Assembly: GCA_043228905.1 (NCBI GenBank)
Contig: JBHGNT010000008.1
Coordinates: 3,410,001 to 3,474,000 of the forward strand
DNA: 64,000 nucleotides
Direction of reading: 5' to 3'
Origin: Azolla caroliniana
Lineage: Eukaryota > Plantae > Polypodiophyta
Both the position numbers and the translations under genes were made by a program. The notes under the pieces are model-generated. The model had not been told where the DNA came from. It was given only the letters and a program-made list of their open reading frames with translations, and searched no databases. Below, in pieces: positions 1 to 64,000 of this stretch; positions within the stretch are counted from its first letter, which is position 1; each line of letters opens with the position of its first letter.

Positions 1-2489
1 TATGTTTACGTTGGTATAGGATAGTAACTCTGATTTACTTGCAAAAAAAGGTTCACACATCCACGCATGCACCCAACACAATCTACATGATGGAAGTCTC
101 ATTTAAGATTCATGGTACCTTCATGACTTAACCATTTTTCCTTCCCCCAATATAAGTGCCTTCTATATTTATTTGGGATGCGATAAAAAGTCATTATTTA
201 TGCAAATTATACATCATGCTTTCGGTTTATTGGGTGATACTATTACATAAAGATGTTTATATTGTTGTATAAGTATGCTTTCCAAATGGTTATATTAATT
301 TATCAAGTGTAAGTTCTACATCAAAGGAAATATGGTGACTTATTTGATAAACATAAACATGCAAGATCAAATACAACATTACCAAATGTACAAATGCATT
401 GGGTAAAATAACATGCAAATTTGTTGGTCCTAGTATGCTTGATGGAAATTTGTGGATTATGATCTCCATCTCTAATGAGTTTATAAAGTATATGCAACAC
501 TCTCACTTTGAACTATTGTAGTGATTCAATCATAGGAATGGGCATGCTATCTCAAATTACAAGACATCACTTAACATTCATTGAGTTTTGCTATTGTTTT
601 CCATGTAAGAGTTTTTGGTGATTAAGAGATAGCTGAAACTTAACGATTTTCTTTATAAGTCTTTAGTTCCTAATGTATGTGCTCACCCTTCGAGGGAACA
701 AACCCTCATTCAAGGCGCCCCCAAACCCAACTATGTAGAAGAGTGCCCCAAAGTTCCACCCTACCGCACAATATATAGCTCCATTGGTAGGTTCATAATC
801 CTAGCATATATTGTATGACAAAACATTTCCACTTTCCCCAAGGTTTAGGCTATATAAAATAGTCCTTTTGTTTGCAACACCTATCACGCATGCCACTGGG
901 CTCGCTACACTACTGTTTTTATGAAGTTCCTAGGATGTAGCAATCACTATATTCAATTCACTCCTACCTCGGAGAAATACATACATAAATAAATATGTCC
1001 ATTAGAGATATTCAAAGTTATGCATTTGCTCCTTTCATATTTACTACTTCCATGTGCCAACTAACATAGAGTTTTATGTTTCCTTCATGTATGTGAGCAA
1101 TTCTTGTTTTCCATAACCTAGTCTCATCCTAGTAAGTTCTATCATACATAACATATGTATTTCTTCATAATGCCAGGATTCTAACTGTTTATTGCATCTA
1201 TATGTGTCTCTAATCACCAAGATCATTGCCACAACTTACTTCTACATCATATAATTCACACATGTTAATGCATTACTCGCTCGCCACATAATTAGAAGTC
1301 TTATATACTATGTTCATAATCAATATATTTACTATGATCAATGTTTCTTTTTGTTTGAATTGCACTCTAAACCTTGTCCACTATAATCAATGTTAGGTTT
1401 TGTTGAATTCCAAAACGAATTCTACATTAAGATCAATTGCAACTTACACATGTTTTAGGTTACAAGGCACTTCTATGCCCATTGATTTTATGTGGGGAAG
1501 TGGTATTGAAACTAGTCAACACATTTACGCTTAGAGAGTGTTAAAATAATTTGTTTGCACTACATAGCAGTCAATTCAAGCCATTCGAAGTACGGAGATT
1601 TAATTGGCACATTCCACTTTGTAGGATCATATTCATTGCTTCTTAGTTCTTTTAATATATATATATACATATATATATTGAGTGAATGCATCATTATGAG
1701 CATGGACAAATATTCTCCAACTACATATATGATTGGTTTTTCTTATCTTATGAATGATTTTGGTGAGTTTGCAGTAATGGTTTGTAATTGGGTAGAAAAC
1801 TTGATGTTCATCATTTCTCAAATGGTTCTCTATAAATTAATATTTTGATTTAGTGAAGAGTTGCAATAATTCTATGTTTAATATGGGCTTATTCTACATG
1901 TTACAAATTAAACTAAAAACACTACATTGCAGGATCAAAGGATCAAATCTTCCTTTCTATCACAATTATTAGTTACACATATCCACTTTGCTCAAACAAC
2001 ATGCTAAATAAGAAAGACACATTATGATGTTGCTATGGATGAAAACAAATTCAACATTACACTTTAAAACATTAGCCTTTTACAGGCTTTTGATATATGA
2101 CCATTAAACATATGTCATGATGATATTGTACTAAGAGAAGTGCATTCATTACACAATCCTTGCTTTAAAGAGTGGGATATCGAAAGCCTTGACTCTTTTA
2201 AAAGTGTGTGCTATTGATTTCAACATATCTAGATAACCAAGCACGTTTTAGCTATAACATACCCCAAATCCATCAAGCAAGTCGGTTAAACGGAATGCCC
2301 TAACTTTGGTTTATGGAACTTAGGTTTAGGAAGTTTTTCAAAAAGCTCATAGAATGAAATAGAGAAAATATAACTCATAAACTATAATGCTTTTGGAAGC
2401 TAGAAGAAGGCGATGGAAGAATTGGCAAGTAGTTAATGAAAATTAAGGACAATGTCTCTAACTTGCTTCCCCAAAAATTTCTTTCATTC

Positions 2490-3420
2490 AAGTCGGTGGA
2501 AGACACTTGTGAATGGTTTTGCAAGATGACAAGTTGAAGAGGCTCTAAATGTACATGTATAGGAAAAGGAAAGGATGGGAAAACACTAGGCCATGTTATA
2601 CTCAACCACATCAAAATCCCTCCACCTGTAATGATGATCAGTCCAAGATCGATCTAAGTTTTCGAGATAGGGGACAATTAACTCTTGAGAAATCTTTCTC
2701 GGAAGTGTGGGGTCACTCAACCCAAGCTTGGTGTTCTTGACTTCTCACATAACCATCTCCTCAACCTCAAAATCCACAACACGCATTTGTTTCCAAGCTC
2801 TACCTAAATGTGAATGTGCTCTTGAATGGTGCCCTCTAATCACTCAATGGGTGTCACAATCCCACTGATATCCAATTGGACTGGAATGAGACATGGCGCT
2901 TGCCCATTTGAACATACCTTGATAAACTTTCAAAGTTCTTTGGGTTGTTCCAATGGAAAAGCTTTCTTCAAGAACATGTCCCTTTGACCTTTGCAATGTT
3001 GGCATTCATAGAAGCAAGTTGAGTTGCACCACCCCAACACATCTTGGAAGCTTGGTTGATGTAGTATCCCTTGACCTATCATGCAATAAGATAGTTGGAA
3101 GGTTGACATATAATATTGGAATGCTCAACAAGGTCATAAAACACCACTTCTATGTAAATGCATTGTTTTGAACTAACCCCAGTCAAGTTGGGACAATGCA
3201 AGAATCTCGTAACACCAGACCTAAATTCCAATTACTTCGTAGATTCCATAGCACCTTCTCTTCAACACATCAACTCGTCAAGTAGTTGCCTTAATCTCTC
3301 CCACAACAATCTCTTGGGGTCCATTCTTGCAAAAGTCTCGAAACTTGGTGTTTTCGAAATTCTTATGGTTCTCTCACAATGAGCTCATAAGGGATGATGA
3401 GCTTGCTCACATGACTACTC
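2490..3420 (+). pseudogene. Decayed leucine-rich-repeat receptor (RLK/RLP) ectodomain fragment
   Basis: Plant extracellular LRR motifs are spread over several frames: DTCEWF (LRRNT-like), KIDLSF, KLGVLDFSHNHL, LGSLVDVVSLDLSCNKIVGRL, LGQCKNLVTPDLNSNYF and LNLSHNNLLGSI. Multiple stops and frameshifts; no kinase domain seen. Confidence 0.65.
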
Positions 3421-4409
3421 CTATAAACTCCACACTGGTTGGTTCACTCCTCATATTCTTCTCCCTATTCATTCTCCTCATTGAAGGCTTGCTCATCCTT
3501 TATATATTTTGCAAGCTTTCTTTGATATAATCTATATGCAATAATCCATGTTGGATGTTTAAACCCCTTCGTATTTCAATATCAATAGAAGAAAGTCAAC
3601 ATTTCAATCCATTAATGTGTATATAGATAAAATGAACATTTAGACACCTCAAAAGTTTGCGAGAAAAACACCCAACAAGATGAGATGAAAAACACTTTCC
3701 ATTGTTGTAAGGTAAGATGAACCAGAGATCGAGAAAAGAAACTTGAACAAGGAAGAGCAAAAAATTGTGGTCACGAGAAGTTTTCATGCAGAAAAATGTA
3801 TACAAATGCAAATATGTAGTGTTTCCAAATTTCACAATAATATAATCAAATGATGGTGTCGGGGCCAATAAAGAATCTACATTGAATACTACAACAGGTC
3901 AGCAATTGTGAACGAAACTAACCCAGAGAAGTGCAAAAGATAGTGAAGTTTAAGGATTGGTGAATTGGGTTTAGTGACTAGTCTATGAAAGAATATCATC
4001 TCATAGTGGACAATACAAAGGAGATCATAGGGGGTCTACATCTTTGGAAAATCTGAACAGCAGGAACCGTATCTCTATAAAGGGGTCGCAGTTATTTCAG
4101 TTTTCTTCGACTTTCTCTTTGAAACTATAATGGTAGGAAATATTCTCCATTTACGATTATTTATGCCAATTTCCCTTCTGTCAGAATACAATACAACACA
4201 CATTGCTGTAGATAACAATCCATATTGTTTGGAGAATTTTAATAACTTATCAATAGCTTGTCTCCACAAAGTTTATCCAAACTATTACTATGATGCTGTG
4301 TGCAACATGCACAATGAGTTCAAGCTAACTACCAAATAAAAGTAGTCTTTGCTCATGCTTGAAACAAGCGGCATCAGGTGCGTAATAATGCATAGTTTAC
4401 ATCGAGGTT

Positions 4410-5750
4410 TCAGAATTGTATGGAGCAATGCTTACCTGCAGATACATATGTATTAGCCATAAGGACATGAGCTGAAGCAAAATGATTATTGAGTTGTAGT
4501 AGTTGATTGAACGCAAACCTTCCGAGCTCAACATTTCCCCATCTTTTACAAACACTCAAGAGTGCGAGCCAAAGAGGAGGATAATCTGATGATGGCATTG
4601 TCCTAATCATAGCCATGGCTTTGTCAAAGTGTCCAGCATGTCCAAAACTAAAAACCATGGAAGTGCAATGCTCTAAATTTGTTGTTATGCCATACTCTCC
4701 ACTCATTTTTTTAAAATACAATTGGGCCTCATATAACCTTGTCTGAGAGAATACTTTGAGAATACATAACAAACTTATGGCATCAGGAGAGATACCTTCC
4801 CTTCGCATCTGTTCAAAACAGTTTAATGCTTCTTGACCTTGCCCCTCACGGGCATATCCTGAAATAAGTGTATTCCAGGTCACAACATTTCGTGCCTGAA
4901 GCTCATGAAGAAGCACTTGCTTTGCCTTTGTAAGGGCACCGCATTTTGTATACATATCAACCAAAGCATTGCAGAGCTCCATATTTTTCTCTAGCAAGTT
5001 CTTAATGACAATCTCATTGTGAACTTGTTTTCCTGTGTTAATAGCTCCAGCACCACTGCAAGCAATCAAGGCAGAAGTGAATGTGATTACATCTGGAGAA
5101 AGGCCTTCACATTGCATACGCCTAATACTGATTAGTGTGTCATGAACTTTCCTCTCTCGCGCATACATTGCAATCAATGCATTCCAAGAGACAACGTCTC
5201 TAACAAGAAGCTGCAAATGTTGCTCTTGTGCTTTCTGAAGAAAACCACATTTCGCATACATATCCACCAAAGCAGTGCCAAGCACAACATCATTCTGTAG
5301 AAAGCCCATACTCACAATCCCATCATGAATTTGTTTGCCCTTATGAACATCAGATGTATTACCACAAGCCTTCAAAATACAAGTGAGCGTAATTGCATTT
5401 GGACAGACACCTTCCCTTTGCATCTCGTCAAAACAATCCAAAGCTTTTTGACCGTGCCCGTGTCGGGCATACCCTGCAATAAGAGCATTCCATGAGACTA
5501 CATTTCGAATTGGAATTCTCTCAAGTATTTGTCGTGCCTTTGCAAGCATGCCATGCTCCACATACATACTGATCAAATTGTTTGCTACAAAGGGGCTCTT
5601 TTTGGGAATGTCCTCTATGCTAATACATACTCTAGTGAACTCCTTGTTAGTACAAGACCTGAGAAAGTTCTCAATTGCAAAATCTTTCTTATCATTTTCA
5701 TTGTAAAGTTTCTCCTTGCCCATAGAGGATTTCCCATGACTGGGCCTCAC
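4410..5750 (-). CDS. PLS-class PPR protein (PPR-1), short array plus E1/E2, no DYW; probably degenerating
   Basis: 446-codon ORF with P (VVSWNALIAGYA), L (TLTCILKACG) and S (LGTALVDMYAKCG) motifs, then an E region (WLALLSVCKRWGNVELG). The ORF start is GTG, so the true start is uncertain. A decayed PDF-motif remnant lies in frame upstream, and a strong donor (GCAG|GTAAG at 4435) lies just before the stop. Confidence 0.8.
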   Translation of the reverse strand: MRPSHGKSSMGKEKLYNENDKKDFAIENFLRSCTNKEFTRVCISIEDIPKKSPFVANNLISMYVEHGMLAKARQILERIPIRNVVSWNALIAGYARHGHGQKALDCFDEMQREGVCPNAITLTCILKACGNTSDVHKGKQIHDGIVSMGFLQNDVVLGTALVDMYAKCGFLQKAQEQHLQLLVRDVVSWNALIAMYARERKVHDTLISIRRMQCEGLSPDVITFTSALIACSGAGAINTGKQVHNEIVIKNLLEKNMELCNALVDMYTKCGALTKAKQVLLHELQARNVVTWNTLISGYAREGQGQEALNCFEQMRREGISPDAISLLCILKVFSQTRLYEAQLYFKKMSGEYGITTNLEHCTSMVFSFGHAGHFDKAMAMIRTMPSSDYPPLWLALLSVCKRWGNVELGRFAFNQLLQLNNHFASAHVLMANTYVSAGKHCSIQF

Positions 5751-6877
5751 AGTTGCTTTTCCTTTGAGCTTGTGGAGAACACAATCAGAATTGTACTATC
5801 CACCAACACAGAACAATGTTTCATTAATTCTGTGTCAACGTTCTATCAAGTCCAGATTTGTGCTAGAATGAAGTCATTGATACACCAACTTGGTAAATGC
5901 ATTAAGACAATAATTTAGAACAGTGTTGACAAAGATTAGTGAGATAGTGTATGAACTTGAACCAAATCCTTGGGAAAAAAGTTGAGATGATGCTCCTCCC
6001 AGATATATCCCATACAAGTGCTCAAAGACATGATAATATTGGATAACCTTAATGCCAATGTCAGAAATATGCACAAGCATGCTGCAGAACTATTACTCCA
6101 TGGTACAATAAGAAAACAATGCACATAAACTTCTGTACGATTGGGCTGGGTCATCAATGGATAACGAGTCCAAACATAAGGCGTCATCATGATGAGAATT
6201 ATAAAGATTAAATATATAGTTGTGATAAATAAAACAGAGAAATTCGTATGTACAAATAGATTTACTTGCTTCACATTTAAGAATAATACATGCACACCAT
6301 GCCTTCATCAGTGAGAGATCAGGGAGATTCGAAATCATCATTACTATACATGGAGGATAGGGGTTGGTATACATCACTTGCACCCAAAGGCAATTTTACA
6401 GTGTATTTTTTCACGCAGTATCTATCCATGTCATATATCACTTGACAGATATGCTAGATGAGCATTTATCATTGTCAGCATTACAACGTCAGTCTTTGTT
6501 ATTAAATTTACCTTTTGTACCTTTGTCATTTTCATTTGTTTTAGATACATGATTTGTTACATAAGCTCATTTTGAAATCTCCAAGAGGTAAAACAAATTG
6601 TTTCTTTATCTCTTTTCTCGTGCTCAGTGGGCATATCTCTCTCTAAAGGAACTGCAATTCGTGTTTCTACTCTTAGAGATACAGAGACAGAGGAAAGAGG
6701 ATAGATTTGATGTGTGTATTTAGTACAAATAAAAATTAGAAGCACGTGACCCAGATAGCTGAACCGTCAACAATACAAGATAGTGATTGTGTCTCTTCCA
6801 AGCAAAATTTTGGGAATAAGGCTGACCTGAATTTAGCAATGAAATGTGTTCAATTTTATGTCTTTTTTTTTTCATTT

Positions 6878-7049
6878 TAGGGTATACCCTAGTGGTAAAC
6901 TATATTTTGACATTACTGGTAGCTCATGAGTTGATGTTCAAATCTCACTAATTATCCTAATTTAATATATGAAATGTAGAGGTTGAATGCATGCCCTTCC
7001 TATCTCAACCAGACAACCTTATCAATGAGCTTACATCTCTTTCTCTCTC
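6878..7049 (+). mobile_element. ~170-bp tRNA-derived SINE-like repeat, copy 1
   Basis: Begins TACCCTAGTGGTAA, has a B-box-like GTTCAAATC, and ends CAACCTTATCAATGAGCTTACATC followed by a CT run. Colinear with the reverse complement of 34331-34502. Confidence 0.5.
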
Positions 7050-7137
7050 ATCCCAGGTCTGATCCTTGCCATGGGCTAGGCCAATCTCACAGATTGTAAA
7101 CGGTCTTCCATGGATGTTAAAAAGATATTTCTCTCTC

Positions 7138-8670
7138 TCACTCTCTCATACACACAAACAAGCAGATGATAAGTAAAAGAAGTTCCATGTTCCTCACCTT
7201 AGCACTGTGACTATCAAACCAGGGGAATGATTGGAAATGAAGGCCATCATACTCATTCAAGCAGACTTCAAATTTAGCGTACATATCCCTCAAAGCAGTC
7301 TCAAGAAGGCTATCTTTCTCCAGGAATCCTCTAGTAATTATCTCATGGTGAATTTGTTTGGCCTTGTCCCTATCTCTAATGCTCCCACAGGCCTTCAGGA
7401 TACAGGTGAAGGCGACTTCATCAGGAGAGAAACACTCATTTTGCATCTGTTCAAAGTAGTTTAACGCTTCACAGAAGTATCCTTGTTCTGTATAGCCTGC
7501 AATCAATGCAGACCAACTGACTACATTTCTACAAGGAAGCTCATCAAGCACTTGTTTTGCTTTTTCGAGCACACCACATTTGGCATACATATCCACCAAG
7601 GCCGTGCCAAGAGCAGTATCTTTCTCCAACAATCTTCTTTGGGCAACCTCATTGTGTATCTGTTTGCCTTTCTCAAACGATTTTGTACTACCACACGCTT
7701 TCAGACCACAAACGAAGGTAACGGTATCTGGAGAAAGCCCCTCCATTTGCATCTGATCAAAGCATTTTAATGCCTTATAACCTTGTTCTTGTTGTGCATA
7801 CCCTGCAATTATTGCATTCCAGGAGACCGAATCTCGAATAGGAAGCTCATCATGCACTTGTTGTGCCTTTACAAGCATACCGCATTTCGCATACATGTCC
7901 AACAAAGCATTCCCCAGCATAATATGGTCCTCAAGCAAGCCTCTAGTCAAAATCTCATGGTGAACTTGTTTGCCCTTGCAGATGTCTCCTGTTTGGCTAC
8001 AAGCCTTTAGGATAGAGACATAGGTGACAACATCTGGAGAGAGGCACTCGGTCTGCATCTGTTCGAAACACTTAAAAGCTTCATATGCTTGCCCTTGCTG
8101 TACATATCCATCAATAAGTGCATTCCAAGACACTACAGTTCGAACCGCAATCGTGTTAAGCACTTCCTCAGCCCTTGTGAGCATACCACACTTAGCATAC
8201 ATATCCACCAGAGCAGTGCCAAGCAGAACATCTTTATGTAGAAAGCCTCTGTGTGCAATCTCTTCATGAATTTGTTTTCCTTTCTCGAGATCTCTTAGGC
8301 TACCGCAAGCTTTCAAAGCACAAGTAAAGGTGATCGGATCAGGAAGAAGACCCTCGTTTTGCATATGATCAAAGCAATCCAGAGCTTTGCGGCCTTGCCC
8401 TTGTTGAGCATACCCTGCAATGAGAGCAGACCAAGAGACTTCATTTCTACAAGGGAGATCATCAAGGATCGCATGTGCTTTTCCAATCATACCACATTTG
8501 GCATACATGCTAATTAACGAGCTAGCTACGTAAGGATTCTTTTGGAGTAAACCCTTCTTCACAATCACGGCATGTAGTCGAGCGCCTCCCTGCGCGTCTC
8601 TGTTCTTGCCACAAGATTTGAGAGATTCAACAATGGTACAATCTTCACTGATGTAGCCGCCATATCTCAT
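7138..8670 (-). CDS. PLS-class PPR protein (PPR-2), C-terminally truncated (no P2-L2-S2/E/DYW)
   Basis: 510-aa ORF of ~102-aa P-L-S triplets. It breaks off inside the fifth S-type motif (ETALRDMYAKF) into unrelated sequence. No PDF motif is seen upstream. Telo-box AAACCCTAA near 8706-8715 on the minus strand. Confidence 0.85.
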   Translation of the reverse strand: MRYGGYISEDCTIVESLKSCGKNRDAQGGARLHAVIVKKGLLQKNPYVASSLISMYAKCGMIGKAHAILDDLPCRNEVSWSALIAGYAQQGQGRKALDCFDHMQNEGLLPDPITFTCALKACGSLRDLEKGKQIHEEIAHRGFLHKDVLLGTALVDMYAKCGMLTRAEEVLNTIAVRTVVSWNALIDGYVQQGQAYEAFKCFEQMQTECLSPDVVTYVSILKACSQTGDICKGKQVHHEILTRGLLEDHIMLGNALLDMYAKCGMLVKAQQVHDELPIRDSVSWNAIIAGYAQQEQGYKALKCFDQMQMEGLSPDTVTFVCGLKACGSTKSFEKGKQIHNEVAQRRLLEKDTALGTALVDMYAKCGVLEKAKQVLDELPCRNVVSWSALIAGYTEQGYFCEALNYFEQMQNECFSPDEVAFTCILKACGSIRDRDKAKQIHHEIITRGFLEKDSLLETALRDMYAKFEVCLNEYDGLHFQSFPWFDSHSAKVRNMELLLLIICLFVCMRE

Positions 8671-8989
8671 GTTGCTATCTGTCTTGTTGCTGTGTTAATT
8701 AGGGATTAGGGTTTTGCTGCGGAGGGGAGGGGGGGGGTGCTATTAACTGGGTCTACTTAGAAGAAGACGAAGAACCCATCTCTGACAGAGAGTGTGTGTG
8801 CCACTCTGTTTGTCTGGTTTGTCAAAACAACCTCCCTCCATGGTGTGCCGCTGTAGAAGGGAATGCAGTGAAACTCACTTTGTATACAGTGTGAATGGAA
8901 AAGGAAAGATGGGGGGATGGAAGAATGAAAAGGGAAGGAAGACGAGATAGATACAGAGATTAACAAGGAGAAGACATACTTATATACAG

Positions 8990-9880
8990 AGATACAAGAC
9001 GAAGAGATAGATACAGAGATAGATTAGATTAGATAGATAGATTAAACAAATTGATTAATTAGATAGATTAGATTAGAAAGATAAGTTAAACAAATAGATT
9101 AATTAGATTAGATAGATAGGTTAAACAAAAAGATTAATTAGATGGATAGATAGATTAAACAAATAGATTAATTCGATGGATAGATAGATTAGATCAGATG
9201 TGTTTGAGAGGCCATTCATTCATTAAACCAAAACATTTACGTCAAATTAATTAAAAAACTAAATAAACAAGAATACATTAAATTAAATAAGCATCTAATT
9301 AGATAGATAGATATAGACTAGACAAATAAATTAGATAGATAGATTAAATTAGATGTGTTTGAGAGGCCATTCATTCGTTAAACCTAACCAGTTACGTCAA
9401 ACTAATTAAAAACCTAAATAAACAAGAACACATTAAATTAAATAAGCATCTAAGTTTAAATTAGTTAGATCAATAAAAAAACACATTAAATTAAATAAAT
9501 ATTGACGTTAAATTAAGTTAAATCAATAAAAAAAACATTAATTAAACTAAATTAATTAATTAGATAGATAGATAGATTAGACAAATAAATTAGATAGATA
9601 GATAGATAGATTAAATTAGATGTGTTTGAGAGGCCATTCATTCATTAAACCAAACCATTTACGTCACACTAATTAAAAAACTAAATAAACAAGAATACAT
9701 TAAATTAAATAAGCATTTAAGTTTAAATTAGTTAAATCAATAAAAAAACACATTAATTAAACCATTAAATTAAATAAATATTGACGTTAAATTAAGTTAA
9801 ATCAATAAAAAAAACATTAAATTAATAAACTATTAAAAGAAAAAAAAGTTAATTAAAAACCAATAAACCTAAACCGATAA
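8990..9880. repeat. AT-rich compound repeat: (TAGA)n tracts plus three copies of a ~105-bp unit
   Basis: AGATGTGTTTGAGAGGCCATTCATTC...ACGTCA...AAATAAGCAT recurs at ~9197, ~9351 and ~9619. A second sub-unit (AAATAAATATTGACGTTAAATTAAG) recurs at ~9493 and ~9772. Confidence 0.85.
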
Positions 9881-10363
9881 ACTCGAGTTTTATAACCACG
9901 CCGAACCGTTTATTGATCATCCAAACCACTTTAATTATTCTGGAACCGATAAATCGTTAAACCATGGCTTAACGGTTTCGTTCAGTTTGAGCCAAAACCA
10001 GAGCTGTCGATTGCCCCAAACTGAGCTTCAAAGCTTCCATTGCCGTAACAAGCGTCTCAATTGGCTGGGTTAATTTTGTAATTTCTACTATATAAAAAGA
10101 CTATGTTTGCTGGTTAGGTTCGGTTTGAACCGAAACCAGCAAACAAAGAAGCATTGGATGAGTTTCCAGAATTGGCTGGGCTAATTTTGTAATTTCTAAC
10201 ATATTAGAAGACTAGGTTTGGAAATGAGAAATAACACACGCATTCTTTGCTCTGATTGTAGACACAGCAAGCAGCAGCAGCAAACCCACACCCAGAGTAT
10301 GTACTATGCAGAAGAACAGAGGCCTCTGAAAATTCTGACCATCGACATGCATCGAAACCGCAG

Positions 10364-12775
10364 ATGTGGAAGGAGAAAAGCTGCAGCTATGGCAGGATGG
10401 ATCTCCTGTGGAGGGAGTATTTCATGGATCCTTCTGTATGGATCGATAGTCGGAGCAGTAAGGTCGTAAAAGAGAGAGAGAGAAAGAGATGATTTCTTCT
10501 TTACAGAATGGGAACTCTGTCATTAGTTTTTTAATCTTAAGCTAGGTTTTTAAGTGTTGATATTCATGGTTTTCCCCTACAGAAACTAGAGCAATATCAT
10601 TTCGGAGGTTTTTAATTTTGAGGCCACCTGAAAATTCTGATGGTATCTTGCTTCACTCTTTCTTTACAGAGTAGCTCCAAATTTCCAGATTTCAAACATA
10701 AAACGAATTGTGAGCCTTTATGGATCGATGGATGGTGCAACCCGTTTTGGGTTCATGAAGAGGTGAAGAGACAAGGAATTGTTGTACCGATAGGAATTCT
10801 TGACAAAGGGGTAGTGAGTGAAAACCTTCAACAAGAATGCCATGCTTTCATGACCTTACTTAAATCTTGTACCTTAAAGAAGGATCTTAATGAGGGTTGT
10901 AGACTACATGCTGAGATTCTCAAAAGAGGATTACTTGAAAACAATCCTTACCTTGCTAGTTCTTTGATCAATATGTACTCCAAATGTGGATTGCTTGCAA
11001 AAGCGCAAAAAGTGCTCGAAGTGCTTTGTGTTCGAAATGTGGTCACTTGGTCAGCATTGATTGGTGGGTATGCTCAACAAGGGCAAGGTCATGAAGCATT
11101 GGAATGTTTTGAACAAATGAAAAGGGAGGGAATCTTTCCAAATATGGTCACTTTCACATGCATTTTAAAGGCGTGTGGGAGCACAGGATCCATAAAAAAA
11201 GGTGAACGGATACATCATGAGATTATAAGCAAGGGCTTGTTAGAAAAGGATATTATACTCGGTACTGCTTTGGTGGATATGTATGCAAAATGTGGGGTGC
11301 TCACAAAGGCACAAAATGTGCTAGAAGAGCTTCCTGCTCGAAACCTTCTCTCTTGGTCTGCTCTCATTGCAGGATATGCCCAACAAGGGCAAGGTCATGA
11401 AGCATTGAACTGTTTTGATCGGATGGAAAGTGAGGGGTTCTCTCCGAATGCAGTTACTTTCATTTGCATATTGAAGGCTTGTGGTAGCATAGGGGCTATA
11501 GATAAAGGTAAACAAATCCACGAACAGATTGTAAGTAGGGGGCTGTTAAAGAATGATATTGTGCTTGGAACTGCTTTGATGGACATGTATGCTAAATGTG
11601 GCGAGCTTGGAAAAGCCAAACAGGTTCTTGAAGAGCTTTCTATACGAGATATTGCCTCTTGGAATGCACTCATTTCTGGGTATGCCCAGCAAGGACAAGG
11701 AGATGAAGCACTGAAGTGTTTTGATCAAATGCAAAGCGAAGGTTTCTCCCCAAATGCAATCACTTTCATTTCTATTCTAAAAGCATGTTGTTGCACAGGA
11801 ACTCTAGAAAAGGGAAAAGAGATTCACAAAGAGATTATGAGCAGGGATATACTGGAACATGATTACGTGCTTGGCAATGCTTTGGTTGACATGTATGCCA
11901 AATGCGGCGCGCTTGCCAAAGCACAAGAAGTGCTCAAAGAGCTTGTTTTTCAAGGTGTAACATCTTGGAATGCATTAATTGCAGGATATGCACAACGTGG
12001 TCGATGCCATGAAGCAATGGAGTGCTTCGAACAAATGCAAAGTAAGGGCCTTTCAGCAAATGAAATCACTTTCATTTGCATTTTAAAAGCCTGTGGTAGC
12101 AAAGGAGCACTGGAAAAGGGCAAAGAAATTCATGATGAGATTTCTAGTAGGGGATTGGTGCAGAAGAATATTGTACTCGGGACTGCTTTGGTAGATATGT
12201 ATGCCAAATGTGGTGTTCTGGCAAATGCACAAAAAGCACTCAATGAGCTTCCAGTTCGAAATGTAGTCTCATGGAATTCGCTAATTGCCGGTTACTCCCA
12301 TCAAGGACAAGGTGAAGAAGCACTGAACTGTCTTCAATTGATGCAAAGAGAAAGCATTTCTCCAAATTCTGTTACACTCTTGTGTGTTTTGAGTGCATGT
12401 AATCGTTCAGGACTATTGGATAAAGCTCGAATTCTCTTTGAAAACATGACTAGGGAGTACGGTATTATGCCAAATGTAGAGCATTATAGTTGTATGATGG
12501 TTAGCTTTGGATGTGCTGGGCATTTTGACAAAGCCATTTCAGCTCTTAAGTTGATACCATCTTGTAAGTGTCTAGCAGTTTGGCTTGCACTTCTAAGTAC
12601 TTGTAGAAAATGGGGAAATGTAAAGCTTGGAAGGATGGCTTTTTATCAGGCAGTTGAACTAGATAGGGATTGTGGTACAGCTTATTCTCTTATGGCTGAG
12701 ATTTTTGCAGCTGCTGGTATGCAAGACGATGCAGAAATGGTTAAATCCATGAGATTGAAATATGATGTGGTTTGA
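10364..12775 (+). CDS. PDF-motif/PLS-E PPR fusion protein (PPR-3); exons 10364-10462 and 10670-12775, 734 aa
   Basis: Exon 1 reads MWKEKSCSYGRMDLLWREYFMDPSVWIDSRSSK. A phase-0 GT..AG intron spans 10463-10669 (acceptor cttcactctttctttacag). Exon 2 starts SSSKFPDFKHKTNCEPLWIDGWCNPFWV, then five MY(A/S)KCG S motifs, P2-L2-S2 and E1/E2. A further upstream exon is possible (acceptor-like AG at 10260-10261 with the frame open). Confidence 0.85.
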
Positions 12776-13113
12776 AGAAGCAAAGCAATAACGTTGGGGG
12801 TGGAGGGGGGATGCAAATGCAAGTAAGTATATTTACTCATTTCCTGCCGAGATTGCAAAGCATTTACAAAATGATGATAAATATAGAACTAAAATGTGCC
12901 ATTTGGCAAATAGTGGGTGATTAATCACGAAATCCATAATCAAGGAAACATGAGGACAAGCTTTTGGCAGAACAGGGGAAGTTCTGAAGGATTCTTTCAT
13001 AGTGTGGAAGACAGATGCTTTTAACATATTTTCATAGAACAGCATTATTGATATCAGGATTTCTGCTCGAAGAAATTGGAAGTGAATCGCAGAAGAAATG
13101 AGGAGAATGTAAT

Positions 13114-15006
13114 AGAGTTGGTCTAGGATGAAGGGCTAACTTGGCCACGGAAAGCTTCAGAGGAGATGAAACCAAAAAGGTGTACATCTGACCTCAGTCA
13201 GTATGGTTGTCCAACAGAAACCTGAAGGTCATGCCTTCAACCCCTATATAATGTAGTGTTATCTAGTAAATTAGTCAGATATGATCCTTTAGACACGTTC
13301 AACCTCTACATTCTTTAAGATTATCTACAAAATTGTGGGATTTGTTCCCCTGCATTCCACCAGGTCACATTGTAAATTAGTAGGATTTCATCCCAGGGGC
13401 TTGGAGTTTAGCAGACCTGGTATGTTCATGTTAACTATACATGTTTGGTAGTAATGATTGATGATATGGATGTGATGTTTGATGCACCAACATCCTGCAA
13501 TTATATGATATGATTATGTGAAAGGAGTTCTTGTATGTATAAGAAGTGGATGAGATGATACAAAGCCTTAATATCAAGAGGATATTAATGAAACATGTTT
13601 CAGAGATTGGTGCCAAGGAGTTTGCAAATGTAAATAAGGGAAAGAAGAAGAAGAATCACAAAGAAAAGAAAATTTGTTAATTGCTCGCACAGGGGAATTG
13701 GAGGATTGTACAAATATGTTACATTCTTGTACATGCATTGTGAATTGACCTGGAATTAACAGTGCCATTTTTGCAGGCTTATTTTGACTCGAATGTATCT
13801 ATCTTACCCACGATTCCCAACTCCACCTAACTTAGAATACCTGTGTACTACAAAATATAAATCCAAATAACCAGCCATTCCTCCTAAACTGGACTGATGG
13901 GAAGTTTGTCACTTAACTGCTCAAGAAACTTTTTTGTGTTTTGATAATATTCCCTAGTACTGATTGTTTCTTAGGAGAATATCTCTTCACTACTGACTGT
14001 GTCAATAGATGAAACACTAAAACACAAAGTAAGCAATATCATGAGACCTATAATTTAGATGCAAAAACCTTTGTTCTAAGAGTTGGTCTAGGATGAAGGG
14101 CTAATTTGGCCACTTAAAGCTTCAGAGGAGATGAAACCAAAAAGGTGTACATCTGATCTCAGTCAGTATGGTTGTCCAACAGAGACCCGAAGGTCATGCC
14201 TTTAACCCCTATATTATATAGTGTTATCTAGTAAATTAGTCAGATATGATCCTGTAGACACGTTCAACCTCTACGTTCTTTAATATTATCAACAAAATTG
14301 TGGGATTTGTTCCCATGGACACATGTTCATCCCCTGCATTCCACCAGGTCACGTTGTAAATTAGTGGGATTTCATCCCAGGGGCTTGGAGTTTAGCAGAT
14401 CTGGTATGTTCATGTTAACGATACATGTTTGGTAGTACTGATTGATGATATGGATGTGATGTTTGATGCACCAACATCCTGCAATTATATGATATGATTA
14501 TGTGAAAGGAGTTCTTGCGCGTATAAGAAATGGATGAGATGATACGAAGTCTTAATATCAAGAGGATATTAATGAAACATGTTTCAAAGATTGGTGCCAA
14601 GGAGTTTGCAAATGTAAGGGAAAGAAGAAGAAGAATCACAAAGAGAAGAAAATGTGTTAATTGCTTGGAGGATTGTAAAAATATGTTACATTCTTGTACA
14701 TGCATTGTGAATTGACCTGGAATTAATAGCGCCATTTTTGCAGGCTTATTTTGGCTTGAATGTATCTATCTTGCCTGTGTACTACAAAATATAAATACAA
14801 ATAACTGGACATTCCTCCTAACTTGACTGATGGGAAGATTGTCACTAAACTGCTCAAGAAACTTTTGTGTTTTGATAATATACCCTAGTACTGATTGTTT
14901 CTTAGGAGAATATCTCTTTACCACTGACTGTCAATAGATGAAACACTAAAACACAAAGTAAGCAATATCATGAGACCTACAATTTAGATGCAAAAACCTT
15001 TGTTCT
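13114..15006. repeat. Direct tandem duplication of ~0.95 kb (13114-14077 and 14079-15006)
   Basis: Both copies start AGAGTTGGTCTAGGATGAAGGGCTAA and end GCAAAAACCTTTGTTCT. They are colinear with a few indels, and their ORF-track products pair up (13574/14415). Confidence 0.95.
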
Positions 15007-16119
15007 GCGATATATTTATGCTTTTTTCGCCTGTGGGGTTGTCTTTCATTTCCCTTCTCCTTTCTCATTAAATTGGATTTAAGAACCAAATTAAACCGAT
15101 TACAAATAGGAACATCAAATTTGATAAGGACTTAAAATATTACTGAAAAGAACTGAAGTATGGATATGAGTATGTTTCCTCATTATATAACTAAAAGAAC
15201 CAAAACTTGATTGCTATCTTCATAAAATTCAAGCATGACCACAAGAAACTAAAATATGGACATGAGTATGCATCCTCATTTAAGAAACCAAACTTGAACA
15301 CTATCATTACATAGAAATTGAGAACAAATTTATAAACTAACCACGAGGACCAAATATGAACGTGAGCCTCAAGTAATCAGACTCATGCATCACTGAAAAC
15401 AATTAAAACAGGATTCTATTTCTGTAGCTTTATTTTTAAATTATAAAATAGAACATGAAATTTATAACTTGCATAGGGTATTGCATTCCGGATAAGCTGA
15501 AGTATGCCTTTTGAACTTCAAGACTGGTAATACAAAACCTTCTTTCATTCACCTATATGGAAGTAGCTTTCATAACCACAAAAAATATTTTTGTCAACTT
15601 TTATCAACTGCTCAAATGCATCTTTTCCCGATTTCAGCTTTCCATGGATCCTTCATCACTGTGAAAGTTTAAGCTGAGGTGTGGTGTCCATACATTCCAT
15701 GTTAGCATTCACAACTTAAGATGCGATATGATGCAATTACATCACATGTTAGCTAATTTACATCAGGCCTAATTTCCATCTTCAAAATCATGTAGACAAT
15801 TTAGACATATGACAACAAAATCACACTCGTCTATTTTAGATACAAGCGATGTAGCAATATGGTAGTCGTCACACATCTTCATGTTATTTGTATGGTGTAT
15901 AATTTTCTTCTTCTTTGATATGTATTTATGAGAGCAGAGGCAATTGACAACATCTCATTTTCTTCATTGAAAATGTATATTGAGATGTTATTTGTATGGT
16001 TTGTAGTTTCTTCATCTTTGGTATGTATTCTTCCTCCCTTCATTGAAAATGTTTTGTGACACCAAAAAGTAGCTCCAGAACATGAACTTTAATAGCTTTC
16101 ATCTTTGCATACGTACCTT

Positions 16120-19098
16120 TCACCTGAGAAAGATTTCTATCCCCAAATGAATATCTCCACTCATATCTACAGACTCACAATTTCCTTCCTTCCAGCTGGC
16201 ATATTTCAATCTCATTGCTTCAACCTTTTCTGCATCCTCTTGCATGCCAGAACCTGTGAAAATTTTAGCCATAAGAACATAAGCTGCTGAGCAAGTGTTA
16301 TCTAATTGCACTGCCTGATCAAACACCAACCGCCCAAGCTTCACATTTCCCCATTTTTGACAAGAACCTAACAGAGCAAGCCAAATTACTGGATATTCTG
16401 ATGACGCTGATGCCTTAATCAGAGATATTGCATTATCAAAGTGTCCTGCACATCCATAAATAATGACCATGCAAGTATGATGCTCTAAGTTGGGAGTAAT
16501 ACAATATTTTCTAGTCATATTCTCGAAAAGCAATTGGGCATCATACAATAGACCTGAATGACAGCATGCATTCAGAACACAGAGGCATGTAACTTCATCA
16601 GGTGAGAGACCCTCATTCTGCATTTGATAAAAACAGTTCAATGCTTCACAGCCTTGTCCTTGTTGAGCATACCCTGCAATCAGTGCATTCCAAGAGACTA
16701 CATCTTGCACAGCAATTCCTTCAAGAACCTGCTGTGCTTTTATAAGCATGCCACATTTTGCATACATATCAATCAAAGCAGTGCCAAGCATGGTATCCTT
16801 TTCTAGCAATTGCTTTTTGATGATCTCATCATGAATTTGTTTGCCCTTATCTATAGCTCCGGCACTGCCACAGGCTTTCAAGCTACAGATGAAGGTGACT
16901 ATGCTAGGAGATAGGCCCTCACTTTGCATCCGCTCAAAGCAATTCAGTGCTTCATGGCATTGACCTTGATCAGCATATCCTGATATAAGGGTAGACCAAG
17001 ATATTGCATTCCGAACTGGAAGTTCTTCTAGTACCTTGTGTGCTATTGCAAGTTCACCACATTTGACGTACATCCCAACTAACGCATTACCAAGCACAAT
17101 ATCTTTCTCCAGCATTCCCCTACTTAAAATCTCTTTGTGAATTTTCCTACCTTTGTCCAGCGCTCCCATACTGCCACAAGATGTCAGTATGTGAATGAAA
17201 GTGACCACAGTGGGAGAGAGGCCCTCACTTTGCATGCTTTCAAAAGAGTTCAATGCTTCACAATTTTTCCCCTGTTCAGAATAACCTGCAATAAGTGCAG
17301 ACCAACAAACTACATCCCGAATATGTAGCTCTTCCAACACCTGTTGGGCCTTTGCAAGTTCACCACATTTTGCATACATATCTACCAACGCAGTGCCGAG
17401 CATAATATCCTTCTTCAATGAACCCCTATTTACAATGTCTTCATGAATTTGTTTGCCCTTGTCTATAGCTCCTGTGATACCACAGGCCTTCAACGCACAA
17501 GTTAAGGTAACCACATCAGAAGTCAGACCTTCACTTTGCATCCGTTCGTAGCAATCCAGTGCTTCACAACATAGCCCCTGTTGTACATATCCTGCAATTA
17601 GTGCACACCAAGATTTATCATTTCGAACCGGAAGCTCTTCAAGCACCTCTTGTGCTTTCAAAGGAACGCCACATTTGGCATACATATCCACTAAGGCAGT
17701 GCCAAGCAAAATATCCTTCTCTAGCAAGCCTCTACTTGCAATCTCATCATGAATTATTTTCCCCTTTTCTAAAGCTCCTGTGCTGCCACAGGCCTTCAAG
17801 ATGGAGGTAAAAATAACCTCATCTGTCGGGAATCCCTCTCTTTTCATCCTATCAAAGCATTTCAGTGCTTCATGACCTTGCTCTTGATGAACATATCCTG
17901 AGATTAGAGCAGACCAAGAGACTGTATTTCGAATAGGAAGATCGTCAAACAGATTTTGTGCTTTCACAAGAAAACCACATTTCGCATACATATCTATAAG
18001 AGCAGTGCCAATGACAACACTCTTTTCCAAAAATCCACCCCTCACTATCACATCATGAATTCGTTCCCCATCATCTATGGCACCAGTAGAGCTACATGCC
18101 TTCAAAATACCAACGAAGCTTACTATATTTGGAGAGATGCCTTCAGTCTGCATTTCCTCAAAACAGTTAAACGCTTCATGACAATTCCCTTTTTGAGCAT
18201 ATCCTGAGATTAATGCATTCCAAGAGACTACATTTCGAATAGGAAGAATATCGAGCACCTCGTGAGCTTTAACAATTGCTCCACATTTTGCATACATATC
18301 CACCAAAGCAGTGCCAAGCACAATATCCTTCTCTAACAACATTCTATGCACAATCTCATCATGAATCTGTTTACCCATATTTATATCTTGGGTGTTCCCA
18401 CACGCCTTTAAGATGCATGTTAATGTGATTGCATCTGCATAGTGGCCCTCGTGTTGCATTCTTTTGAAACAAGTTAATGCTTGATGCATTTGCCCTTTTT
18501 GAACATACCCTACGATCAATGCAGCCCATGATACAACATTTCGAGTAGGAAGCTCGTCGAGCACTTTTCTTGCTTTTGCGAGTTCTCCACATTTGACATA
18601 CATGCTAATTATAGTGGTCGCCAGATAAGGATTCTTCTCAACCAGCCCTTTATCCAGAATATTAGTATGTAATCTACTACCCACAAGGAGATCTTTCTTC
18701 TTGGCATAATTCTTGAACAATTCCACAAGAGCGAACTCTTCCTTGCGTTTTCCATCAATAATCTCGTATTCATGATTTCCCTTTGCGCATAGAACAATCT
18801 CTCTTCTGAACAACTCTTCACAAACCCAAGAGGGGTTGTACCATGCATCAATCCACAAAGACTGGCAAGTAGTTTTATGAGTAAAATCTGGTGATCTGGA
18901 AGAACACTAGTGGAAAACTCTCTCTCTCTCTCTCTCTCTGTATATATCTATCTATCTACCTATCTATCTATCTCCATCTCATATATAAACAATACATACC
19001 TTGGTACTACAACTGTGGCACCAGAGAGAAGGGTCCTTGAAATACTCCTTCCATAACCAGTCTACCCTTTCGCCATTTGATCTCTGCTGCTTCCCCAT
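16120..19098 (-). CDS. PDF-motif/PLS-E PPR fusion protein (PPR-4); exons 19098-19000 and 18906-16120, 961 aa
   Basis: Exon 1 reads MGKQQRSNGERVDWLWKEYFKDPSLWCHSCSTK. The donor is AAG|GTATGT, the 93-nt phase-0 intron spans 18999-18907 and the acceptor is ttttccactag. Exon 2 starts CSSRSPDFTHKTTCQSLWIDAWYNPSWV, then seven S motifs, P2-L2-S2, E1/E2 and a short PG-box-like tail. An in-frame TGA lies 11 codons upstream of the ATG. Confidence 0.88.
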
Positions 19099-19204
19099 GG
19101 ATTCTGCGCTTTCCTGACGTTGTTCATTTCATCAGAATTTCTGTGAGAATGATCACAAGAAGCACCTGCCCCTCATAAGCTCTCAAACAAATTTTCAAGG
19201 CTTT

Positions 19205-20010
19205 TCACACTGTTATGGGCGGACAACTGAGAAAATGAAGAAATGCCAGGTAAACTTTTATGCTACCGAACTACGAATGGCCATCTCGTCTGATGACTAA
19301 CAACACATTGAAGTGGTTATTGGAAGACGCCTGGAGCTCGATCCTCATATGATATGGAGGTATGCGGGGTATTGGGTTCACACTACAATGGGCGGACAAA
19401 TGAGAAAATGAAGACATGCCATTTACACTTTTCTGCTAGCAAACTAGGAATGGCCCCATCTCATTTTATGACTGATAACACATTGAAGTGGTCATTGGAG
19501 ACAGCTTGGAGCTTGATCCTCGCTTGATATGGAGGTATCTAGGGTGGTGGGTTCACTCTACAATGGGTGGACAACTGAGAAAATGAAGAAATGCTAGTTA
19601 AACTTTTTCTGCCAATGAACTATGAAAGGTTGTCTCGTTTGATGACCAATAATACATTGAAGTGGTTCTTTGAGGCAACATAGAGCTCAATCTTCATGTG
19701 ATATGGAGGTATCGGGGTGTTGGGTTCGCACTACAATGGGCGGACAACTGAGAAAATGAAGAAATGTCGGGTAAACTTTTATGCTAGCGAACTATGAATG
19801 GTCATCTCGTTTGATGAATAATAACACATTGAAGCGGTTATTGGAAGCAACCTGGAGCTCGATCCTCACATGATATGGAGGTGTCGAGGGTGTTGTGTTC
19901 ACATTATAATGGGTGGACGAGTGAGGAAATGAAGAAATGTCGTGTTAGCCCTTTTGCTAGCAAACTACCTTGTTCCATAATCAATGACATGTTGAAGTGG
20001 TTATTGGAGT
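19205..20010. repeat. Tandem satellite-like array, 173-175-bp unit, ~4.6 copies
   Basis: ATGGG(C/T)GGAA-like anchor ATGGG(C/T)GGAC starts at 19215, 19388, 19563, 19736 and 19909. Units share GAAAATGAAGA and CATTGAAGTGGT..TGATATGGAGGT. Confidence 0.92.
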
Positions 20011-22883
20011 TGGCATTGGAGCATATGTTCAACCCATGAGATGCATTTATCTACTTGACCCCCTCCTCTAGGCTAACCTTAACCTAGTTCATGTTGGCTC
20101 AATTGTGCGTTGAATAACCTTATTGAGAATTTGGTTTGCCTAGATGTTTTCTTGCAGATGTTGTCTTTGAGAGCTACATAGAAACATGCAACCTGTGCCA
20201 ATTTCATTGTGGTAACATAACATCCAAGTCATCGATAATTGGAAGAGGCCATTTAGGTGGAAACATGCAACTCATGACAAAATCATCACAATTTTATAAG
20301 GGTTCAAAGAATCGGTAATTGCAGGCAGCCCTTTCCGTGGACAAATGGGTTGTCGTTTAAGATGTGGCTCAATAGTAAATCATAGTAAAAAGGGCATAAG
20401 TGTGCTTTTTTGTAGAGAAAAATGAGTGAAAGGAAAAACTCGATATCACATACACAAAGATGGAATTCAGCCAATACTAGCTAATATACTTATTCAATAT
20501 GGTTCTTGCTTGGGAGATAGCCCTTGTGTACTTGGTTTCTCCATCAATATATATTTAAATCGAGTTTACCCCTTTGAGTTGGAAAATCCATTTGTTCTTA
20601 CTCAACACAAAAGTTGTGCAATGGGACGTGATCTTGGTCATTTAAAATATAATATGTGATAATGTATGCACTAATAATAAAAATTCCAAGTATTTGGTAT
20701 AATTTTGTCAAGAATCGATGTTGACCCATTTATCAACGAACAAAAGATCCTATTTTTCCTAATATCTCACAATCACCTTTTCCTCTCTTTAGAGCACATT
20801 ACAAGCTTCATGCTTATATGCTCACTTCAACTTTTTAATCAGATTTTTTATGTGATCATCACAACTCTCTATGTAAGTGCTCATGTATAAGTACCTTTAA
20901 CCTACTATTAGTGCCTTCTCTTATAAGGATGTATGAATCAAGGTGCAAAAGATAATGATGTTGGTTTCAGGCCTATATGCTCGCTTTGCATTTTCTTTTA
21001 TCAAACTCCAATGTGTTCATCACAACTTTCAAGTGATTGTTCTCGTATTAATGCATTTAATCTATCTTAACATCTTCTCTTATCAAGGATAATAGAGGAC
21101 TAATAAGATATTTCTATGAAGTTTGGAGCTCAATAGGATAGATAGATAGATACTCCCCCACAGGTACATATGACCATGCCATGCCCACTCTACGGAAAGA
21201 GGACCCATGCAAGGTTCCAAGAGAACAATTGTGTATGTTTTTCGATATCATAAACATGCAATTAAAGGAGGGGGCAGAGTGTAAAGATAAAAGAAGTAAA
21301 ACATGAATGAAGTGTTTGACATAGGGCAAAAGTTAAGAAGAATGCCAATACAATTTGTGAAGGTCAACATTGAGGTGGTGACCCTCAAAGCACGATGAGT
21401 GCCTTCTATTCGACTACATCATTCCCTTCCTCAACAAAACCTTCTCCATGACAATCATTCATGGAAATTTTGAGGTACACTCCAAGATCCATATACATTG
21501 ATCCTCCCCTTTATGATCAATCCATCCAAGAGCACAAGTAACCAATCTTCCCCTTGGGGGGATACCATTTTATGACAACAAATACAATGAGAGATGAGTT
21601 TACCTAAAAAGGACACGAAAAATGGTCAAAGAATGTAACCAAGTCATTGATCTTCCCCTTGTGGATACACCATCCACAACCATCAAGACAAAGAGAATAG
21701 TTTGAAAAATGACAATGCCAAGTTTGGATCATTGAAAAGTTCACCCAAACACGACTCACAAATTGAAAAGTAGACGTATAGAATATGAAAGCAACTAACT
21801 CAAATGGTAAGGGAAATGCATACAAATGTGATTGAGCCCTCATTAAAGAGGCTTACAAGGTGAGCATTGTAGCACCATCTTTGAGGCGTTATTTTCATTC
21901 TCTAACCTTTTACTGGTTTGACTCTCTTAGAAAACAAGCTACCAACTTTTGTATGCCCATATCGCATTGGTCAAATCTTTTCGGTGCACACATTCGAGAA
22001 GAGTTTATAATGGTAAAATATATGTTTATCTCTTTATATTTCTCATATACATATATTAGGGAAGGATTTGTAATTGTAAAGTATATGTTTGAAGGTTCTC
22101 TTGCTAGCTAGCCTTTGGAATGCTCATTGATCCTTTGACCATTCTCTTCAACTTCTCGAAAAATCAAATTTCTAAGTTTGTACCTTTTCTCTAAATGTGC
22201 CCTCCACTAGGAGCTAGTGTCGATAAAATAATAGAATACAACACTTAGTATAAATGCTCCTTCCTAGGCATGACCTTTTTTTACAAACACACACAAACCA
22301 ACATCTTATTGTTTACATCATGAATATAGACTTCCAAAAAAAAAAACACAAATCTTGCAAATCTCTTTACAAAGTCTCCTTTGACCAAATTGTAAAAGGT
22401 GTCGTGTTAAAAGTAAAACGTGGGTTTATCTTGAATGATGCACCAAATTGAGGACCTATACATTAAGGGAAAAAAAGGAATGATAAGAAGGTTGTGGGTG
22501 TCCACACGACAAACAAGGGTTCCAAAGAGGACATGATTAATAGGGGGATAGAGAGGGCAACAGAGATACAATATTTTAACGAGTGGATTGTGTTTGTGAG
22601 CATGTGCTAAGAGGACCTTTTGAAAGTTGAACTTTGAACACAAGTAGAGAGAGAGAGAGAGATGTCAATTTTTTTATATAAATTTATATATCTTTTTTGC
22701 TCAAAACAAAGAGTTTCCCTCATCAAATTTTGAAGCAAACAAAGACAAAATAAAAGAAAAACAAGCATATTAATGGATCTATGAGAAAGATCATCTATTT
22801 TTGTGTAAATAAATTAGGACGCACTTTCTTCTTTTCTTGCATTTTTTTAATAAAAATGGTGGGGGAGAGGGTTTGCTTCATCA

Positions 22884-22923
<40 letters not shown>

Positions 22924-23494
22924 ATGACAAAGTTAGTTCATTGGTTGGGGCGAAGGCGAAATGTGAGGACCATGGGGGGTAACAACACGAAAGCTCAACA
23001 AGTTTGTTTGTTCGTCGAAATGTGTGGATCACGGAGACGTGATGCCGAAGGCTCAATCATTTCATTCATAAAAAGAAAATGTCGGGTCAGGTGCGGGGCA
23101 CCGAGACAGTTGATGTGGCATGAGAGAGAGAGAGAGAGAGATGTGACGTGGCTGTCATACATGTAAAAAAGAAAGGGGGGGGGAGTTGTTTCTGCTGACT
23201 TGGCAATAAGTGGTTGGCCGGGGAAAAGGACATGTATGCGGGCCAAAGCGCCCGCCTTTTTTTGCGGGTGATGATGTGTGGGCGGGCGGATAAAATGGGC
23301 ATGACATGGCAAAAAGGGCCTTGGAGGTGACGGGTGGATGCGATGGACGGGACGGGACGGGAGTGGCGTGATGGCGCCGGGAGAAAGAAAGGCATTGGCC
23401 GACAAGGGTGGCGGAGGCGGGGGCGGCAAGGCATGTCGTGTTGACATGGTGGTGCAAAGCAGAGGCACTTGCAGAAGAGAGAATGGGGGGTCCT

Positions 23495-26400
23495 TCAGCT
23501 GGTAGGAGGAACAGAGGTGGTGGCCAAGACAGCCGAAGTGGTGGCGGTGGCGGTGGTGGTGCTCGATCGCGCCTGCTGAATGTTGACGAGCCGAGCGTAC
23601 GGCCCATCGGCATTCTTCATGAGCTCCGCGTGCGGCCCTTGCTCCACGATCTTTCCCTCCTGGATCACGGCTATGAGGGACGCGTTCCGTATCGTGGACA
23701 GCCGGTGGGCCACCACAATGGTCGTGCGCCGCCTCATCAGCCGGTCCAACGCCTCCTGGACCACCTTCTCTGACTCCGCATCCAATGCCGACGTCGCCTC
23801 GTCCAGCAGAAGAATGGCCGGGTCCTTTAACACCGCCCTCGCGATCGCGATCCTTTGCTTTTGCCCGCCCGATAGCTGCACCCCCCTCTCCCCTACCTTT
23901 GTCTCGTAGCCCTCGGGCATCGCGCTTATAAAGCTATGGGCATTTGCTGCCTTGGCCGCCTCCTCCACCTCCGCCCCTTTCGCCGCCTCCCTCCCGTAGA
24001 GTATATTCTCATAGATGCTCGTCGCGAACAACGCTGGCTCTTGTTGCACTAGCCCTATATGTTGCCTTAGCGACTTCAAATGGAGCCTTTTGATGTCCTT
24101 CCCGTCGATCATCACTCTCCCTGCTTGCGGATCGTAGAACCTCTCTATCAGAGCGATCACAGAGCTCTTCCCAGATCCGCTCGCCCCAACCAAGGCCAAG
24201 CTGTGGCCAGCTCTCACCCTCAGTGTTAGATCTTTGAAGATGGAAACCTCGGGCCTCGCTGGATATGCAAACTCCACATGCCGTAGCTCGATGTCGCCCT
24301 TCACTGAGCTCAACCTCTCGCTATTCGGCTCTTCCGGATCGATAAGGGTTCGACGATCGAGGATCGAGAATACCGAATACAGTGCCTCTCCCCCTTTCAC
24401 AATGTCCGGGGTCATGCTTAGGGTTTCGGCGACCGCATAGGCCGTCACCATGAGGACCATGAACACCTTGAGCACTGGCCCAAAGCCACTTTCCCCATTC
24501 TTGACTAGCGTTGAACCATACCATAGCGCAAGGCCATAGCTCGAGAACATGGCCATTTGCGAGACACCATAGAAGAAGCCTGCTATGTTACCCCGCATCA
24601 GGCTTCGCCGCTCAGGTATCTTCAGTTCTTGAGCAAAGAGATCGACCACTTTCTCTTCTGCATTGAATGCAGCTACCGTTCGTATGTTGCCGATCGCCTC
24701 GCCTGATACCATGCTTGCACGCTCATGTGCACCCGCAACATCACCGGAGAAGCCTTTCATACAAAACCTCTGGCATGAAGAAAGCAAAGACAGAGAAGAT
24801 GGAAGATATGAACAACAGCCCACCATAATTTCAATGAAACAGCCCCAGATGTAATGTGATGTGATGCCATATAGATACCTCGGCTACGGCAGCGGCAACA
24901 AGGAGAGGGAACGTGCCGAGGACCACTAATGCCATTCTCCATTGCACCACAAATGCCACAATGCATGCAGTGAGAAAGACAGTTATATTTTGTACAATGA
25001 TGGAGAGTCTATCTCCTATTGCGGCTCGGACATTGGTCGCATCAGTGGACAAGCGTGTTGCAAGACGGGCACTTGAGTTCTCCTCTCGATCGAACCATCC
25101 CACCTCATTTTTCAAGATGGCTGCACAGAAACAATAAGAGTCATCAAGAAAGATCTGTGAGAGTCGAAGGAAACTATATAAACATGGCAAGGATAAAGGC
25201 TGCATTGCACACTCACAGCTGAGCATCATTTTGCGAACTCGATTCGTTAGGTTCTCTCCCATGATGCCGAAGTAATAGTATTGCACATAATAGATGCCGA
25301 GGGAGGCAATACCAGCGCCCACAAACACTAAAGAACACTTCTGAATCTCGCGGGTCATCCGTTCGTGATCTTTCTCATAGTAGATCCGAAGCATTTCACT
25401 AAGAACAACAGCAAAGATCGGGTTAAGGAGCCCTGCTAGAATAGAGCCTGCAGTACCCACCACAGCATATGGCCACTCAGGTGCATTGAGCTGTACAAGC
25501 CGCCAGTAAGTGCCTCTCGGGACATTATAAAGGCCCTCTTCCACAACAATATTGCCACCCATCTTTTGAATATCAAACTCGAATCTACTTTCGGATCCAG
25601 TGCTTAATTGATGGCTAAGCCTGCGGCCACTATTTGAGCGAAGGCTAGGCGATCTCCGCCCCGACTTCGAAGAACTAAGCCGCCCTAGAACTCCCGCCCT
25701 ACGAAAGAAAAAGAGCCCCAAAGACATCAAATAATGTGTGCATATAGCAATCTAGAAAACAATTATATGCCAAACCCTAGCTTTCGAGATTTTTACCTCG
25801 AATCCCGACTTAAGATTGTTCCATCACATGCCATGGCCATCTCCTGGAGCCTCACTAATGCAAAGTAGGAACCTGTGTTTCCCTTCCCCATTAGCTCCTC
25901 ATGGTTGCCCATCTCCACTATCACTCCATCTTGTACAACAGCGATGGTGTCCACATTCCGAATCGTGGACAACCTATGAGCCACCACAACAGTTGTCCTT
26001 CCAACCATCAACCTGTCCAATGCTTCTTGCACCACACTCTCGGATGCCGAATCTAATGCACTTGTAGCTTCATCCAGCAACAAAATCTTTGGATTCTTGA
26101 GCATTGCCCTGGCTATGGCCACTCTTTGTTTCTGTCCCCCCGACAACTGAACTCCCCGCTCGCCCACCTGTGTTTTTTGTCCATATAAATATAATCATCA
26201 TACAATATTCGTTATATTCGTTGAGCAATGCCTTATGTGCTAAAGTCCATAACAGATTATGATTACAAATGTGACGCAGTGCCAAAGCTTGTCCATTATA
26301 TTGATAACCTTAAGTTCATAGTCTAATGACACTTATCATTGTAAAAAGTATTCATATTTTGACTCTGAGATCATTACACCAACAATTTAACAAACACCTT

Positions 26401-29157
26401 TCTCCTACAAAAATATAGCTTTCCTTTAATTGATACCTGAGTCTCATAGCCATCTGGTAGTTGGCTTATGAAAGCATGAGCATTGGCAGCTTTGGCAGCT
26501 TCTTCTATCTCTGCCATTGTTCCTCCATCTTTTCCATAAGAAATATTTTGTGCTATTGTAGTACCAAACAATGCAGGCTCTTGACTAACAAGTCCAATTT
26601 GTCCACGCAACCACTTTAGTTGCAAGCTTCTGATGTCCACTCCATCAAGCAATACCTCCCCTACAACAAAAAAACTCATGGGTTAAAAATTTACATTATA
26701 TGCCCATAAACCATCGTTAGATAGAGATATACTGCATGACAAGTAAATGCATACCCGAGGTCGGGTCATAGAAGCGCTCAATTAGAGAGACTACGGTGCT
26801 TTTTCCTGATCCGCTACTTCCGACTATGGCCACTGACCTTCCTGAAGAGATCTTCAAGGAGAAGTCTCGGAAAATAATGGCATCTGGTCTGGATGGATAA
26901 CTAAAGACTATATTGCATAGCTCAATATCACCTTTCACCTCAGACAACCTTTTCCCGTCATCCATAACATGTCTATCCATGTTGGGTTGTTTTCTCACCA
27001 TCTCCAAGATCCGGAACCCCGCGGCTTTACCTTTCCCAAAGGCGGTGAGGTTCGATGCTGCCTGACCAAGTGACCTGTTACAACAAATTAAAACAAGGTT
27101 AGCTGACGATTCTTGGATTCAAATAACCACATCTAAGTTGTAAGCCATGGGGAGAGGAAGAATCGATCATACATGCCACCAATAATGACCGAGAAGATTG
27201 CCGTGATCGACTTCCCACCATTTGTTTCACCACGCCGAACAAGTATACCCGCATACCAGAGAATGAGGGCCCATGAGCAGAAGAGCAGTACGTAGCTCAC
27301 TCCCATTCCACATCCCTTAGCAAGTCCACCTTTATATCCTAACTTCCGAGTCTCTTCAAGAGTTTCTGAGTAAGAACTGATCGCCTTATTCTCACCAAGA
27401 AAAGCATAAACAGTTCGAACCTGAGCCATCGCCTGCTTGTTGGTCGAGATTATACACCAGAAATTAGAAGAAAATATGTAATGCCATGCATGAAAACCTA
27501 CAAAACATATCCTACTAATAAGAAGCAAGCCATGTATCATACAGAGTCCATATCTAATTCCATACAAGAAAACCTACAAAACATATCCTATTTAATAAGA
27601 AGCAAGCCATGTACCATGTTCAAATCAAACTTGGCTAGAGATATAATACATATGCTCATGTCATGAGTATAGAGTATCAAGAGATGATCAATGACAGTAC
27701 CTGTTCTGCAATGGATCCAGCTTCGCCGTATGCTTTCTGGCTCTTGGATGTCAACCGCGTAAGAGTGTATGCATAAAGGCCCCCTGCGAAAGCAATGACC
27801 GGAACCACAGCGAGAGTGACCAGGCACAATCTCCAAACACATGAGAAACCCACAGCAAAACCTCCAAGGAAGGTGGCCATATGTTGTATGAAATTTCCCA
27901 TCTGCAACCATAACAAAATGTTAGGAACAGCCTCAACAAGACACCTTGAGACATTCAGAATCAGGTGTTAGTACAGCCAACTCTATGTTGAGAAAACCCT
28001 AGAAGAAGAAAACACCATGCCGGCAGTGGCAACCAAGTGGTAGCATATACCCTAACACATTAGGAATACACGTGCTACCTACCAGGAAGGTTTTGCTCAG
28101 AAGAAAACTGCTTCTGGGGAGAGGATTTACCTTCTCACTGATGGCATCTTGTACCATAAGCGTATCGGTCGACACGCTGTCCATCAACATCCCAGTCTCC
28201 GCATGTGTATCGAAATAAGCCACATCTTGCCTCAGAATTGCCTCCAAGTATCGAATCCTCATCTTTATAGCTTGTCTTTCTCCGGAATGCATCCAACAAG
28301 CAACCTCTGCAGAAAAGGGAAAAAGAAGCTCAATTCCCCCAAAGGGAGTTAAGGTTTGTTGATTCATAACCACTATAAAATGCAGAGAATTTCATTCCAT
28401 GGGTATTATATGTGTGTGTGTATGTACCTGCCCACGACGAAATGAAGACAACGATTCCGACATAGACTAAGTAAAGAGAATACTGCATGCAAAATCAAGT
28501 GAATGAAATGCATTAACTTGAATTCAACAGAAACATGAAGAGCTATGGTAAATTAAAAAAGAATGCAATTATATCACACATACAGACATACAAATACATA
28601 TGTATACATATACAAAGATTTACATACACAGTCATATATGTATGTATGTATGTATGTATGTATATATGTATTACCTGGCTAACTACAGCAACCATCTTAG
28701 AGGTATCATTCTGATAAGCTCCGAATCCATTTACGAGGTTTCCAAAATAAAGGAAGAATACCGGGAGGGCAGCACCATGAGCGATGGCACTTAACACGCC
28801 AAGAAATATAAGGAAGAAATCAATGGCATCTGCAAAGCTAAAGAGTGTGAAAAGACTCACACTTCCTCCATCCTCTTTCTCTTTCTCTAAATTCTCTTTC
28901 TTCTTCTTCTTCTTCTTCTTCGTCTTCTTCTCATCTTCTTCTGCCTTTTCCTTATAGTCACTAGGTCCATTGGTAAAAAGCTCCATTGAGCCACCACTAG
29001 AAGCATCTTTAACTGCATTATCTTTGCTCATCTTCTTCTTATCATTAGGTTTCATCTTATTAGAACTCTGTTTATTATCCTCGGCTAATTCTAGCTCTGT
29101 TCTCAAAGGGCTCTGTTGATTCTCCTCATTGGAGGACTCTGCAACACCCTCTAACAT
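23495..29157 (-). CDS. ABCB: Full-size ABC transporter subfamily B (MDR/PGP, ABCB1/ABCB19-like), 11 exons, 1362 aa
   Basis: Exons 29157-28675, 28482-28428, 28306-28131, 27901-27701, 27432-27173, 27074-26755, 26660-26437, 26167-25797, 25698-25217, 25120-24879 and 24769-23495. All introns are GT-AG with consistent phases, total 4089 nt. TMD-NBD-TMD-NBD layout, with Walker A ([18 protein letters not shown]), LSGGQKQR and [11 protein letters not shown] present twice. Confidence 0.95.
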
Positions 29158-29484
29158 TGTGCTAGACAGAGCTAAAAAAAAAAATTATGTGTAAGGGGGG
29201 GGGGGGGGGGTGGTGGGGGGGTGGAGAGAGATGGAGAAAGGGAGATGGGTTGAGAAAATTCAGATTTTATGCGAGGCTATGGAGCTCTAGAAGGGCACAC
29301 ATAATTAGCCTGTCTTTAATTTCAATGAATTAGCAATGACATATCATTTAATTTAATGAATAGGATAGACAAGAAAGTTAAAAAGGATGAATCAAAGGTC
29401 ATGTTGAAAGGAAAGAGATGAAGAAGTGTGATGATGATGATGATGGTGGATGTACTGATCTCCACTCCTTCCTCCCTCTGAGAC

Positions 29485-29521
<37 letters not shown>

Positions 29522-29644
29522 AATGGTGAATTGTATGAGATTGAGGGAGGAGAAGAAGACTCAAGAGGTTGGGGCTGAGGGGACCTCAGTCAGAACTAGA
29601 CATAGGTGTACATACTACTGTGTTTGAAGAAGATAGAGACAGGG

Positions 29645-30140
29645 CATGTGTACATGCATCCCATACATGTATGTAGTACATGTATGAATGGATGTATGCA
29701 TGCAAGTATGTATGTATGTCTTGTTATGTACATATGTATGTCCTGTTATTTATGTATGTATAATGTATGTATGTATGTATGTATGTATGTATGTATGTAT
29801 GTATGTCTTGTTATGTATTTATATCCTGTTATGTATGTATGTATGTATGTGTGTGTATGCATGTTATGTATGTATGTATGTCCTGTTATTTATGTATGTC
29901 TTGTTATGTATGTATTTATATCCTGTTATGTATGTATGTATGTATGTATGTATGTATGTATGTGTGTGTATGCATGTTATGTATGTATGTATGTCCTGTT
30001 ATTTATGTATGTCTTGTTATGTATGTATTTATATCCTATTATGTATGTATGTATGTATGTATGTGTGTGTATGCATGTTATGTATGTATGTATGTCCTGT
30101 TATTTATGTATGTCTTGTTATGTATGTATTTATATCCTGT

Positions 30141-30171
<31 letters not shown>

Positions 30172-30725
30172 TATGTATGCATGCATGCATGTGTATGTAT
30201 GTATGTATGCATGCATGCATGTATATGTGTGTATGTATGCGTGCATGTATGTATATGTATGGATGGATGGATGTATGTAGCATGTATGTATGTATGTCGT
30301 GTTATGTATGTATATAAGTATGTGTGTGTGTGTGTGTGTGTATGTATGCATGTTATGTATGTATGTATGTATGTATGCATGCATGTATGTATGCATGTAT
30401 GTATGTATGTATGCATGCATGTATGTATGCATGCATGTATGTATGCATGTATGTATGTATGTATGCATGCATGTATGTATGCATGTATGTATGTATGTAT
30501 GTATGCATGTATGTAATATGTCTGTATCTATGCATCTATGTATGGATTTAAGTATGTATATGTATGTATGTATGCATGTATACATGTATGTAATATGTCT
30601 GTATCTATGCCTCTATGTATGGATTTAAGTATGTATGCATGTTTGCATGTACATATGTATGTATGTGTATGTGCTGTATGTAGGTATGTAGGTATGTATG
30701 TATAATGTATCTATTATTGTATGTA
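29645..30725. repeat. Compound (TATG)n/(TGCA)n microsatellite with higher-order repeats
   Basis: About 1.1 kb of TATG tetramers punctuated by recurring TCCTGTTATTTATGTATGTCTTGTTATG and ATTTATATCCTG blocks. It is the source of the spurious MYVC/HTYI ORFs. Confidence 0.95.
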
Positions 30726-31249
30726 CATATGCAATGAACGTATGTACTGTCATTGATTTCTATGTCTACTTCTACTGCTGCTGTAGGATAATAGTTAGGT
30801 AATACATACATTATATGCCTTACATGATTTTTGTTTTTGTTTTTTTTGTCCTTTTTGAAATTTTCAAAAATTTTGCCCTTTCATTTTTTGTGTATTTTCT
30901 TGGGTGTGTACACTTTGATATCACCACCACCACCACCCTCCTCCCCCCCCCACCCCAAACCCAAAAATATAATAATAATAATAAAGTCCTGGAAATAAGT
31001 TAAATTACTCTCTCGTCTCTCGCAAAAAGAAAAAAAAGGGTAGGGTGCCGATTAATTCGACGTACATACTGCAATAAGAATTGAGCAAATGGTACTCATT
31101 AGCATTGAAACTAAGGCATGGTTCACAATTAGTCGCGTCCACGAGGAGCAGGCTCAAAAAGCATTGGACAGGAAACATGTGGGTTAGGGCAGAGCATGTG
31201 GCTTGTTCATGTTTTCGCTTGTAATTCATTCGAGATGGAATTAAGGCAC

Positions 31250-31565
31250 ATGGTTCAAACTTAGTCCCTAGTAGGCACAAATTTGACTATACATGGTTTA
31301 GGTGGGAACTCCATGAACAATGAGACCAAGGTTTAGATGAGATTGACTATCACGTGGAAATCAATGTTTGACAAAAGTGATGATTGGACATGGAAAATGC
31401 AGGGATGGGGATGGGATGGTTCAAACATAGTCCCTAGTAGGCACAAATTTGACTATACATAGTTTAGATGGGGATCTTCGTGAACAATGAAACCAATGGT
31501 TATATGAGATTGACTACCATGTGGAAATCAATGTTTACAAAGTGATCAGACATGGAAAATGCAAG
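31250..31565. repeat. Tandem duplication of ~165 bp
   Basis: TGGTTCAAAC.TAGTCCCTAGTAGGCACAAATTTGACTATACAT...GACATGGAAAATGCA occurs at ~31251 and ~31417. Confidence 0.9.
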
Positions 31566-32604
31566 GCATAGAAACGATTGGTTGTCCTTGGTGTCAACGA
31601 CGAAAAATTAGTCAGATGTCCATATTGTGGACATGATACAAAATTATTGCTAGCCTAAACAACCTTTCTCAAACATAAACATGAAACTTGATCAATGCAA
31701 AACTTTTTAGAAACGTTTGTTATGGCTTTCTAAGTCGAATACCAAGAAGACACTCATCATATCTACCTCATCCCCCACTTCCATGTACGATGTTGGAAAA
31801 CTTAAAAGTGGCATGTTTGCATTATTTCTCTCATCATGACATGTGTAAGCATCTCATGTATATTGTACAACACTTAAATGTTTGTATAGACTGCATTGGA
31901 TATTCAAATTCATGGGTAAAAGGCTCAAAAAGTAAGTCATGGTCCTCTTTTGGGAAAGCGTCTGACAATATTGTTGTCAATGTGACCTTGTTTAAGAGAT
32001 TCCAATTCCTTATGTATATAAGGTGGCAAAGGTAGCCAATAGTCACCCCCTATCTTTTTCACTGTAGTTGTCGATTCCTTGTTTATTAGGTTGGCCAACT
32101 TTGAATGTAAGGTTAGAGGTAGATATATTTCTTCCCAATCATGAGCAACTATGTGTTCTACTTTTTGCCACAATTATGAGCTATATACACTCATCTTCTA
32201 GGAATGTGTGATTGTTGTATTCATTGATCTTATTTCATGACCCCATAATACACTCATCTTCTAGGAATGTGTGATTGTTGTATGTTTTACCTTGTGCTTT
32301 ATCATTGATCTTATTTCATGACCCCAATATTTAAAGCATCACAAACCAAATGTGAAAGATGAATTTGGATTATGATCACGTCGAACATGGGCATGCAAAT
32401 GAGGTATACATAAGATGGAATCACTAGTTTCCAATGGTCAAACATGCTCGACTTGTAAGGGCAAATGCACCCATTATTTATTGAACCATAAATTTGTGTA
32501 TAAGATTTGGTCAAATGGGAGCAAAATATTGAGTTGTGAAAATGTATCATAATCATCTCGTGCGCTTGGCTACAAAATGTAAAGCTACAAATGTGGGTAC
32601 GACT

Positions 32605-32915
32605 CATACATTGGGAAGTGGTGATACACCATAGAAGAGAGAGCATGCGGATGAGATCATCATATGCTCTTACATTGGGAAATGGTGTAAGTACATCGAG
32701 GAAGAAGAGACTTTGTGGTGATCACTATTACATTGATGAGGTCATCATATATTTGTACATTGGGAAGTGGTGGTAAGTACACCATGGAAGAGAGGACATA
32801 GTGGCCACCATTACATTGACGAGGTCATCATATACATACATCGGGAAGTGGTGGTAAGTTCACCATGGAAGAGAGGGCATACTTACCTCTATTACTTGGC
32901 AAGGTCGTCATACTC
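32605..32915. repeat. Degenerate 64-85-bp tandem repeat, 4 copies
   Basis: TACAT(T/C)GGGAA(G/A)TGGTG...GAAGA occurs at ~32607, 32671, 32756 and 32837. The intervening parts are also homologous (GGTCATCATA-like). Confidence 0.8.
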
Positions 32916-34251
32916 TCCATGTTCATAACATGAATGAGAACAATAAAGAAGAAATGTGTAGTTGGTTGTGTTCACATATTGCATTGGAATGAATATGGCT
33001 CCCTCATTACACATCTTTATTCCTTATTCATGACATTGCATTGATTATTCTCCTTCCACGGATTTGTTGCGTTTGTTTCAATCTCACTTTGAGGGTTCTT
33101 GATCATCTATCTTTTGAGTCGGCCATCTATGTTTGGTTTGTTAGATTGTGTGTTCTTGGAGGTTTATGGAACCATAAGTTGTGACCTTATGTTTTCTTAG
33201 ATATTTTTAGAACACCAATAGAAAGTGATGAATTACTGTTACAACCATAAGTGTAATTGTGCATTAGATAAGTTATTGATACTTATATGTACCTAGAAGT
33301 TGGAATTAACCAACGGTGTTCATCTTAAAGGTGGGTTATGAGGTAATGCACCTATTCTCTTTGGCCTAAACATATGTTCTTATGAGCAAGGTCCCTAGAT
33401 TTTGAAGTTGCATCATCCAAATGACAATTCAATATATTTAGAAGTATGCTTTTGCATTGTCATGTGGTCATGAACACGATGTGTGAGCAATCATTAAAAC
33501 AATATGGTCTATTGTTGAAAGTATATGGATATCACTCAAGGAAGAATAGTTGACATGTGCATATTTATTACAAAGAGATACCGAAAACATTGCAAATATT
33601 ATATTGAATTCACACTCAGGATAGAAGATAAGGTAGATTAAATGACATGTGCATGCTCTAAGAATGTCATATGGCAAGTGGAGCACCCTTCTTGTTGTAA
33701 AAGGAAAAGCTCGAGCTAAGTCAAGGAAGCTCCCAATATAGTATTATAACTCAAGGAAGTCAAGATATGCAATATAGCGTGTGAAGTGTGAGCCTCCACA
33801 TTTTCCCATGTCACGATACATTAACATCACAAAAACACATTGTTCAGACAGGAACCCATTGATGTATCATTAAGCAAGTGTGTTGCATCTCATTTCTGAA
33901 CCATTTATCTTTTGGACCTTTTTTGCTTGCGTCCATGCAATGTGAATAAGTTCTTTTAATCATGAGCATATACTTAACAACCCTTTTTATGGCCATGATC
34001 TCAATAGGAAGTGATTCCGCCTTAATAAATTGGAGGGTATATGGTGTTTCTTGATTTGGAGCATCTTTGTAAAAAAATGATTTTAAACATTTTCAAACTC
34101 CTTTTAAAAGGATTTAAAAAGGACATAGGGAATCCACCACCCCATACTTCCACCGTATAGAGTAGCATTGGTGTCACCGCAATGTCAAGACGTATTTCTT
34201 TAAGTACCCAACATTTAATTTCTCCACCATTCCATATTTTCTCAAATGATA

Positions 34252-34252
<1 letters not shown>

Positions 34253-34329
<77 letters not shown>

Positions 34330-34330
34330 G
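34253..34330. repeat. (TG)n(AG)n compound microsatellite
   Basis: Directly visible in the sequence. Confidence 0.95.
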
Positions 34331-34498
34331 CCTAGATGGATGTAGCTCAGTTGGTAAGGTTGGTAAGGTTGCTCAATGGAGATCAGGTGGTCATGGGGTT
34401 GAAGATATCTATGGTGTAATAGAGCAGTGAGAAAATTAGGTTTCGAACCCAAGATGTAGTGCTAGTAGTGTAAAAGACTTACCACTAGGGTAAGCTAA

Positions 34499-34502
<4 letters not shown>
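34331..34502 (-). mobile_element. ~170-bp tRNA-derived SINE-like repeat, copy 2
   Basis: Minus strand: TAGCTTACCCTAGTGGTAAG ... GGGTTCGAAACCT (A- and B-box-like). Plus strand: TAGCTCAGTTGG A-box at 34343-34354. Flanked by GA tracts. Confidence 0.55.
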
Positions 34503-34536
<34 letters not shown>

Positions 34537-34562
34537 CACCTACCACTAGGGTAAGCTAATTA

Positions 34563-36805
34563 CGATAAAAGGATAAAGAAAGAAAGAAAGATATATTAAC
34601 GTCTTCTAAGGCCAAATTTGGCCCATGAGACAAATGGTTTACAACAAAAATGAGATATTTACCCATTCATCGAAAGTAAAAAATAAAAATAAAAATAGAG
34701 TTTTAAGCTAAACAATTCTAGTAAATTAAAATAACAAACATGTTCTACAATGAAAATGATGTTATACTAGGCCTAATTTCATTTCCATCCAACTCTCTCG
34801 AAGAGAAGCAGGAGGTCAAAGGGTTTTGATGTGGATGTGGCCCGTGGCCCCAATGTAAATGGTACCCCAACCATAGCTTCTAGTCGACGTAGCTCACGTT
34901 CCCTTATTTTCTTAATCATTTCTACTCCGTGTCGACTTGTTTTGAAGCCCAACATCTGAGGGCGTTTGGTTGTTCTTTGCATTTCAACTTCCTTAAGAGA
35001 GAGGTTGAGTGGTGTAAGTGTATCCACATTCATCGTCTCCCCTTGTTCCTGAAAAATTACACTAGTTACAAGTTGATGAATAGTAAAAGGGTTATGGTTA
35101 ACACTTTGTAATTTATTCTCCCTATGTTGTTTTAGCTCTAAGATATACCTACCTAGTCTCTTTACATCCGGGGTATCTAATAGTTTGGAGAGGGCGGGAG
35201 AGGGTCCTAATATGTCTTGGTATTCCACTCGTGTCTCGGCATAAGTTGGGCACTTGCATGTGAAGTGATACACATCCTCTATCTCTATGTGGCACAACCT
35301 ACATAGCCTTTCCTCCCTAGGGACTCTATTAGCCCGTCCATTCTCAATCTCAAGTTGGTGAGATGATATCTTCAGTTGTCCAATGGCCACCCTTAGTGCA
35401 TTTGATAAGAATGTATCTAGATATCTTGGTCATGTAATAAAACCTAACTGAGAGAAGTGCAAGAAGTGTTCCTGTAGTACAACATTTTAGATGGGAGTGG
35501 CTCTCGTGGGGTGATCCATTTATGTCAAGTGTAAATTTGCCATATTTCTTGGCGTATCACTTTATTATGGTCTTCATGAGATATTAGAGTTTGGTCAGTC
35601 CCATGATTGTACTTAAGGGGGGGTAGGTTATTAATGTCTATGTCGTTTGCAAGTAACCAACTCACCAAAGTGTTATACCAAGAGCTAGTGTCTCTAGACG
35701 CATGTAGGGATCGGGATGCCTCGAAGGCTCAACGAGATATCCTATCTTGTGGTTGGCTATGTATCCGATGAATAAAAACTACCACTTGAAACAGTGCTTC
35801 TACTAACATCGGGGGCAGACTGAACTCTGCTCTAATAATGTCATGTGGTACTGTCGATTTGCTTCGGAGTTGACGTGATAACATCGTCACCAAAGGTCTC
35901 TCTAATTGCGTCCACATGAAAGATGGTAGACTTGGAGCCCATACTACTGATGCATACATGAGGGAAGGGGTCACTAATGAGTCGAAGAGCCATCCCTTAG
36001 TTTGTGGCTCTTGAAAGTATGCCTGGTGGCATTGTCTCTCTAAGAGTGAGAGGGATGCATACCCTCTCGTTAGCCTATCTTTGGCTGCTTGGGTCATCGA
36101 GAATTTACCTGCGCGAGCACTAAAAGTGAATCCCAAGTATACATATGATTCAACTGCCTCAACTAGTTTATGAGAGAGGATTAGGTGACATTTACTCCTA
36201 ACTCGGGACGATGTATGAAAGATAAGTATTAAGGACTTTAGTTTTCGCTAGATTCACTACCAGTCCTCGTTGTGTACAAAAGTCATCTAGGGCATTAAGA
36301 TGCTTTTGTAGGTCGTGTTCCAACTCCGAGAGCAAGACAATGTCGTCTATAGAGTAAGAGACTAACTTGCGTATCCCCAATAGTTACTCCTTTTCCTCCC
36401 TTACGAGCAATAAAAGCACTGATCTCATCAATGTAGATCCCAAAAAGAGTCGGTGATAAGGGGCAACCCTGTTTTACACCAATGGTGCTAGTGAAACAAT
36501 CGGATAGGCCACCTGGGCATCTTACGCAGCCAAAGACTTGCTCATATAAGGCATAAATGGCCCAGATCATGTCATTTGGTATCTCCAAGCTCTTAAGTCT
36601 ATCAAACAACTTCTCCCTAGGAACTGTGTCAAAGGAAGGCTTTGCGGAAGTCCACAAAGCAACAATGTAGTTTCTTCTTACGAGCCTTCGTCTAGCCGAT
36701 TAAGCACCTAAGTGTGAAGATATGGTCAATAGTGGAGAAGGCTCGTCTAAAGCCAGCCTGCTCAGTTGCTTGAAGACTTAATGTTTCCATATAATCGCTG
36801 AGAGC
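34563..36805 (-). mobile_element. 5'-truncated, decayed non-LTR retrotransposon (RT plus Cys-His C-terminus; RTEX/L2-like rather than L1)
   Basis: RT motifs QAGFRRAFSTIDHIFTLR, CFVDFRKAF, GVKQGCPLSPTLFGIYID, DDIVLL and YVYLGFTF. C-terminal HQLEIENGR..RLCRLC..EDVYHFTCKCPTY. (CTTT)n-like tail near 34565-34590. Contains stops and frameshifts. Confidence 0.88.
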
Positions 36806-39800
36806 GAGAGAGCTTTTTATGGGGAGCTTATTGTCTTCTACTTCTAATATTTCATAATCAAGGTTCTAGTCATTTATCCTATGATTAATCTACTTTACCT
36901 TTAGATTAATACTATGATTCCCCACTCTTATACTATTTTAATAATCTATATTTTCTTCAATTCCCCACTTTTTCCTTAACAAATATGATCTAAATCTCTA
37001 AATTATTATTTTAATCTTGCATCCTTATTTGCATCTTTCCATGATTTGGCATTCACTTGGTCTAGAACCCAAAAAGTTTCGCCCAAGCACACACAATATA
37101 TAGTGGAAGGCAAACTTCATGACAATGGTTCATCGGTGTTCTATCAAAGTTCAATAGCATCATTTATGCATATGTGTGCATCATCAGCCCTTGACTTTGG
37201 GTCCATTTCAATTTTTAAACTAGATTGAATCGTTAGTTCTCAATTACCTCACCGCCACATACATGTTTTTATTGTTCCTCATCTCCCATCTCCCATCTCC
37301 ATGGGGTCTTTATCTTATTTGATATGCATCAAATGTTTTGATTTTGTTTGTACATATGTGTTTTTGGCCATATCTTCGCTCAATGTTGGTGATTGTATAC
37401 AATGTTCAAGGGTTTTTCGCAATACCACTTTTTCTAGTGACATTCTTTTACATGCACCTCAGGTGAGTGTCTCCACTATTTTCAATCAAAGAAGTCTCAT
37501 TCCATTCATATTTAGTATTGTTTGGCCATAACCCTTACACTTCTATTCAAATCCTAGTGAGGTAACAACACTAGTATTCTCCTTAATCATGTTTCGTAGT
37601 TTTTTCTCTTCCAAGGGGATTGTCATCCAGTTTATCATTTGTAATATTTGTATATCTAGGAGCATCAATTATAACCATAGTGGGTTCCTCACCTTCAATC
37701 CAAGTCCTACTCATCTTAAGTAAACTTGAATCCTCATCTAAATGTTTGATATTTGGCAAGTTGTCATAGCATGTTTTCAAGAAATTGAAGGCCCAAACTT
37801 GTGTTAGTTTTATCTTGTCCTTTTAATTTTAATGTAAATTGCATTAAGAATAAAATGAAAGCGTTTTGCATAATCTGAAGGCACCCATGTGGCATGCCCA
37901 ATTACTTATTCATCATGACACAATCCACAAACTTTGATTACTATAGTAACCAACATTATTCTTTTGATGGGCAAATATATGTGAAAATCAAACATACTTA
38001 AGTGATCAAAACAACATCGCAATAGCAAATGTAGGTTGGTCGGGTAGAGCCCAACAGTAATGAAGTTATTTTTATTATTATACATAGCAAGCTCAAAACT
38101 ATGAGAATAAGTCATCGTTTTAATAAAGTCTTCATATTTGGCCCAACCCTCTTGCATTTATGTGATTTGTCACATGACAGTTTGTTACAAAGTAAGTGAC
38201 ATCACAAGAGGAACTATTTGATGTTATAATTTTTTATTAATCTAAGAGTGAATGATGGATATGAAGTGTTACAAGTATCAACTCCTTCAATATTGTAGTC
38301 AAGTGTCCTATCTGTGTAGATTATCTTTAAAAGAAAAAATTGAAGGCAATTGAAGGGGGACTTGCATAATTAGCGGATCATGCAATCTAATATGATGTGC
38401 AACTTTTATGAGGACATAACATGCCACAAATATTGTTGAGAGAGAGAGAGAGAGAGAGAGTCTCCCATGAGAATGCAAAAATACGTGTCATGGATGCTTA
38501 TAATAAATTAACCCTATGTACGATGTTTTAAGTCATACATGTTTAGTTTGTATGTTGATATAACAAAATATATTATAACGTTATTAGGTGAAATAACACA
38601 TTTTCTATGAATATAGCTACATTGACTACTTTTTTCACATTGTTGTAAGCTTTCCATGTGATCACATATTCCACAATGGCTAATATATGTAGTTTTATAA
38701 TTGCGTGAGGTGATATAAGCAGAAAAATTACCAAGTGAATTTGCATCACAATCTCGTTGAAGCCATTGCTTGGATAAGCATTTGGTAACAATGATTTGAG
38801 ATATTGTCGAACTTTGTAAGAGCTGTTTAAAATTGTTTGAGGTGCATTCAAACTTCTAGACCTTGTGTTAGACATGTAAATATTCTCATTGATTGATTCA
38901 TACCATAAAGATTGTTCAATGTTTACCACTATATTACTAATCCCATCTAACATACACGCCAATGTGGTAGTTTTCCTCAAAGAACCTAAGAATGTGAAAA
39001 CAACACACTACATGAAGCCACATCCTTCTCAATTTAAGAAGCCATATTTTACCATGTTCGTGGATTGTGGTATAATATTCGCTCTTGGCATCATTAGCTT
39101 AGAAAACAAAGATTTCATAAAAATTGGCGAACATATAAATACTTCCTCTTGTACGAGAAAGCATTCAACTCACATATTTTTGCATATCATATTGTAAAAA
39201 AATGTATATGTTATTGGTGTATTTGAGTTATTGCATCAATGTAAGATGTCGAGATCTATATAACAAGTTCCATTTCAATAGAGTATTGCCAACTTGAATA
39301 AAACAAATTGCACTATATAACATCATAGTTGGTGATTGTATTTTGTTGAGGAGGCATAAAGTCCTTGTGAAAAAACACGTTCGATGTTTTAACAACTTTT
39401 TTTATCAAATGGTTTGGAATTATATAGGTGCTCCCATACATGATTGATTTGTATATGTTTCTTTCTAGCAAAAGTACATTGATACACACACAAACATTAA
39501 ATTGCAGTTTCAAATAATATCTAGATGTTGATGTATCCCTTGCTTGATGTCTTGTTATTTGTTTCACATCAATTATGCACTGTGTATAGATCAAGAAGTC
39601 AATGACATCATGTGTTTGTTGTTTTTTAACCTAAATTTAACAAACAATCCTTCAGTATCACATCTATAATGCACATTAGCCATATTTAGGCATTTTCAAG
39701 AGACAAAAGCAAAGTGAGCATGTTGCAATGAGATGTATCAAAATGGGGGAGGAGAGGTGGGACAATCATGATTTAATTTCAATGGAGAAAAGTTTGTAAA

Positions 39801-41007
39801 CAAAATTTAGCTTGCACATATTTCAACTTCTTTTTACCAATATTCTAGTTTCGATGTCATGGCTTAGAGACATGTCCCATAAACCTTTTATAGGAAATGT
39901 CTATAAATTATTCTTCGTATTCTTTTGTTTTTCTCATTCTAGTTGTAATGGTGTTATTTTGAGTTGCAAATGTATATCTATGGTGTGTATATGCAGAAGG
40001 GGGGTAAAGAAAACCTAAACATAACCATGTTTATGGCCTATAAGGAGAACATCATTGTATATGCTTAGATGTGAGCCACTATGACCGACGAGATAAATTC
40101 TTTGTTCTTTCCTTCTTAAAAATGTCGTGGTGGTAGGTAGTGATGGCTTGATGGTCAAAGATCGAATCGATCTAGTTTCCTGTTTATTTGCTTTAGTATT
40201 TGATTTTGTACATGCACTTTTGAATCACATCATAATTTATTTATTTTAAATACAAAAAACAACAATAACAGAGCCAAAGAAATACCATCATCACTACAGT
40301 GGCACCGATCCTCATACATGTGAAACTTTTTAATAAAGGAACCACGTATGTGGTTGATTTTCTTCTTCTAAGTCTTGTAAATTAAGGTAGCAAATTGCGA
40401 CTTCAAGATGGGTTTTACAAAATCTTTAATAAATAGGCAATTAAGCAAACGAGCACTTGTCGGCACAAAGAAAATAGGATTTAAATTATAATGATGTCAT
40501 CTCACTAGTGATCAGTAGTTTTTTAATGTGTCAATGTTTCAAAAAGCTCGACAATGTTTGAATGTTACCGTCTAATTGATCTTGAATTCAAGACAATGTT
40601 TTGTTGAGAATGATTCATATGGATCCAATGATGGATTCCCATTTAACTCAATCAATAATTTGGACATGAAGGATGATAAATTTGAGTCATGCTTTCATGT
40701 TTGCATACATGTGATTCTGAGAGTCGAAGCCATTACTTCTTCATGATATGCATAAATTCTTATGTTGATTAGTACACTTTTCATTCGATGGAAAAATTGA
40801 CGAGAACATGTTATCAATCAAATGCCTATGGTCTAGTGGTCACTTTTTCACATTTACGATTTGGCTCTTCCTAGAAAGCATTGCACTTGCCTTAAAGTCC
40901 CTTTTATTTCTCGAAGGTATATAAGTTTTCTCTATCACTTGCAGCTAATGCTTTGATATAACTACTCTTATTTCATAAATATCAACATGGTTGGGGGTTG
41001 GCTTAGA

Positions 41008-41370
41008 TTTTATTTTTATTTTTTTCTCTTTTTTTTTCCAAAAAAAACTCCTCCCATTAGTTATAAAATTTTACAAATGAGACGATTATGTACAAATCCC
41101 TGTAGGGACGGGATAGTTCCATCTTATTTGGATGCTCACTGACTCAAGAAAGGGAGAGGACGACCATTGTTGGATGAAGGCTATTCGTTGTCTTTCCACT
41201 CCATCGGAGCCGCCCTTGAGGCCATCATATTAGCTCTTTAGAGTGGTTACAATTTTACTCCATATCTCTTGCAGTAACCTTGTTGGATGCGCGGTTTGGT
41301 TGGAGAAGACTCGTCTACACCGTTGTTTCCATAGAATTCAAAGAGTTATTGGGCTGACCAATTCCAACAC
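41008..41370 (-). mobile_element. L1-type LINE 3' fragment with poly(A) tail and 84-bp flanking direct repeat
   Basis: A T-rich tract at 41008-41037 is the minus-strand poly(A). The body is homologous to 55768-56110. Flanks 40924-41007 and 41371-41454 match at 80 of 84 positions. Confidence 0.85.
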
Positions 41371-43274
41371 AGTTTTCTCTATCACTTGCAACTAATGCTT
41401 TGATATAACTACCCTTATTTCATAAATATTAACATGATTGGGGGTTGGCTTAGAATTGAATTTTGTGTTTGAGAGAAAGCATCCATATGTCTAAGGTTCA
41501 TCCACACCACAACGTTATATAACATTCTATGCAATAGTTTATTCTCTCTCTACTTAATGCACTATCAATATCATCAAGCCTGCCAATCTATTTCCTCTAT
41601 AATTCGTTTTCGCTCATTGACAAAGAAGTTGGAGCATCTCAACTCAATAATTCACACGATACAACATTGATCAAACATGAGCCAATATTCTAACGTGCAA
41701 AAGTACTCTAATTCTTTTATGAGCATGATTTTTCTCTTCAATAGTATGGAACATGCACAAGGTGACATCATGTTGGTTTATGTTAAGTTGATTAGATTTC
41801 ATATTTTTGACAACCTTTATCTAGTTATTGAGCTCTTTCAAATTATTTGAATATCTGCTTAGTTGTTAGTGTAGATTATCTATATAGTTTTGAAGAGAGA
41901 AATTGACATGAGTTGCATAAAGAAATCCAACATCTCCATGTAATGACTAGAGAAGCTTATACCCTAGGTTGCACATTGAAAGAGAGAGTTATAACCTGGT
42001 CGGGAACTCTATGTATAAACAACATGTTTAAAGAATAATATATGTTACATTAGTTGGGAGTCCAAGAGAGAGATCGAGGCTACAAGGTGACGAAGTAGTC
42101 ATATATGGGTTCTTATATCTTATTCGAACTTGAACAACAAACAAAACATACGATTATGTGTATGCCCATAACGAAATTATATCAGTGGCATGTCATTGCC
42201 AGTGAATAGGAGTGTAATAAATGCTTTAGAGAAAATCTAGCCATGAACTATTGGACCTACTTTTAGATTCATCACTGGTGAAGGATTAAAAATAACGGTA
42301 TGCTCTTATGGTAATGAGTTAGTAAAAGAGATGAAGTAATAATGGGCAAAAGTCAGTACATGAAAGAGGCGGAAAAGATGAAAAACCAAAAACAACAAAA
42401 AATGTTACACCATTCATGAAAAGAGACCTCTAGTACAAAAAACTGAGATGATGTTTAGAGAGAACATCGATAGCATTCTGAAGGTGCATTGATTAGAAAT
42501 GGTTTAAACTTGATGGGTTCTATTTATCCTAAGTATAAAATAAACTTTCAAAATGACACAAATATACTGGCAATCTTTCAAATTGCCACTAGAGTTCCCA
42601 TTGCTCATTCTTTTCTAGAGTTATGGCTAATAAGGTTCTAAGCTTGAACTTTTGTACCAATGAAAGAAAAGGAGGGGGGATTGTGCGGTAAACACTTGAA
42701 AAAGGGATTAGTCAGGTAGACGACCCAAGGAAATGAATATATTGAGATTGTTATATCAAAAAATGGATATTCAAGAGAAAAGCTACACATATACGGAATT
42801 CCTATCTTACACAAACTAAACTAACTACGCCACCTAGTGGCAAGGAAACGTCATATTAAAAGTATACAAGTAGTAGAAAGATGAAAGCATGACCAGAAAG
42901 TCAATTACCATGTTCCTCCTTATTCAACCATGTGTCAGAGAGGAAATAACAAAATGTGTCTTTAAAGACCAAAATTTGTGTTCATAGCGATCATGTGAAG
43001 ACGTTGTTGATATCCCATTTTGTCACATCTAGATAGTATATAGCCAAGTTGTTGTAGTCTGGATCTAGCACATATGATGCATGCATCAAAACCATGATTA
43101 GTCAGTGATTTACTGCTCATATACTGGTGTCATTAGATTAAGCGACAACACATGAATTGAATGCTCATTTTTGTACATTTTGGTACAAGAAAATGATTGA
43201 AGAAGGCATCGAGATATTTAAAGAGAATACATGAGAGGATACTAGAGAAAAAAAAAGGGCATTAATGAGGCAAG

Positions 43275-44305
43275 ATGATGACCCAATGACGTATATGTGT
43301 ATAATAATATCTTATGAATCCTACACTGTCCAATGATTATTGAATTATGAGTTTTTTTGAGACTCTTAATCCAAATCCAATATACAATCATTCATCAACT
43401 TATTTTCTTAATATGTGAATTTGTGATATATGTGTTTGGTTAGGGGACATGCATTGTCACAAATTGTGTGTCCCATTATATTCTAATTTTGTCGCCATTT
43501 TTAAGCATATCAAGCATGTGTCAAGATATGCATGTTGGCAATACCTCTCTAATGAACTATCACTTTGAAAAGCGTCTTTATCTTAAATTAGGAACATAAA
43601 GTATTTGTTATGCCAAATTTTTCTTTTGTAAGAGTAAGCACTAACCCTCTTATTTTAAACGAAGGTGGTCACATTATAGTCCTTGGGCAAAGATAAGCTA
43701 ATTAGAGTCAAAATTCAGGGTTGTAACCACGAAAATACATTTTATATTTTTAATTAAGCTCGTCGAGGAATTTATGAATATATTTGGATGTACATCGTGC
43801 TCATCGAGCAACCATCACATAAATTAGAAGTTTTATAAAAATGGAGCTACTAATAATAATAATAAAATAAAATAAAAATGCCTTTGGATATGTCGGATGC
43901 AAAAAATAAATTTTATGCACACAAATTTGTTGGTTAAATCAAAATGTAAGGCCATACCTTGCATCTGTCATGGAAATCACAATATATTGGCTTCTCCTGT
44001 GAGTCTTGGACCTTAAATATATGGATGGATCGTGGGATTTGAGGTTTCATCAATGTAGTTGCTAAAGTGGAGCTAGGTGTGCAAAGGAATATGGTTTATG
44101 ACCACTAGTTTAGAGATGAGATAAGATGGATGTTGAGCATGCATTTGTCAAGTGGGTAAATCGAAGTGCATTACAAGTTTAGCGAGGTGTAAGTTGTAAC
44201 ATTTGGGTTGAAAATGTCTTCAAAACATTTGCACTTGGTAATGCTAAAGCTAAAAGTTGTGAAGGCAATTGAAGAATGAGGACGATGACATGCCATGACA
44301 AACTT
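43275..44305. repeat. Old dispersed repeat (~1 kb, unclassified, probable transposon relic), copy 1
   Basis: Shares colinear blocks with 54765-55768: TATGAATCCTACA, AGACTCTTAATCCAAATC, AATGGAGCTACTAAT, TGGAAATCACAATAT, CACTAGTTTAG and ATGCCAT.ACAA. It probably extends further; no protein identified. Confidence 0.7.
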
Positions 44306-47300
44306 TTTGTTTTGATGTCATATGAAAAGGTGTAAACGCAACAAGATTCGATTATCTACCTTTACATGCTAAGTTTCTTGAGATATACATCCAAATATCC
44401 TTATATCATGCACCTAACTGCCTATTGTTAAATTTTATGCAAAAGATGGTTTGTTTGGTTAGATATCAACTTTGACAAAGAGCTTATCAACATCTTCGAA
44501 AAGAAGTTTTCCTTGTTAGTAACTAAAAAGAGCCCAACAATATAGTGTCATATAGGGCGGACCATCAAAACACAAGCCAAGAAGGGAGCATGTGGTGTAA
44601 CCATACTCGAGTTTATCTCCCCCAAAAATTAAAAAATATGTATATTCTTGGTGCATGATAGTTAATCAACTTGTTCCTTCAAAATGTCGTACAACAAAGC
44701 CAACTTTGTTAATATTTCCCATCAATCAACCTTCTCGGAATCCAATAGTAAATTCTTATCTATAATCATGCTAGTTTTGGAGATTCAAACCAATAATGTT
44801 AGTCCCCTTTTTTGAACTTATCATCATCCTAAAGCAAAATTTATGCACAATTGATCCATATTCCATTAGATTCTGAGCTTATAATACTATTCTCTTAGTG
44901 TTATATTAAAATAACATTGTGTGTCACCTATATATGGAGCTTGGATAACACATTATATGCTTTAAAATAACACCTTTGTCTTTGTGTTATTTGATTTGTT
45001 TACAATGCCAATATGGTCGTCATAGGGAGCAATATGTTTTTTTAGGACAACATAAGTAAATTAAGTGCATTAATTGAAGACATCAAAGTCATTGATTTTA
45101 GTGATCTGAGATTAAGTTCATAGCCTCAATCAAGTATGCATATCTCAAACCCTATAAATACATTGTTTATAAAAATTATTATCATCCTTTTCATTTGTAG
45201 CCCTTCATTATGTAAAAGACCAACATGGATGCCATGATTACATTTCGTGTAGTGTTTTAGGCAAGCATTGTAGGTTCTTGAGGATGTCTTCCATTTGATG
45301 GTGACGTGGTATAATTTTTCGTATGTAGGTAGGACAATATGTTTTTATCCTTTAGTTAAACTCAAGATTCACAATCAAGAATGCCAATTGTTTTGAATGG
45401 GAAATGACAAGGAAGGAATAGACGTGTGTAGTATGAACATAGCTCTAAGGGGCACAAATTCCAATTGTGAAAAACGTTTCCATAGAAAGAGTGGGACTCT
45501 TATGCGAAGAGCCAAACATGAGTATATTGCCACTAGTATATTACTACCTCATGTATCTTTCATTTAGATCTTCCATGTATCACAAGGTTTTTAAGTTATT
45601 CAAGAGAGTTTAATGAGGCATATATTGCTTTTAAATATACATCCTTACATATACACACTAATGCACGAGGTAAAGAATGAACGCATTTAAGCAAATTTAT
45701 GATTCATCTAATTGAGGAGCTAGCTCCCTAAAACCTCAAATTCTTGATGGACGGTTTCACATGAATATGGCGTTCTTAATTTGCGCCTTTGAAATAACTT
45801 CAACCCACGACCTAATTTCTTGATTTAAGGTTATCGTAAAATCACATACTAATAAGTTGTCTCCATTGATTAGTAACTATACATATATAATCGAAAAATA
45901 GAGCAATCATAATGCATACCGTTTCAATAATATTATAAGCAATTTTACATGATGGTGTTTTGCAATATTCTGGTAGAACATGCGCCCCATGGTCACATCA
46001 CATGACCTAGAGTTTGAGAAAAAATACATACTTTCCATTTATACTAATTCTTGGTTAGATTATGATGTAGATCACGAGGTTCCGAGACAAAAAGTGTGGA
46101 ACAATATGTAAGAGATCGTTGCTAAAGACAACTAAAAGTTTGAGACTTCTAGCCCTATGGAAGGACTATGAATAACACGTAGATGATAATTATTGGGCAC
46201 GTCCCATCATCTTCTTGTGGTTCTGCTAACATATTTAGTTCATGTGAAAGCAATATTATCACAATTCTTTGTCCAATGCATATTGTTTCATTCTAATGCA
46301 AGGCTTATATCTACACGTGACATAACTTAGTGTCCATATTGAGCAAATCCTTTAGAGGATGCTCTTAGAATTATGCCACTATATTTTCTCAACGCAAACA
46401 TCCAAAACCTAGATTGTTAGATGATGTTCTCCCATGTTCTATTTAACTTGCGAAGGCCTCTACTCTGATGTTAGAGCATATTGTGGGCTTGCGAAGGCCT
46501 CTACTTTGATGTGTCTCATCATCGTCTTAAAGATCCTTTTTGAATATGACATAGTTGCCTTGACTTGAAGATAGCATCATAAGAACATTTTTTGCATATG
46601 TTCAATTACGTTGCATCTAGGAGATACAAATTCTACCAATTTAGCTCCCCCTCCAACCAATAATAGGTTTGGGAATATGTGCCACCTATTATCATCACAA
46701 CTCCACTTTGCATTTAGGAAAATGAACTTATGGTAGTATTGAGTATCTAGCTTTCAACAAATGACGTTAAATGCATTCGTTTGCCCTAATCACAACCCAT
46801 TGTTGCCTCACTTCCTACTTTTTCGAAAGACACAAAGAGGGTTTTGGTTATTTCACATCTAAACGTAAAGAGAGGTCCTTGAGATGTTTGGTTTGCACTA
46901 CCATGTCGATCTTGTCTTCATTGTGTTTATAAATTATGGATAGAAAATTTCCTTTCGTATAAATCCTCAACAAATTGAAGCATGCATTCAGAAGACTGTA
47001 TACATCCCATGAGAAAAGCAACACCATCACTTTTGCATAAAGGAGCATAAAGCAAATGCTTACACGGTGAGTCCTAAAACCGTGTCACGATTTCTTGCCG
47101 CTTGAGCTACAAACTCTCCTTGCTCTACCCTTGTGTCCCTTGCCAAACTTACTAGAGAAAACGTGCCATTACTCATGGGATGTGTCATTGACCTTGGGGT
47201 TGTTGCTAGGTCCAGTCACTAGAGAATGTGTAATGTTGTGTTCTTAGCATTGAACGTCGTACATGTTTGTAGAGATGGTTTGTAGTTAGCCAAATCCAGA

Positions 47301-47699
47301 AGTTGTACCACCTTACAAGATCTCAAATCTACCTCGCTCAACCCACAAATCTAGGAGTTGGATGGCCTTGAACTTGTTTAAGGAGACCCTAAACCCTAAA
47401 ATCTTCCCAAAATGATTTCAGGGTCATCCAACACCTAAATTCGTGGGTTGTGTATTTAAAACCTTATATCAAATAGAGCGAGTCCCCCCCCCCCTCGTAA
47501 GGCGCACGGGCATCTTGAAAGGTATGAATGAGCTTCGTTACAGAAAACAAAAATGTCTGGAGGAATGAACCCAACATAAGATGAATGAGCCGAAAGTCGG
47601 TTGTTCTCCATGTTGTATGTTGTAACACGTTTTGTTTAGCTTATCCCTCCCCACCTCTAATTGTAAAAAAATGCAGAAGTTAGTTAAAAATGTTGTTGT

Positions 47700-48720
47700 G
47701 GAAAATTGCACCATAAAAAAAGGAACAAAAATAACGAACTAAATAAGAATAAGAGTTAAAAGAGTAAAAGTTAAAAGGAAACATGAAAGTATGTAGATGT
47801 AAGAGTAAGAGTAAAAACAAAAACAACAAAAACAAAACAAAACACCAATAATGAACAAAAAAAAGTGTAAAAAAAAACATAAACACTGAACCTGAAAATA
47901 AAACAAAAAGTATATATACAAATAAAAAAAAACTAAAAGTAAAAAAGCAAATAATATGAAAAGTAAAAAAAAAAAACAGAAAAAGAAAAAAGCCAAAAAG
48001 AAAAAAAAACAGAGAATTAAAAAGAAGAAGAAGAAGAAAGAGAAGGAAATGAAGAAGAAGAAGAAGATGATGAAGAAAAAGAAAAAGAAAAAGAAAAAAA
48101 AGGAGAAAAACAAAAACAAAAACAAAAACAAAAACAAAAGAGAGCCATAGTACGTAAAATTCATGTTCGTGTAGCATAACATTCGTTTTCCTACTTCGGA
48201 AAACGAATGAGAATCTTATTCAAACATTCTTGTGTTTTTTTCCTCATTTTTAAAGTTTATTTACCTCATACTAAATAGTTAAATCCAAAAAAGTATGGTA
48301 TTTACCATTCTTCCAGGTGTTTTACATACTCGAATGATGAAAACATTCGCGAATGCGAATGCACGTATGGTGCTGCTAAACAATAAAAAAAAGAACAAAA
48401 TAAAAAAAGAAAAAAGGAAAGGAAAATAAAAGAAAAAGAAAAAGAAAAAGAAAACAGAAACAAAAGTTACAAAAAACAAAAGAAAAATAAATTTAAAAAA
48501 GAAGAGAGAGGAAGGAAGTATGTAAACAAAGGAAAAGGAAAGAAAAGAAAATAGAGTTGAAAAAAACAAAACAAAAAAGACTTAAAAAAAAATATAGAAA
48601 AAGTTTAAAAAAAAGAGAGGAGGTAAAATGAGTGTAAAAGAAGAGAAGAAAAATCAGAAGAAAAAATCAGAAAAAATAAGAGAACGAATAAGAACAGGAA
48701 ATCGAAACGTAAGGAATACG
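47700..48720. repeat. A-rich/polypurine low-complexity tract
   Basis: Runs of AAAAAC, AAG and AAAAAG. It gives spurious poly-K and poly-F ORFs. Confidence 0.9.
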
Positions 48721-48801
48721 CAGAAAGAGAGAGTGAGAGAGAGAGAGATTGATTGATTGATTGATTGCAGGAGCTTGGAAAACAAACGGAAAGAGAGGAG
48801 A

Positions 48802-50314
48802 ATGGCCAGCCATGGCGATGCCACCGCAGGTGGTCGCACTGCAAGGAACGAAGAAAATGATGAAGAAAAGGTTGAATCTTTTCCTAGCACTTTCGAGGGA
48901 TGGATTCGCAGCGTGGACCGCTTGTTGGAGGCACATCCAGCCTTCATCTCTGCTTTCCGATCCGCTTTCATCAGGTTCCAAAACCCTAAAACATCCACTA
49001 TTCCTCCTGAATCCCTCCTTCCTGCCTTGCATCTTCTCTTCCAGGTAATATGATGTTAATTCACCTCAAACATGATTCCTTCTTTCTGTTCCATTCATTC
49101 ATTTGCTTCAGTCTTGCATCGTGCCTTCAAATATAGGGATATGTGTTATTGCTTTCTGTGAAGTGTAATGAAGTCATGATTCCATCTCCTTTTGGTAGAC
49201 ACTTCAAATTGTAAATTGTTGCAACTTTCTTTGTATCTTTACGTAGGCAACTGTACTGAATGTAGTTTGCCTTTATATCATGGATGATATCTCTTCATTT
49301 GGCATGCTTATGTATCTTTATGTTCTAACTCGCTATATTTTGGATGTAAAGAGACCTATATTGTCTCACAATATCCTTGCTTTTAAGTTTTTGCAACGTG
49401 ATTATTTTTTACAAAGAAAACTGTGAATCTTTATACCTTATGGCTTGCAATGTGTCATATATTTCAACCCCCCATTTGATATTATTCTTTAGGAATTGTT
49501 TCATCTGCGCGGTGTGATAGTGTTCCTACAAAACATCTATTATTTGGCGTACATAGTCCATGCCATTTCATTGCAATAGAATGTGAAGCTTTAAAGGTTT
49601 ACAATGTGAAGCTTCTACAGCCGAAAAAATAGTGAATTTTATATATGTTTTACTAAAGTTATCTGTTATGTAGTCTTCATGAATAGCAGATAAGGAAATT
49701 TTGGAAATATATATAGATGCTGTATGCTTTTGCAAGCCATTTTATCACTAGAATCACATTTAAAAGGATCCATACCATACAATCTTTTTCCCTTTATATT
49801 TCAGGAACTTTAAAACTTATTTTTTGTATTGTTACTGTTTAGACGAGTTGTGCCATGCAGATGTGGTATGTTTTAGTTTAATGGTCATGCTTTGGTATGT
49901 CTTTTATTGCATAGGCAGAAGTGATCTATCTCACACTGATTTGTAGACTCACTTTATTTGATGTAGAGAGCGTCGGAGGAGCTGGATCCAAGGGCAAACA
50001 AGTTATTCTTGAGGCCAGTAACAAGAGAGGATCTGGATATTCTAGCACAAGAAAACGATGACCTTGACATTGACAAACCTACTGATATTGAAACCTTTGC
50101 TATCATTGCAAAGAAGCTATTGAAACACATCCTAGTGCATCGGGGTAAAAGACTAGGATTCTTTGTTGTTGGGGGCATTGTGGCAGTTTATGTGGTTAAA
50201 GGTGTGGTGAGGAAGCTTCCTTTTCTTGGTCCTGCTGCTGGCATATTTCTTGGTTTGTTGCCATCTATAATAGTTGGTCCTGTTGTTGGTATTACCGCGG
50301 CTTTGTACACTTAG
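48802..50314 (+). CDS. Uncharacterised 196-aa protein with C-terminal hydrophobic segments (possibly a degenerate EF-hand membrane-protein family); exons 48802-49044 and 49967-50314
   Basis: Donor CAG|GTAATA and acceptor ATGTAG| join two ORFs in phase 0 (MASHGD...LHLLFQ|RASEELD...ITAALYT). The C-terminus is GFFVVGGIVAVYVVKGVVRKLPFLGPAAGIFLGLLPSIIVGPVVG. Confidence 0.7.
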
Positions 50315-51624
50315 CTTAATCAACCACTTGGATGACAAGATAGCATTCACGAAAGAAGAAACTATTGTACAGATTATTGTTGACAATATATGAAGATGCT
50401 GGGGAATTTTCATCTAATGGTCATGTCTTCAAGATTTATTATTTTGGCTTGCTACTGTCTGGAGCATTACAAAATTGTGTGCAAAGCAAAAATGTTGAAA
50501 AAAGGCTCAATTTTCAGGAATGTATGATTCTCTTGTGATTCCTGAATGTGTATAGATGCTTCCATGCTAATGTTTGCTATACATGAAGTTGGTAAAGGCT
50601 TTCTAAAAGGTCATATCAGACAGTTCAAAGATTATCTATGTTTTCAGTGATATTCTACAATGTGTGCCGAGGAAGGTTTTATGAGATGCTCAAATATGAT
50701 TTTCTACAATGTGTGCTAATAAAGTTTTTTAAAGAAGAATTGATAATACAGGAGTGCATGGGTTGGGTCTCTTGTGATTGTTTCTATATATGTGTATGTG
50801 TTGCTTTTGACATATATACTTACATACAATATTGCCTTATTTAGGCTGTCCGGAAGAATTTCATTCTTTAGTAAAAAAATGGTGAAGAATGTCATTCTTT
50901 AATTAAAAAAAACCATCTTCCACAAACTGTGATCAAAGAAAAGATAAAATAGATTCTGGATATGAACATTCTACACTGAAAGATTGACAAAGCATTCTTC
51001 TATTCAACCCTTTTAATAGGCTTTTATGCTCTAATGTTTTGAATCTTGATAGCACCCAAGGGGAATCTCTGTTCTTATTTGTTCCTATTTGTTCTCATCT
51101 TTTGGGGCAGAGGAAAGTAATTTGGTAAGAAATATTTTCTTGGGAGCAAATTGATAAATGCACATGCATGATTGCAACCTTAAAAAAGATGAAGAATTGA
51201 TGTCTCAAACAATGAACCCATTATCCAACTTGGAACATGTGATTGTCAGTTTACAATTGTGATGAGGTCTGTGTAATCTTTAATATACGTTGAAGTTGAA
51301 GGTTCTTTTCAGTAAGATAAGCTCCCAAACCTGTAGGTAAGAGAAATGCTAATTTGATCGAATCTATGTATGTATGAAGACAACACTTTCACGTCTATGT
51401 TTCCAGCATGCAGTGCTTCATGATTGTTTTTATTACCTCTCGCTGTCTTTCCCTGGAACGGCAGTGTAACCAATGGAAATGTTGTGAAGAAGATCGAATG
51501 TCAAGCCTTGGAAGGATAGAACGTGCATGACAAGCATATTCTATTGGGTCATAAGAAACAAGGACAGCTCTTTCCCACTTGATTATGATACCAATCTCCC
51601 AGAGAAACGCAAAACCCTCAGGCT

Positions 51625-54535
51625 ATGGCTGTTCCCCTTCGACCCCTTGGAACTCAAGGACTCCAGGTTTTTATCCTCTCCTTTTTCTTCTTCTTCCTCT
51701 CCTTCTTTCTCTTGCATTCTAGACATCTAAATGGAGAATGAGGAAAGTGACATCTAGGAGAGTAGAGGGAGGAGAGTAGAGGGAGGAGAGAGAGGGAGAA
51801 TGAAGAGATTAACATCTAGGGGAGGGAGAGGGGGAGAGATTAACATCGATGGAAGCAAGAGAAATTAACATCTACTAGAGGCCGAAATCAGTGTATGAGA
51901 CAAATCATGATTACAAATACCAATACTAGAACAAAACTAAAAGCTTTTGGTTTCTAAAGGATCATCAAATCCATGATAATCATCTTAATGCATGGGGTAG
52001 AATGATTCTTGAGATTGGTCAAAGCATGATGTGCATAACTAGTATGTCTGGGATGAATTGTGGTAAGGAGAAATGGTATCTTAGTTTACTTGGCATAGTG
52101 GAATGAGGCTATGACGAACTTCATCAAATGCATCTGGGCGTCCTAGGGTGGATAGGACACGGTGAGCAATAATCTCAATGATCTGGTGCAGACAGGAATT
52201 GGCCTATTACACTATGGAGCACATGAGATAAATGTGTATCGATACAAGGGGCCTGATGAATCGTAACCAATTCATTGCATTCCTCATCAATTATCTTCCA
52301 AAGGCCAAAGTGACCTATGAGACCATAAGTTACACCACGTGAAACTATAGGCATTTGTGACCTATGGAGAGTGCATAATGATATAAGAAAACCTGATCTT
52401 AAATCTGTCCTATGACATCTGGAAAAGTTAGGGAGTTTCTTTTCCATTCATGGAGTAATAGAAAATGATGAGAAAGCACCCCAAATTTATAGACGGGAAT
52501 CAATAAAAAATTTATTCATAAATTTCTATATCTTGAAACTCGTACACTGGCATTGAGTTGTGAACTTCGGTCTGGGTATATGTCCTTGATAGATTAATTG
52601 CATACTTTGGCAATCATGTTGCTTATTTTGGGTTGCTTAGGTTTCTGCGTTTGTCTATGGATGTATGGCGCTATCATTTGGCTATCAGCCATTGACATCT
52701 GAAGAGCAAAGCATCGAACTCATAAAGCATGCCTATGATCAAGGAATCACCTTCTTTGACACTTCTGATGCGTATGGACCATTTACAAATGAAGTGTTAG
52801 TTGGAAAGGTAGAAGAGGAATCTGAAAGAAACATATCCTTAAGTTTACATACAAGAACATTTATGTAGTTATACACTGAAGAATGATTTTCATTTCTCAT
52901 TTGTGATTCAACAAGGCTCTCAAATTTCTACCCCGAGAGAAAATTCAGCTTGCAACAAAGTTTGGCTGTGTGCATGAGAATGGAGGAGGTGTGGTGAAAG
53001 GAGGGAAGGGTTATGTACGGAAGGCTTGTGAAGATAGCCTGAATAGGTTGGATGTTGATTATATTGATCTTTATTATCAACATCGTATTGATGCTTCTGT
53101 TCCAATAGAAGAGACGGTATGTGTCATATCAATGGAAGAAAAGTTGGTCCCTTTTTCTGAAATAGAAGCATCTAACTTGCGAAATTTTTTACATCTTAAT
53201 AGGAACCTAAGTAACCTATTGGCTTTATAGAAATGAAGAAAAATCTTCAGTTTAAATTATAACAAACTTAAGGTATTTATATCAAAAGGCATTTGTTTGT
53301 TTTTGTCAATGTATACTTAGCCGCCTGGACCTCCTGAGAGTGCTGGTTTCAAATCCCTGATACTCATGTCTATGACTTAGTTGTTTAGTCTTTTGTATTT
53401 GTTGCAAGAACAACACATGTATCTCTTATTTTCATAATGGTTTGTTTGCTTGTACTTTTCTAGAACTAAATAATTGTGCAATATGTTCTTGGTTGTGATG
53501 AATGCATGGAATGTTTTGGCTTGAGATTTAAGCAGGAGTAGATACTGGTAGAATGCCACATTTCTCATCTAATGTTTCTAAATATCATAGAGTCATCCAC
53601 TTTTGTGCTATTTAGCTCACATTTGTTCTTATAAAGAGTTATTATCTCTCATTCTTATAACATTGATTTTCTTTGTCGAAAAGGGTGAATCATCTAATAG
53701 AATTCTCTTCCATCCACAGCTCATACAAATGGGAGCTTTTCTGTCTTTGCAACTGTCAAAACCAAAATTTCAACGACCTTTCTGATGGTTTATTTGGAAA
53801 TTCAGGTTTCTGAAATGAAAAAGTTAGTGGAAGAAGGAAAAGTAAAGTACATCGGTCTATCTGAGGCAAGCCCTGGTACTATTCAGAGAGCTCATGCAGT
53901 TCATCCTATCAGTGCTGTACAGATAGAATGGTCCTTGTGGACAAGGGATGTTGAAGATGCAATCATACCATTGTGCACCTCTTCACCAAGGAGATGATGT
54001 AGTACCTATTCCTGGTAAGCAAAATGCATAGCATGTTGGTGCAAAGAAATATTTCGACAATGTGGTAGTAATGGCCCACGGGTTAATGTGTCTATCAAGG
54101 ATTATATTACTGTTTTAGGAAGACCAGCACTTGATTTTTGAAAATGATCATGGTATCCTTCTTGGACTTTAAAACGTAGTGGAATTCCTCTTGACCCTGA
54201 AACATTTTCTATGAAATAATCATTTCCTGTGTATACTTGTAAATTTTGAACATCTAGGGGAATTCTGGTAACTATTCAAATAGTTAAGCATCTATAGGTA
54301 CTATTGTTGTCAAGAAGCGCACGCATGACATTTGAAATCCTAAAAACCAAAATTTTCAGGCACATCGAAGATCAAGAATTTCGATGAAAATCTTGGTGCT
54401 CTTAAAGTTGAACTCTCTCGGGAAGATGTGGAGGAGATTGCTGATGCTGTGCCTATAGATGAAGTTCCTGGATTGAGATACCCTGATTATCATTATAAAC
54501 AGATATTCAAGTTTGCAGATACCCCACCAGTGTAA
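51625..54535 (+). pseudogene. Aldo-keto reductase, plant AKR13 type (perakine reductase/ATB2-like), with internal deletion and frameshift
   Basis: Exons 51625-51666, 52641-52808, 52916-53116, 53806-54014 (fused) and 54360-54535. Catalytic residues are intact (DTSDAY, ATKFG, YQHR). At ~53977 IIPLC is joined out of frame to [12 protein letters not shown], giving a TGA at 53995-53997. Confidence 0.88.
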
Positions 54536-54764
54536 GCTATGTTAAGGACTTTGGGGGTGTTGTAAAAGCAGTTATTTATAGTTTTTCTTGTATTTCTCAG
54601 CTGATTATGATATGTCATGAGTCCAAATATTAGGAAAGGAACATATAAAAATAGTTAATATTATGGTATGCCTATTTGGAAAACAGTAGGCCACATATTG
54701 GTACTGGAAAATGATTGCAGGCATCGACTGATACCAGAGAATTATAAAATGGGCATTTATGAGG

Positions 54765-55768
54765 CTGTATGATCACTCAATGAAGTGCACGTGTCTAATA
54801 ATATTTTGTATGAATCCTACATCTTCCAATGATGATTGCGGTATGAGTTTTCTTTAAGACTCTTAATCCAAATCTAGTCTACGACCATCCGTTGATCAAT
54901 TTGTTTGATATGTAATTACGTGTTCTGTTATGGAGACGGGCGTTGCTACAATTTGTGTACACAATTCCACTCCATTATGTTGCCATTCTTAAGCATACCA
55001 AGTGTATGTTTGGATTGGATACCCATCGTACAAACACTATTAGAATTTATTGCATACTCGCACTACTGCTCGAATGAACAATCGAATATCTCTGAAAGGC
55101 ATGATGGAAGTCTTACCTTTAACTAGGAAAAATAGAGTATTCATTATGTTAATAATTTCTTTTGCTGGATTAATCTATATCCCTCCTATTATAAACTTGA
55201 AGGTCACATGATATTTGGAGTCCTTGGGTGAGATTATTCTACTCATTGGAGTTGAAGTTCATCATTGTCACTAGAATTCAAGTAGAAGAAATGCATTATG
55301 ATTGCTATAGCCTATGGATAAATTTTGGACATACATTGTGCTCATGAATCATCAAGCAACCACCTTGTATCTTGTAAGATTTTTCAAGAATGGAGCTACT
55401 AATGACCATTCCTTAGCTATGAATCAAATGCACAAAAAAACAATATATGTGTATGTTCATTAAATTCTATATTATGTTTGTCGTGGAAATCACAATATTT
55501 GATTTCATTAGAATGCAAAAAAACTTGTTTTTAAATTTATGAATTGGATCAAGGGCTCAATTGGTTTCCTTAATGTAGTAACAAAAGTGGAGTGAGATGT
55601 AAAGGATTTGAAAAAATTTAAAGATATTATGGTTGATGAGCACTAGTTTAGTGACGAGTTAAAGAGGGAAATGAGGATGCATTAGTCGATTGGTAAATTA
55701 AAGTACTTTAGAAGTGAGGTGAATGTTGTGTGTGTGAAGAATGGGGAGAATGAGATGCCATCACAAGT
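54765..55768. repeat. Old dispersed repeat, copy 2 (homologous to 43275-44305), interrupted by an L1 tail
   Basis: Same colinear blocks as copy 1. Similarity stops at the T-run at 55768. Confidence 0.7.
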
Positions 55769-56183
55769 TTTTTTTTCCAAAAAAAAACTCCTTCCATTAG
55801 GTATAAAATTTACAGATGAGAATGTTATATATAAATGCCAATAGGGATGAGATAATTCCATCTTTTGTGGAGGCCCACTGACTCAAGAAAGGGAGAGGAC
55901 AACCATTGTTGGATGAAGTCTAATCGTTGTCTTTCGACTTCATCAGATCCACCCGTGAAGCCATCGTATTGGCTCTTTAGAGTGACAACAACATCACTCC
56001 ATATCTCCTGCAATAACATTGCTTGATGCACGGTTTGATTGAAAAGGACCTGTCTACATCGTTGTTTTCAGAGAATCCAAAGAGTTATTGGGCTGACCAA
56101 TTCCAACATAACTTGAGCTTTGGCATTAATAGGCATTGAGTGGATATTGTCGATGGTGGAAAACATTAATATAGGCACAACCG
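55768..56183 (-). mobile_element. L1-type LINE 3' fragment
   Basis: The minus frame reads ELVSPITLWIL*KQRCRQVLFNQTVHQAMLLQEIW (plant L1 ORF2 end, LWxxWKxR-like). Homologous to 41008-41370. The frame stays open from the single stop up to the Copia LTR at 56184. Confidence 0.8.
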
Positions 56184-58194
56184 TGTAAGTCCTATATTAA
56201 ATGAACATGGGAGTGGAGGATCTATAACGTATCCCACACAAATACAAAATCCTATTTAAGGCTTAAGGTCAACACACTAACAAGATTCTATCTAGGTAAC
56301 TACTAAGTTACGTGTGTTGACTAACTAATTAAATCTAGTTGAGCTTGATATCTCAACAAGCTCTAACCTAACGTTGTAACAAATACGATCAATCTTGTAT
56401 CTTGAGTCTCGGAGTACAAAGTTAGAGAATAACGAGAGCTTCCATTAGAGCTTGAACTGTGTCTACGTTTCCATCATTTCTTCTGTCATACTCTCTCTGT
56501 TGTTTGCAATACACATAACCGATAGGTCCTCACATTCTTCCGTGCATATCTGCCCACAAGTGGTATCAGAGTGACTTGTTGTTCAATGGCAACAAAAACA
56601 ACAAAGACAGTTGAAAGAAAAGATTGGGTCAATAAAATCTCACTTTCGAAAGAAGAACATGGCTTCATCATCCGAAAACAGGAGTTGAAATCTGAAAGTT
56701 AGATGGCAAAAACTTTACCTCATGAAAGGAGATAATGCAGGATGTGTTGATCATCAGAAGACAGGTCGAAGCCATTTGACACAGTGAGAAACTTGCTTCG
56801 ATGACAGCCGAAGAGTGGAAATCCATAGACAAAATCGCGCGCTCCACCATCCGAATGCATTTGGTAAAAAATGTCTACTTCAACATGGCCAAGGAGACGA
56901 CATCATTCTCATTATGGGAGAAGTTGCACGCTGTGTACGAAAAGAAGTCCCGATCTTCGAAATTGATACTGATCAAACAACTGCTCAACATGAAGATAAG
57001 AGAAACCAATCCAATCACTTCCAACATCAACACCTTCAGCCGAGTGTTGTTTGAACTCTCCTCCCAAAGGATTAACTTCGAAGAAGAAGTTAAAGCCCTT
57101 GCCCTCTTATCGAGCTTGCCGACGAGTTGGGAGGTATTCTACACGACATTTGCCAATAGCCGACCAAATCTAAATCTAGAGGAAACAAGCGGCCAAGTCT
57201 CACAGAGGACATTCAATGAAAATCGATGGAACTCACCATTGACGAGTCGGTAGAAGCCCACCACTCGACCGAGTCGATCGAGCGATTTAGTTGATCGAGG
57301 GAACAAGCCGACAGAACCGGTCAGTCAATCCAGAAGGGGTCATGAACATAGCCGAAAAGACCGACCCAAACCTATGGCATGGCCGACTCAGCCATATGTC
57401 TCAAGCAGACTTGATAGGCTAATGACGGTCGGCTACATTCCGAAGCTCCATGCAAAGACAAACTTTTGCGAGCATGTCGATACGGGAAATAGACCCGAAG
57501 TCCGCACTCTCTCCATTACGAGATGGTACGACAACCCCTAGAGCTGATCCATACAGATATATGTGGGCCGATGCCCGAGAGATCACTAGGCGGCTCTCGA
57601 TACTTCATCACATTCGTTGATGATTGTACTTGGAAGCTCTAGGCCTACTCGATTAGGCCCAAAGAAAAAGCGCTCGAGATCTTCACTCGATGGCTAGTTG
57701 AAGTGGAGCATCGGTTAGGACACAGGGTGAAGACACTTCGACCCGATAACAGAGGAGAATACACCTCCTGAGCCTTCAAGCAGTACCCGTTCGACAAAAG
57801 GATCTGGCATCAAAAGACCATTCCATACACACCCATGCAAAATGGAGTGGCTGAACGAATCAACCAAACGATCCAGGAGAGGGTGATAGCAATGCTCCAA
57901 CAAGTCAGAATAAAGCTAGAGTTCTAGGTTGACGCATTGCAAATGACAGTTTAGTTGATAAATCTATCGTCGTCGAAAGCAATCAGGCTCGAAGTGCCAT
58001 AGGCACTATGGTTAGGCAAACAACCGACCTAAGATAGAATTCGTACATTCAGATATTCATCCCCAGGGAGAAAAGGACCAAATACCCCATGCAACCAAAT
58101 GCATATTTCTCAGTTATGGAAACGATGGGGAATTCGGCTACAAACTATGGGACCTAAACAACCGGAAATTGATCCGGAGCAGTGATGTAGTCTT
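56184..58194 (+). mobile_element. Decayed Ty1/Copia element A: 5' LTR (~56184-56558), PBS, gag, integrase; interrupted by element B
   Basis: The LTR runs TGT...ACA and is followed by TGGTATCAGAG (tRNA-iMet PBS) at 56561. Gag reads EEWKSIDKIARSTIRMHL..LLSSLPTSW. Integrase reads LIHTDICGP, YFITFVDD, PYTPMQNGVAERIN and GYKLWD..SSDVVF. Many stops; the protease region is missing; the LTR start is approximate. Confidence 0.85.
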
Positions 58195-61100
58195 TGTAGA
58201 AACAAATAGCATGCGGAAGCAATAGAAAACAGAAGACAGAAAACAAGTTTAATGGAGAGCTTAACAGTACGCGGGAGAGACAGAGAGAGAGCACACAGAA
58301 ACTCAATTAAAAAAATACTACTCAATCTGTACATCGTATGTGTTCAGTGAACACTTTTATACAAGTCCATCCGGACTGACAGAAGTACGGCTCACATGAG
58401 CGTATGACACTAACTACGAGATATTAACTCCTTAGTAGACTGGCTTCTACTTGGCTTCCAGTTCCTGCTTGATCCAACTAACCGGCTCCCCAACTCACCG
58501 GCTCACTTGCTCACCGGCTCACTGATCCGGCTCATCCTTTTGGATGCCGATCCGAATCTGGTTGAGCTTGCCGCTCAACACTCCCCCTCAAGCTCAATTT
58601 GAGGTCGGATCGTAGTGTCAGTCCCTATGGCAGTCGGTCCTTCCACCTGGCTCCTTCTGGTGTCACTCCGCCTCGCTCGCGCTCCTCGTTCGGTCCGGTC
58701 CCGTTTGCCGCGACCCTTCTGTTTCTGCGCATCACGACCTCCTTGGTCGGCTTGTCTGTTCAACAGGCCCAAATTAGCTCCCTCGCTGTTGTGACTTCAA
58801 CGCTTGTCGACCTGCCGATTCCTTCGTGTTGGCGTCGACTTTTGCTGCCATCTCGTCCTCTTGGCCTTGAATTGATCCGGTTCTTCCGAATCCTTCTGTA
58901 GAACTGAATCAACTGTCTTGTCTCTGATTCGTTCTAGCTCTTGTTCGAATCGGTTGCTCCCGATTCGTCTTCCCGTTCCAGGCCCTTCACCACATTGGAC
59001 CATGTCCGGGTCTTGGCCTTCTTCTTCCGATCGGCTCTGTCCTTCTTGACTCTGCCTCCGCTGTCGCTTGTTCCGACTTGTTCGGATGTGTCAACTTCCT
59101 TTGTCGACTCGGCTCCTTTCTTCTTCCTTTCTCTTTACTTGTCGGTTCTTCCCCCACCGGCGCAATCGGCAGTCTCTTTGCCTTTGCCCGTTCCGGTGGT
59201 CCCCTTGCCCATTCTCCCCCTCAAGTGTGGCACGTTGAGATGCTGAACACCAAGCATTTCGGTGAAGTGTTGCAACTTGTCCGATCCGAGCGGTTTGGTG
59301 AAGATGTCGGCAACTTGCCGATCTATATGAACATACCGAAGTTCGACTTCACCGCTCAGGACACGCTCACGCACAAAGTGATAGTGCACTTCTATGTGCT
59401 TTGTGCGAGCATGGAGTACGGGGTTCTTGGCGAACTGCATGCTGCTCATATTGTCGCAGTAGATCAGGATCGGGGTCAACACCTCGATCCGTAGGTCTTG
59501 CAGTAGTCGCCGAAGTCTAATGGCTTCATAGGTGGCGACGGTAGCACCTCGATACTCAACCTCAGTGCTCGACAGAGCCACTGTTGGCTGCTTCTTGCCG
59601 CTCCACGCAACAACCGCGCTACCGAGGGAAAACATGTAACCGGAAGTTGATCTGCGATCTGACGCATCGCCGGCCCAGTCGGCATCCTTGTAACCGACTA
59701 GCTCTTCGGTTATACCTCGCCAATATAACAGTCCCCGGTCCTTCGTGCTGCTCACATATCACAAAATTCGATGTGCGCACAGAAGGTGCTCCACGGTTGG
59801 CTTTTGCATATATTGGTTGATCACGCCGACCGGATAACTGATGTCAGGTCGGGTGATTGTTAGATATATAAGGCTTCCGACGATTTGTCGGAACCATTTA
59901 TCATCGTAGGCCGGTTCGGAGTTGGGACAGAGCTTCACTAAAAAATTAATTAATTAATTAATTTAAAAATAAATAAATTTAATTCACTAAAAAAAAGAAC
60001 AATTATTCATTAATAAATTATAAAAATATGATTAGTATAAACTCTCCTTTCTAGTGTCAAATATAAAAAGAGGAGAGTTTATGAACCTTTATTTTATTTA
60101 AATAATTGATTATTTTATTTAAAAAAAACGAATATTTTTATATTTACTATGAAAACATGATTAATGTGAAGTCTCAATTTTAATGTCAGGTAAAAATATC
60201 CATAAATTTTGGGAAAAGAAAAGGTGAAGAATTAATGAACCTTTATTTTATTTTATTTATTTATTAAAAATAAAACAAAAATTTAATTTAATTAATTAAT
60301 TAATTTAGTAAAGAATCAAGATCTCCAATGAAAATTTATTGCTGTCAAGTCTCTCTCAACTCTCTATTTTATTATCCCCTTTTTATTGTCAAGCCCCCCT
60401 TTTTTTCCTAAGAAACTAAAAGGAGGGAGTTCATCTCCTTTTTTTTCCTTTTAAAAAAAAAAGAATACTTGACCACACGAATGTATGCGTATTCGTTTGC
60501 ATTCGAATGGAAAATCCCACGAATGCGAATATGTCAATCTATGTTTAACACATAGTGTCTTTGTGAGAGCAATATGCCGTCGGGGGTTCGGATCACCTCG
60601 ATCCCAAGGAAATAGTGAAGGTTCCCTAGGTCCATCTCAAATGCGTCCGACAGTCGGGACTTGACTCGGTTGATTTCATCGAGTCCAGGTTCGGTGATGA
60701 CTAGATCATCAACATACAGCAAGATGCAAACCAAACCGTCCGGACCTAAAAACGAAGAACGAAGAGTCGGACTTGGAGGCCGCAAACCCCAACTTACACA
60801 ACTGGTGCGTAATCTTCGCATTCCAAACTCGGGGGGCTTGCATCAGGCCATAAAGTGACTTCTTCAGCCGGCATACAGCCGACTTGTTCATCTCCGACTG
60901 AAAACCGGGAGGTTGGGTCATAAAGACCTCTTCTTCTAGACCGCCTTGAAGAAATGCATTCTTCACGTCCATCTGGTGAAGATGCCACTCCCTTGCCGCA
61001 GCAACCACCATCACCACACGAACCGTCATCATCTTCACTACTGGAGCGAAGGTCTCATCATAGTCGATTCCGTGGGTCTGCGCGTATCCCTTCACCACTA

Positions 61101-64000
61101 ACCGGGCCTTGTACCGGTTAACTGAACCGTCGGCGTTGTACTTTACCTTGTACACCCACTTACATCAGATCGGTTTACAACGTCGGGGAGGGTCGACTAG
61201 GTCCCACGTGTCGTTGGCATCAAGTGCCCGCATCTCTTCCTCCATAGCGGCACGCCAATGTGCGTCGTTTGCCGCTTCTGCGTAGCTCCTCGGCTCACGC
61301 ACTTCCGCCACCTTGGTCATGTACGCATAGTGATGCGCCATGTACTCATTGTACCCGTACCGCTTAATAGGTTCCTTCTGGCGGGTTGACCGGTGTAACC
61401 CATTGTTACCCGGTTTGAGGCCCTTCTTGGCCGGTTCGGTCTTCGGTGCCGAAGAACCATCGTTTTTCTTTCCGGAGTCAGATCCGCTCAGATCCGACTC
61501 ATCATTACCGGTTTCATAATCCGACATCTTCTTCTTCCCCTTCTCTTTGCGCATAAACCGTCTCCTCGGTTCCTTGCGTGGGGAGAGCACGACAGAGTCT
61601 TCACTACTCGCCGGTTCCTCTTCTGACTGGTCGGATTGACCCAGTCTCTCGTTCGGCCCACTCAACCGAAACAATTCCGGACTCTCTTCTTGAGTCCCGG
61701 ATTCATCATCTTCTAGCTGGACCGGTTCAGGCTCACTAGCCTCATCCTCCTGTATCGGGTTGGGGTCGGAAGTCGGAGCCAGTAAGGCATACCATGATGC
61801 CGTCTCATCAAACTCCACATCCTGGCTAACTCGGACCTGCTTCGTCCGAGGGTTGTAACATTTATACCCCTTTTGCTCATGCGAGTAATCGACTAGGCTG
61901 CATTTCTCCGACTTTGCATCCAACTTCCTTCGCTTCTTATCCGGTACATGCACATATGTAGTGCTACCGAATATCCGAAGGTGTCACAAATTCGGCTTGC
62001 GCCCGAAATACAGCTCATGCACGGACACCTTGTCACCGATCTTGTTTTGGATGTAAATGACCATCCGGACCGCCTCCGCCCAGTAGAAATGGGGCATGCT
62101 CTTCTCTTTCAACATTGCCCTTGCCGTGTCGACAAGCAACCAGTTCTTCCTTTCGGCCACACCATTTTGCTCTGGTGTGTATCTGCAACTGAACTCTCTC
62201 CGAATTCCTGTTTGCTGCAGATAACTGTTGAATTGGCCGGAAAAGTATTCTTTTCCACCATCTGACCGCAGGCACTTGATCTTCCTCTCTGATTCCCGTT
62301 CCACCATGCTTTGGAGGTTCCGGAAACAGTTGAAGACTTTGCTCTTCCGCTCAATGAGGTAGATCCATGTGTGTCGGCTATAGTCGTCAATGAAGGAGAC
62401 GAAGTATCGACTCCCGCCAAGACTCACGTTCTGTGCCGGTCCCCATACATCCGAATGAATAAGGTCGAGCTTGTTACGACTACGGTTTCATTCGGTGGGG
62501 AATGGAAGCCGGTGTTGCTTCCCGAGTTGGCAGGCTTCACATACTTGGGCCTTCCGGCCACTGAACTTCGGCAAACCGAAAACAAATTGTTTCGATTGCA
62601 GGTCTTGAAGCCTCCGGTAATTGACGTGGCCGATCCGCTTGTGCCAGAGATCGATGTCCGATTCAATCTTCTATCCTTTGGCGAACAAAGAGGTGCCGAC
62701 GTCATTGGTGTTGAGGATGAATATCCTCCCGTTTCTGCGCCCTTGCGCAATAATCTGGCCCTCCTCCTCGATGAAGCACCCGAGGTGCGTAAACCGCACC
62801 TGCATTCCCTGGTCGACGATTTGTCCAACTGACACCAGGTTCTTCGTGATAGTCGGAACGTGTAATACGTTCATAAGCTTCCCCCTCTGTCTGACATGGC
62901 TCAAAGGGACTTCACCGATATGCACGATAGGGTGAGGAGTGTCATCTCCGGTTTTGACAACTCCCAGTTGTTCCGGTTTCTCCAGGAAGGAGAACCACTC
63001 CTTGTGGTTCGTCATGTGATTTGAAGCACCGGAATCAACATACCATACGTCCTCTGATTTGGAAGTGGTCTTCTTCATCGAATTTGCCTCGTGCTTCATC
63101 ACCAAGGTAGGCCCCTTACTGGCTTTTCCGGTTTTGGATCCTCCCGATCCTTCTGCGTAGTGCGAGTATTGCCAGTTCTCATGACCGGTTTTGTCGGATC
63201 TAGATCTGTCCGAATCGGCGCGCTTCTTCTAGCACTCGCTTTCTCTGTAGCCCTTTTTGCCACAGTACCAACATTCCGTGGCGGATTTGTCTTGCCGGTC
63301 TCCGGCGCTACCTTGACTCCCCTTGGTTGTGGATGTCCCGGAATTGCTATCGGCATGGTCTCTGTGCCGTCTTTCCTGCTCTTGCCGGCCGCCTCTAGTG
63401 TGTGCTGACCCGCCTCGTCCACCACGCCCACGGGGCCAATCCGCCTCCGTGTATAACATCCGGCTGTCAATGGGTGCATTTGTTGACGCACCGGCGTGGT
63501 TCTCCTCTACAAGGAGCATTGACTGTAAGTCGAAAAATGACGGTGTAATCTCCCTCGTACAGACCGCCGTTCGGAAAGCTCCGAACCTGGACGCTAACCC
63601 ACCAAGTCACACTTGCACCATCTCATCCTCCTCGACGTTTACATTGCCGGAGGTGAGTGAGTCACAAATTTCCTTGATTCGGGCCGTGTAATCGGCCACA
63701 AACAGATTTTTCTGTCGGACATTGCTAAGCTCCTGCCTGAGCTGCAACTTCCTGGCCGTTGTGCTTGCAGCAGAAACCTTCTTCAGGTTTCCCCAAACTT
63801 CTTTTGGCATCTTGGCATCTCAGATATGGCTTACCAGCTGGTCTCCGACACTGGACACAAAGCAGTACATCACTCTGCTTGCCGATTGTTCCCACACAGG
63901 GAAGTCCTTGTGTGTCGCATCAGGTGTTGTGTCGTTAGCTCCGTCGACATAGCTCCAATACCCATGCCCAAGCAGGTACTGGTGCATCTTGTAAGACCAA
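58195..64000 (-). mobile_element. Ty1/Copia element B: gag-PR-IN-RT-RNase H plus 3' LTR (58580-58195); 5' end outside the window
   Basis: Motifs CWYCGKKGYRESEC, WYVDSGASNHM, YFVSFIDDYSR, EQNGVAER, RYKARLV, HQMDVKNAFL, LLYVDDL, DADWAGD and TKHIEVHYHFVRE. PPT GAGGGGGAG at 58589-58581 abuts an LTR running TGTTGA...TCTACA. Several frameshifts. Confidence 0.95.
59938..60543. mobile_element. AT-rich non-autonomous DNA-transposon-like insertion in the Copia B RT
   Basis: Abrupt AT-rich block between RT codons HYVLN and KLCPNSEP. The minus-strand end reads CATAGATTGACATATTCGCATTCG with repeated ATTCG/CGAAT motifs. Internal inverted repeats are present; no TSD found. Confidence 0.6.

Follow-up and report, generated by a model that had tools for sequence, protein, structure and literature searches.

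PPR-3 and PPR-4, two genes within the window (the whole 64-kb stretch of Azolla DNA that was analysed), are convergent paralogues that belong to an ancient subfamily of land-plant PPR proteins, PLS-class and with a PDF domain at the N-terminus. In both genes this domain, of ∼ 55 residues, is split over two exons at one phase-0 site, after the same Lys residue (Table 1); peptides, coordinates and splice signals agree with those given in the sequence-only reading. Both modules are well known, and no description of their fusion was found: the sequence-only reading had named no functional account of it, and a literature search likewise returned no describing paper. The fusion is not, however, unique to this window, being present in public gene models of mosses, a lycophyte and ferns. 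Surveys of PPR and OSB domains, including those of 2022 and 2026, pass over it because Pfam holds no PDF model. The PPR accessory domains surveyed comprise RRM, LAGLIDADG, SMR, NYN, CBS and SAP (PMC9459714), and PDF is neither among these nor among the PPR fusions surveyed elsewhere (PMC13386178). The fusion shows that PDF is mobile and is no hallmark of OSBs, and it gives a handle on two questions: by what means PLS-class PPRs reach their targets, or stay on them, in plants without MORF-type helpers, and whether PDF binds RNA besides ssDNA. These questions are testable in Ceratopteris or mosses.

Table 1. Positions of PPR-3, PPR-4 and associated features in the window
Feature	Position	Strand	Evidence or remark
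PPR-3 leader, transcribed, minimum extent	10300..10363	+	contigs collinear 10300-10460
PPR-3 exon 1	10364..10462	+	99 nt, 33 codons, ends AAG; profile positions 6-29, E 4.2e-7
PPR-3 intron	10463..10669	+	GT..AG, 207 nt, phase 0; skipped in two contigs
PPR-3 exon 2, whole	10670-12775	+	ORF stop 12773-12775
PPR-3 second PDF half, exon 2 start	10670..10777	+	profile positions 30-64, E 1.2e-12; alignment
PPR-3 PLS-class PPR array, approximate bounds	10847..12589	+	Pfam PPR families E to 1e-90; motif anchors; 306-nt direct repeats
PPR-3 E motif	12617..12748	+	PF20431, 30.9 bits vs cut-off 27.3; tblastn with moss E-DYW region
PPR-4 exon 1	19000..19098	-	99 nt; profile positions 5-28, E 5.1e-4
PPR-4 predicted intron	18907..18999	-	GT..AG, 93 nt, phase 0; profile position same as PPR-3 and Diphasiastrum introns
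PPR-4 exon 2, whole	18906-16120	-	starts 18906
PPR-4 second PDF half, exon 2 start	18799..18906	-	profile positions 30-64, E 2.8e-13
PPR-4 PLS-class PPR array, approximate bounds	16372..18729	-	Pfam; motif anchors; 306-nt repeats
PPR-4 sub-threshold E motif, with degenerate E2-like tail and stop codon	16120..16347	-	PF20431, 21.8 bits vs cut-off 27.3
DYW C-terminal fossil	15775..15885	-	tblastn with Ceratodon P0010 DYW: 43% identity, 37 residues, E 1.7e-5

The split PDF domain

A PDF profile built only from the sequences of other species (the window-free profile, A4) picked up all four exon pieces, each independently, and gave no further match within the 64-kb window. On this evidence the match of the four pieces is not due to chance. 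Profile A3, made solely from the PDF motifs of PPR proteins, matched 1066 representatives, including clusters named ‘protein OSB3’ at E-values of 2.1e-65 and 2.2e-58, and residues 1-72 of an Adiantum protein (P0002) matched a five-PDF OSB-like protein (E 2.4e-38). In the ESM Atlas the AF2 model of the domain (pLDDT 88) matched one cluster of the SSB family (TM 0.82) and three clusters of PPR or DYW proteins (TM 0.82-0.87). Homology to the OSB motif, which had been proposed from the sequence, is thus borne out by the profile (E to 2e-65 against OSB3) and by predicted structural matches to OSB-type and PPR clusters. No solved relative of the PDF fold exists, and structural reasoning on a binding surface is therefore impossible. 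Searches with the N-terminal pieces of PPR-3 and PPR-4 gave no Pfam family and no hit in a first word-index search; OSB-like proteins that contain 5 and 13 PDFs likewise returned zero Pfam families, and Pfam has no PDF model.

The motif, of ∼ 50 residues, is marked by conserved W, P, WWDNR, K, PDFKHK, LW and P.WV. Those of its positions that stay invariant in OSB and PPR contexts alike hold aromatic and basic residues (W, W, W, W, F, K, R, H, K). PPR-3 retains 15 of the 15 invariant or near-invariant residues. The PDF of PPR-4 lacks the invariant Asp (Asp23) and the near-invariant Arg (Arg25), reading WCHSC instead of WWDNR. Between the two paralogues the dN/dS of the domain is about 0.18, and the 18 transcript variants listed for PPR-3 divide into 13 synonymous and five non-synonymous changes; PPR-3 evolves under purifying selection.

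Exon 1 of PPR-3 encodes Met, 13 residues and then, from about 10394, the first half of the domain; the second half comprises PDFKHK...LWID...P.WV and a C-terminal helix. The sequence-only reading had joined this 99-nt exon to the long PPR ORF at 10462/10670, and transcript-like contigs from two public studies (X2 record 17, X4 record 24) bridge exactly this site. The contigs join 10460 to 10668; since the letters AG recur on either side, this is the same junction as 10462/10670. The intron is covered by no contig of the four runs, and X13 record 9, a contig of 100% identity, ends at 10460 with 28 letters unplaced. PPR-3 is spliced as predicted.

In PPR-4, exon 1 encodes Met, 13 residues and a degenerate first PDF half, and the junction 19000/18906 is predicted from homology and reading-frame logic. 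A TAG stop (18909-18907) lies immediately 5' of exon 2 and the first Met in the exon-2 frame does not occur before residue ∼ 102, so that 18907/18906 would be the sole acceptor to yield protein. A stronger-looking acceptor (ttccag) 11 nt downstream is out of frame and leads to a stop after six codons. The claim that the phase-0 intron is placed identically in both paralogues holds, since the exon halves abut at profile positions 28/29 and 30. The predicted PPR-4 intron contains (GATA)n and (GA)n microsatellites.

PPR arrays and C-terminal regions

Both proteins are of the PLS class, with Pfam matches to PPR, PPR_1, PPR_2 and PPR_3 (E to 1e-100). The arrays consist of P1-L1-S1 triplets (about 35, 36 and 31 residues) at a period of 102 residues (306 nt), five in PPR-3 and seven in PPR-4; the ORFs, of 701 and 928 codons respectively, are intact. 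The PDF-PLS-E architecture originally proposed is borne out: both genes end in an E motif, although that of PPR-4 falls below the Pfam cut-off. The C-terminal region of PPR-4 aligns with moss E1/E2 (tblastn, E 3e-7). The DYW cytidine-deaminase domain (PF14432), with its HxE and CxDCH zinc sites, was absent from both ORFs in the Pfam search. The DYW fossil sits 235 nt past the PPR-4 stop, its zinc motif CxDCH decayed to CDDYH, and contigs cover 15593-16146, a stretch that includes the fossil. PPR-3 and PPR-4 descend from a lineage of DYW type and have lost the deaminase.

Pfam gave no SSB match in either protein, and a phmmer search with the OB region of an OSB-like protein (P0008) matched 59 OSB-like proteins and no PPR proteins. 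PPR-3 and PPR-4 have one domain in common with OSBs but do not themselves belong to that family. Only about 13 residues precede the PDF in PPR-3, PPR-4 and Adiantum P0002, and in-frame stops lie upstream (at 10259 in PPR-3 and 19131 in PPR-4); an organellar location of the window proteins is therefore not evident. There may be an unseen upstream exon. Out-of-frame ATGs occur in or near the PPR-3 leader at 10299 (one base before 10300), 10306 and 10347.

Distribution and relation to known proteins

A count of PDF-PPR proteins across plants had been suggested, and the fusion was found in ferns, a lycophyte and mosses. It is annotated, but unnamed, in Adiantum (GOP47_0020297, GOP47_0023879), Ceratopteris (KP509_09G010600, KP509_10G062000), Pteridium, Diphasiastrum (O6H91_01G051500, 01G119900, 21G032400), Ceratodon (M758_8G001900) and Sphagnum (S. 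jensenii CAK9868833.1), the public gene models all being labelled hypothetical or generic PPR protein. These homologues share the order of PDF then PLS, and differ in carrying one to three PDF copies. Fern and lycophyte members end in an E motif, the E-terminated, DYW-less form being the norm in Diphasiastrum, Adiantum and Ceratopteris. Moss members keep both their own DYW domain and the PDF; in the Ceratodon homologue the tail is complete (E, E+ and DYW) and the leader is 105 residues long. The fusion, spread over mosses, lycophytes and ferns, is old, and its retention from mosses to ferns, with many members, argues for a real function.

The intron site, which follows an invariant Lys, is common to PPR-3, PPR-4 and both PDF repeats of a Diphasiastrum protein (P0183); because it is common to lycophyte members, the intron is ancestral to the subfamily. 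Adiantum GOP47_0020297 is intronless, with its PDF in one uninterrupted exon, and this copy has lost the intron. When the position was compared with an OSB gene, as had also been suggested, the PDFs of Chenopodium OSB3 were found to be without that site.

OSB proteins bind ssDNA in organelles and carry their PDF motifs C-terminally. The window proteins resemble them (Arabidopsis OSB1-4, where OSB2 is PTAC9) in a homologous PDF, W..P..WWDNR..K..PDFKHK..LW..P.WV, and in its predicted fold (TM 0.82), but are without the SSB-like OB domain. Their PDF is single and N-terminal, rather than repeated and C-terminal; it is intron-split, unlike that of Chenopodium OSB3, and precedes a PPR array of the PLS class, and a transit peptide is not evident. 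PPR-borne PDFs also differ at some positions from those of seed-plant OSBs, reading for example KHKxTK and LWID in place of KHKxTGE and LWL. E-subgroup PPRs are RNA-editing site-recognition factors without a DYW deaminase of their own. The window proteins share with this subgroup the regular P1-L1-S1 triplets, the C-terminal E motif and the lack of DYW, but add the N-terminal PDF and have a very short leader. A PPR tract with a second nucleic-acid module is also seen in PPR4 of maize and Arabidopsis (RRM and PPR), in PPR-SMR proteins and in PRORP (PPR and NYN), and the PPR4 module is likewise N-terminal (PMC9459714). The PDF differs from these in fold and in its known ligand preference, ssDNA, and its host is PLS-class rather than P-class.

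Proposed function and alternatives

It is considered fairly probable that PDF-PLS-PPR proteins use the PDF as an auxiliary single-strand nucleic-acid clamp. In established PPR geometry the N-terminal repeats contact 5' nucleotides. The array would read a specific RNA in this orientation, and the PDF, placed about 25-30 residues ahead of the first repeat, would act as a clamp, independently of sequence, where the PPR footprint has its 5' end; the contact would be made by the Trp, Phe, Lys, Arg and His residues that are invariant in the domain. The preferred ligand, with slightly better than an even chance within this reading, would be RNA just 5' of the footprint; single-stranded DNA of a transcribing nucleoid would be a distinctly lesser possibility. 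Either ligand would raise affinity, or place the protein where nascent RNA appears. DYW-less proteins would then serve as site-recognition or RNA-binding factors, with catalysis needed in trans. ssDNA binding by the PDF domain is known for Arabidopsis OSB proteins only (PMC6963530, PMC6451138), and the RNA variant is weakened because OSB1 and OSB2 favour ssDNA over RNA (PMC4166229). The out-of-frame ATGs in the PPR-3 leader, the two missing conserved residues of PPR-4 and the short stretch ahead of the PDF, which makes no organellar location evident, also speak against this reading, and the loss of DYW could be a mark of decay. It seems doubtful that PDF-PPRs form an undescribed class coupling sequence-specific RNA recognition to ssDNA, for co-transcriptional editing or processing at the non-template strand or R-loops of organellar nucleoids or, for fern members without a presequence, for action outside organelles. 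Action at transcription bubbles, R-loops or on foreign nucleic acid, as first envisaged, is speculation.

Convergent or chance resemblance to OSBs, with the 99-nt upstream ORFs not being exons, would fit the blank Pfam and word-index searches, but Pfam simply has no PDF model. This explanation is rejected as vanishingly improbable on the E-values (to 1e-65 against named OSB3 proteins), the separate detection of every exon piece, the contigs bridging the junction and the single uninterrupted exon of Adiantum. A quite unlikely alternative to the clamp is that the PPR-borne PDF is a protein-protein or oligomerisation module, for example one that recruits a DYW deaminase acting in trans, or else an OSB or some further nucleoid protein. 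E-type PPRs need catalytic partners, as is established for angiosperm E-class editing factors, and the PPR-borne motifs have diverged from those of seed-plant OSBs; moreover, OSB2 forms tetramers (PMC6963530). Against such a module, the residues invariant across contexts are of the aromatic and basic kind usual for a single-strand binder, the PDF of OSB1 in isolation is reported to suffice for ssDNA binding (PMC6963530), and moss members keep the PDF despite having their own DYW.

It is unlikely that PPR-3 and PPR-4, although transcribed, have ceased to work as PDF-PPRs and survive as remnants, whether decaying or neofunctionalised. DYW has gone, leaving a recognisable fossil behind PPR-4, and PPR-4 itself combines a PDF without its invariant Asp and near-invariant Arg, a sub-threshold E motif and a stronger out-of-frame acceptor 11 nt into exon 2; the upstream ATGs and the lack of an evident presequence point the same way. 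Decay is, however, at odds with two long ORFs kept intact in an AT-rich genome, with the low dN/dS of the PDF and the excess of synonymous variants in PPR-3, and with the correct splicing of PPR-3 and its full set of conserved PDF residues. The E-terminated, DYW-less architecture is also a stable one, since it is usual in Diphasiastrum, Adiantum and Ceratopteris.

Structure and transcription of PPR-3 and PPR-4

The PPR-3 and PPR-4 genes are built around two long, convergent PLS-class PPR open reading frames, each preceded by an ORF of 99 nt with an ATG start and GT at its end. The peptides that the sequence-only reading gave for the two spliced genes match the sequence exactly, and the phase-0 intron that it placed at the same position in both paralogues does follow the same Lys in each, at an identical profile position. 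When the 64 kb were scanned in all six frames with regular expressions and profiles, no further copies of these motifs came up.

Coordinates of features in the window
Feature	Position	Strand	Remarks
PPR-1	4410-5750	-	PLS-class PPR ORF with E motif
Segment upstream of PPR-1	5751-5864		rejected as a fossil PDF
PPR-2	7138-8670	-	PLS-class PPR ORF
PPR-3 exon 1	10364-10462	+	sequence
PPR-3 intron	10463-10669	+	207 nt, GT..AG, pyrimidine tract before AG
PPR-3 exon 2 start	10670	+	sequence
PPR-3 long ORF	10640-12775	+	PLS-class PPR
Tandem duplicate, copy 1	13114-13808		~700 nt
Tandem duplicate, copy 2	14079-14775		~700 nt
DYW C-terminus fossil	15775-15885	-	37 residues, 235 nt past PPR-4 stop
PPR-4 long ORF	16120-18858	-	PLS-class PPR
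PPR-4 exon 2 start	18906	-	sequence
PPR-4 intron, inferred	18999-18907	-	93 nt, GT..AG, rich in GATA and GA microsatellite
PPR-4 exon 1	19098-19000	-	sequence
ABC-transporter ORFs	23495-25730	-	ABC_membrane and ABC_tran; break at 24826-24831
Retrotransposon fragment	61165-61953		SH3_retrovirus domain

Contigs from four public runs were aligned to positions 10300-16299 of the window. Two contigs, X2 record 17 and X4 record 24, each from a different study and ~97% identical to the window, pass directly from exon 1 to exon 2 of PPR-3 and bear out the proposed junction 10462/10670; the contig join at 10460/10668 is the same as the predicted one because AG is repeated on both sides. Coverage of the PPR-3 intron and of the intergenic stretch 14700-15500 was zero in all four runs, which therefore behave as RNA. 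A further contig (X13 record 9) has no mismatch to the window and ends at 10460 with 28 letters unplaced; had it been DNA of this genotype, the contig would have continued into the PPR-3 intron.

The predicted PPR-4 junction rests on the position and phase of the intron, on a TAG stop directly upstream of exon 2, on the late first Met of the exon-2 frame (not before residue ~102) and on contigs that cover the 3' flank (15593-16146), with the caveat that a better-looking acceptor, the use of which would shift the frame and leave PPR-4 with a truncated or non-coding transcript, lies 11 nt inside exon 2 (18896|18895).

Homology of the N-terminal domain to OSB PDF motifs

For each window gene the two exon pieces were searched singly. 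Pfam searches returned PPR repeats and the E motif only. Pfam is without any PDF model, and OSB-like proteins with 5 and 13 PDF copies returned zero families from it. A query with residues 1-120 of the exon-2 product found the Adiantum capillus-veneris protein GOP47_0020297 (P0002), whose annotated N-terminus contains a complete PDF motif. Residues 1-72 of P0002 in turn matched, at E 2.4e-38, an Aristolochia protein in which five PDF repeats accompany an SSB-like region; PPR proteins from Ceratopteris and the moss Ceratodon were matched as well. In the joint alignment the exon-1 and exon-2 pieces from the window abut exactly on the uninterrupted motifs, with neither gap nor overlap.

The proposed homology to OSB proteins was upheld by a profile made from PPR-borne PDFs only (A3), which gave 1066 matches at E <= 0.001 among 1.84 billion representatives. 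These include clusters from Lupinus (E 2.1e-65) and Chenopodium (E 2.2e-58) to which NCBI gives the name 'protein OSB3, chloroplastic/mitochondrial-like'. A PDF profile made with no sequence from the window (A4) recognises the four exon pieces one by one. A null result from a word-index search with residues 1-45 of PPR-3 exon 2 reflects a limit of the index rather than absence. Alignment with MAFFT to just one full-length reference misplaced the exon-1 pieces onto the motif's second half; the internal duplication within the PDF motif that this suggested is unsupported (hhalign, 8% probability over 12 columns).

A confident AlphaFold2 model of the PDF domain (pLDDT 88) predicts one helix followed by three short strands, with a second helix at the C-terminus. 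Among solved structures no relative of the model was found (Foldseek best E 3.4; VIA-align wide best Z 3.6). In the ESM Atlas the model matches three PPR or DYW clusters (127, 63 and 57 members) at TM 0.82-0.87, and, in answer to the comparison of predicted structures that had been proposed as a check, one SSB-family cluster (TM 0.82). Two further ESM Atlas clusters, of tailed-phage (Uroviricota) hypothetical proteins of 187-199 residues, resemble the model over ~60 residues at TM 0.60-0.66. At the level of predicted folds this may offer a lead on where the PDF fold came from; the likeness could also be that of a common small arrangement.

Distribution and history of the PDF-PPR architecture

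Among the best 150 of the 1066 representatives, an OSB-type OB domain is present in 59 and a PPR array stands behind one to three PDFs in 14. Named sources of PDF-PPR proteins are the ferns Adiantum, Ceratopteris and Pteridium (six transcripts), the lycophyte Diphasiastrum (at least four loci) and the mosses Ceratodon and Sphagnum. The member from Ceratodon is complete (PLS-E-E+-DYW) and has a leader of 105 residues; the fern and lycophyte proteins have the E motif at the C-terminal end.

Comparison of the intron position with that in OSB genes had been proposed as a check. In the Diphasiastrum family member P0183 each of the two PDF repeats is interrupted, in phase 0, behind the Lys that precedes the introns of the window genes, whereas the four PDFs of Chenopodium OSB3 each lie inside one exon. 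The intron is therefore taken as an old mark of the PPR-borne PDF lineage. P0002 of Adiantum has no intron. In a poorly resolved tree of the PDF motif (57 columns), 16 of the 20 PPR-borne PDFs fall in one subtree (SH-aLRT 91), within which two OSB-like rows also lie, and 5 label changes are needed as against 18.8 with shuffled labels. The tree is compatible with one ancient PDF-PPR fusion, without being proof of one.

In the literature PDF motifs are described as confined to green plants. The dinoflagellate Effrenium voratum (Symbiodiniaceae) has a protein (P0013) that, with its cluster members, contains nine PDF repeats, with neither an OB nor a PPR part (A3 E 1e-91).

The sequence-only reading knew of no functional description of the fusion, and full-text literature searches likewise found no paper linking PDF and PPR. 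PPR is not mentioned in a 2026 survey of the OSB family (PMC13393729), nor OSB in a 2026 kingdom-wide survey of editing-factor fusions (PMC13386178), and PDF is not among the moss PPR accessory domains given in a 2022 catalogue (PMC9459714). Public annotations already contain PDF-PPR proteins, with uninformative names. The PDF-PPR combination is a real and old domain architecture that is apparently undescribed.

Condition of the two genes and possible role of the PDF domain

In PPR tracts, which run parallel to the RNA they bind, the N-terminal repeats contact the 5' nucleotides, and PLS-E proteins are site-recognition factors. The PDF domain lies ~25-30 residues before the first PPR repeat, and invariant Trp, Phe, Lys, Arg and His are abundant in it. 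It probably serves as an auxiliary, sequence-independent single-strand clamp, which would either extend the grip on RNA 5' of the PPR footprint or tether the protein to single-stranded DNA of a transcribing nucleoid. Alternatively, the domain could be a protein-interaction module.

Another, less likely explanation is that PPR-3 and PPR-4 are decaying copies. PPR-3 has five P1-L1-S1 triplets, an E motif above the Pfam cut-off and all 15 of the invariant or near-invariant PDF residues, and 13 of the 18 listed differences between window and transcript contigs are synonymous; judged by its sequence, it looks like a working gene. In PPR-4 there are seven triplets, the E motif is sub-threshold, and in the PDF the family WWDNR is replaced by WCHSC, with loss of an invariant Asp and a near-invariant Arg; this PDF may be relaxing. 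PDF codons of PPR-3 versus PPR-4 point to constraint (pN 0.21, pS 0.62, omega ~0.18). A fossil of a DYW C-terminus, covered by transcript-like contigs, lies past the PPR-4 stop, probably in the 3' UTR. PPR-4 is therefore descended from a DYW-type gene. The fossil, in which CxDCH has decayed to CDDYH, indicates that deaminase loss in this lineage was fairly recent.

Both window proteins start 13 residues before the PDF, and an in-frame stop precedes the start by 35 codons in PPR-3 and by 11 in PPR-4. The same short start is found in P0002; in PDF-PPRs of Pteridium, Sphagnum, Ceratodon and some from Diphasiastrum the leader is 30-140 residues long. The transcribed leader of PPR-3 contains, or has at its edge, ATGs that are out of frame (10299, 10306 and 10347). 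The word gaaaattctga occurs in this leader (10329-10340) and in the PPR-3 intron (10629-10640), just before the in-frame ATG at 10640, and gaaattctga occurs in the PPR-4 leader (19140-19130, minus strand); the word may be a remnant of a duplicated leader or mark an alternative start.

PPR-1 to PPR-4 lie together within 15 kb as a four-gene PPR cluster. The PDF profile matches neither PPR-1 nor PPR-2. The segment upstream of PPR-1, considered as a fossil PDF, went undetected by the profile even at domain E 50; by eye its likeness to the PDF is weak at best, Trp codons having become Cys or stop codons. The spacer between the convergent PPR genes holds a tandem duplicate (94-96% identity, spacing ~970 nt) that is covered by contigs from several runs. 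Elsewhere in the window are a retrotransposon fragment and ABC-transporter ORFs, the latter probably a single gene of ABCB type that contains an intron or a frame break.
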